Shown here: positions 1 to 64,000 of the stretch, one piece after another
Position numbering within the stretch: the stretch's first letter is position 1
Layout of the letters: every line of letters starts with the position of its first letter
NCBI RefSeq assembly: GCF_009914755.1
Contig: NC_060927.1
DNA from: the human T2T-CHM13v2.0 reference genome, Homo sapiens
DNA: 64,000 bases
Reading direction: 5' to 3' (one strand)
Notes under the pieces: model-generated
The model's database searches: none
What the model was told of the DNA's origin: nothing
The model's input: the letters and a program-made list of their open reading frames with translations, nothing else
Program-made: the position numbers and the translations under genes

Positions 1-1
1 T

Positions 2-713
2 TGAAACTGCCTTTGCAAAGTTATGACTGAGACAGTGAAGGAGATCTAACTTAACCGACTCCATCTTACTTCTAACCTCCAAGCTGTCCTTGTTCCCTTC
101 TGGGCGTAGGCTGAACTAGCTTTGGGAGAAACTTAGTTTATAGTTCATAGTTTATAGTTTAAACAAAGATGATAACAGCCCTTTCCCAAAGCAGACCTCC
201 TTCTTGCCTGGGGACTAGATTGTGTTTGTAGGACTAACATTAGCCACAAGATTAGAAATTATGGTTTAGGAGTCATGCAGCTGGAAGCTACAAGATTCTA
301 ACCCTCCCTAAACTGCTTCTAAGATCAGTGCTTGAGATATTTTGCAGACCCTGCACTTGATGGATCAGCTGGCACCACCCAGATCAATAAACTGGCCCAT
401 CTGAACTTGTGGCCCCCAACCTAGGAGCTGACTCAGTGCAAGAAGACAGCTTCGACTCTCTGTGATTTCATCTCTGACCAGTCAGCACTCCTGGCTCACT
501 GGCTTCCCCCAACCCACCAAGTTATCCTTAAAAACTCTGTTCCCCAAATGGTCAGGGAGACTGATTTGAGTAATAATAAAATTCTGGTCTAAAACTCTGT
601 TCTCCCGCACAGCCAGCTCTGCGTGAATTACTCTTTCTCTGTTGCATTTTCCCTGTCTTGATGAGTTGGCTCTGTCTAATCAGTGGGCAACGTGAACCCC
701 TTGGGCGGTTATA
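2..713 (+). mobile_element. LTR8 solo LTR (ERV1)
   Basis: Starts TGAAACTGCCTTTGCAAAGTTATGACTGAGACAGTG and ends GAACCCCTTGGGCGGTTATA, matching the recalled LTR8 termini; AATAAA at ~575. The left TSD lies outside the window. Confidence 0.85.
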
Positions 714-1029
714 GTGTTCCCAAAACTCTTCATATCCCAGGCTTGAAGTGAAGCAGAAAGTGTTCCATCTTCTCCACCAAAAGATGTAGCGGGCACATGT
801 AAGTGGCAAACATTTCCTTTCAAAAATTCTCTAGCAAATCTTTTAAGTTTCTGATCACTTCTTATATCTTACCTGAACGAGAGTGCAAGAATCATAAAAG
901 CAGTTCTAGACCATTTGCATTACAAATGTTGCACATGGGAAGCTGTCTACTTCTTCAATATTAAACTATTGTATTGGCGTCTCAATTTTACCTTCCCTTT
1001 ATTGATCCAAAGGGCATACTCCATTTCCA

Positions 1030-2085
1030 GTGTTCTTCATTCTTTTGCATACATCCATATTTCAATTTGATATCATTTTCTTTTAAATAATTTTCTTTAA
1101 CATTAGTTGTAGTGCAAATCTGTTGGTGATGAATTCTTTCTACAATTTTATGTCCGAAATGGCAATTATTTCTCCTTCATTTTTGAAAAATAATTTGACC
1201 TTGAGTAGAATTCTAAGATGATAGATTTTTCTTTCAGTATTTTATATGTTCTGTTCCACTGTGTTTTGGATATGTTGCTTCAAATGGGAAATATACTATT
1301 ATTCTTTGTTCATCTGCACAAAATATAAGCTTTTAATTTTTTCTCTGTCACATTTCAAGCAATTTGCTTATAGTACTCTTGTTTCAAGTACTAGGGATTT
1401 GTTGACATTTTTGGATCAGTGGGTTTATAGCTTTCATAAAATAAGGAAAAATTTCGGCTATTATTTCTTCAAATACTTTTTTGTCTCTCACCTTTCTCTC
1501 TTGGACACTCCAATTACATATTTAGTAGACTGCCTGAAATTGCCTCACAGCTCACTGTTGTTCTTTTCGTTTTACTTTCTGTATTTCTTTTTTTCTATCT
1601 ATGTTTTATTTTGAATACTTTCTATTGCTTTGTTTTTAGGTTAACTAATCTTCTTATCTGTAGTGTCTAATCTGCTGCTAATACCGACCAATAAATTTTT
1701 TATTTCAAATATTGTAGTTTTTATTATTAGAAATTTGATTTGGCTGTATATCTCTACCTAACATGTTTATTCTTCCTTCTGTCTCTTAGAACATATGCAA
1801 TATAGTTATAATAGCTGTTTAATAACTAGATGAATGTCTACACACTTTGTTATTTGTGTAATTTCTGGGTGTGTTTCTATTAACTAATTTTTTTCTTCTG
1901 ATTACGGGTTATCAATCCATAACAAGCAATTATAGGGCTCACTTTATTTTTTTCTCTCTCTCAGGAATCACAGTTATGTACTACCTGGTGTCTAATATCT
2001 AAAAATTATTCTTTTAAATATTTAATCTTTATTTTTAGTTGTTTCAGTTGTGAAGGTAAATAAGGTTCCTTTTATTCTATTTTAG
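1030..2085 (-). mobile_element. Old L1M (L1MC/ME-like) 5'/ORF1 fragment
   Basis: T-rich antisense L1 ORF1-type motifs (ctgttggtgatgaattctttc, gtagaattctaagatgatag, ttggacactccaattacatat). Boundaries approximate. Confidence 0.6.
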
Positions 2086-2951
2086 CAAGAAGAAGTTCAC
2101 ATTATAAGTTCTAAATGTATAACAATTTAGTACATCAGCCAGGATAATCTCACATACAGAATTTTGTTTTAGTTTGACACTGTTGGCAAGGGGATTTTCT
2201 CTTCTCCAAATAGTGACCTTACATATTTTTATTTTTTTGAAAACATAAAATATGTATAGACACCTAAAATATAATGTAGATGACAAAGGTAGGATTTCAC
2301 CCTCAAAGTGTATAAAATTTAGAATTTCTTATTTCACCCTTTGGGCAAAATCCCACTCCAAATTATGGGTAGCTACTGGTGTTAAAGGTAAGTGCTTTCT
2401 TTAAATTGAAAAACTATGCAAATCTACTTTGAAGGTGCAACGGAATTGACTCCATTTGACCTCAATAATTTCAAAGTCCCCCTGACAAAAAATAGTTGGC
2501 TCCTGTGTTAAGAAATCTCTTTCTTAGTCTGGAATTTTCTGTGTCAGAATTAACTTTATCTCAAAAACTTTAGTTCCACAGAGGGGGGAAAAACAATCAA
2601 TCTTGTTTTTCGTTAAAACATTATACCAAAGTCTCCTATTTATTTTTCTTTTTCTGTTGCTTCCTTTCGTTATATTATAGTGCAATAATCCTTTTTAATT
2701 ATCTCTTTTGGACAGCCTACTTATTTTGATCATTATTGTTTTTATTCACTACCACATGAAAGTCTCTTAAATTTTAAACTCTTTGAGTGTGCATAGGGGA
2801 GGAGTTGGGGCTGGACAAACAGAAAATTGGCACAAAACTTTAGAAAGTAGAAACCTGGAAAAACTACTTTGAGCCTAAATCTCACTAGCGTTTGTCCACC
2901 GTGCTGCATCTCTGTGGCTAATTGATCATAAAGTCATTATAAACAAAAGCA

Positions 2952-3313
<362 letters not shown>

Positions 3314-5166
3314 CTAAACTCTCTAGTCTGGCCAGATGTTATTGCCCCGATGGTTTGACTTTATTTCACTTTTTTTCTTCTGGGTACTACATTTTGTTTA
3401 TAATCACTAAATTCAGTGGCTATTTTGCCTTAGACCTTAATTTTTTTCAGAAATCACTTTAAACAACCCAAATTAATTGTTTGTAGTTCAAATACTTTTA
3501 TTGTCTAAATTTAAGTATTTTCCTGCTTCTTTGCTTCATAACATAGCTCTCATCTGGTAATAATTAGATTATAGTGTCAACGGATATTTTTCTAAAGGAA
3601 AAACCTGTAGGTCTTTTGCTTTCTACTTCAATGATTGCCATATTCATACTCCTATGGTCATCTCTCTTCCTTAAAAGAGAATAAAAATAAAAAGTGCCTA
3701 TATTATTGTTGACCTACTGAAAGTGTATTAGAAATGTTCCCTTAAAATCAGCTATAGATTTTTTGCTGAGTTAGGAAAGTTTTATCCACTTCAAAAAGAT
3801 TCAAGCTCAGGCTTCAGTAGGAGTAATATTTTTGATCTATAATAGCATCTTGTGTGGCTCTTTTTCTGAAGTATCCTAATGTCAGAACAGATACTCAATC
3901 CATATCAATAAGAATCCGATTAAAGACTGGCAGTACCTGGAATTGTACTGGGCTACTAAAGGGTGAAAAATATAGCTTTCCTTAAGACTGTAATAAAAGC
4001 TATTGTCCCTAGTTTTTACCAGAAAGTGTAGTGATTGAGGCATTTATCCAATTTAGAGAATAACACATTTGCAGCAGGTCGATGTTATTGCTTATCTGGC
4101 CGAGGAAGGTGAATGCCATAGAAATAAGCTTTAATTACTATGAAGAATAAATAAATCCCCAACCAATATTTCTATAGTGGGGACAATTGTCAGAAACAGA
4201 ACAGTAAACAAAGCAGACAGAAGGATTCAATGGAACTGTTTCAAACAGTGAATGCTGTAGATAGCTAGATGTGAGAATAAGGAAGATTGGACTCCACCTT
4301 TTTTTTTCTGCTTAGAAAGCATGCAGAACCTTTTTTTTTTCCTGTGAAAAGTTTGCTAGAGAAACAGGCAAAGCAGCAGTGATGTAAAGGATGAGTCAAA
4401 GTTAGCCAAGTAAAGGTAGGAAGGGACTGGGTGTGGCAAAGCAAGTGAAGAGGGGCTAATTTCAGCAAAGACCAGAGTCTAGAGAGAGGGATAACATGGG
4501 GAGCCTGGCTAACTAAAGTTATAAAATATGAAATTGACATTTGATAGGTCTAAAACATTAAATATTGGCAGTTTTATACAGTTCAGCCTAATAGGTTATA
4601 ATTGTATAGCAGAAATAATGAGAGTAAGTGGCAAGAATTGAGACAAAAGAAATTAGAAAGCACCAAATACAGAGCCATGTAAACCATGTGGAATGGATGA
4701 ATAACATATATATCTTTCTGAACAACTTAAAGCCAGTGTCAAGTAGGAACACTCTAACAATGCAGAAAAACAGCATCCAATATTTTGCCACAGGGAATGC
4801 AATTTGTTAAATCTTATCAACATTTAACTCATCTTTGTGTTATTCCACTGTGTCCACTCTGCACAATATATGCATATGTTTCTATATTAGACATGAGGTG
4901 AGTGTGTCTGTCTGTATACATCTGCATCTGTATGTATTAGGAACGAAACAGAGAATGTAGCATGATGAGTATTTATTTTTATTTTATACATTTTCACAGT
5001 AAAGCAGAGATGGTAGGTGGTAATTTAGTCCTCTTGACCCGTAATCTATCTAGATTTCCCACATAGACCATGGGTCACCTTCCTATGGCAAGCCCTGCCA
5101 CTTATACGTTATACTAATGTCATTCTATTGGCATTACTCAGTAATATTGCTCCAACTATAAATGGA

Positions 5167-5190
5167 GTGTGTGCGTGTGTGTGTGTGTGT
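5167..5190. repeat. (TG)n microsatellite
   Basis: Direct reading. Confidence 0.9.
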
Positions 5191-6389
5191 ATTCACCTCA
5201 TTACAGGAATACTGAAATAAATGTTGTACTGTTAGATTTTCTTCTTCTAGTCCTCATTTCCTTTAGCCAGTGATAATTTCGAGAGAAGAAGCAAGGTTTA
5301 AAAGATGAGAAAAATTGTTCCTTCATTAATGAAGGGATCTCCAGATAGCGAAAATCAGTGCTACAATTCGAGGGCAGTCCTAGAGGCTACAATCCAAGAC
5401 TCTGAAATATCAACAAGAGAGTTGAAAGGTTATCAGTGAAACAATGTTCATAAACATTGTTAACTCTATGCATTTAAATTCAGCAAAAATACAGTTGGAA
5501 GCTCTCTCTCTTTGATTTGTGTTGTTTATTAGCATTTCTGGTTCTAATTGAGAAATAACTTCATCTTATTTATATTACTCTCATCAAAGTTGATTTTTGG
5601 CAATTATCTGAGTAGAGAAGAATTTAAAATGTATTATTTAAAAATTTTACGTAATGGTTATGCATCATTTCAGTATGTAGCTGCATCTTGTGACACCTGT
5701 CAACCCCATATGACAACCAGCATGAAAAACTAGAAGAAATAAAAATTGAAATCTAGAAGAAATAAATGCAGAAATCAATGACTTCTGGAGGCTGCAGTGA
5801 ACTGTGTAATCCTCCACCCTTGACCATTTCACGTTTTATGCAGAAGGAAAACACTTGGGGAATACATTGAGGAGTGTATACTCAAAGTTAATTGTAAGCA
5901 ATGAAATAAAAGATATAAGCATGTGAGAAATAACATCACCTATTATTTTCCAGGGACTTTGGGAGTTGTGTATACCAGCATCCCAAAAGGGGAAACCCCT
6001 CTCCACCTTTGTTTTTCCTAGGGATTTTGTAGGTTTATGTAGCTCATTAATGTGTCTGTTTCTAGTAAATCCACTATAACAAAATATCAGAGAAGAAGGA
6101 TTATATAGCCCAGGCTGGCACTGGATAAAACTGAAAATAAGAGAAGCCTACATTTTGCCTCCCTCTTTTCTTTATGCTAGGCTCTTGATCTCTTCTCCTG
6201 CTACAATGCCATTCTGGGGTTTTATTCTAGCATAGAGGAGACAAGGGAGTCTTCCTGAAGCACTGAGTGAAAATGAAGGAATCATCTCCCTGAAAGAAAC
6301 ATGAGGTGCAATCCCCTCAAGGGTGTTTGTTTTAGTATAATAGATTGCTAAAGATAGAAAAGTCTTCATAACTGCAAAGACCAAAGCAG

Positions 6390-6610
6390 AGTGGTATAGT
6401 TTGGAGTTCAGATTTAACTGGATTTCATTTTTAGCCTTATCGTTTTCAAATTGTGTGTTATTTGTTAAATTTCTGTGTCCCCTTTGAACCTCAACTTCCT
6501 CATCTGCAAAAATGGGATGATCTTTCTTTCAGGGTTAATATGAGGATTAAATGAGATCAGTTGTAAAAATTTCCGGTATGGTGCCCAACACAGTGGGAAC
6601 TCAGAAACGT
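6390..6610 (+). mobile_element. MIR SINE
   Basis: MIR core cctcaacttcctcatctgcaaaaatggg...tgaggattaaatgaga. Confidence 0.75.
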
Positions 6611-8355
6611 GACTTTGCATACCTTCATTAAAAGGTGAGGTAACATGTGGCAGAATTAATTATTAAACATAGAACAGAACCCCACCTTGTATCCATTTAA
6701 CTTTGACAATGTGATCCAGTGATTTCCAAATACGAGCCCTTTTTTTTTTTCAGCACAGTACCTAGAAAACAGCAGACTTTTCAAAAGTGCTTAAAGACCG
6801 AATGACTGAGTCTGAGTGACTGGCCTTGACATCCTTGGAGCACGACTCAGGATTAGACAGGTGCAGCTGATAATTGTGTGTGACCATTTCTCAGGTCTCA
6901 CCATCCACAGGACAGACACATTACCTTATATTTCCATGCAGACAACCTGTAAAAAGCCAGTCAACCTTTTTCTTGTGCAAATATTATCCCACAGTTAGAT
7001 TTCTAAAAACAATTGCCTGGAAGTCAATTTTAAAAGTAAATACTCAACTTTACTCTTGAGTAAATAAAGAAGCAACTTCAGGGTTTGGAGAAATACTCCA
7101 ATAATATTTCAAGATAAAACTGTTAAGGTAAGAACTCTGAAATGAGTTTTATGAGATTTATGCAACAATTTGGTGTTTATCATAAACTGCCAGGATGCTG
7201 ATCTTTATTTTTAAAATTTTTTCACCCTCATTTTTTTCTGTAATAGCATTCTAGGTACTAATTTACCATCCTCACATTTCCCTAACTCCCACTGGTTTTC
7301 TGAAAATTGAGGAAAATTGATGGCTATATTTTTTGACATGTAGGACTATACTCAGATTTTCATTTACAGCTCTGGCTCATGGCTGTATTTCTGAATCACA
7401 TTTCCTTAAGTAGGCACTCTCTTTTGTGACCTCTCCTTCACTTCATATTCAGGAGCAATCAAGACTGACACCTTAATAATAATAAGAAACAGCCAGTGGA
7501 ATGTGTGGAAGAGATATAAAGAAAGGTAAAAACTCTCTTGGGCACTATTATTTCACTCAAATATAATTTAGCTAGTTTTGGTAGATTGTTGAAGCAACTG
7601 TTGATCTTAAAAAATGATTATTGATGAAGTATTAGTAAATTAGCCAGAAATATGTAGAGTTGTGCTAATGGTAATGCTATCAAAAACTTATAGTCAAGTG
7701 CTTCCTGATATTGAACTCTTCCACTCTAAATTTTGATATTTACAAATGTGGTAAATGTTATTCCCTTGCTTGTGCCAAGAACCTACAAATACTCTAGTAT
7801 ACTCTTAACATGAGAAGAAATAGGACAATTACTTCCTTTCTTACCAATTCACCTTTTATGTGATAAAGAAAAAAATAATGATAGATTGCAATGAACATCT
7901 TAGAACCTATTAAAATGAAGTACAAATGAGGATAAAAATATGCACAATATCTAACTCTTGAGAATTGGATAGTTAGGGTTAAGAAAAGGATGATGAAAAA
8001 CTGACTTTAAGACATTATTTAAAACTCTTTCTGTCTCATACTGACTGGAATGATTGATGATGCTACCACCATTGACAATGAGAGTTTGAGAAGAGGTGAG
8101 TCACTTTTAATGGTGTAGGTTCAGACTCAGATCATCTACAAATGAACTTGTGTTGCTATTTCCTTATTTTATACATTAAAAAAATCAATTCCAGGAATAT
8201 AAATTATTTGTACCATTGAATTTCAACTTACTTTCTGGTAGCAGAGACATGATAAATGCTGCATTACATAGTTGTATTGATGGTCTGAAATCCTTAAACG
8301 ATAGAGGAGAGCACATACCAGCAGTTTCCGGCAAGTCTTTAAAAACAGACTTCTA

Positions 8356-8579
<224 letters not shown>

Positions 8580-9809
8580 CTAGAAAACAACCTGAGATGC
8601 TTCTTCAAAATGGTTGTTACTTCAGTGAAAACAAACAGCTACCTTATGAAGCCAGTGACTTATGATAATGACATAACTTTGTTGCCATCATCAATAACAA
8701 CAACAGAAACATGAATATATTCTTTTGACAATTTCCGTCTTGCTCTCTTATGCATTTCAGCCTCATACCAACCCTAAGGGAATGGGAAATATGTATTGTT
8801 TTGCTTAATCTTCATCCCACTTTCCCACTGTCATCAATTCAGGAGACCAGACTAGTTTGAGAAAATACACAGGAGAGCAAACACAAGTCTGTGTTGCCAT
8901 TTCCTGCATGAGCAGACAGAGCTACAAAAATCTAGGCTATGTGCATTCCTTAAGAAGCTGAAAAGCTCTTGGATAGGAGCGACTATATTGCATTCTGCTT
9001 TGGGTGTCCACTAACTGGCGAAATTCCTACGATATTAAATTGTTTGCTAAACAAACGAATGAGTAAAAATCATTTATAAACTACATTACACAAACAATTT
9101 AAGAGTAGCCTTTCCTTTCTTGCCTTGGTTCTTTGGACCCTCACAAATCAGCATCTTCATCTTACTTTGTTGGAACACTGGAACACTGCCATCTCTTCAT
9201 CCTCTAAGGCCTAGGATCTTGCAAAAGTTAGAGTAGGAGGTCTACATACCCTTGACATGTTAATGAAAAATAAATTCTGGGACCTCTGCTTAATATAAAG
9301 AATTTTATCTAAGGATATTAGAATTTTATCTTTAATATTCACAAGTGCAGTTGATCCTCATTATTCATGGATTCTATATTTGCAAACTTGCCTATTTGCT
9401 AAAATTTATTTGCAACCCCCACATCAATACCCTAGGCAAGCTTTTAAGATCATTCTCAAACATGCACGGAGAAGTGAAAATTTGATTCTCCCAATACACA
9501 TATTCACAGTTGAGATAGAACAAGGTTATGCACTGCCTTTTTGTTTCAGCAAGTATCTTTTTCATGATCTGTTTAGTGCTGCTTTTTTTGCATATTTGTG
9601 CTTTTTGTTGATAATTCCACTGTCTAAAATGGTCCCTTAGCATAATGCCAAAGTGCCGTCTGGTGTTCCTACATACAAAAAGGCTGTGCTGTGCCTTACT
9701 GAGAAAAAACCATGGGTTAAGTAAGCTTTGTTTAGGCACGAGTTAAGAGTGCTCTTGGCCCTAAGTTTAATATGAATCACAAACGTATATTAAATAAAGT
9801 GTCTTTAAC

Positions 9810-10471
9810 CTGGAGAGGATGCGGAGAAATAGGAACACTTTTACACTGTTGGTGGGACTGTAAACTAGTTCAACCATTGTGGAAGTCAGTGTGGCGATTC
9901 CTCAGGGATCTAGAACTAGAAATACCATTTGACCCAGCCATCCCATTACTGGGTATATACCCAAAGGACTATAAATCATGCTGCTATAAAGACACATGCA
10001 CACGTATGTTTATTGCGGCACTATTCACAATAGCAAAGACTTGGAACCAACCCAAATGTCCAACAATGATAGACTGGATTAAGAAAATGTGGCACATATA
10101 CACTATGGAATACTATGCAGCCATAAAAAACGATGAGTTCATATCCTTTGTAGGGACATGGATGAAATTGGAAACCATCATTCTCAGTAAACTATCGCAA
10201 GAACAAAAAACCAAACACCGCATATTCTCACTCATAGGTGGGAATTGAACAATGAGATCACATGGACACAGGAAGGGGAATATCACACTCTGGGGACTGT
10301 GGTGGGGTCGGGGGAGGGGGGAGGGATAGCATTGGGAGATATACCTAATGCTAGATGACACATTAGTGGGTGCAGCGTACCAGCATGGCACATGTATACA
10401 TATGTAACTAACCTGCACAATGTGCACATGTACCCTAAAACTTAGAGTATAAAAACAAAAAAAACAAAAAA
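9810..10471 (+). mobile_element. L1Hs-Ta, 5'-truncated (~660 bp: ORF2 C-terminus and 3'UTR)
   Basis: ORF2p C-terminus ([17 protein letters not shown]...IFSLIGGN); Ta diagnostics ACA at 10360-10362 and G at 10445; A-rich tail. Confidence 0.93.
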
Positions 10472-10523
10472 AACAGAAACACATATGAAAACGAGTATAT
10501 ATTTATTGCATAAAAATGTTGCA

Positions 10524-10799
10524 GCCAGGCATGTTGTTGGCTCACATCTGTAATCCCAGCACTTTGGGAGGTCGAGGTGGGTGGATCACTTGAGTCCAGG
10601 AGTTTGAGACCAGCCTGGGCAACATGGAAAAAACCTGTCTCTACAAACAAACAAACAAAATAGCTGAGCATGGTGGTACACACCCCTAGTCCCAGCTACT
10701 CCGGTGGCTGGGGTGGGAGGATTGTTAGAGCCTGGGAGGTCAAGGCTGCAGTGAGCCATAATCATACCACTGTACTCAAAAAAAAAAAAAAAAAAAAAA
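10524..10799 (+). mobile_element. AluJ lacking its last ~30 nt before poly(A)
   Basis: J-type ggatcacttgagtccagg and gtcaaggctgcagtgagccat; TSD ataaaaatgttg at 10510-10521 and 10801-10812. Confidence 0.88.
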
Positions 10800-11080
10800 G
10801 ATAAAAATGTTGTCACCTGTGGTTCAGAGGAACCTAACTCTATATTTCCCCTTAAGGGCAGTGGTTCAGTATTTTCTAATTCAGTGTTTTTAGTGGCTTT
10901 ATAGAACATACCTATCATGAATGATGAGAATTGATTGTAGATGTTATCATTACAATCTCAATTTTATACAATTGGAAATGGAGTCCAATCAGGTAATTAG
11001 TGGCTGACAAGAGATTATGCCACCAGAAATTGTAACTAAGACATCCAAAATATTGCCATTTTAACTACCACAGATTCCTT

Positions 11081-11150
11081 TGTGTGTGAGTGGTGTGTGT
11101 GTGTGTGTGAGTGGTGTGTGTGTGTTGTATGCATACACGTGTATGTGTAT
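11081..11150. repeat. Compound (TG)n repeat
   Basis: Direct reading; includes a duplicated tgtgtgtgagtggtgtg unit. Confidence 0.85.
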
Positions 11151-12129
11151 AGTGATATTCAGGGGCATAGCAGTGTTAAAAATAATTTTTTAAAGGTGAA
11201 GAATAAAAGATATCAAATCTTATAAAAATAAAGAATGGATACCTCTTAATAGGTTAATATTATTTAAATAAAGCAGAGTCAATATTTGTTGTGAACTTTT
11301 ATACTGTTTGGTAAATGAATGTTTGTTAATCACTGTTTGGCACTCAGATGTTTTTTAGAAGCCAGATATCCCTTAGGCGCGTAGTCAGGGAGTTAGACCC
11401 TGGAAATACCATCACTGTGGCATTTTCTATAGTTTTTTCTCATGAGATTCCTTTGGAAATAAGACACATGCTACAGATGCGTCCAAATATTTTTGTTTAA
11501 ATCTAGTATTCTTTTAGTGAAGCTCATCTCAATAGACTAATTTTCTTTCACACATAGGATGATGGATAAACATATCTGCCTGTGGTGGAGGAAGTTTCTT
11601 GAGATGAGTGTTTCAAGGTCAGAAGGCTTTAAGAAGACATATTTTTCTGCCAGCTTGCTGGGTAGGGTCAAGACTTTTCTTGGTGCTATAAAAACTTAGA
11701 AGGCAATTAAGCTGTGAACTGTTTGACTTCATTTGGTTGTTTGTAAGCACTGGGTCTGCCTTGTTAGAGAATACTCCACGTGGCAGATGGTATGTTAAGG
11801 CTTCCTAGTGGCAGCAACTTGAACCCCCACCCCCTGCTTTTTTTAAAAAAAATTTCATTGCATTTATTTTTATTTTAATAAAGCAATGCTCCTTAAAAAA
11901 CAGAGGAAGTTGTACAAGCAAATAAAGTGTGCATTTTAATTCAATAACCATTTATTGAGAATCTGCTGTATGGCAAGCCCTATACTATTTGAAACATACC
12001 CTAATATTACAAATACTGTAATTTACTGGATTGAGAGGTTTGTAATATCCCTAGAATGCTAGCATATGAAGAAAATGGTCTCTTATAGAGCATTAGTACG
12101 AACTGGAGTGGCTTTGGCAGAAATGGGCT

Positions 12130-12360
12130 GATTGTATAACTAGTCCAAAGCTGGCTTTGTGACCAATGACAAAGTATGTTATCCTAGACAAGTTTCTTAA
12201 TATCTCTGACTCTCAGTTTCCTTACTTATAAAATGAACTAATGTTGCCTCTTTCAAAGAATTATCGTGAGGACTAAATTAAGAGAGACATATAAAGGCTT
12301 AGCACAGGGTCTGCCACATTACATTTGCTCAGTAAAGGTTTGTTACCACTGTGTTATTAT
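12130..12360 (+). mobile_element. MIR SINE
   Basis: ctctcagtttccttacttataaaatg...gtgaggactaaat...ggcttagcacag. Confidence 0.7.
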
Positions 12361-13344
12361 CAGGAGAATAAATATGAACAGTAGAGAGGAACAGCAGCTC
12401 AGCCCAGCTTCTGTCTTTATCAGTGAGAATATTTGGCATATATTGGAGCTTAGGAGTATGAGGAGAAAAAGCCTGGCGTAAAGATATCACAATGAACAAC
12501 GTTATTTTATTTATTAAATTTAAACCTGGTGCCACTCTTGATTGACTTGCCTCAGGGCATGGCTGGAAGATAAAATATTTTATTAAAACACAGGAAGCGG
12601 AGTGGCAGTAGCAATTGCAAATTGTTACATTAACAGCTCTGAGGTGACATTTCAAATGCCCTCTGGTACTATGCTTTGCATATTTGTCAGTTGGAGTTTT
12701 GTTGAATCCTGATGGGTTGGTCATTCCTTGAGCTAGGGCCGCCCAGAGGACAATTTCTGACTCCCAGGTTCTGTAGGCAGAAAACTCAATTATCTGCTGT
12801 AGTCTCAATCATGCATAGATATCAAGACTCTCATAGGTACACTTGAAGCAGGTGCTGGAAATAAGTAAGAAAAGCAAGTGAGCTTTCCTATATTCATTTC
12901 CACTGCTTATGGAATGATTGGAAATTTGAAGGTTATTTTGCTGAAACGGTGTAAGTGATGCCATGTAAAACTCTCTTTGGAAAATAATCCTGGTCATGAC
13001 ATTATCATTAAAGAGGTAAAAAATTAAGAACTCAAAATGTAAGCTCAGATAAGCTGAGTCCCATGACCCATTTTTCTGGGTGATTTTCACAGTGTATTTC
13101 AAAAATGTGTAGAGATTTTTCATATAAAAGACACCTTTTAGCTTGTTCAATCACACCAAAGTTCTCTTTCTCTCTCTTTTTACATGATTTTCCTCCAACA
13201 CTTCTCCTCCATTTATTACCCTTATCTCCTTCATTTCTATGATTTCTTTCCAATTATTTTGTCTTGCCCAAAGGGTAGCTTTACAAAATAAATTAAATGA
13301 AGAAATGTATACATGCTTCAAAAATTGCCATTCATTGATGAAAG

Positions 13345-14133
<789 letters not shown>

Positions 14134-14599
14134 TAAGTACAGAATTCTCTAAATATCCTATCTAGAGTTTCAGCCTTTTTGTGTATATTATTATTACAAC
14201 ATAATTGTGAGATCCATAAGATAAGAAATATGTATTACATGATTCTGCAAAGCATGCTATCATACTGGGCAGAATCTTACACTGCATAAACTTCAGCTTT
14301 TGGGAGAACTTGATAAAGTAAAACCTTAAAGGCTAAGTATAAATTACATTAGAAACTTATAAATAAGTTATACATATGAGGAAGAGGGAGAGATGGGAGT
14401 ATAATCCAATGATCTAACTCTTAGAGAACTTAGTTTTCTTCTGTGACATTTATAATGTTGAAGTATCTTTATCAGCACCTAAAATGTTGGTATCACTTTA
14501 AAACTTAGTGCCATTCACACAACTCACAAGAAGCATATGCACAATGTTGTAACATTACACCAAGGGGTTGGAATTGCAGTAAAGATGACTATTTCTACC

Positions 14600-14740
14600 T
14601 GTAAATTGACTTGCTACAGGACCCCAGGCAAGGCCCTCAATCTCCCTGTCTCAGTTTACCCTGTCTGTAAGGACAGGATGATAATTCTTGCACAAAGTTT
14701 TTCTTCAGAGGGCTATTGAAGGATTATTAAAAGACCACAT
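14600..14740 (+). mobile_element. MIR fragment
   Basis: ctcaatctccctgtctcagtttaccctgtctgtaa core. Confidence 0.55.
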
Positions 14741-15139
14741 TGAGTGTATTGGAGAAAAAATTACTTATTTTTCAAGAATGAAGAAAAGGAGACATATTCC
14801 AAGCCTGCTTGGTGCCTTACATGGCCTTTAACAGCTTCTCAGAAAAGAGCACTCCAGGAATGGGATCAGTTACACTGATCACCATTTTCTCTACAGTGCA
14901 AAAAAAGAGGATACTATGCCCTGTTTCTAATGCTGCACTGAAAGGATCAGGTAAGAGAGAGTTGCCATCTTAGTCTTTTCTACTCATATGTGGGAAATAG
15001 AATATGATAATGAGGTGGCATGCAGAAAAAGAAGAGATTACCTAGTGATTTCATATGAAACCATCCATCCCCTTCACAATTGTTAAGTACCTAATTGAAC
15101 AAAGTTCTGTAACAGGTATTTTACCAGAATAACTGTGTA

Positions 15140-15750
15140 GTACCACCTAGAGACTTATGGTTCAGGCCCTTATTAATTATTTTCTGAAATAGGATTCTAC
15201 TGATGTCCCAATATCTCTTTATCCATTACCCTATTGCCTTCACATTGCTGCTAGATTCATCTTTTTAAGGCAGATTTTTCAAAGTCATATTATTTCCTTG
15301 TTCAAACATTTTCAATGTTTGCCCATTGCTTGTAATTTAACGACAAAATCTTACCTAAGAATTCAAGATCCTCTACAATATGATTTATATCTCCTACTCC
15401 ATATACACAAATGTTGCTCTGCTTAAATTGTTCCCCTCTCTTTTGTACCCATTCTTCCCCTAACCGACCCCATTTTTTTCAACTTAAAGGGACGCTACAC
15501 CAACATCAAGGCTCATGCCAAATGCCATCTCATAGAAGCTGTTTCTGATCCCCATAATACATAAAATTTCCTTAAGACTTTTTTTTTCACACGGCTCTTG
15601 TGCCATTTCATTTTATATTTTAATCATTTGGTTATCATTTTATTTCACCCTTTTGGAATGCACCCTCTTGGAAGGAAAAGACAGTGTTCTGATGATCTAT
15701 TCTAGCACCTAACATATAGTGGATTATCATAAATGCTCAATTAAAAAAAC
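15140..15750 (+). mobile_element. L2 3' region
   Basis: ctagattcatctttttaag, aaatgccatctcatagaagc, ctagcacctaacatatagt...aaatgctcaat. Confidence 0.65.
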
Positions 15751-15983
15751 TGTTAGGTTAAACTAAGCTCTAAATATTGAACTAAAACATGAATGGACAT
15801 TAAAGTATTTATTTTCATTTTGGTTGATTCATAACCAGCCATGGTACAGTCATAGAAGTAGGGAGAAGGGTACTTGAGAAAAGGTGAAACATATATCCAT
15901 AAGAACTCAGTGTTGCGTATACAAAGCCTCATTACTTGGAAGCTGTTCACAGCTGAACAGACATTTAGTATAATTAATCAGTA

Positions 15984-16034
15984 CAGAGAGAGGGAGAAAA
16001 AGAGAGACAGAGGGAGACAGAGACAGAGACAGAA
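15984..16034. repeat. GA/GACA-rich simple repeat
   Basis: Direct reading. Confidence 0.8.
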
Positions 16035-16169
16035 AGATAATCTTAAACTAAAAACTTAACTGCTATAAGTAGGTATAATAGCCCAGATTTTTATTCTATT
16101 ATTAGAAAGTTCAATATTTTGGCAAGCAAAATATTTAATAGATGAATTAAAACAATTATTCAAAATCAC

Positions 16170-16390
16170 ATAATAATAATAGCTAACACTCATTGAATTT
16201 TTCCAATGTGCCATGCTGTAGGTAAACTGCATGCATTATATCTCTTAATCTTCCAAAAAGCCCTATGAAGTAGGCATTATTTCCCCCCATTTTATAGAAA
16301 AGAAAACTGAGGTTAGGCTACCCAGTGGGTAATTAATTGAGCCAGATTCACACCTGGGTCAGTCTTGCTCCAGAGCTCATGCTCTTCCTA
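16170..16390 (-). mobile_element. MIR SINE
   Basis: taataatagctaacac...cccattttatagaaaagaaaactgagg...ccagagctcatgctctt. Confidence 0.8.
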
Positions 16391-19300
16391 TTTTATTTTT
16401 ATTCCCTCCCAAATGATCTATTTTCCCATCAGTTTTCCATAGCTTTTCAGTTTTAGAAATTTTCAAGTTGAGAGCCATGCTAAGGCATCTGCCTGGTGAA
16501 GACCAGGAAATGAGTCATTTTCCAGATCAGGGTGAAGTTCATAGTCCCTGTGCACCACAGACAGACCATCCTATTCATCATCTCCTGTACATTTAAGCTC
16601 CATTGCCTCCTTTTACCATAAACATTAACAAATTAGGACAATAAGGCTGGAGTTTGCAGCTTAAATTCAACCAAGAAAAAATAATTTGGGATTCTTTGTT
16701 TGCCAGATGTGCATGATAGGCTGATAATCAGGAAAAGGGAAAATTCACCATCACTGTCGGTGTGGTAGGTTTTAAAGTGTGACCTCATCATTCCATTCTG
16801 GGGATGTAAAATGTGTTCAAAGACTTATCTATAACGTCTGAAAGTATAAACCTCATAGAAAAACAAAGTTGAATTTTTTTAAAAGTGACTGGAGTATTAG
16901 AAATATTTTTAAAAATCAATCCACTTCAGCCAGGATGACATCATAATGTAATCATTGAAAGTAATTTATTAAAAATAATCTGAACAAGCCCCTCAAACTG
17001 ACTTCTAGTTCCCATTTTAAAGGAGATAAATTGGGACCTGGAGCTGCTACGTTAAATATTCAGCCAGATAAGAAGTGTGTTTGCTTTGTGACAGACCCCT
17101 TGAAATGGGGTTTGTTAAAATGAATGCACTGCATTCACAGAAACAGAAGCGCTTCTGGGTCCTGCTGGCAATAAATCCAGCAATTCGATTTTACTTGGAT
17201 GTTTATCATCTCTCTCCTTCTGTGCACCGCAATGCGAAGGGGGAGGGGAGACGGCTGTAGTTCAGCTTACAGGCTGCTGGTGTCATCCCATTACCACAGA
17301 ATGAAGATGGTGCATGGCGTGTTGCTATTCAAGCATTTAATACATTAGTCTGTAATTTTTGTCTTGGAGGTAATGAGGCCTGACAGCTTCGGCTGGTGCA
17401 TGATAACAAACCCACACTGGTATCTTTCAAATTCTTCGTTGCCAAATTCATAAAGGAAGAAATGACTTTTGCAAGATGACAGTAAACATGCTTCATTTTA
17501 TAAGACATTGTGGTTAACAACCTGAAACAATGAAGTATTTTTTTTGAGCTATAGCTAAACTAATTTGAGCTATATTAAAAGTGCTGATGTGGATGCCAAG
17601 CCATTGCTTTTTTTGCTTTTGTTTTTGGCTTGTTTTCTTTTTGGTTAGGGGGAGGAAACTCAGGAAAACATACATAGCTTAATTCTCAGAGTTTGACAAT
17701 GGTCATAATAATGATGGTAATAAAGAGTTCTGCCAATAGTTCCCTCCCTAGGGCCTTATCTTGAAAAATAAAAAGAAATCAAGCAAGATGGGTTCTTAGA
17801 AAGGCTGGGATTGCCGCACAGCGTTGTCACTTCAGTACACAGATCAGCTGCCGTGGAAGACAGGAGACAGACTGCTGATGAGCACCTCAGTGGAGTATCA
17901 TGGCTTTTCAGTGACAGTGAAGTGCAAACGGGCTTTCAGGCAACTGAGAAATCTTTGGAAAAAATTTGTTTTAACACCCTCTGACAACTGGTTTTTAAGC
18001 ATAATCATTGGAAGAAACCCATTGCAGGAATCATTTTTAGTTGAAATTAGCTGACAAATCCAAGGCTCATGGGGAGTAACTGGCATTTGAATTGTGGAGT
18101 CTTGCCAAATGCAATAAGAAACACATTTACTAGGAGTAAATATTCCTGTACCCCATCAACCAGGGTTAAAGAAGGGGCCCACTGTTCAGACACACACTTT
18201 TCTCTTTTTGAAAGCTCTGTTGAATCCTAAATGCAAAGTTCTAAAAAAGAAGACCGGAATAGAAATGATGAACAAAGGCAGGTCTAAGAGGAATGACATT
18301 ACCAGTTCAAACAATAAAATTGTTCCCTCTGTTTAGAATAAAGCCATGCTATAGAGATGTGAAAAATTTGGAGATGAGAGAAAAGATGCATTGATTTGAG
18401 TATCTGTATTTGTAGGTACAAAAAGTTATTCATTGTGTTTTATTTAGCACTAATAATATAAATTAATTCTTGCTGATAATTATTTTTAAGAAAGAAGGAT
18501 TAATAACTTTAAAATTTTAAATTGAATCGAACAATCCTGGCATTATAACTGCTTTTTAAAGATAATCAGATTCCTGTAAGTTTATAAGCTAGAAGTCCTT
18601 AGAAAGAAAATAGGGAAATCAATCTAGTCATCTAAGCAAAAGATTGTATAACAAGTGGGTACATTTTTCTAATAGAAAATACATTTGAAAAAGATGGCTT
18701 TCTACTTAATCACATCTTTCTTTACTGCAGATAGATTGTCTCCTTCAGAACTGTAAATGTTTTAGAGGATATCACTTGATGCAGCAGACAAAGAAATGTC
18801 CTAAAATGTTTCTAGGAAATATAAAAGCGTTCACATAAAATGAATAAGACTTTATGCTCAAGAACAATTATTAAATGTAGCAGTAGGCCAAACATTTTCA
18901 TACTGTTATTTCCAAAATCTTAGCCTTCAAGAATCCAAATGGAAAGTCATCATACCATAGACTCTGAGATTTTAAGCAAACTTTTATTTTGGCCTTACTT
19001 TCCTTATATTAAATAAGCACAAGCATTTTTAAGTAATCTTTTATATTTTTCCTAAATGTTCACCATAGCATAGACAGTTCACCTTGCACAAATGCATAGC
19101 TTTACTTAAAAGTTGTATTCATAGTTGAGTTTATTTTGTGTGATCGTGTTTGAAGGCAACTTGAAAGCAGATGTGAGGACCTACTTTTCCTCTTCTGAGA
19201 CACTGCTGTGACTCAAAATGCTATGGACCTCTTCCAGTAGTCTATAAGAAGGATTCCAAGACAGCCAAGGGAGTACCTAATAGGAGCACATGCACAGTCA

Positions 19301-20059
19301 GACTTGCAGGAGGATGCGGTAGGTTTTCAAGTTGACCTAGATAGTCTAGGGAAGACTAATGCCATGCTTCATCATCACAAAGACACAGAGAATGGTCTTT
19401 GAGTTGCATTTTTCTCCATTTACTAATAAGTAAATGTAAAGTTGGAATAAGACTGATATATAATTTCCATACCTCAGTTATTATTTTATTCCAAAGACAT
19501 TAGCAAACTGGCATGTTTATAAAGTATAATTACTATTGTGCTGAAGGGATTGGTAATTAACTTTAGGTTACTAACTTTAGGTTACTAAGTTCCTGGGAGT
19601 ATAGGAGTTTATACAGAAGCTACAATTCTTAAATATTCTCAAAAGGTCTCTTGTTTTAGGTGAGAAAATGGACTAAAGCTCTTCTCAAAGGTAAGACTTT
19701 ATCACATTTAAGGTAAGACAGTGTAAGTAAAATTAATAAAATTCTTGTTTTTCAATTATGATGTTGATGGATAAAAATCTTAGAACATTAATTGAGATAC
19801 CATATCTGTCAGGAAGGAATTCATTTATGGGAAAAAATTGGAGACAAATTTTTAAATCATACTGATCCAGAAACCTTGGAAATATGATTATTGCATTGTT
19901 TTGAATTGAGACAGCAAGATTGTATTTTGCCAAAACCTAGAGTAGTGTCAGTGGTTGTTACTTTCATTATCAATATCCTCCATTATCCACACTTTATTCT
20001 TTCTTTATCCCTTCTTTCCTTCTGTTTCAATTCACATTTTATTCATATATACTGTGTGC

Positions 20060-20283
20060 CAAGCACCAGTATATATGCTAGGGATATATATACTGCTAAG
20101 TAACTATATATATGCTAGGGATATATATATATATATATATATATATGAATATATATACATATATATAAGATATATACATATATATATATATAAATATGTA
20201 TATATTTGAGCAGTATGGTCATTATACAAGCATATTATACAAGCACCAGTATATAAGCTAGAGATATATATACTGCTAAGTAA
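20060..20283. repeat. (TA)n expansion flanked by a 44-bp direct repeat, inside a minus-strand L2 remnant
   Basis: caagcaccagtatata(t/a)gctag(g/a)gatatatatactgctaagtaa at 20060-20103 and 20240-20283. Confidence 0.85.
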
Positions 20284-20383
20284 ATGCTAGGGATAAGTGG
20301 TGAAATGTTAGTCATAGTTCCTTCAATCATGATATGTACAGCATGTTGGAAGGGCAGGCTGTTAACAAGTTTTAAAAAGGCGA

Positions 20384-20693
<310 letters not shown>

Positions 20694-20695
20694 TC

Positions 20696-21418
20696 AATAT
20701 TTTTCCATTTATTTGTGTTGTCTCTAATTTCTTTCAGAAATATTTTATAGTCCTGTATTTCACTTCTTTGGTTAGCTGTATCCCTAGTTATTTCATTTTC
20801 TTTGTGGCTATTTTAAGTGGGATTGTTTTCTTAATTTTACTCTCAGCCTGGACGTTGTTGGCAAGTAGAATTCTATTGATTTTTGCACATTGATTTTGTA
20901 TCTTGAAACTTTGCTAAAGTCACTTACTAATTCTAGGAGCTATTTGGCCAAGTCTTTAGGATCATCTAGGTATACAATCATATCATCAGGGAAGAGAGAT
21001 AGTTTGGCTTTTCCTTTTCCTCTTTGGATGCCTTTTATTTTTCTTGCCTGATTGCCCTGGCTAGGACTTCCAGTATGATGTTGAATAGGATTGGTGAGGG
21101 AAGGCATCGTTGTCTTGTTCCAATTCTCAAGGGTAATGGTTTGAGTTTTTGCCCATTCAGTATGATGTTGGCTGTGGGGTTGTCATAGATGGCTTTTATT
21201 ATTTTGAGGTATGTTTCTACAATGGCCTAGTGTGTTGAGTGCTTTTTAACATGAAAAGATATTGGATTTTATCAAAAGCTTTTTCTATATCTATTGAGAT
21301 GATCAAATTGGTTTTGCTTTTGATTATGTTTATGTGGTGATCACATTTATTGATTTACATATGTGGAACCAGCCTTGCATTCCAGGAATAAAGCCTACTT
21401 GATTGTGGTGGATTAACT
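20696..21418 (-). mobile_element. Inverted 5' segment (ORF2 RT region) of a twin-primed L1
   Basis: Antisense ORF2 (gcctgattgccctggctaggacttcc, gcccattcagtatgatgttggctgtggg); contiguous in L1 coordinates with the sense part starting at 21417. Confidence 0.85.
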
Positions 21419-23452
21419 CATGAATGGGAAGAATAAATATCATAAAAATGGTCATATTGCCCAAAGCAATTTACAGATTCAGTGCTATTTCTATCAAACC
21501 ACCAAAATCATTCTTCCCAGAATTAGAAAAGACTGTGCTAAAATTCGTATGGAACTAAAAAAAAAGAGTTTGAATAGCCAAAGAAATCCTAACCAAAAAG
21601 AAAAAAAACTGGAGGCATCACACTATCTGACTTCAAAGTATGCTATAAAGCCACAGTAACTGAAACATCTTTGTACTGGTACAAAAACAGACATGCAAAC
21701 CAAGCAACAGAATAGAGAACCCAGAAATAAAGCCACACACCTACAACCATCCGATCTTCAACAAGGCTGACAAAAATAAGCAATGGGGAAAGGACACCGT
21801 ATTCAACAAATGGTGCTAGGATAATTGGCTAGCCATATGCAGAAGAATGAGATTGGATCCCTACATTTCACCATATAAAAAACTTACTCAAAATTAATTA
21901 AAGATTTCAATGTAAGACCTCAAACTATAAAAACCCTGGAAGACAACCTAGGAAATACTCTTCTCAATATCAGCCTTGGCAAAGAATTTTTGGCTAAGTC
22001 CCCTAAAGCAAATGCAGCAAAAGCAAAAATAGACAAGTGGGACCTGACATGATTTGGCTCCATGTCCCTACCCAAATATCATGTTGAATTGTAATCCCAA
22101 GTGTTGGAGGTAAGGCCTAGAGGGAGGTGATTGGATTATGGGGGTGGTTTCTAATGGTTTAGCAGCATTTCCCTAGTGCTGTCTGGTGATAGAGTTCTCA
22201 CAAAATCTGGATGTTTGAAAGTTTGTAGCACCTGCTTCTTCTTTCTCTCTCCTGCCCACCATGTGAAGATGTGCTTGCTTTGCCTACACCTTTTGACATG
22301 ATTGTAAGTTTTCTGAGGTCTCCCCAGAAGCAGAAGCCTGTGTAGCCCACATAACCATGAGATGATTAAGCCTATTTTCTTTATAATTACCCAGTATCAG
22401 GTATGTCTCTATAACTGTGTGAGAACAGACTAATACAGGACCTAATTAAAGAGCTTCTACACAGCAAAAGAAATTATGAACAGAGCAAACAGACAACCTA
22501 CAGAATGGGAGAGGATATTGCCAAACTATGCATTTAACAAAGGCCGTAATATCCAGAACCTTTAGGGATCTTAAACAAATCAACAAGCATAAAACAAATA
22601 ACCCCATTAAAATATGAACAAAGGACACAAACAGACACTTCTCAAAAGAAGATATATAAGTTGCCAACAAACATATGAAAAATGCTCAGTGTCACTAATC
22701 ATGGAGAAATGCAAGTCAAAACCACAATGAGATTACCATCTCATACCAGTCAGAATAGCTATTATTAAAAAGTCCAAAAAAACAAAAACAAATGCTGTTG
22801 GAATGCTTACACACTGTTGGTGGGAATGTAAATTAGTCGAGCCACCATGGAAAACAGTTTGGAGATTTCTCAAAGAACTTAAAACAGAGCTACCATTTGA
22901 TCCAGTAATCCCATTCCTCGGTATATATCCAAAAGAAAATAAATTATTCTACCAAAAAGACACATGCACTCACATCTCATCGCAGCACTGTTCACAATAG
23001 CAAAGACATGGAATGAACCCACATGCCCATCAGTGGTACACTGGATAAAGAAAATTTGGTACATATATAACATGGTATACTATGCAGCCATAAAAAATGA
23101 AATCATGTCTTTTGCAGCACCATTGATAGAGCAGGAGGCCGTAATTCTGAAATGAATGAACACAGGAACAGAAAACCAAATACTGCATCTTCTCACTTAT
23201 AAGTGGGAGCTAAGCATTGAACACACATGGACATAAATACGGGAACAATAAAAACTGTGGACTACTAGAAGTTGGAGGGATGGGGGATTTTAAAACTACC
23301 TATTGGATACTATGCTCGCTACCAGGGTAACAAGATCTATACTCCAAACCTCAGCATTAAACAGTATTTCCATGTAACAAACCTGTGTATATATCCCCAG
23401 TATCTAATATAAAAGTTGAAGTAAAAATATAAAAGTATTAAAAGAAAAAAAA
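21417..23452 (+). mobile_element. L1PREC2/L1PA17-like sense 3' segment with poly(A)
   Basis: Decayed ORF2 ([10 protein letters not shown]...), 3'UTR actacctattggatactatgctc...ccaaacctcagc...ataaaagttgaa, A tail. Confidence 0.8.
22045..22437 (+). mobile_element. MSTA-like MaLR solo LTR nested in the L1
   Basis: TG...CA termini (tgacatgatttggc...gactaataca); 5-bp TSD GGACC at 22040-22044 and 22438-22442. Confidence 0.88.
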
Positions 23453-25339
23453 CAGAACCAACCCCTCGTATTTCAATAGTCATTTCCTCTTGGGTTCCAT
23501 TAATTTCTTCAACAAAAATTTACTGGTCACAATTACAAGCTTATCAACATTCTAGACACTGATGATCTGCCTCCTTTCCCATTATTCTATAATGCCTCTA
23601 CCATTCTCAAATTCCTGTCTTCTTAGAAAGTGCTTTGCTTTCCTGACTTAAAAAAACATCAAACTCTTCTTTGAGGACCTTACAGTTTTTTGTTTTGTTT
23701 TGTTTTGTTTTTACTATAGCCTTGTTTCCTTGCACCCTGATATCCCAGGAAGCAGGAGTGGTGTTAGTGCATTTATTCCTTCATTCATTTGTTCAGCAAA
23801 CATCTATTCAGCAAATGTTTATTGAACAGACATCTAATGAATGTATAAGCTTTGACTGGCACTGACTTAGGTTCTTCCTTTTATGTTCTCTTTGCTCCTG
23901 TCTCCACTTTGATGCTCTTCTACTTTCAGATATATGCCACTCCAATACAGGTGGCTCCAGTGCCCCTCTTGTTGCTGTTTTCTTCTAATCTCTCAGTAAA
24001 TCTGCCTTCTTCTTTGGTGGCCTTGACCCTTGACCTGTACTCTATCCTCTTTAAGGATCTTTAAACATTTAAAGATTTAAGACATCTTTAAGGATAATCT
24101 CTGGATCCATATTAGTAAATGTATGTTCTCCTAAGTCTATTGAAGAATTTATTATTCATTTATTTCTCCCTACAAATAAATATCACTTGATGTATTTCTT
24201 CTACAAAGAGCAAAATGAACTGGGTACAAAATTAACTTTAACTGGTGTTAAATATATTGAATTTTCAAATTTTTCTTGGTATTTAAGAAAGTTGTATCCT
24301 AATCATGAGCACTGTATTTGTCTACTTGACAATATATTACCCTAATATTTAAGGGTTTTATTTTTTAAGAGACTGAAAAAATATGATACTTAAATCTATT
24401 CACAGTGTGTATCTGTGACTTTCCCAAGATGATTGAACCAATATTTCAAGTAAAAATATGAATTAGGTTTATGAACATTTAAAGGGACAGTCTTATTATT
24501 TTATTAAGACCAATAAAGAAAATAAAACTTGATTAACAACAGTATGTAGCCATAAAACTTTCAATTTGTTAGTTACAAAGTTACAATGAATAGTTCATTC
24601 AAAAATCTTAATGGGATGTACTATTAAATTGGTCTTCACTATAAGTTATTACTTTGAGGATTCATATTTAGAATAACCTCCTTGAAAATTTTAGTGACTA
24701 TGTTAAAATTTGGTTACATGATATATCATTCAATTAATTAACTCCAGAGAGATAAAGTTTCTTTTATTGTAGAAGTAGTCCCTTTTGAAAGCAATGAAAT
24801 TTAGTTTATAACTAAATTAAATTCATACCATATTTGCTTGAAATATAAACTCAGCATACTAATGACAGACATGTTGAAGATACCTGATGTTAACAGGTTT
24901 AAATGTGGCATTGCTATCATGTTGATAGATAGTAAATTCTGTCTGTACAATAGCTGATGATATCTGGCAATTCACTTATACTAAAAATTAGGCATATTTC
25001 TCTCCAGTAACGTGAAAGTGCAAACATCCTTTCTGTGGACAATAGCCTAGAACAATTTGTAATTCATTGGGATTTATAAATCTATAAATATTATTTACAA
25101 GGATGACCTAATCATTGGATTTGTATCAAAAAAAGATTTATCAGAGAGGAACATAGAATACTTCTGAGAAATATTATATCAGTTACTTTTGCTTCCTGAG
25201 ATAAAATGCAATAGCAAACTCAAGTTAGATCTGAATTTGAGATTTCATGTTAGTAAATTTTGGTTTATTACATTTGTAAAAATATTCTTAGTATTTTAAA
25301 ATGATTTCATGTTCTGATTTAATTTGTTTGGCTTTTTAT

Positions 25340-25668
25340 TTTTATTTTATTTATTTGTTTATTTTTGTGAGACAGAGTCTCACTCTGTCACCCAGACTGG
25401 AGTGCAGTGGTGCAATCTCAGCTCACTGCTAGCTCCACCTCCCGGGTTCACACCACTCTCCTGCCTCAGCCTCCTGAGTAGCTGGGACTACAGTCACCGG
25501 CCACCATGCCCGGTTGGTTTTTTTTTCTTTTTTCTTTTTTTTGTATTTTTAGTACAGATGGGGTTTCACCGTGTTAGCCAGGATGGTCTCGATTTCCTGA
25601 CCTCATGATCCACCCACCTCGGCCTCCCAAAGTGCTGGGATTACAGGATTGAGCCACCGTGCCTGGAC
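25340..25668 (-). mobile_element. Diverged AluY/Sc8-like
   Basis: accgtgttagccaggatggtctcgat and gggttcacaccactctcc; TSD-like ttggctttttat on both sides. Confidence 0.85.
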
Positions 25669-25829
25669 CTATTGGCTTTTTATCTTAAGTTGACTCAGAA
25701 AGACAAATTTTTAAGATGAAAAAAAATTTACGTGGTAAACACCTCAATCCCAAAACTCAGATATACAATGTATTTCCCATTATTTATCTTTTCTTTAAGT
25801 TGATTTATCAATCTTTCATTCTTTCAGTA

Positions 25830-26660
25830 AACTTCACTTGATCATGATATAGGTATGTATTGCTAAGTTATGTTTACTAACATCTTATTTGTAATTTTTG
25901 CAACTATGTTCATGAGAGAGACTCATCTATAATTATACTTTCTTTGGTCCCTATCAGGTTGTGAAATCAAGATGTGCTTTCTTACAAATGTGTTGAGGAA
26001 CTTTTTATTTTTCTTTCTTTATTATTAAAAGGATTTATGTTAGATTGGCATTATCTCTTCCTTGAATGTTAGGAAAAACTCATGGGTTAAAACATATGGG
26101 GCTACAGTAATAATTTTGGAAAAGTTTTAAATAATATATTCAATTAGATATTTATATGTTTTAATTTTCTATTTTCTATTTGGTCAGTTTTAGTAAGTTA
26201 TATTTTTAAAAGATTTTGTCCATTTCCTCCGAATTTTCAAATTTATTGGTGTAAAATTATTTGTAATATGTTTACTTTCCTTTTAAAGTCTATAGTTCCC
26301 TTTTGTCTTCTTTATATTGGTAACTTGTACCTTCATTCTTTTATTCTTGCTCAATCTTATGACTAATTTCTAAATTTTATTGATCTTTTAAAATAATCAT
26401 CAACTATTTTTTAACTTCTAATATTACGTTAATTATCTATTTAATGGGTTACTGGTTTTCCCTTTCTTGTTTTCTTTTTTCTATTCTTAAGGTTTGATTA
26501 GTTGTTCCAGTTCTAACTTCTTGCAAAAGAAGCTTAGATTTTTGAAATTTTAGCCTTTCTTCCTTTCTTATATATACAGTTAACTCTATAATGTTTCCCT
26601 TCATCACTACTTTGACTGTGTCTCACAGTTCTTAGTATGTTATATATTCATTATCCTTTG
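25830..26660 (-). mobile_element. Old L1M ORF2 fragment
   Basis: Antisense ORF2-type motifs (tatgttcatgagagag, tttgtccatttcctccgaattttcaaatttattgg). Boundaries approximate. Confidence 0.6.
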
Positions 26661-26952
26661 AGTTTTTTTAGTTATTTTGCTGGTATCCAGACTGGAGTGC
26701 AGTGGTGGGATTATGGCTCACTGCAACCTTGACCTGGACTAAAGCAATCCACCTGCCTCAGCCTCCTGAGTGGGTGGGATCACAGGTGTGCATCACCATG
26801 TTCGGCTAATTTTTTCTTTTTTTTTTCATTTTTGTACAGATGGTTTCTCACTATGTTGCTCAGGCTAGTCTCAAACTCCTGGACTCAAAAAATTCTCCCA
26901 CCTCAGCCTCTACAAGTGTTGGAAATACAGGCATGAGCCACCACACCCAGCT
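26660..26952 (-). mobile_element. AluJ
   Basis: tctcactatgttgctcaggctagtctcaaactcctggactcaa. Confidence 0.85.
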
Positions 26953-27391
26953 GTGTTAAAAATATTTTTAAAAATTACATCAATTTTCCATCCAAAAATT
27001 GTTTCAATTCATTTTTGCTCCTAATTTTTCTTTCTCTACCTGTTTGACAAAGTGTTAATAAAGTGTTTGTAAGACATGTTTTCCTGCTTGAAAAAATGTA
27101 GTTTATTATTATCGAAGTCATTATGATTTTCTAGATGAGATGGCAATGAAAATTTTTTTAGCAGGAATCAGTAAATAAGTGGGTATACATTACATAATAT
27201 AAACTATGATATTTTTTACTTGTCAGCAAAGTTATACTGACATTGGGAAGGTTTGTTTGTTGGGTTTGTGTGTTGTGTTGTTTCAGAAAACACATTCATT
27301 AAATGTTATAAGGCAATACTAAAATTTACATAAATATATATTTCCATTATGAGTATGCATTTATTTTTAAGAATTTTAAGTGTACATATAT

Positions 27392-29926
27392 TGATATAGT
27401 TTGGCTGTGTCCCCACTCAAATCTCATCTTGAATTGCAATCCCCATAATCTGCATGTGTTATAAGAGAGACCCAATGGGAGGTAATTGAATCATGGGGGC
27501 AGTTTTCCTCATGCTTTTCTTGTGATGCTGAGTGAGTTCCCATGAGATCTTATGGTTTTACAAGCATCTGGCATTTCCCCTGCTTGCACTCATTCTCCCT
27601 CTTGCCACCCTGTCAAGAGGTGCCTGTCACCATGATTCTGCATTTCCTGAGGCCTCCCCTACCTTGTGGAACTGTGAGTCAATTAAACCTCTTTTCTTTA
27701 TAAATTGCCCAGTCTTGGATATTTCTTCATAGCAGCAAGAGAATGGACTAATACAGTAAATTGGTACCAGGAGTGTTGAGAATGTGGAATTGACTTTGGA
27801 ACTGGCTAACACAGAGAGGCTGGAAAAGTTGAGAGAGCTCAGAAGAAGATAGGAAGATGTGGGAAAGTTTGGAACTTCCTAGAGACTTGTTGAATGGCTT
27901 CAACCAAAATGCCAATAGTGATATGGACAATGAAGTCCAGGCTGAGGTGCTATCCTTTAGCAGAGAGACTGGAAGCATTTCGCTCCTGCTCTAGAGATCT
28001 ATGGAACTTTGAACTTGAGAGAGATGATTTAGGGTATCTGGTGAAAGAAATTTCTAAGTACAAAGAAGTCAAGAGTTAGCAGAGCATAAAAGTTTGGAAA
28101 ATTTGCAGACTGACAATGCAATAAAAAAGAAAAACCCATTTTCTGGGTAGAAATTGAAGTCCACTTCAGAAATTTGCATAAGTAGCAAGGAACAAATGTT
28201 AGTCACCAAGACAATGCAAAAAATGTCTCTAGGGCATGTCAGAGACCTTCACAGCAGCCCCTCCCATCACAGGCCTAGAGGCATAGGAGGGAAAAATGGT
28301 TTTGTGGGTTGGGCTGGGCCTGAGATATTGGGACTCTGGAACTAGCCAAGAAAAGTAAATATTCTGTTTGTATTCATGTTCCTAAATCTTCACACTTTAC
28401 TCCAAAACAATTCACCAAGTATGAACCAAACTTTCACAGCATAATTTCAAGCTAAACAATTGCAATTCTGTACATAATATATTCATGTTTGAAATGAATG
28501 CTTTGAACCACAAGAGGGAGATGTTGTCGAATGCTACAATGTGAACCTGCATTTTGAATATTTTATAACAGGGTAAGAGTTTCCACTCTAAGCAGCTATT
28601 CAAAAATAAATGTCAGGATTTTGGTAATAAATGCTGTGCATAAGTAAAAGCAAACAAAGAAACAAAACAAAACAAATAAAACCAGGCACTGTACACGATT
28701 TGGTGCCCTGCATCCCAGCTGCTCCAGCCACAGCTAAAAGAAGTCAAGGTACAGCTCTGGCCCTTGCTTCAGAGGGTGCAAGCCCTCAGCTTTGATGTCT
28801 TATATGTGGAGTTGAGCCTGCCGGTGCTAAGAAGTCAAGAATTGAGATTTGGAAACCTCCACCTAGATTTCAGAGGATGTATAGAAATACCTGGACATCC
28901 AGGCAGAAGTTTTCTGCAGGAGCACTGTCCCCATGGAGAACCTCTGCTAGGGCAGTGCAAAAGGGCAATATGGGGTCGGAGCCCCCACACAGAGTCCCCA
29001 CTGGAACACTGCCTAGTGGAGCTGTGAGAAGAGGGCCACCATCTTCCAGACCCAAGAGTGGTATATCCACTGATGGCTTGCACCGTGTACCTGAAAAAGT
29101 TGCAGACACTCAATGCCAGCCTGCAAAAGCAGCTGGGAAGGGGGCTGTACCCTGCAAAGCCAAAGGGGCCAAGCTACCTAAGGCTGTGGGAACCCACCTC
29201 TTGCATCAGCACGACCTGGATGTGAGACATGGAGTCAAAGGAGATCATTTTGAAACTTTAAGTTGTGAGGACTGCCCTATTAGATTTTAGACTTGCCTGA
29301 GGTCTGTAGCCCCTTTGTTTTGGCCAATTTCTCCCATTCGGAATGGGTGTATTTACCCAATGCCTGTATCCTCATTTTATCTAAGTAGTAACTAACTTGC
29401 TTTTGATTTAAGCAGAAGGGACTTGTCTTGTCTCAGATGAGACTTTGGACTTGGCCTTTTGGGTTAATGCTGGAATGAGTTAAGACTTTGGAAGACTGTT
29501 GGGAAGGCATGATTGTGTTTTGAAATGTGAGAACATGAGATTTGGGAGGGGCTGGGGGCAGAATGATATGATTTGGCTGTGTCCCCACTCAAGTCTCATC
29601 TTGAATTATAATCCCCATAATCCCCACATGTTGTGAGAGAGACCCAGTGGGAGGTAATGAATCATGGGGGCAGTTCCCCCATTCTGTTCTTGTGATAGTG
29701 CATGAATTCTCATGAGAGCTGGTGGTTTTATAAGCATCTGGCATTTTTCCTGCTGGCACTCAGTCTCTCTCCTGCAGCCCCGTGAAGAGGTGCCTTCCAC
29801 CATGATTGTAAATTTCCTGAGTTCTTCCCAGCCATGCAGAACTGTGAGTTAATTACACCTTTTTTTCTTTATAAATTACTCAGTCTCAGGTACTTCTTCA
29901 CAGCAGCGTTAAACTGAACTAATACA
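27392..29926 (+). mobile_element. Two-LTR THE1D MaLR element (LTRs 27392-27755 and 29564-29926) with a foreign insert
   Basis: Two TG...CA LTRs containing catctggcatt; internal region starts gtaaattggtaccag; purine tract gggaggggctgggggcagaa before the 3' LTR; TSD tatat/tgtat. The 137-aa ORF at 28877 is a THE1-int remnant. Confidence 0.92.
28321..28696 (+). other. Polyadenylated non-THE1 insert (possible retroposed 3'UTR fragment)
   Basis: AT-rich unique-looking sequence interrupting THE1-int; AATAAA at 28605 and 28626; A-rich tail at 28646-28681. Confidence 0.7.
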
Positions 29927-29935
29927 TGTATATAT

Positions 29936-30216
29936 TGTATTAGTCTTCTAGAACAGCCATAATAAAATACCACAGACTGGGTGCCTTGAACAACAGAACT
30001 TTCCTCAGTGTGCACACACTCCTGGTGTCTCTTCCTTTTATAAGAAAACTAATACTATTGGATTAAGGTAAGAATATTAATACTATTGGATTATGACCCC
30101 ACCCTAATTACTTCATTTAACCATAATTATCTGCTTAAAGGCCCCACCTCCAAATACACGTTGGAGTTAGGGCTTCAATGTATGAATTTTTGGAGGACAC
30201 AATTCAGTCCATAAAA
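29936..30216 (-). mobile_element. MLT1A/B-like LTR, internally deleted
   Basis: tgtattagtc...ataccacagactgggtg...ggacacaattcagtccataa; TSD tatat/gatat. Confidence 0.75.
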
Positions 30217-30222
30217 GATATA

Positions 30223-30324
30223 TAGAAGTGCTTTCTTGTCTATTAGGAACAAGTTTCAAGACGTTCAGTGGATGCCTAAAACTATGGATAGTACAGACCC
30301 TACATCCCTACATATACTATCCTT

Positions 30325-30394
<70 letters not shown>

Positions 30395-30614
30395 CTATGA
30401 TAAAGTTTAATTTATGATTTAGGTACAGTAATAGATTGTTAATAATATCTAATAACAAAATAGAATAATTATAGCAATATTCTGCATAAAAGGTATTTGA
30501 AAATGATCTCTTTCTCTCTGTGTCAAAATATCTTGTACTGTACTCATCTATTTTTAGGCTGCAGTTGCCCACCAGTCTAAAGAAAGTAAAACAGCAGATA
30601 AGTGGGAACTTTTG
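30223..30614. mobile_element. MER44A-like Tigger element
   Basis: cagtggatgcctaaaactatggatagtac...cctatgataaagtttaatttat...gcagataagtgggaac. Confidence 0.8.
30329..30394. repeat. (AT)n(AC)n compound microsatellite
   Basis: Direct reading; expanded within MER44. Confidence 0.92.
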
Positions 30615-32057
30615 TCTCATTATATTTTCTAGTGTGAAACACATCACTGTTGTCTTACTATAGTAACATAGCCTATATTAATTAATGCATTCTAGTTGTA
30701 ATACTTTATTTATCTGTTTTATTTTCTATTTTTAATTTTATTGGTTTGAGAATGAGGTTAATATAAAAGCATAAGAAAAAGTCAAAGGGATTTTGTTCTT
30801 ACTGTAATCGAAAAAATGTAAAAAAATTTTCTGTTAAACAGAGACATTTATTTAGATTTTCTGTTTTGGCTATCTAGCAGAAGCAGTGTACAAAAAATAT
30901 TTTAAAAACATCTTAAATGCATGTTTCAGGGAGCATAAAGATAAGAAAACTTGAATTTAGAAAAATATTGTGAGAACTGAAAGTACTGTAACCAGCGTCC
31001 TGGGAATATCTATTGATCACTGATGGCCTTTTCTGGTTATTTGTTATTGTAGCCAAAACAAAGACATGAATGTAGCTGAAAAATTAGTTTAAATTGGTCT
31101 TAAGTTAGATTTGCTCCCAGATGCCTGGAAAAAACAAATACAAATTTTGCCTAGAAGGAAACAAGTAAAGTTCAGACTTTAAAAACTTATCACAGATTTA
31201 AAAAATAGGATTACAAAAGCAAATTCAAAAATCATAAGGCATAAAAGTGAATAATCATATAGAAGCATCAGCAGGAACAGCAAACAGGATAATTTGGACT
31301 AAATAAGTGACAGATAACAGAAATAACAGGCAGAAAATATAAAGTGTGTGTGTTTGGGATAAAATAAGGTATCAAAAGTAACTAAAAAACAAGAGAATAT
31401 AAAAATTGACAAGGCAGTGTTAAGAAAACAGTCAAGTAAAACTTTAATATTAAAACATCTTATAAATAATAAAGTTAGAAATTCAGTGGATTGTTAGCAT
31501 TCAAAATAGCACAGATAAAGAGAAGATTAGTGATCCAAAAGCCAATTTGAAGAAAATGTTTACAAGTAAGCAAAAGACAACCAAAGAAATAAAAATGTTA
31601 AATGGTTATACAGATGTAGAGAATGGATTGAGAAGACCTAAGATATATCTCCAGTCTCCCAAAAAGAGAGAATGAAGGAGGTATAAACTCAAAGGGTGAA
31701 AAACATTGTACATTTTCTAGAACTGATTAAAAACACCAATTAAGAAGTTTAATGAACTTCAGAAGAGCAAAGATAATGTCAAAAAGTGATCAAAGAGTGA
31801 CTTCTTACCAAGTAACAACAATTAGCCTAATAGCTGATTTCTTAGCAGTAATAATGGATGCCAGAAAACAGTGAAAAAGCATTTCAATGTGCTAAGCCAA
31901 AGTAGTTATCAATTTGAAATTTTATACCTAGCAAACTATCTTTCAAGGATGAAAATAAAATAAAGATTAAATAAAATAAATAAAAACTGAGTGTATAATC
32001 AATAGACCTCATTAAGGGATTTTAAAAAAATCTGTTATGGGAAGAAAAATTATAATA

Positions 32058-33010
<953 letters not shown>

Positions 33011-34190
33011 TGTAAAGAATACTTGAGAAGCAAAAAGACATAGCAAACGTGGATGAATTTCTAGGCAAAAAGCAAATATTTGTAACATTAATGATAATGT
33101 CCAATTTGGAAGAATATAAAATAAGCAAGACAAAACTTACTACTAATCCATAGTAATTACAGGGGAATAACTGCAGTTAAAGCCATGTAATATCCTTGTA
33201 AAGGAGAAAAGTAAGCATATTAATTAATCATAGATTTTGTCAGGTTAAATATGCATTTGAATATTTCTATGATAATTAGAGTGTATTACTTTTTTCTGCT
33301 AGAAAAAAATAAAAAGAATTCAGAAATAGGTTTGAAATAGAGCAATTTTTAAAAAGCAGTAGAAAAATAGAAAGTTCAAAATAAGATGGTAGAAATGAAT
33401 TTAAATATATCAGTAATCAAAATAAATTTAAATAAAGTATGCTTTCCAGTTAAAAAACTGTAAAATTTGCCTATATTTTTAAATCTCCAATTAACTTATA
33501 TTTATAGTGAAACAGTAAGTTTGAAAGTACAGTGATACACAGAAAAATAAAAGCAAATATTAATCAAAATAATATTGCTACAGACATACTATATCAGATA
33601 AAATTATCACAAAGGCAAAAAGCATTGCTAATGATAGCATGCCTACTATATATTATATATTAAAGATTATATTCAAATAAATCAAGAAATATATGAATGT
33701 TAAACTTGTATGTAACTAATAATATAGTGTTAAGATACGTAAAGCAAAAATAATATATTTACCATTGTTATGAGAGATATTAGCCCATATTCCTTAGTAG
33801 TTAATAGATTACTGAATAAAATGTCAATATGGATCTGGATGATTTCAGCAAACTATTTAAAAAACTACGTCTACTATATGTAAATCGAATCACACAACCA
33901 GCATTTGGAAAATAAAGAATTCTTTCAAGTACACATGGATGATACAAAAACATTGGTAATGTTGTAAGTCATAAAACAAATCTGGGCTTCCATAAAATAT
34001 TTTCCAGTATTCATGCCAAGTCAGCCAAGTCATTTTACCACAAAGAAATTAAGTTACTATCAACAATGAAACAAGATACAAAATGCATTTATTGGGATAT
34101 CAACAAACACACCTTGAAATAATTTATAGGTCAAAAAAGAAATTATAATGGCAAATAGATGTACTTACAATTAAATAATGATGAAATTTC

Positions 34191-36775
<2,585 letters not shown>

Positions 36776-36806
36776 TTACAGGATACAGCTAAAGCAATAT
36801 TTAAAT

Positions 36807-36985
36807 CAGGTTTTGGTAAAGGGTCAGGGGTAGATATTCCAAGCTTTGTGAGCTTCATATGGTCTTTGTCACCTGTTATTTTTTTATATTTTTATAAACT
36901 TTTAAAAATGTAAAAACCATTCTTAGCTTTAAGGACATAGAACATGGCTGGATTTGGCCTAAAGGCTGTAGTTTGCCAATCCCTG
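36807..36985. mobile_element. MER58(C)-like hAT-Charlie element
   Basis: cagg...taaaaaccattcttagc...gctgtagtttgccaatccctg; 8-bp TSD-like atttaaat/atttagaa. Confidence 0.7.
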
Positions 36986-37569
36986 ATTTAGAAGTTTATA
37001 CATACAGGTTTAATTTCTATTGCACAAAAGGACAATGACTAAAAATTAATAAGCTCTGCATCCAGCTTAAAAATTAATAAAAGAACAAATCAAATAGACA
37101 ATGAAATTGTACAGATAAGAGTAAATTAAATTGAAACATTTACTACAAAGATTGGTAAATCCAAAAGATGGTTTATTTGAATTAACGAATAAAATTGAAC
37201 CAGTATATGTCTATTTAATTTTATCAAAGTGACAAAGGAGGAAATGACAGATGAGAATAATCCATTTATGAGATGGAAACATATTCTGATGTGCATTCAA
37301 TCCTAGATTTATTGTAATTGTGAAATAGAATATAACCTGGGTGTCAGGGAACATAATTATGTGTGAATTATTTGAGAAATAACACTCTACACATGTCCCA
37401 GTTGAGGCTATATGCCAATCTGAAGTGGTTCTAATATAGTTTGACATTGTAATCATATTAGAGAAATTATTGTTTTGGCTTAATTAAAAAAATAGAAATC
37501 AATAGAAATGCCCTATTAAATTGCCAAAAATCCCTAAAACAAGTTGGGAGTGATTTATAATTAATTTTT

Positions 37570-39050
37570 TCAATACAAGAAATGATCAGCAGATAGATAC
37601 TGCTTTTTTTGCTATGTGACAGGGACCATATTAGGCACTTTGTATATAGTGGAAAAAATTCAAATATGGTTATTGATCTCATGGAGCTTATAGCCATTAA
37701 ATGTCTAAATATAAATTCAAAATCTAGTTACAAAAGTTGAAAAGTATTATGGCAGAAAATGGAAAGTGGTATGAGAAAAGAAAATAAGAGAGAACAGACT
37801 TACTGGGAAGTAATTATAGAAGTTTTCTCTGTGGAAGAGATATTTGGGGGGAAATTTCAAATATGAGTAGGAGTTAACCAAGTAAAAGATAAAAGTAGGC
37901 CAGAGATTGTTCCAGGCAGAAGCAGCAGCTATGGGAGACTCCTGATCTGTGGCATCATAGAAGCCAGTGTTTGAATTATCTTGTGAGAGGAGAAGAGAAA
38001 CACAATGAATGAGGTGTGGTAGTTAAACTGGGGGTAGACCAAACAAATCTTAAAGGCCTTGGCAAAGAGCTTGGATTACATTTTTAATGAGGTGAGAAGT
38101 AGTAGAATGTTTTTAATATTTGAAAAATCACCCTAGATGCATGGGGAGATTGATTTAATAAGGAAGTGCATGGAATTAGGGAGGCAAATAGGAAGTTCTA
38201 GTGGTCAGATGTGACGTGATGATGGTGTGGGCCAGGGTTGCAGCAGTGGAGATGATGAGATATAAACAGATTTGAGGTATATGGTAGAAACAGAATTAAC
38301 AGAGTTTTGTGGAATTGTGGTAGGAAGATGAAAAAATTCTTATCTAATGATTTCTGTTTTTCAGAGAAGTATGAGACAAGGTCAGCAGCTGAAAGTGTAA
38401 AGGTAGTGGTTCTTTAACCTTGGCTACACATGAGAATCATCCAAGCAGTTTAAAGACACATAAAACTGTGCCTAACCCCTAAGGATTGGTTTAATTGTTC
38501 TAGGGTAGGTCCCAGGTATCTTTAAAATTTCCCAAATAGTCTACTTAGGGCTAGGGTACACACCTACTTGTGGCACAAGTGAACTTTGAAGTACATTTAG
38601 TATGGGTAATTACAAATGTATAGTGATAAACCTTTTTTCTAGTTTCAAGAATCAGGAACTGAAAAAGCAAATAATTGAGATTATTCAAGGCCTTTGCTAG
38701 GCAATTGCGATGGGGAGAGAGAGGGTCAAATGCAGTATTTACAAAAGCATGATTGCGATGATGAGTTATGGAATCTAAGCTAGTTGAGGAAGGAAGACAC
38801 AAGGATCTGGTAGTCTATAAGAAAGTTGGGGAGGGGGTTACTGGATGAGAGGTTTCAGGTAAGTCATTAAATGACTCAGCAAGGAGGAATTACAAGTGGT
38901 GATTGATACCTGCTTGCTCAACTTCAAAGGAATTGGGGATTTGAGAGATAAGAGAAGATTTGGTCTAAGAGGAGCAAAATAGACACCTACTTTTAGGTTT
39001 CAAAATAACAGCTGCAATGACTGAAAAGAAATACCCTCAGGAATATCTGT
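37570..39050 (-). mobile_element. L2 fragments, interrupted by MER5
   Basis: ctcatggagcttatag, gttccaggcagaagcagcagc, gcagtggagatgatgaga. Boundaries approximate. Confidence 0.65.
38404..38545. mobile_element. MER5A-like hAT element
   Basis: tagtggttctttaaccttggctacacatgagaatca. Confidence 0.6.
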
Positions 39051-39498
39051 GTATAAGCTAAAGCAGAAAGTAAAAGGGAACATTTAAGAATAAATGGGAT
39101 TTTTCAGTATGTTAGTTGTTTTTGTTATCATTATTTTTGTTATGATTTATTTTGTTATCATTATTATTCTGAGGTGCTTCCTAAGAAGAATTCTGTACAG
39201 CACCAGTGTATACCTACCACAAATATCTGAAAATTCCCTTATACACTGGGAAATTTAAAAATAATAGAAAATCCAGAATTCATCATACTTAATAATGGTG
39301 TCAGTGTCTACCTGTAAGACTAAGTAGTGGAGAAAATTCTATATCGATTTTTTGGAATAAAATTTGTGCTGTGGGTGTAGGGATTGTAGCAAGACAAGCC
39401 ACAGACAAAACCCCTCAGACACCGAGTTAAAGAAGGAAGGGCTTTATTCAGCTGAGAGCTTTGGTAAGACTCACGTCTCCAACAACCAAGCTCACCGG

Positions 39499-41017
39499 CT
39501 GGATAAAAAATGAAAAGGATCCAGTCCACCTTCAGAAAGAAAAAATGGCCCTTCCTGTACTAAGGGACAATGTAAACCCTTAGAGCTAGTAATTACCAGT
39601 CCCCTTGATCCTTGCTGGAAGAAAGGGGAGCATGTGTGACCTTAGGAATCGATGGGGCTGGACTGAATCCTTGAGTAAATATCTTGGTTTGAGAAGAAGT
39701 TTACAAATGCTCTCCTGAACCGGTGTTTCAAACTTTCTATGATGAACTAAATGTGCCAGTACCAGAAATTCCAGGAAAAACAAGAAATTTGTTTTTGCAA
39801 TTAGCCGAGCATGTAGCCCAGTCTCTCAACATCACTTCTTGCTGTGTATGTGGAGGAACTGTAATGGGAGATCAATGGCCACGGGAAGCCTGAGAATTAG
39901 TACCTACAGACCCAGTTCCTGATGAATTCCTGGCTCAAAAGAATCACCCTGATAATTTCTAGGTCCTAAAAGCCTCAATTATTGGACAATATTGCATAGC
40001 TAGAGAAGGAAAGTAATTAACTCACCCCGTAGGATGACTTAGTTGTCTGGGACAGAAACTGTATAATGGTACCACAAAAACAGTCACTTGGTGGAGTTCA
40101 AATCACACAGAGAGGAATCCATTTAGTAAATTCCCAAAGTTGCAAACCATGGGGACCCACCTGGAGTCCCACCAGGACTGGACAGCCCCCATTGGATTAT
40201 ACTGGATATGTAGGCATAGAGCTTACGCCAAATTACCTGACGAATGGGCAGGTAGTTGTGTTATTGGCACTATTAAACCATCTTTCTTCCTACTGCCCAT
40301 AAAAGCAGGTGAACTCCTGGGCTTCCCTGTCTATGCTTCCCGCAAAAAGAGAAGCATAGCTATAGGAAGTTGGAAAGATGATGAATGGCCCCCTGAGAGA
40401 ATCATACAATATTATGGGCCTGCTACTTGGGCACAAGACGGCTTGTGGGTTTACCGGACCCCCATTTACATGATCAACTGAATCATATGGTTACAAGCTG
40501 TCTTAGAAATAATCATTAATAAAACCGGCAGAGCCTTGACTATTCTGGCCCAGCAAGAAACTCAGATGAGAAATGCTATGTATCAAAATGGATTGGCTCT
40601 CAACTACTTGCTAGCAGCTGAAGGAGGGGTCTGTGGGAAATTTAACCTTACTGATTGCTGTCTACACATAGATGATCAAGGGCAAGCAGTTGAAAGTTGA
40701 AGACATAGTTAGAGATATGACAAAACTGGCACATGTGCCCTTACAAGTGTGGCATGGATTTGATCATGGGGCCATGTTTGGAAAATGGTTCCCAGTGCTA
40801 GGAGGATTTGAAACTCTTATCATAGGAGTTATAATAGTAATAGGAACCTGCTTACTGCTCCCTTGTTTGCTACCCGTACTTCTTCAAATGATAAAAAGCT
40901 TCATTGCTACCTTAGCTCACTAAAATGCTTCAGCACAGGTGTACTATATGAATCACTATCGATCTGTCTTGCAAGAAGACACGGGTAGTGAGAATGAAAG
41001 TGAGAACTCCCACTATT
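39499..41017 (+). pseudogene. Gamma-type ERV env remnant (ERV3/HERV-E/Harlequin-like)
   Basis: Furin site [20 protein letters not shown], immunosuppressive domain [19 protein letters not shown]6CC and a hydrophobic TM segment; multiple stops and frameshifts; N-terminus missing. Confidence 0.9.
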
Positions 41018-41042
41018 GAGTGAGATTCTCAAAGGGGGGGAA

Positions 41043-41501
41043 TAAGGGAGGAGACCACCCCCATATTGTCTTATGCCCAGTTTCTGCCTCCAAAGAAAGA
41101 AGTAACAACTAAAAGGCAGAAATGAAATCCACAAGCAGACAGCCTGACGCCACACCCTGGGCCTGATAGTTAAAGATCGACCCCTGACTTAATAGGTTAT
41201 GTTATCTATAGACTACAGGCATTATATAGAAAAGCACTGTGAAAATCCCTGTCCTGTTCTGTTCTGTTCTAATTACTGGTGCATGCCACCACCAGTCACG
41301 TACCCCCTGCTTGCTCAATTGATCACGATCCTCTCACACGGACCCCCTTAGAGTTGTAAACCCTTAAAAGGGACAGGAATTGCTCACTCGGGGAGCTCGG
41401 TTGTTGGAGACGTGAGTCTTGCCAAAACTCCCGGCTGAATAAAGCCCTTCCTTCTTTAACTCGGTGTCTGAGTAGTTTTGTCTGTGGCTTGTCCTGCTAC
41501 A
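41043..41501 (+). promoter_or_regulatory. Complete LTR2 (U3-R-U5), candidate promoter and poly(A) site
   Basis: taagggaggagaccacccc...tcctgctaca; TATA-like TTAAAA at 41364; AATAAA at 41438. Confidence 0.75.
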
Positions 41502-41544
41502 GGATAACATCAGCAACCTTAGAGTAACCGGTCATGGAGTTAAT

Positions 41545-41780
41545 GCTGTACAGCATAGTAGTTGAAAGGCATGAGTGCTTCAATCATCTTGCTTGGGTTT
41601 AAATCACAGTTCTGCCACTTACAAAGTGTGTTACTTTGGGCAAGTTACTTAACTTTCCGTGCCTCCATTTTTTTCTGTCTGTAAAGAGAGATAGCAATAG
41701 TACCTACTTCATGGGGTACTATGCAAAGGTCTTAGAATACTATCTGGCACATAGTAAACATTCAATATGTGTTAGCTATT
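41545..41780 (+). mobile_element. MIR SINE
   Basis: ttgggcaagttacttaactttccgtgcctcca...tggcacatagtaaacattcaata. Confidence 0.8.
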
Positions 41781-43739
41781 CTATGCAGATATACACACGT
41801 TGATATGCATTCCAAATCTTAAAATATCTGTTCTTTTAAATTCATATTAGATCACATCAGTCCCCTACTTAAAAACCTTGAGTAATACTTCCTATATTAC
41901 TCTTGAAAAGAAATCTAACTCCTTTCCGTGATATGCCTCCCTCCTACTTCTCTGGTCTCATCTCTCTACCATTCTCCCCACTACCATCCCTGAAGGTCAG
42001 TGCTCCAATCTCTCCTAGATATTGACATTTGCAAAGGTTTATGCTCCACAGAGCTAACACTCCTCCTTGGGGTTCATTTGTGTTCATAACATCCCTGGTG
42101 CATTCAGTTGAGCTTCACTTGCCCTTTTTCTTAATGCTACACATTTGAAAATAAGAAACACTCCTCGGCCCCACATAAAAAAATCACAGCTTGAAGCATG
42201 AAGTTCTCAGAAGCAAAATAAAACACTTCAGTATTTAAAAGTTAATCAGCATTTTAATTACTGTGCTTTAAGCTTTTCTTTTAAAAGAGAAAGCAAAGCA
42301 CATTCATGCTGACAAACCAAGTTTTAGTCTGATGTTACTTGAAATGGCCATTAAAAACCCTTGAAAGGGAACTTAGAAGCAGGCAATGATAAAGTGGTAA
42401 AAGGGGAAGAATCCCCTGGGTGGGGAATTACCCTTATCTGACGGTCTGTGCTTGTGTGTGTGGTTTTGAGGGTTACTTGGTCCCCATAAACACAAGGCGG
42501 AGTTTTACAGGATGTCTTAGAAGAGCAATAGCTAGACTGTGTCCAGGACTGTTGTGCCAGAAGAACCTTTTGTTTCTGGCATGCTAGGAAGCTAACTGGC
42601 TGCAAAGGAAAAGTGAAATGAGCTCACAGAAATGTGGGCTTTGATTAAACCATTATTCTAAATAAAGCTGCCTTTACTCCTCCAAAATCCAAAGTTGAAT
42701 TGCAGGGTGGGGAGGAACTGAAGTATTCCCCCCTTCTCTTGCCACCTTCAAATAACGGCTTATTTAAAATACCTATTTTTTTTGTGAAGTTTTGACAGTT
42801 CTCAACCCAGCAAGCAGTTTGTTTCTTGTCAGTTCCCCAGCCCTTTTCTGGCAGTCTGAACTATTTCATTGTGAACTCTGTTATGCTAGAAAGTCTTGAC
42901 TTGAAAATTCTTCAGGGTCATAGAGGCCTAAGTATTTTCAGTGTTAACGACAGAGATTTTGAAATGAAAAATAATCTGTTTTCTTTTCTCAAGCAGTGGA
43001 AATATCCCAGGGCTGTTCATTATTTTGTACTTTGTTGATCAATTTTTCATACGTAGCCAATTTAGCCGACTTGTTAATCCATTTTCCTTCAGGAAGCTTT
43101 TTCATGGCCCTTCATTTCCATACTGTAATGTTGTTGGCTCTGTCATTCCACTTACACTAATACGTTTTGTAACCTTATAAAAACTTTTGACAGGGCTGAG
43201 GCGTCTTCCAGAAAGCAGAAAAGCATAAATGCAGGCAGGTGTTTGCTGGTTTACAAAGGGTTAGTCTGAAATCTCAATTTCTGGACAGTGAGTGGTCTGT
43301 GAGCCTCTCACATGACCTAACAATAGCATTAATTTTCCACAGGAAAATAAAATAGTAACATTTTATCTTAACTTTAAATGATTTAAAGACACAGGACTAA
43401 GGAAATAGAAGGGAAGATGAATATCAAGAAATACAGTACCAGAAAGAATTCAAAAAATATAAAAGCAACATTAGAAATCACATAGCAAACCAAATCATTT
43501 TGTGCATGAGGCTCACCCTGTAAATTAGTGGTGGAAATGGGCTCAAGGATTAGGTCTTCTAACTCATTGACTAATATTCCTGTTTTTTCATTACCAGCTT
43601 CTGTTCGTTAAATGCTCCAAAAAACTACCCAGCAAGTGTGACTGGTCTATGAAGGAATTAAAACAAATCAAACCAACCAAACAACAAATTTCACTTCCAT
43701 TGTCATGTTTTAATATCATCTTGTAAATAGGTGTAACAT

Positions 43740-43890
43740 TTGCCACATTTTAACTATTTGTTTATGTATCTGTCTTCCTAATTAGATTGTCCCTGGGGTG
43801 GGACTTCTTTTAATCTTTTGGATATTCCCAGTGCTTGAACATTTTCTGAAAGGAAGCCTAGGCTCAATAAATACTTATTGAATGGATACA
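43740..43890 (+). mobile_element. L2 3' end
   Basis: ccccagtgcttgaaca...ggctcaataaatacttattgaatgga. Confidence 0.65.
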
Positions 43891-44959
43891 ATTTTATATC
43901 TCTATCACAATAGGAAAAAGATAAATCTCCCTCCCTAGTGATGGTAGATATTTCCAAAAGTTTCCCCATAGTTACTATCTTGCATGCTGTGGACTCTGAA
44001 GTTATTGCAATGCCTTTCCCTTATGCAGCTCTTTCTGGTGTAAGTAAAAGGATATAACAGAGGAAAAAAATTCTATAAAATAACCACTCAAGATCTCAGT
44101 ATCAAAACCAAAGCAAACAAAAACAAAAACAAAAACCTATAAATTATTAAGTGATTGCACTTTAGGTTTATAGAGCATGTTTCATCTCAGGAACTCCCTG
44201 AGCTTTTAGAGAATCAGCTCTTTTTATCTTGACAACACTTTGGAGGTGGATAGGGGGTAGTATTATTTTGCTGATGGAAAAAATAAGGCTCAGTGGGGTT
44301 AAATGATTTGCTTGGGGTCACACAGGGCTCATTCTGTGTTTGTTATTTGTTTAGAAGTTGCTTCTGAAAAGCATTGCAGCTGTACTCTAGAGAAGCTATA
44401 AAGTAGCCATGGGTTGGAATCTGGTCCCTGAGATTTCCTGTATACAGGAAAAGTTAGGATGCTAGTTACAAGTTAGGCTGGGCATTTTGCCTGCAACATC
44501 TTAATGATGATGTTTCAGTTAGTGGAGAGACAGGAACCAGAATAATTTTGTTTCTTTGATCCTGATCCCTGTCATCTTATTCTCTTCCTTAACAGTTGAA
44601 ATTCTTTGCCCTCCACTCTAAATTCGTCAGTTTTAAAGCTGTTACATACATATAGATTCTTCCACATAAAATTTGAGTTTAAAAATTATTGTCCAAAAGT
44701 ACTTTCTCAATTCTTTTCACTAGGTGTTATTTCAATAAGAGATTATTTCTCTACTCTAAACACTTAACTATTTAAGTGGATATTACTGATAGCTGAAAAA
44801 TTCTCACAAGACAAGCTAAATATGTCCACACCCATCCAGTGATACATTAAAATTCAATGGTCTTTGATTCAAAGTTTACTAGATGATTGTCATGTGCAGG
44901 CACAGTGCCATCAATTATGCCAATAAAAACCATTGGCACATGGCTCTACAATATAAACA

Positions 44960-45415
44960 GCACCATCATAAACATAATCACATTTGATTCTCTCAGCAGT
45001 CTTAGGAAATGGGCAGCAACATCTGCATTTACAGATGAAGAAAGTAAAGGTCAGAGACATGATCAGCCTCCAACAGAGAGCAAGCAAGTAATAAGTACTA
45101 GGCCTAGGATCTGAATGTCACATTTTGGATTTAGTATCTTCAATATCATCATAATTATCATCATCACAGCAACAAGACCAACATCTTTTTGGTAGTTATC
45201 AAGTCTTTCTATGTCCTAGGTACTTTGCTAAATATTTTCCATCTATTTCTAACTACCTTTAAAAGCAAAAAGATATCAATTATTAGGCACCACCTATATA
45301 TCTGGCACTATGTGAAGCACTTGATCTTTATACTTTTGTTTAATCTTTAAACAACCCCAGAAAACTGAAGTCAGACAGTTATTTGTCTAAAGTTACAAAG
45401 TTAGATAATGGCAAA
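44960..45415 (-). mobile_element. MIR fragments
   Basis: catttacagatgaagaaagtaaaggtcagaga; aaaactgaagtcagacag. Confidence 0.55.
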
Positions 45416-46197
45416 TGATCTGTATTTTTATTTATACTTACTTTTTTATGGAGGCATGATTAATGTACAAAAAAATCCCTGCACACATTTGATGTATACA
45501 TCTTAATACATTTTTTAAAGATTATTTTACACCTGTGAGACAGTCATCATAAATAAACATAATCATAAACAAAAACATCACCTGTAAAGATTTCCTATAC
45601 TCTCCACCTTTTTTTATGATAACATAAAATCTCCCCTCTTAATAAATTTTTAAGCAAATAGTACAGTGTTGTTAGCCATATGCTGTATAGTAGAACTCTG
45701 GGAATTATTCATTTTGCGTAACCAAAACTATATACCCTTTGAGCAATACCTTACTGATTCCTCCCTCCTCCCAGACCAAGGTAACCACCATTTTACTCTC
45801 TGCTTCTATGAGTCTAACTATTTTAGATGTTCAATATAAGTAGAATCATGTAATATTTGTTTTTCTGTGTCTAGCTTATTTCATTTAGTATAGTGTCCTT
45901 CACGTTTATGCATGTTGTTGCAAATGGCAGGATTTCCTTCTTTTTTATGACGAATAATATTCCATTGTATGTATATATTACATTTTATTTATCATTTATT
46001 TGTTGATGAGCATTTAGCACTTCCATGTCTTTACTATTGTAGATAATACTATAATGAACATGGGAGTGCAGATATATCTTTGAGATCCTGATTACAAATC
46101 TTTAGGGTATATACCTAGAAGTTGTATTGGTAGATCATGTGGTAGTTCAATCTTTTCATTTTTTGAGGAACCGCCACACTGTTTTCCATAGTGGCTA

Positions 46198-46684
46198 TGT
46201 AGCAGGACGAGCTGCAGACAAAACCCCTCAGACACCGAGGTGTAGAAGGAAGGGTTTTATTCAGCTGGGAGCATCGGCAGACTCACGTCTCCAAAAACCG
46301 AGCTCCCCGAGTGAGCAATTCCTGTCCCTTTTAAGGACTTACAACTGTAAGGGGGTCCACGTGAAAGGGTCATGATTGATTGCGCAAGCAGGGAGTATGT
46401 GACTGGGGGCTGCATGCCCCCAGTGCATACTGATTACCAGTGCATACTGGTAATCAGAACGGAATAGAACAGGACAGGGACTTTCACAATGCTTTTCCAT
46501 ACAATGTCTGGAATCTATAGATAACATAACTGGTTAGGTCAGGTGTCGATCTTTAACCAGGCCCAGGGCGTGGCGTCCAGCTGTCTGCCTGTGGATTTCA
46601 TTTCTGCCTTTTAGTTTTTACTTCTTCTTTCTTTGGAGGCAGAAATTGGGCATAAGACAATATGAGGGGTGGTCTCCTCCCTTA
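46198..46684 (-). mobile_element. Solo LTR2-family LTR (different variant from 41043-41501)
   Basis: tgtagcaggacgagc...ggtggtctcctccctta; inserted into the L1 at gtggcta|tactaattt. Confidence 0.9.
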
Positions 46685-47224
46685 CTCATACTAATTTACA
46701 TTCCCAGCTACAATTTGTAAGGGATCTCTTTTCTCCACATCTTTACCAATAATGATTTTTGTTTTTGCTAGTAGCAATTCTAACAAGTATGAAGTGATAT
46801 CTCATTGTAATTTTGATTTGCATTTCTCTGATGATTATTGATGTTTACTACCTTTTTATATACCTATTGGCCATTTATATATCTTCTTTGATCTATTCAT
46901 GCTTTTTGCCCATTTTTAAATTGAGTTATTTGATTTTTCAGTATTGAGTTATAGGAGTTCCTTGTATATTTTGTGTATTAACCATTTATCTGATATATAA
47001 TTTGCAAATATTTTCTCCCATTCTGTAGATTGCCTTTTCACTTTGCTGATTATTTCCTTTGGTGTGAAAAATAGATCATTTGATGTAGTCTCACTTCTTT
47101 GTATTTACTTTTGTTGCCTATACATTTGTATCATTATTCAATAAACCATTGCCAAGACCAGTGTCAAGAAGCTTTTTTCTTATGCTTTCTTCTAGGATTT
47201 GTACAATGTCATGCCTTATATTTA

Positions 47225-47680
<456 letters not shown>

Positions 47681-48389
47681 TCAGTCCACTGTAAATATGT
47701 GGGCTTATTTCTGGGCTATTGTGTTTCATTGTGGATATTTCTGTTTTAATGCTAGTACCATACAGTTTTGATGACTATACTTTTGTAACTTATTTGGAAA
47801 TCAGGAAGTGTGATGCCTCCTGCTTTGCTCTTCTTGCTGAATATTGCTTTTGCTATTTGGGGTTTCTGTGGTATCCCAGGAATTATAATATTGCTTTTGT
47901 TTTCTATTTCTGTACAAATAAATGACAGGAATTTTGATAGGGAATTCTTTGATCTGTAGATTGCTTTGTGTAGTAAGGACATTTTGACAATATTAATTCT
48001 TTCAATCTGTGGACATGTGATATGTTTCCATTTATTTATGTCTTTTCCAATGTCTTTCATCAGTGTTTTACAGTTTTCAGTGTACAAGTATTTCAGCCTC
48101 TTGGCTGTTTATGCCTAAGTGTTTTGTTCTTTTAAATGTGATTTTAAATGATATTGTTTTCTTTGTTTCCTTTTTTGATAGTTTGTTGTTAATGTAAAGA
48201 AACACTACTGGTTATGTTGAGTTTATGAGTCTTTAACCCAATGAACTTGTCTTTTGCATGAGGACATATGATGCATATTCTTTAAGCATAGCTCCTAAGG
48301 AGAAGAAGCCATTGATAGCCCTGGAACAGTGTTAAGTTTCAGAGACTTTAAAATGTATGTATATTATATAAAAATGAATAATCTGAAAT

Positions 48390-50657
48390 TAAAATGATTC
48401 TATGTATTTTAGCATTAAAATAATGATATAATTAGGAATAAGTTTGACAAAAGTAGTGTAATACTTTTGCACTGAAAACTACAAAACATTATTGAAAGAA
48501 ATTAAAGAAGACCTAAATAAATGGAAAGACATCTGTGTGCATGGAATAGAAGATACTATTTTTAAGATGAAAATACTCTTTGTATTGGGCTAAATTTGTG
48601 GCCCCTTCAAAAGATATGCCCATTTCCTAATCCCTGGTCCCTCCTAATGTTACTTTATTTGGCAAAACATATGTTCTTTGCATATGTAATTATGTTAAGG
48701 ATCTTGTGATGAGGAGATCATCCTGTATTATCTAGATTGGTCCTAAATGAAATGACATGTATCCTTAAAAGAGTGAGTCAGAGAAAGAATTGACACAGGT
48801 CAAAGAGGACGGGGCAATATCATCACAGAGGCAGAGACTAGAGTAATGTGGCCACAAGTCAAGGAATGCCAAAAGCCACCAGAAGCTGAAAGAGGGAAAT
48901 AACATATTATCACTGTCTCCATTTTCCTTAACTAACTCATAAAGTGACAATTGACAGGAAACTCTAGAGGCGGTGTGGCTCTGCTGACACCTTGAATTCC
49001 TGCCTTCAGAACTGCAATACAACAACATTTTATAGATTTAAGCCACCAAATTGGTGGTAATTTGTTACAGCAGACACAGGAAATGAATACACTCTCCCAG
49101 TTTATTTACAGATCTCGTAAATCACTATTAAATTTCCAACTTCTTTTTTTTTAGCAGAAATTGACAAGCTCATCCTAAAATTCATACAGAAATGCAAAGG
49201 ATCTAAAATAACCATAACACTCTTGAAAAAAAAGAGGAACAAAGTTGAAACACTCACATGTTTCAATTTCAACACTTACTACAAAATTATAGTAACTCAG
49301 ACAGTGTGGTGTTTGGCATAATGGTAGGCATATAGATTCGTGGAATAAAATTGAGATTCCAGAAATCAACCCATATATTTATGGCAAATTGATTTAGACA
49401 AGGTTTCCAGAAAGAATTCAACAGGGAAAGCACTCTTCAAAAAATAGTTCTGGGTCAACCGAATATCTGCATATAGAAGAACAAACTTGGACCGCTTCCT
49501 CATGTCATATATAAAAATTAATTCAAAATAGATCATAGACTTAAGCATAATAGTTAATATAGTGTTTAACTTAACACTTTAACTTAGAAGAAAACACAGG
49601 AGTAAATCTTTGTGACCTTAGGTTAAACCATGACTCCCTATCTATGACAGCAAAGCACAACTGACAAAAGAAAAATAAATTAGAATTCATCAGAATTAAA
49701 AACTTCTGTGTTTCAAATGACACCATAAAGGAAGTGAGACAGACAACACTCAGAGTAAGAGAAAATATTTCAAATTAATACTTCTCATAGGGGACTGGTA
49801 TTCAGAATGCATAAAGAACACTCATAACTCCATAATAAAAGACAACCAAATTAAAATATGAAAAATGATCTGAGTAGACAGTTCTCCAAAGAAGTTGTGC
49901 AAATGGCCAATAAGCACATAAAAAGGTGTTTATCATCATTAGTAATAAGGGAAATGCAAATCAAAACCACAATAAGATACCACAGCATATTGACTAGCAT
50001 GTCTAGAATAAAAAAGGCAGACAAAACAAGGTTTGTTGAAGTGGCTGCTAAGAATGTAAAATGGTGCACTCACTGTAGAAAACGGTTTGAGAGTTATCAA
50101 AAGTTAATAATAGACTTACCATATGACTTAACAATTCCACTCCTAGGTATATACTCAAGAGAATTGAAAACACATGTTTACATACAAACTTGTATTCAAA
50201 TGTTTATAGCAGCATTATTCATACTAATCAGCAAATGGAAACAATCCAAATGTCCATCAACTGATGAACAAATACAAAATGTCATATATCCATACAGTGG
50301 AATATTACTTGGACACAAAAAGGATTAACCTTGAAAACATGCTAAGGAAAAGAAGTCAGTCACAAAATACCCTATATTGTATGGTTTTATTTGTATAAAA
50401 TATCCAGCATAGGATAACTATACAAACAGAATGAAGATTAGTGGTTGCCCGGGACTAGGTGTGGGGGTAGAGTTTGGAGGAAATGTGAAATGAATGCTAA
50501 TCTGTATGAGGTTTCTTTTTGGAATTACTAAAATGGTCTAAAATTGTGGTGATGGGTGCACAATTTGGTGAATGTACCAAAAACCATTGAGTTGTGCCAT
50601 TTAAACTGGTGAATTATATCGTACCTGAATTAAACTGCAATAAATTTGCTAAAAAAT
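48390..50657 (+). mobile_element. L1MB-like (MB5-MB8) ORF2 end and 3'UTR, interrupted by MLT1
   Basis: 156-aa ORF2 remnant at 49858-50328; 3'UTR gattagtggttgcc...aaaccattga...caataaa. Confidence 0.78.
48581..49091 (+). mobile_element. MLT1C/D-like solo LTR
   Basis: TG...CA termini; TSD ctctt/ctctc; caagtcaaggaatgcc...ccaccagaagctg. Confidence 0.8.
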
Positions 50658-51324
50658 CAACTACAACTCCAACTAAAACATAACACTAGCTCCTTCTAAG
50701 AAAGGCATCCTTTGAAGGTCATGTAACCTTTATTCTTTTTGTTTACAGACATCAAGGAAAAAGCTACTGTTTTAGATATATCTGGGTATAGATCCAAAAA
50801 TATATAGCTTATTATCATAAGCTAGTAAGTGAAGGATTCAAAGTTCAAAAGACACTCATAAATTAGATTTTCTTACCCAGAGTGAATATTGGGCTCTGCA
50901 GTAAAGCTACCATATTATCAAACCTAAGTGCTAATTGTCCAAGAGGCTGTCAGCACTAGCCACCTGGTCTCTTTTCTCCATTTTACCCAGCTAACTCCTA
51001 CAGTGCAAAGTAGAACTTTCCATGTTTCAGTGATTTAATAACTCCTATTATCCTCAGCCAGATCATATATACACAAGTTCTCCCCACTCACTAAACTTTA
51101 ACCATATCAGTACATCTAGCACATGGATTTTGATATTTTCTTTATAACATATGTAATTTCCTTTCTTCACTTCTGCAACTACCTAGGTCACATTCCTGAT
51201 AATGTTGACCAATTCGCTCTCTACAAGACTCTGAATTCTCTAGTTTTCTATCCTTTTATTTTACCCTTTTATAAGAAATAGGGATTTGAGAAACCTATTG
51301 ATGGGTCATTTTAAGATCTGCATA

Positions 51325-51460
51325 TTTCATCAGGATTCAGACTACCTGGGGATCTTTTTAAAAGGCAAAGTATGATTCAGGACATCTGGGGTGGGCCTCA
51401 GGTTTTGTATTTTTAATAAGCTCCCAAGTGAGGCCACAGAATACACTTTGAGTTCCAAGA
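51325..51460. mobile_element. MER5A fragment
   Basis: gattcaggacatctggggtgggcctcagg...taataagctcccaagtga. Confidence 0.55.
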
Positions 51461-51676
51461 TTGTAGGAAAGGACTTCACAAAAAATCAAACTGGATAGAC
51501 TAGAACAATTCTAAAGTCAATTCCCCTCTATTAAGCTTATACAACTGCCTAACTATTATCTTTCTGTAGAAACTCTCTAGCATTCTGCAGAGGTTATATG
51601 AAAGCTTCTTCACCTTCTGTTTTCTGCTCTCTGCCTTTTTTCAGCCAGCCACCTTTCTTTTTGTACCTCCTAAAAG

Positions 51677-51843
51677 AGTGGTTCTCAACCCTGTTGCATG
51701 TTAGAGTTACTTGAGGGAGGTTTAAAAAATTCTAATGCCTAGGCTATATTCCAGAACAAATAAATCAGCACATCCTTGATAGGGTGTTAGTTTTCAAAAC
51801 CAGCAAGATGACTCCAAGTTGCAGCCAAATTTGAGAGTCTCTG
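51677..51843. mobile_element. MER5A1/B-like element
   Basis: agtggttctcaaccctgttgcatgttagag...gcagccaaatttgagagtctctg. Confidence 0.65.
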
Positions 51844-52633
51844 ATCAAGAATGTAATCAACATCCAGCCATCCAGTATTAAAATTACATGAAACCATAGG
51901 CATGCTATTTCGGATTTAATGTCAATTTCTTTATGTGTGTTTCTGGTTTATGTATCCACCCACTTTCCCAGCAATCATACATTATTATTTAGTAAACATT
52001 GCATGGTACTTTTCCATCTTGAAATACACAAACAAATAAGCTTTTAATGCATGAACTATCAATTGAGTGAGAAATTTCTTAAAACATTGAAGATTACTTA
52101 GAGATAGGACAGTTTTGTTTCTAGCTGATTGTGAACTTATAATTATTTTATTAAAATTAAAGACATTAGGGTAACCTAATATTCAATTGAAAATTGCACA
52201 TTTCATTCTGTTGCTTTAGCATTGAGTGGATAAATTATTTGAATTGAATGTGTTTGTTTTTAGTGATGTTGCCTGTGTTTGTTTATAGTGACAGCCTAGT
52301 TATCTTTGTATAGTGCCCATTAGGGCATTCTCTGTAACTAAGGGCACTTACACAATTTTCACACATTTTTACATCCCTTGTATTTCTGTATTTGGATTTA
52401 TTGAAAGGGACAGTGAGTCAGACACTTAGGTTACCTAACCATTTTTATCTAAGTCCTCTATGTTACTATATAAGAGAAAACTCAGGGCACATGTGTTGGG
52501 AATGGTTCAGAAAGGAGTTCTCTCTCTCTCTCTCTCCTTTTATAAGTCTATCTTTTCATCTATCTTTTACAGAGGGAAAGAGAATTTCAGAAAACAATGA
52601 GCCATTTGAATGCCACCAACTGTACAGGACCTC

Positions 52634-52987
52634 TGTATAGTCCATTCTCATACTGCTATAAAGAACTTCCTGGGACTGGGTTATATGTGAAGAAAAGAAG
52701 TTTAATTGACTTACAGTTCTGAATGGCTGGGGAGGCCTCAGGAAACTTATAATTATGGCGGAAGTCACCTCTTCACAGAGCGGCAGGAAAGAGAAGCAGC
52801 AAGCAAGGGAGGATCTACCACTTATAAAACCATCAGATCTTGTGTGAACTCACTCAGTATCTCTAGAATAGCATGGGGGGAACTGCAACCATGATGCAAT
52901 CACCTCCCAGCAGGACTCACCCACGACACCTGCGGATTACAATTCAAGATGAGATTTGGGTGGGGGACACAAAGGCTAACCATATCA
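52634..52987 (-). mobile_element. THE1D/MSTA-like solo LTR
   Basis: tgtatagtccattctca...gatgagatttgggtgggggacac...ccatatca; TSD acctc/acctg. Confidence 0.85.
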
Positions 52988-53919
52988 ACCTGTTTTTCAC
53001 TATAGTTACAGTTTTAGGATGGGACATATGCAAGTGTCCAAGGGTGATTGTGGCTACATTAACAGGAAATCTTTAGGCAATGGGGTTTCCCTCTAAAGTA
53101 GCTTCACCCTGAAACAGCTGGGATCTTTCTTAATGTGGTAAGGAGTAAAAGAAGAAAAGAAAGAAAAGAAGTTGGGTGTTACCACACTTTGATTCTTGGA
53201 ATAGAAACTGAGCCAAACTGGCTGAGAAAGGTCACACTTTTGCCAAAGAAGCTTAACAGAACTCAGGGGAAAATAAAAACTTTCAAAGGAGACTCTCCAA
53301 TACTAGGACTTTTAGTGCCAGCATATTCTCTACTCCACACAGTACACTGCACTGATGGTCTTGCTATTACAATCATTTCAATTGACTCTGCTTCAGAGCT
53401 GAGAAGAAAGTTCTAATGAGCTTAAATGAACAATAAGGGGAGTCAATGATAATCCACCCACACTAGTTTTGGATAAATGCCAGTTCTGAATAAATTCTTA
53501 TTCATACGTGAGTAGTAACAAGGTCTTCCTATATGGAGCCTACTCAAAGTTATTGCAACAAATGGAGACAGACACCTTGCATTCAAAAAAGAGAAGAAAA
53601 GCATAATTTGAAAAAGGAAGTTTTCTTTCCCTACAGGAAATAGGAGAAAATTCAGGATGAGTTTACATCTTTAAAAATTAATTAAAATATATTTTAGGTA
53701 ATGATATAACAAGAAAACAAGCTGAGATACGAATGGGAGCTGGCTTAAAGAGAAGAAAAGGAAAAAAAACACAACTAGGAAAGGAAGAATATATCTTAAA
53801 AATAAGAAAGAATCACTGAATTAATAACTGCATTAGAAACAAGGGCAGACTCAAAACAGAAATGTGGAATGTAAGCTTATGAAATGTTCATAGAACACTG
53901 AGAAAAGGACAAAGACATT

Positions 53920-54620
53920 GGATCTGAGAGATGATGATTGATGAGCACTGTCATCAGCTAAATATAGTGAGTTTGATTTTTGAATACTGATTTTGTGATG
54001 TCTACAGACATTTGTGGTTGAGCAGGAGGCAGGGGAACGTGGGATGACCCTTACATAGCGTGAAAATGAGGAGAAAGTTTGGCACCAGAGGTGCAGATTT
54101 GGAAACAGTGACATATAGGAGAGAAAACCAAGGGTAGCATTTTCAGCCACGGGCTTTCTCTATCATGCTTTATTGTAGTTGCTTGTCTAATTATTTTGCC
54201 ACCATTAGACGGAAGCTTCATGAAGAAATATGTCTTTTGTATTCACCGTTGTATTTCTGGGGCCTAGAAAATAGGGTTGACAATTTGTGTCAAATAGATG
54301 AATGAAGAGAAGAGAGTTGAATGAGCCACAGAGAAGCCAGGACTTGGAAGGTCAGTATAAAAAGGAATGCTGTTGGAAAAGAATTAAAGAAGCAGCAATA
54401 GTAATAGCAGGAAATAGAAGGAGGAAATGCTATTGTAGAAGCCACAGGAATAAAATGTTTCAAGTATCACAACAGGCCTAGCAGTGTTAAATCCTACAGA
54501 GAGGTCAAAAAAGATGGGAATTTTAAAGAGACCTTTAGATTTAGCAAGAAAGAAGTCACTGGTGTACTCTGTATGATTAAAATCGGTCAGGAGCAGAGTT
54601 GGAAACTGAAGACTAGAGAG
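53920..54620. mobile_element. L2 fragments in both orientations
   Basis: Minus-strand L2 motifs (tgctattgtagaagcc, ctacagagaggtcaa, gatttagcaag) around a plus-strand L2 3' end at ~54155-54305. Confidence 0.55.
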
Positions 54621-54724
54621 TTAGTTGTTGCCTCCTGTACAATAAAGAGGGCTTTTTTGTTTGGTTGGTTTTTGGCAAAACATCTAAGTATAAAATGTTT
54701 TGAGGAAGAAAGAGGATAAAAATG

Positions 54725-54927
54725 ATCTTTATTGTACATTTTTAAATAACCAGAAGAGTATAATTGGAATGATTGTGACACAAAGAAATGATAAATGCTT
54801 GAGGTGATGGATATCTCATTTACCCTGATGTGACTATTGCATATTGTATGCCTGTATCGAGGTATCTCATGTACTCCATAAATATATGCACCGACTATGT
54901 ATCCATAAAAATTAAAAAAAAAAATTA
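54725..54927 (+). mobile_element. L1MA2/3-like 3' end
   Basis: gataaatgcttgaggtgatggatatc...ccataaatatatgcacc...A tail. Confidence 0.8.
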
Positions 54928-56009
54928 AACCTTGTGTCTCTTAAACATAAAAAAAGAAAGAAAAAAGTTTCCTTTAACATTCATTTGTAACATCTTCTAG
55001 TGTTTCCATATATTTTGTATGGATTATTTTCTTTTACTGCCACAAAACTTTTGTGGTAAGCATTTGGGGCGAAGAGACAGGAGGGTGGTGAATTTGTTGG
55101 TCATTACTTTGTTAGTATGAGGCAGAAATGAAATTGGACCTTTGGACTTCTGACTTCTGTCCTGTTTCCATCAGGTAACACTTTCTCCTGCCAACATTCC
55201 GAGAAAATAACAGGGGAAGCCACTGTGATGCTTTTACTATTGTATGTACCGGTTAGAAAAGGACACCGTTGATTTATTGCGCGAAGGAAAGAAACGCAAA
55301 AATAGTATTAGTATCTACTGGAAGAAATGACTGCATTTTTTTCTACTGTGAGAAGAAAATATTGCATCCTCACCTCTTTATCTTTTTCTCTGTTTCTCCC
55401 CACACCCATCTCTTCACTTCCCTCCCCCTTCCATTGCAGTCACATTTCATCTGTAATATTAGATTTTTCAATTTATAAGTCAGGATGCTGAAAACACAGT
55501 TAAAATAAATTGATGTAAAAAAGCAAAAAAAAAAAAAGAATACAAATTACTTCTCTAGTTTTTCACATTAGTCAAGGTGCTGGCAATTAGGGATGATGGA
55601 GAAAATTGTCCACCAAATGCTTGTAATCACTTGAGTAATCTAAAACTTTCATTATCAAAAGATAGTCATGCTATATCTCATTAACAAAATGTAGCTCTTA
55701 ACAAAGCCAGTCAATACACCAAGAACAACTGACAAAATCAGAAGTACATTTAGATGCTTGACATTTGAAAAGGATGAGTTATAGAAGATATTTTAAGAAA
55801 GCTCTCTAGTTTATGCTTCATCAAATAATTTGGTTCCTTCCAGCTTTTTTCTTACAAGTACACCATAGTGAAGGGTCTTTCAGATGTGGTTGTTGTTTGC
55901 TTGGTTGACTTCCTAGCTCCTGTGTGACAAATTTGTAAATGATACAGTTAAACTGTGTCCTTTAGGAAAATTATACATTACTACAGTTCTTGAGCCCTCA
56001 AGAGCACTT

Positions 56010-56781
<772 letters not shown>

Positions 56782-56951
56782 AAGAGCACATATGGGTAGT
56801 AGATCCTAAGAATGTAAAACTGAAGAATGTTTAATATCTGTTCTAACACACCTGGTTCACTATAGTTAAAATGATCAGGTTTATGAACAAATTTAATCAA
56901 AAGTTATTGTAATAATTTTTCTCATTGAATAACTTTCAAAAAATGTGTAAA

Positions 56952-57297
<346 letters not shown>

Positions 57298-57480
57298 TTA
57301 TCAACTCTTTGTAGCCATAATGTGTTACAGAAAAACAATCCTAAAATTGCTAAAGAACAAAGTTATCAAGACGAGCAAATAAAAATACCAAATAGTTAAC
57401 ATCATTTCTGGAACCAACATATAACAATATCCAGCTTAATCAACCTTATAGAATGATTTCTGATTTAAAAATATTCTTTT

Positions 57481-57749
57481 GGCTGGGTGCAATGGCTCAC
57501 CCTTGTAATCCCAGCACTTTGGGAGGCCAAGATGGGTGGATCACTTGAGGGTAGGAGTTAGAGACCAGCCTGGCTAACACAGCAAAACCTTGTCTCTACT
57601 AAAGATAGAAAAATCAGCCAGGCTCAGTGCTGCATGCCTATAATCCCAGATACTTGGGAGGCTGAGGCTCAAGAATTGCTTGAGCTCAGGAGACAGAGAT
57701 TGCTGTGAGAGATAGTGTCACTGCACTCCAGCCTGGGTGACACAGAGAA

Positions 57750-57751
<2 letters not shown>
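57481..57751 (+). mobile_element. Diverged Alu (Jb/Sz-like)
   Basis: Full dimer with the 3' end replaced by a microsatellite. Confidence 0.85.

Positions 57752-57795
<44 letters not shown>
57752..57795. repeat. (TATC)11 tetranucleotide STR
   Basis: Perfect repeat, direct reading. Confidence 0.92.
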
Positions 57796-57798
<3 letters not shown>

Positions 57799-58264
57799 GG
57801 TTATTCCTAAAGTAATAAGGCAATGTGATTTTTGAATAGGTAAACAAACATAAAAAGATGGAGTTCCCAGCATTTCTTGGAGTTGTAGGAGACCTGGTAA
57901 TCAAACCTATTGGAGTTCATTATATATCTAGTGCCTTTTTATAGTATGATAGACATTATATAATTCTCCCAAATTGCCCAGTTCTGTGGTTGCAGAGTTA
58001 AGGCTTAAATCTAGAACTCTCTCAGTTCTTAATTTTATATTCTCCTTATTAAAAGCAGGAAGGGGTCTTAATTAATAAAACACTGTGAAACTGGTAGACT
58101 GATGGACACTTGGGCATCCTATACAAGTCGTTCCCACATTGGGTAGGATCTTGAAGTACATATGGTTCTAGCGTTGTTTTGATTTTTGTACATAATATAT
58201 AATAATACATTGATGATATCAGATTCTGTATCAGAATTTAACATGAGTGCACAACCAGTAGAAA

Positions 58265-58400
58265 TCTTTACAAGGAACTCATTAAAGCAATTGTGGAGGC
58301 TGGCTAAGCAAGCCTGAAATCTGTCAGGCAGGGATTCAGGAAGGGAAAATGACATGCGAGCAGTTTAGAGCCTCACAATCATAAGCTGAAGCATCTCTGT
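58265..58400. mobile_element. MLT2-like LTR fragment
   Basis: gcaattgtggaggctggctaagcaagcctgaaatctgtcaggcagg. Confidence 0.5.
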
Positions 58401-59829
58401 GAATTTCAAGGTCCATGAACAAATGTGTATGAATCACAACTTGGACAACAACTTTTCAAATACATTGTCTTGCCTATTTATAGATTTTATGTTTTTCCTA
58501 ATAAATGCTAAGTGAATCTTAGCATTCATAGGTTTTAATTTGTTCCAATTCGTAGGTTTTAAAATGTGGTGCTGGCATATTATGGCTATAAAGGAAATAT
58601 AGCAAATAAATTAGTGAAATTAAATTTTTGACATAAAGAAAATGTATGCAAGCTTCCATAAGAATATGATTCTGTGCATCTGCTGTATGGATGTTACTGT
58701 TGCCTTTTAAGTTGATACTGGATACAAAGTTGATACAAAGAAAGATCACTAAAATCCTTGCAAGAGTGAGAGCTATAGTAGAGGGCAGCAGTGGCTGGGC
58801 AAATGTGTAATGAGACTAGAAAAATTGTGATCTGGAATAAAAGTCAGGGTTTTTGCTTCCTTGGCTGGTTTCTGTCTCCTTATACTAACCACAGGGGAAG
58901 CACATGAGTTCTGAAATAGTACAGTATGAGTTAAAATGTCAAAATGCTCTCAAAAGTATAAAGTATTAGAAATGACTAATACTTAAAATTAGGGAAAGAG
59001 AAGCTACACTTTTTAGGAAAAAGGACCCATTTTGAGGTTGAAAGCAAATGTATTCTGTCTGTAATTCATGTCATAATTAAATACTTAGGCTTTAACTTTC
59101 CATCAGCCTAAGAGATATATATTTCTGTTTTGTTTATTAGCATTTGGAAGTTAGGGTGAAAAATAGTTCAAGTGGGAGGTCCCAGGACAATCTCAGAGGT
59201 AAACAGTGAAAAAACATTTTGCCAAGATGGTAGAAGCCTAATGAAAAGAGATCACAAATTTTTGTAGCCTCATCAAATTTATAAAGGAAATGTTTCATGT
59301 AAGTGTTTCTGCTTTGAAACTTGAAATATTTTGAAGCTAAAAATTTAAACCCACATCAAGAAACATTTGTATCAGTACTATATTTCAATATGTTTTACAG
59401 GAAATGCTAAGGATTGAAGAGAAATCCAGACATGCATTTAGAAGCAGATTACTAAGGTGTATGATAGGATCTCAAAGATGGATCATAAGATCTATTCATA
59501 TGCAAAACTGTGACTAATTTACTAATACAAATCTCTCACACATGATTTCAAATCTTAGTGTTTTGAATTTCCGTAAAGCAGTAAAATTATTATTTATATA
59601 TTCTGAGTGAGGTGGTCGAAACCTATTTGAAAAAAATGTACGTTACTGTGTCAGAATCAGGGGTTTTCACATGTTTATGTACTTCATATAGAAAACTGAT
59701 TACATTTGTCATTTAACATCTAAAGAGGGAGAATATTTGGTTTCAATAATGACTTGAGATGTAATGTTTCCAAAAAAAAGAAATCACTCATATATAAGTT
59801 AAAGAAGCTTTGAAAATTCCATGAGTGAA

Positions 59830-60080
59830 TTAAACTAAATTTGATAAACTTTTACTGCGTGCCTATTATTTATCAAGCAGCAGGCTAAGCTCTGGAAATA
59901 GAAGATAATTATCACTTAGACATCTTTAAAGAGTTCTTAGTCAAATAAGAAAGACAGACATGAAACCGAAAAAATTGCAATGTAGTGTGGTAGATCCTCT
60001 AACAAAGACATTGGCAAGATAGAGCATTCAAGAGGAGTAAATTGAGATGAGCAGGAAAGAATATTTGAATAGTGAGTCAG
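59830..60080 (-). mobile_element. L2 fragment
   Basis: gtgcctattatttatcaagcagcaggctaagctctggaaatagaagat. Confidence 0.5.
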
Positions 60081-60444
60081 GTTCATTACATAAACTGCTA
60101 TCATTCCTTTCAGCATTTCATGCTGATCACGGATAGGACCTGTGTGTGCTAGAAAAAAAATGAAATATCTGTGATTTTTCTTGAGTTTGGTTAACAAATG
60201 TGACCTTGTTTTCCTTCATCAAAAAAATGTACATTTTTTATCCATGAGCATCTTTTATCTTGGAGTGAGAGTTAAGACTCACTTTTTGTTTATTCCAAGC
60301 TGCATAGATTTGTATCTATTTAGTGGCAGTATCAACTATTAAATGATGATCTCATTTATGCAGTAGATTAATTGAATCTATTGTTTTATGTAAACATTGA
60401 AATAACACTGATTGTAACAAATTGAAATGCTATTGATAATACCA

Positions 60445-60690
60445 CACATAATATTTATCATGCACTTATTTTGTGTGAAGCTCTTTGTAAATCACTTTAT
60501 ATGTTACCCTATTTTATCCCCATAAGAATTCTACGAAGTAAACATGTTATCCTCCTCTTCCAGATGAAGAAATGGAAGTACAATGGTTATTCAATCTGCC
60601 TGAAGCCTCACATTTGAGAAGTGATGTAGTTGAGATTGGAATTCAGGTTTACCTTATAACAGAGATTGTGTTCCTTAGCCACTTTACTAG
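60445..60690 (-). mobile_element. MIR SINE
   Basis: ccagatgaagaaatggaagtaca...gttgagattggaattcagg. Confidence 0.65.
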
Positions 60691-62034
60691 ATTTATATAC
60701 AAATGAACTCCAAAGCAGAGGCAAGACATGAACTGAGAGAGAAACTTTAATACAAAATCTCTAATTTGTCAAGACTCAAGGAATTAGAAGATAAGAATAT
60801 TTTAAAAGGGCAAATAGCTTGGGTTTAAAGGAAAACATCACCCACCCAAAAAATTCTCCGTATTTATAATGTATTTTTTCTTTATGTTTAGCTTATAGAA
60901 TATTGTATAATTACTGGTGATTTTTTTGTCAGCTCAGTGTATAAGAACATGGGGAATATTATTTCTAGTACATATACAATGAAAATTATTTTCCAAGTTT
61001 TCCTGAAAGTTGTAGATAAAACCAGTTCTAAACCTAATATTCTTCGCTTTGGTCCATATATATGTCCATTATATGTAAAAAATCCTGACAATATTTGCAA
61101 GCTGTTTAACCCATTATCATATTTTTTTTTTTTTGTAAAAAAGGTACTAATTTTTTTTCTAAAACATTTGGTAAGAATGATATGGTCAATATTACTCTAC
61201 AATGCTATTAATATTGATATGAAATTTTATCTCATTTCATCAAAGCTTCATTGATATTTATAGATATTTTATGTCTTTAGGTTTATTTTGCATTTTGTAC
61301 CTTTTTGCTTTGCTCATATTAAAAATGCTCAAAGGATCCCCTGGTTAAATCTCTTGCACTCAGGCAATTAGGTGATATTCCTGTTTTCCAAATAAACTCA
61401 CTGAGGCCATGGTAGTTAAGAAATGTTGCAAGGGCATACAACTTGCTAGTGGTACCATGAGGATTTGACATTTGTCTGCCTTTTCCAAAGTTTCACAAAG
61501 CCATTTATTGACCGAAAATTAACTTAAAATGTAGAGATACACTGGTCTTATGTAAGATGATTTTTACAAAGAAACACACATTTATTTTCAATTCTACCCA
61601 AAGAAATTGTCCTATATCAATCAATTTTAACTAGCACTGAATTTGAAAATAATTGTTAGCTCCATTTCTAGAAGAAATATCACACTGATTTTTGTAAAAC
61701 CTGGCATTTAGCACAGCTCACATGAAATTGTATGATACATGATTATCATGCAGCTCAACCTCAACTGTGCATAAAGCAGATTTCTTTTGCTGTGGGATCT
61801 GGCAAGGTCAGATTGTATCTGTAGGATTAATTTCTTCTATTCATGAGATGCAACACCTGCTGCTGTATAAATTGTTTAATATAGCCCTCTCTGAGTTGAG
61901 TATAAAAGTAATTGTATACTTGGCGGTCAAATATGATTTTTGAAAACAGCAATCTCCAAATACAAAGTAGCCCCTAGAGGAATAAAACTTTAGTGGACTG
62001 TTCCCAGGGTGTCTTCGGTGATGGAGCCTGGGCA

Positions 62035-62500
62035 TGTAGTGGACATCTGTTGTTTTTGCCGGACCAACATCCACTCTCCATTCTTCTCATAACAACAACT
62101 TGATTTTCTCTGGGGAACCATCTATTTTCCATTCTAAATTATTCCATTTTGGCTCAAATCCAAGCCAGACCTTCCAAAATTTTTCAATGGGCATTATTTC
62201 TGGTGATTTTTCTGAAACTGTTGGAAAATGGAAGCTCTCATTCTGGCAGGATAGCTGATCTAGGAGGATGAAAGCCTGGCCATAATTCCACCACACACAG
62301 AGATAATTCCTAAGAAAGAAGCCAATACAGAAACAAGCAGAAATGAGAGACAGAAAGAGACAGGTTTCTGACATCATTTGGACATATTGATTCATCTATG
62401 CCTGAAGCCAGTTTGTGTTTTGCTCTAATAAATTACTTGTGCTTAGGTCAATTTAAGTAGGGTTTCTCTACTTGTTAATGAAAAAATTCTGGCTATTTCA
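62035..62500. mobile_element. Old MLT1 (J/K-like) LTR
   Basis: tgtagtggacatctgttgtttttgcc...tgcctgaagcca...gggtttctctacttg. Confidence 0.6.
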
Positions 62501-64000
62501 TATCATCTTTCATAGTGTGACTATAGAAAATTCAATGACTTAGAGAAAGCAGCTCTGGGTTTTAGGTAACAATAGATACATTGAGATATACCAGCCTAAC
62601 AGTGGAAAAAATCCTGCCTTGCTAACTATGGCATTCTTTGTGCTGGAATTGGCGTAGGATGATGTTAGACTTCCAGATACACAAGACAGCTACCTATTTC
62701 TGTGGCAAGGGAAAAGCCTCTCTGGGCTCTCAAACTATCCCATTTTTTTGCTAGTCTTTGACGTCTTAAAAATATTGACATTCATAATTAGAGAAAATGT
62801 TCGATGTATAGAGATAGTATACTACGTGAAACCCGTACTGGTATATACATGACAAATATAATGTCATACTACTTTACAGTTTGTATAATACTCTTTCATA
62901 TATATCCTCTGTATAAACCGTCTCAGTAACTGGTGAGGTAGACCTTACCTAGTTTTCATAGATTAAGAATCGAAGAAGCAAAGTAACTTTAAGTTTACAC
63001 GGCTTATACAATCTCTGCTTTTTCACAATTTGTTAAGAGGTTCCCCCCAAACCCCCAATATGAGCAATCTGACACAAGTCTGACTTCCGGAATAGGAGAG
63101 AAGTTTTGGGCAATGAGTTCTTGGTTGCGTAGAAAATTGGTGTCTTGAAATGAGGAAAAATTCTTAGAAATAGGACTGAGTATTGTGAAAATGACATTAT
63201 CAGTTTCTTAAACTTACATAGGGCCAGTCATGATCTGCATGGATCTCTGAGGATAGGAACTTAGGATATGTAGGGTCAGGATTTCTATGCCTATGCATAT
63301 TCTCTTTTAAGTCCATCATTGTCTTCTTTCAGCTGCCAGGATAATTACTTCTTATGGTCACATGAGATTTATCTGTTTACATTTCTAGACTCTAGAAGTT
63401 TTGTCCTCCCAAATGCCTTATAATGCCTGTAGAAATAGTAAAAATCAAATTATTTCTGTTTGTTGAAGTTTTATGAGCTTCCCTGAGACAATTTTCTGCC
63501 GTATGCTCATCAATTCCAAAATCAGGATCTGCTTGTGACAGGGAGGTAACATAATGGCAGCAATGTTGTGCTTTTTATGTAGGATGATTTTAACAATCTG
63601 TGCCAGTCAACAGAGACAGCTCTCCTGGGAAAGAAGCTATTGGAGATTCCATTGCCTGAGAATTTGGACTAACAAATTTAGGTCTATACAAAATTGGTGT
63701 CAAGTATATGCAGATATTTTTATATCAATTACAGTATGGTAGCTACTGTTGATCCATCTGCGTATGTACCTTATGGGTTTTTTCTTATCACACAAAGTTG
63801 GAACACAAGGGAGAGACATCAGTGAATAAAAATGTATCTTGCACTTTCTCTCTAATTTAGCATTTAAGAGCTTTACAATAATAGTTTGATCACTGTGTAA
63901 AGTGCAAATTCTAGGAGATATGAGTATGATCTATTTGTGCCTCATAATAAATATCGATGAAGTCTTACTGTCTTTCATTATTCTTAATAGAATTAAGATA

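What the first reader, a model, noticed from the sequence alone, without database searches (positions are those of the whole stretch)
39385..41501. Provirus integrated with two U5 ends: inverted strong-stop-like R-U5 joined to env, with a clean 4-bp TSD
Seen: 39385-39493 (109 bp) is the reverse complement of 41393-41501, with about 8 mismatches by hand count, so the element has terminal INVERTED repeats. It has no 5' LTR, gag or pol. The inverted piece joins through ~5 nt (accgg) into mid-env. GGAT flanks both ends (39381-39384, 41502-41505). The inverted piece shares the variants of this element's own 3' LTR (gttaaagaag, ccaacaacc), not those of the solo LTR at 46198. Its inner end lies ~30 nt downstream of the TATA-like TTAAAA (41364), near the expected start of R. 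Established: minus-strand strong-stop DNA spans R-U5, and gammaretroviral integrase makes short TSDs. Inference: a strong-stop DNA transferred onto nascent minus-strand DNA in env and primed plus-strand synthesis. That would give a linear DNA with two U5 att ends, which integrase then inserted. This LTR's U3 starts TA rather than TG, so U5 may be the better integrase substrate.
Basis: partly seen in the sequence, partly recalled or inferred. Interest (0 to 1): 0.85.

Follow-up and report, generated by a model that had tools for sequence, protein, structure and literature searches.

The report
Retrovirus fossil with two tail ends
A 2.1-kb remnant of the extinct human retrovirus HERV-E carries the same "tail" (U5) end at both tips in mirror orientation, most likely because a faulty DNA copy of the virus was inserted whole, and a few similar fossils lie elsewhere in the genome.

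Summary
Window 39385-39497 is the reverse complement of 41389-41501 (113 nt, 92%). Its outer end is exactly the LTR2 U5 tip, and GGAT flanks both ends. The interior, 39500-41501, is one uninterrupted piece of HERV-E from mid-env to the 3' LTR. There is no 5' LTR, gag or pol. The inner end of the inverted arm lies within about 0-5 nt of the inferred start of R. Two nucleotides (GC) at the junction are unassigned.

Best reading (0.78): one aberrant reverse-transcription product with two U5 ends, inserted by integrase with the family's usual 4-bp duplication. A search with a 15-nt U5-tip pattern, with at least 530 of the 602 hits seen, found three more independent LTR2 elements with outward-facing U5 tips:
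- chr16: perfect TCAT/TCAT flanks.
- chr1: inserted in an Alu whose sequence is contiguous across a 4-nt duplication.
- chr2: far end destroyed.
Two of these three also have a junction at the R start.

Not testable here: the primate empty site and the mapped transcription start. I found no description of U5/U5 endogenous proviruses in four literature searches. I rate it a new variant of a known kind, of moderate interest.

The parts
39381..39384 (.). Left copy of the 4-bp target-site duplication, GGAT
   Evidence: Read directly. It is identical to 41502-41505. A 4-bp duplication is the family norm.
39385..39497 (-). Inverted R-U5 arm. It runs from the U5 tip (TGTAGCA...) inward to about the start of R, in minus-strand polarity.
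   Evidence: 113 nt, 92% complementary to 41389-41501. It maps to reference provirus LTR positions 8881->8770, equivalent to 592->481.
39498..39499 (.). Two junction bases (GC) assignable to neither the LTR nor env
   Evidence: Three-way LTR alignment and comparison with 9 env copies.
39500..40923 (+). HERV-E env fragment: the C-terminal part of SU, the RKKR cleavage motif and TM with its membrane anchor. It is broken by several stops and frame changes.
   Evidence: 88-93% identity to 8 other HERV-E env copies, starting exactly at 39500; a ninth copy, internally deleted, matches in two pieces at 83-91%. The TM piece 40482-40697 hits filovirus GP2, syncytin-2 and HERV-FRD TM ectodomains (best E 4e-7). 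Of 4 pieces scanned against Pfam, 1 gave TLV_coat below the cut-off (16.3 against 22.5 bits) and 3 gave nothing.
40924..41042 (+). Spacer between env and the LTR, ending in the polypurine tract (about 41031-41042)
   Evidence: Read directly. It is contiguous with env and the LTR in the single alignment to the reference provirus.
41043..41501 (+). Complete 3' LTR (LTR2 type). U3 runs from TAAGGG at 41043. The TATA-like TTAAAAG is at 41364-41370, and the inferred R start is about 41389-41393. AATAAA is at 41438-41443, and U5 ends in CA at 41501.
   Evidence: LTR boundaries were defined from 11 other copies and by alignment to the reference LTRs. The R start is inferred, not mapped.
41389..41501 (+). 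Right arm of the inverted repeat: the R-U5 part of the 3' LTR
41502..41505 (.). Right copy of the target-site duplication, GGAT
   Evidence: Read directly.

Best explanation
This is the fossil of a single integration event. The inserted DNA was a defective 2117-bp HERV-E reverse-transcription product whose two termini were both U5 ends.

Proposed course of events:
1. A complete minus-strand strong-stop DNA (R-U5, made from the tRNA primer to the capped 5' end of the RNA) failed to make the normal first jump to the 3' R.
2. It became joined by a non-homologous switch, with 2 extra bases, to a minus-strand DNA that had already been copied from U5 back through U3 into mid-env. That second strand probably came from the second packaged genome.
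3. Mutual extension of the two 3' ends gave a blunt linear duplex: inverted R-U5, then env-PPT-U3-R-U5.
4. Integrase treated the two U5 tips as its two ends and inserted the molecule with the normal 4-bp duplication (GGAT).

Shown: the anatomy, the exact tip, the flanks, the family's duplication length, and the existence of other U5/U5 LTR2 inserts. Inferred: the order of events in reverse transcription, the identity of the arm as strong-stop DNA, and the use of a second genome. The element has no function today.
For: (1) The inverted repeat of 113 nt at 92% ends exactly at the LTR tip on the left. The flanks are direct GGAT repeats and not part of the palindrome.

(2) LTR2 copies make 4-bp duplications: perfect in 6 of 11 other copies, 3 of 4 bases in 2 of 11, absent in 3 of 11. 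A chance 4-mer match is 1 in 256.

(3) The interior is one colinear piece of provirus, 6904-8882. No other HERV-E DNA lies nearby, and both flanks are unique or non-HERV.

(4) The arm's inner end (41389) lies 25 nt after the T of TTAAAAG. The chr2 and chr1 elements have junctions at the same LTR landmark, GAGCTC plus 2 nt, against plus 4 nt here.

(5) The pattern recurs. In at least 530 of 602 U5-tip hits examined, 5 places (4 independent events) have two outward-facing tips within 12 kb.
- chr16: 329-nt arms at 97%, flanks TCAT/TCAT.
- chr1: a 276-bp R-U5 mosaic in an Alu that is contiguous across a 4-nt overlap, CTAC/CTAT.
- chr2: a deleted provirus headed by a 52-nt inverted U5 tip.
- Only 1 inward-facing pair was seen, and that is a provirus nested in a provirus.

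(6) Arm divergence of 8% matches the 7% between the two LTRs of an ordinary HERV-E provirus. So the arms are as old as the family's activity.

(7) Precedent for the separate steps: HIV-1 proviruses whose deletion junction sits at the 5' end of R, read as aberrant transfer of completed strong-stop DNA (PMC12657518, passages seen); HIV-1 proviruses with asymmetric LTRs and inversions (PMC9278108, passages seen).
Against: - The orthologous empty site could not be examined. The flanks are unique in this genome, so there is no paralogous check either.
- The transcription start of LTR2 is not mapped in anything I could read.
- The arm runs 2-4 nt further into U3 than the R start inferred from the chr1 and chr2 elements.
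- Two junction bases are unexplained, and there is no microhomology at the junction.
- The two arms are not each other's nearest relatives and share no private variant. Common origin is therefore not shown by sequence. This result is what a star-like family would give, and it does not contradict common origin.
- A second LTR2-type solo LTR lies only 4.7 kb away and lacks a duplication (GCTA against CTCA). The neighbourhood may therefore have had more than one event.
- The pair search was merged by eye, missed up to 72 of the 602 hits, and needs exact 15-mers at both tips.
Confidence: 0.78

Rival explanations
1. The same single integration of a two-U5 DNA, but made by intramolecular snap-back. 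The growing minus strand, paused in env, folded back and primed on its own 5' R-U5 region. No free strong-stop DNA was involved.
For: The chr16 element is best read this way. Its arm ends inside U3, 329 nt from the tip, and its plus part starts 10 nt inside the polypurine tract. So polarity switches at places other than the R start do occur in this family. The chr1 element's right arm is only 38 nt.
Against: After the first jump the minus strand is continuous across R/U3, so nothing marks the R start. Landing within a few nt of it would be chance, roughly 10 positions out of about 2000. Yet junctions at that landmark recur in 3 of 4 independent elements.
Confidence: 0.12
2. A normal provirus, flanked by GGAT, was rearranged later at the DNA level. 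A fold-back or replication template switch replaced everything from the 5' LTR to mid-env with an inverted copy of R-U5.
For: It keeps the GGAT duplication without needing an unusual integration. Inverted duplications do arise in genomes. A nearby solo LTR without a duplication hints at local rearrangement.
Against: The inverted copy would have to end exactly at the last base of the LTR and abut the left GGAT exactly. A host repair process has no reason to respect that boundary. The palindrome does not extend into the flanks. The chr16 and chr1 elements show the same exact tips with their own 4-bp duplications.
Confidence: 0.06
3. Two independent HERV-E insertions in opposite orientation, later fused by a deletion running from the R start of the minus-orientation LTR to mid-env of the plus-orientation provirus.
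For: HERV-E DNA is locally dense. There is a solo LTR 4.7 kb away and a provirus about 105 kb away on the same chromosome. A nested HERV-E in HERV-E exists on chr3 at 135.04 Mb.
Against: It needs the outer flank of one insertion to equal the outer flank of the other by chance (1 in 256). It also needs a deletion endpoint at the R start. No leftover U3 of the minus-orientation LTR or host DNA lies between the pieces.
Confidence: 0.04

Closest known systems
Ordinary HERV-E (LTR2-type) proviruses and solo LTRs
   Same: The same LTR with TA...CA boundaries, the same 4-bp duplication, and env about 90% identical to other copies.
   Different: The terminal repeats are inverted, not direct. The left end is a U5 tip instead of a U3 tip. 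There is no 5' LTR, primer-binding site, gag or pol.
Moloney MLV provirus integrated through two U3 ends with inverted LTRs (Colicelli and Goff, J Virol 1988). Recalled; the paper was not seen, and its title phrase was found in no paper of the searched library.
   Same: Integrase joins two copies of the same LTR end, giving a provirus with inverted terminal repeats.
   Different: That was an experimental isolate using U3/U3. This one is U5/U5, in the germ line, tens of millions of years old, and truncated to env plus LTR.
HIV-1 defective proviruses from aberrant strand transfer, with asymmetric LTRs or inversions (PMC12657518 and PMC9278108; passages seen)
   Same: Junctions at the 5' end of R are read there as completed strong-stop DNA that transferred to the wrong place. 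Proviruses with unequal LTRs and internal inversions are nevertheless integrated.
   Different: Those transfers keep polarity, giving deletions, and the proviruses keep a U3 end and a U5 end. Here polarity flips and both ends are U5. The passages I saw do not describe a U5/U5 provirus.
Self-priming of minus-strand strong-stop DNA (review PMC6088434; search listing and start of abstract only)
   Same: The 3' end of strong-stop DNA is used as a primer on a DNA template instead of transferring to the 3' R.
   Different: Classical self-priming folds on the R hairpin and gives dead-end products. Here the acceptor is env DNA 1.9 kb away, and the product was integrated.

Membership tests
HERV-E / LTR2 endogenous retrovirus | LTR of the family, with its characteristic ends (TAAGGG...CTGCTACA) | tested here: met
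   The 3' LTR at 41043-41501 aligns end to end with the reference LTRs. The same ends are seen in 11 other copies.
HERV-E / LTR2 endogenous retrovirus | Internal sequence homologous to HERV-E env | tested here: met
   88-93% identity over about 1570 nt to 8 other copies. A ninth, internally deleted copy matches in pieces. There is one colinear alignment to provirus positions 6904-8882.
HERV-E / LTR2 endogenous retrovirus | 4-bp target-site duplication | tested here: met
   GGAT/GGAT. Family baseline: 6 of 11 perfect.
Canonical provirus (direct LTRs, U3 end on the left, U5 end on the right) | Two LTRs in direct orientation flanking gag-pol-env | tested here: not met
   The only left-hand LTR material is 113 nt of inverted R-U5. 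There is no gag or pol.
Integrase-mediated insertion | Both 3' ends terminate in the conserved CA, and the flanks carry a duplication of the family's length | tested here: met
   TGTAGCA... on the left and ...TGCTACA on the right, each abutting GGAT.
Integrase-mediated insertion | Empty site with contiguous flanks and a single copy of the duplicated 4-mer | not testable with these tools
   No primate genomes are held, and the flanks are unique in this genome. The feature is shown only for the analogous chr1 element inside an Alu.
Arm derived from minus-strand strong-stop DNA | The arm spans exactly from the U5 tip to the 5' end of R (the cap site) | tested here: inconclusive
   The outer end is exact. 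The inner end is 25 nt after the TATA-like box and 2-4 nt beyond the R start inferred from junctions in the chr1 and chr2 elements. No mapped start was available.
Arms made in one reverse-transcription event | The arms are sister sequences sharing private variants | tested here: inconclusive
   There is no shared private variant, and 14 of 20 other copies are as close or closer. Quartet counts are 128 against 106 and 102. This is expected for a star-like family, so the test is uninformative.

The most novel reading that the evidence does not exclude
HERV-E left a small, recurrent class of 'double-tail' insertions in the germ line: DNAs with a U5 end at both tips. These are preserved intermediates of failed reverse transcription, such as mis-transferred strong-stop DNA, snap-back minus strands and read-around products, which integrase still accepted. 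If so, the class is a minable fossil record of the error spectrum of an extinct virus's reverse transcriptase. It would also show that two U5 ends suffice for germ-line integration. The family's unusual TA (not TG) U3 tip may have favoured U5.
Probability: 0.5. Interest if true: 0.7.

Novelty: new variant of a known kind. Interest (0 to 1): 0.6.

Why it matters
Textbook proviruses have one U3 end and one U5 end. Integration through two identical ends is known to me only from one experimental MLV isolate (recalled, not seen) and from test-tube assays.

These elements would show that two-U5 integration happened naturally and repeatedly in the primate germ line. They would also show that the junctions inside such elements record where reverse transcription went wrong, including capture of complete strong-stop DNA.

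That gives a way to read the replication errors of an extinct virus from genome sequence alone. It also locates the start of R in an LTR family widely used as a host promoter.

In practice, such elements are annotated as unrelated LTR fragments in opposite orientation. They could therefore mislead dating by LTR divergence or counts of solo LTRs.

Tried and rejected
(1) Paralogous empty site. Both 300-nt flanks were searched in the whole genome. The left flank matched only itself plus one weak 61-nt hit. The right flank matched itself plus 39 partial hits to an old interspersed repeat starting about 88 nt from the insert, which I call MIR from recall. No empty-site surrogate exists.

(2) Other copies of this junction. 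Of 307 candidates, 40 were scored, and only the window itself spans LTR and env. The element was not copied or duplicated.

(3) Sister test of the two arms against 20 other LTR2 copies. It was uninformative.

I listed the tips by sub-pattern instead and merged the lists by eye. Up to 72 of the 602 hits were never seen, and tips with any change in the 15-mer are missed, so 4 independent elements is a lower bound.

(5) The chr2 element first looked like a 218-bp insert without a duplication. Its 'flank' proved to be HERV-E leader, so it is the head of a deleted provirus. Its 3' tip is cut off beside L1-like sequence (my label), and its duplication cannot be tested.

(6) U3/U3 counterparts. No outward-facing pair appeared in the first 100 of 300 hits to a 24-nt U3-tip pattern. 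That search has about a quarter of the power of the U5 search, so no conclusion follows.

(7) Transcription start of LTR2. Two searches and one paper's passages (PMC2853125) gave no map for HERV-E.

(8) Literature on U5/U5 or inverted-LTR endogenous proviruses. Four searches found none. The library omits most subscription-journal papers, so this is not proof of absence.

(10) Two other odd loci were fetched (L035, L036). L035 is a provirus nested in a provirus. L036 was not resolved.

Full report
**What is there**

Window 39385-39497 and 41389-41501 are inverted copies of each other. They span 113 nt at 92%, with 9 mismatches and no gaps. The right arm is the R-U5 part of a complete LTR2-type LTR at 41043-41501. 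The left arm is the same stretch in reverse complement, and its outer end is exactly the LTR tip (TGTAGCA...). GGAT precedes the left tip (39381-39384) and follows the right tip (41502-41505). The flanks are direct repeats and do not continue the palindrome.

Against a natural full-length HERV-E provirus fetched as a ruler (L037; LTRs at 150-592 and 8437-8881), window 39500-41502 is one colinear alignment to 6904-8882 (89.9% of 2009 nt). The left arm maps to 8881->8770. The only other HERV-E DNA in the 64 kb is the solo LTR at 46198-46687. So there is no 5' LTR, primer-binding site, gag or pol.

The interior is env. Stop-to-stop ORF pieces show a furin-type RKKR site, the CX6CC region and a membrane anchor. 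The TM piece hits filovirus GP2, syncytin-2 and HERV-FRD ectodomains (best E 4e-7). Pfam gave only a sub-threshold TLV_coat match for 1 of 4 pieces. The gene is broken by several stops and frame changes.

**The junction**

In 9 of 9 other HERV-E copies, similarity to the window begins at 39500. The 50 nt upstream in those copies are env sequence unlike the window. LTR similarity runs to 39497. Two bases, GC, belong to neither side, and I see no microhomology. The junction is unique in the genome: of 307 candidates, 40 were scored, and only the window spans it.

**Family habits**

In 11 other LTR2 copies the LTR starts TAAGGG (or TAAAGG) and ends CTGCTACA (CTGCTATA in one copy). The flanks were as follows:
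- 6 of 11 carry a perfect 4-bp duplication.
- 2 of 11 match at 3 of 4 bases.
- 3 of 11 carry none.

The solo LTR at 46198 has no duplication (GCTA against CTCA). It belongs to another subfamily, with 77% identity to the reference LTR against 84-88% for this element.

**Is it one event?**

Sequence relatedness of the two arms cannot decide this:
- Among 20 of the best-matching LTR2 copies elsewhere, 14 are as close or closer to the left arm than the right arm is.
- The arms share no private variant.
- Quartet site counts are flat: 128 for arms together against 106 and 102.

That is what a star-like burst gives.

The case rests on geometry:
- An exact LTR tip abuts a 4-mer identical to the one at the other tip. 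A chance match is 1 in 256.
- The piece is colinear, with nothing left over between the parts.
- The inner breakpoint falls at a meaningful place.

Arm divergence (8%) is like the 7% between the two LTRs of the reference provirus. So the arms date from the family's active period.

**Other examples**

A 15-nt U5-tip pattern has 602 exact hits in the genome and none for the reversed control. I listed at least 530 of them and merged the lists by eye. Two tips facing outward within 12 kb occur at 5 places, which represent 4 independent events. The first is this element.

*chr16 (L034).* Arms of 329 nt at 97%, with a 164-nt spacer made of 10 nt of polypurine tract plus the 5' part of U3. The flanks are TCAT/TCAT.

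*chr1 (L031).* A 276-bp mosaic of R-U5 pieces with a 38-nt inverted right arm, sitting in an Alu. Aligned to three Alus from the window, the two flanks are contiguous with a 4-nt overlap, CTAC/CTAT. This is an empty-site proof for that element.

*chr2 (L032/L039, and its inverted duplicate L033/L038).* A deleted provirus whose head is a 52-nt inverted U5 tip, then 75 nt of gag, then R-U5-leader-gag. The same gag-to-R junction occurs twice, through a 5-nt GAGAG overlap. Its 3' LTR tip is cut off beside L1-like sequence (my label), so its duplication cannot be tested.

Only one inward-facing pair was seen. It is a provirus nested in another.

**The R start**

In this element the arm ends at 41389. 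That is 25 nt after the first T of the conserved TTAAAAG, and 4 nt upstream of the landmark GAGCTC. In the chr2 element, the R side of both gag-to-R junctions reaches GAGCTC plus 2 nt. In the chr1 element, one internal copy ends at the same GAGCTC plus 2 nt. So 3 of 4 independent elements have a junction within 2-4 nt of one LTR position. That is where a minus strand copied to the end of the RNA would stop.

From memory, the homologous motif in MLV places the cap site at the G of GAGCTC or just before it. I did not test that. No mapped HERV-E start was found. The extra 2-4 nt, plus GC, may be U3 template from a slightly upstream start, or bases added without template at the end of the RNA. I cannot tell which.

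**Mechanism**

Most likely, a completed strong-stop DNA missed the 3' R. Its 3' end met the 3' end of a minus strand already extended from U5 through U3 into env, plausibly from the co-packaged genome. The two primed on each other. The resulting duplex had a U5 end at both tips, and integrase inserted it.

It describes the same duplex.

The chr16 element shows that intramolecular snap-back at other positions also happens. For this element, that rival would leave the R-start coincidence to chance. The other two rivals both require an exact tip and matching 4-mers without integrase:
- later DNA-level rearrangement of a normal provirus;
- two insertions fused by a deletion.

**Comparison with the literature**

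HIV-1 proviruses whose deletion junction lies at the 5' end of R are read as mis-transferred complete strong-stop DNA (PMC12657518, passages). HIV-1 proviruses with unequal LTRs and inversions are common (PMC9278108, passages). Both keep one U3 end and one U5 end. An MLV provirus joined through two U3 ends is recalled from the older literature and was not seen.

Four searches for U5/U5 or inverted-LTR endogenous proviruses found nothing. The library lacks most subscription-journal papers, so this is not proof of absence.

**Verdict**

The two-U5 integration reading is well supported. The strong-stop step is plausible and indirectly supported. The substrate-preference idea is untested: a partial U3/U3 look found none in the first 100 of 300 hits, with low power. 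This is a new variant of a known kind of event, of moderate interest. It is made more interesting by recurring.

Noticed in passing
window 46198-46687 (minus strand): A solo LTR2-type LTR of a different subfamily (77% identity to the reference LTR). It has no matching 4-bp duplication (GCTA on the left, CTCA on the right). That may mean recombination between two proviruses or decay of the flanks. It lies only 4.7 kb from the element.
   Followed up: partly
L034 (G000:C16:28869423-28870844), element at locus positions 301-1123: An 823-bp LTR2 palindrome-like insert. It consists of 329 nt of inverted LTR 3' part, 10 nt of polypurine tract, then a full LTR, with perfect TCAT/TCAT flanks. The arms are 97% alike, much more than in the window's element. 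It is either younger or homogenised between arms.
   Followed up: partly
L038 (G000:C2:112186500-112196499) positions 95-2720, and its inverted duplicate L039: A deleted HERV-E provirus headed by an inverted 52-nt U5 tip. It carries the same gag-to-R junction twice (about 203 and about 1968), as if the minus strand ran to the RNA end and jumped back into gag more than once. The 3' LTR is cut at about 2715, beside L1-like sequence.
   Followed up: partly
L031 (G000:C1:206680586-206681461) positions 301-576: A 276-bp insert made only of R-U5 pieces: several partial copies in one orientation and a 38-nt inverted tip. It sits inside an Alu with a 4-nt duplication, CTAC/CTAT.
   Followed up: yes
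LTR2 copies L020, L023, L026, L027: Four of 11 LTR2 copies have GAA immediately before the TAAGGG start. Two of these have AGAA or AAAA on the other side as well. This may reflect an A-rich target preference, or occasional retention of unprocessed end bases.
   Followed up: no
L035 (G000:C3:135039368-135041037): A minus-orientation HERV-E provirus of about 7.6 kb inserted into the leader/gag region of a plus-orientation HERV-E provirus: one provirus nested in another of the same family.
   Followed up: partly
L036 (G000:C1:201424794-201426568): Two U5 tips in the same orientation 758 bp apart. The second is an isolated piece of about 55 nt after about 700 nt with no similarity to the reference provirus. 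I did not resolve it.
   Followed up: no
window about 41590-41780: An old interspersed repeat (MIR-like by recall) with many diverged copies genome-wide begins about 88 nt to the right of the insert.
   Followed up: no
G000:C3:164818889-164826638 (outside the window, about 105 kb to the right): Two same-orientation U5 tips 7.7 kb apart, presumably a further HERV-E provirus. Another tip lies at C3:165483731. The region seems locally rich in HERV-E.
   Followed up: no
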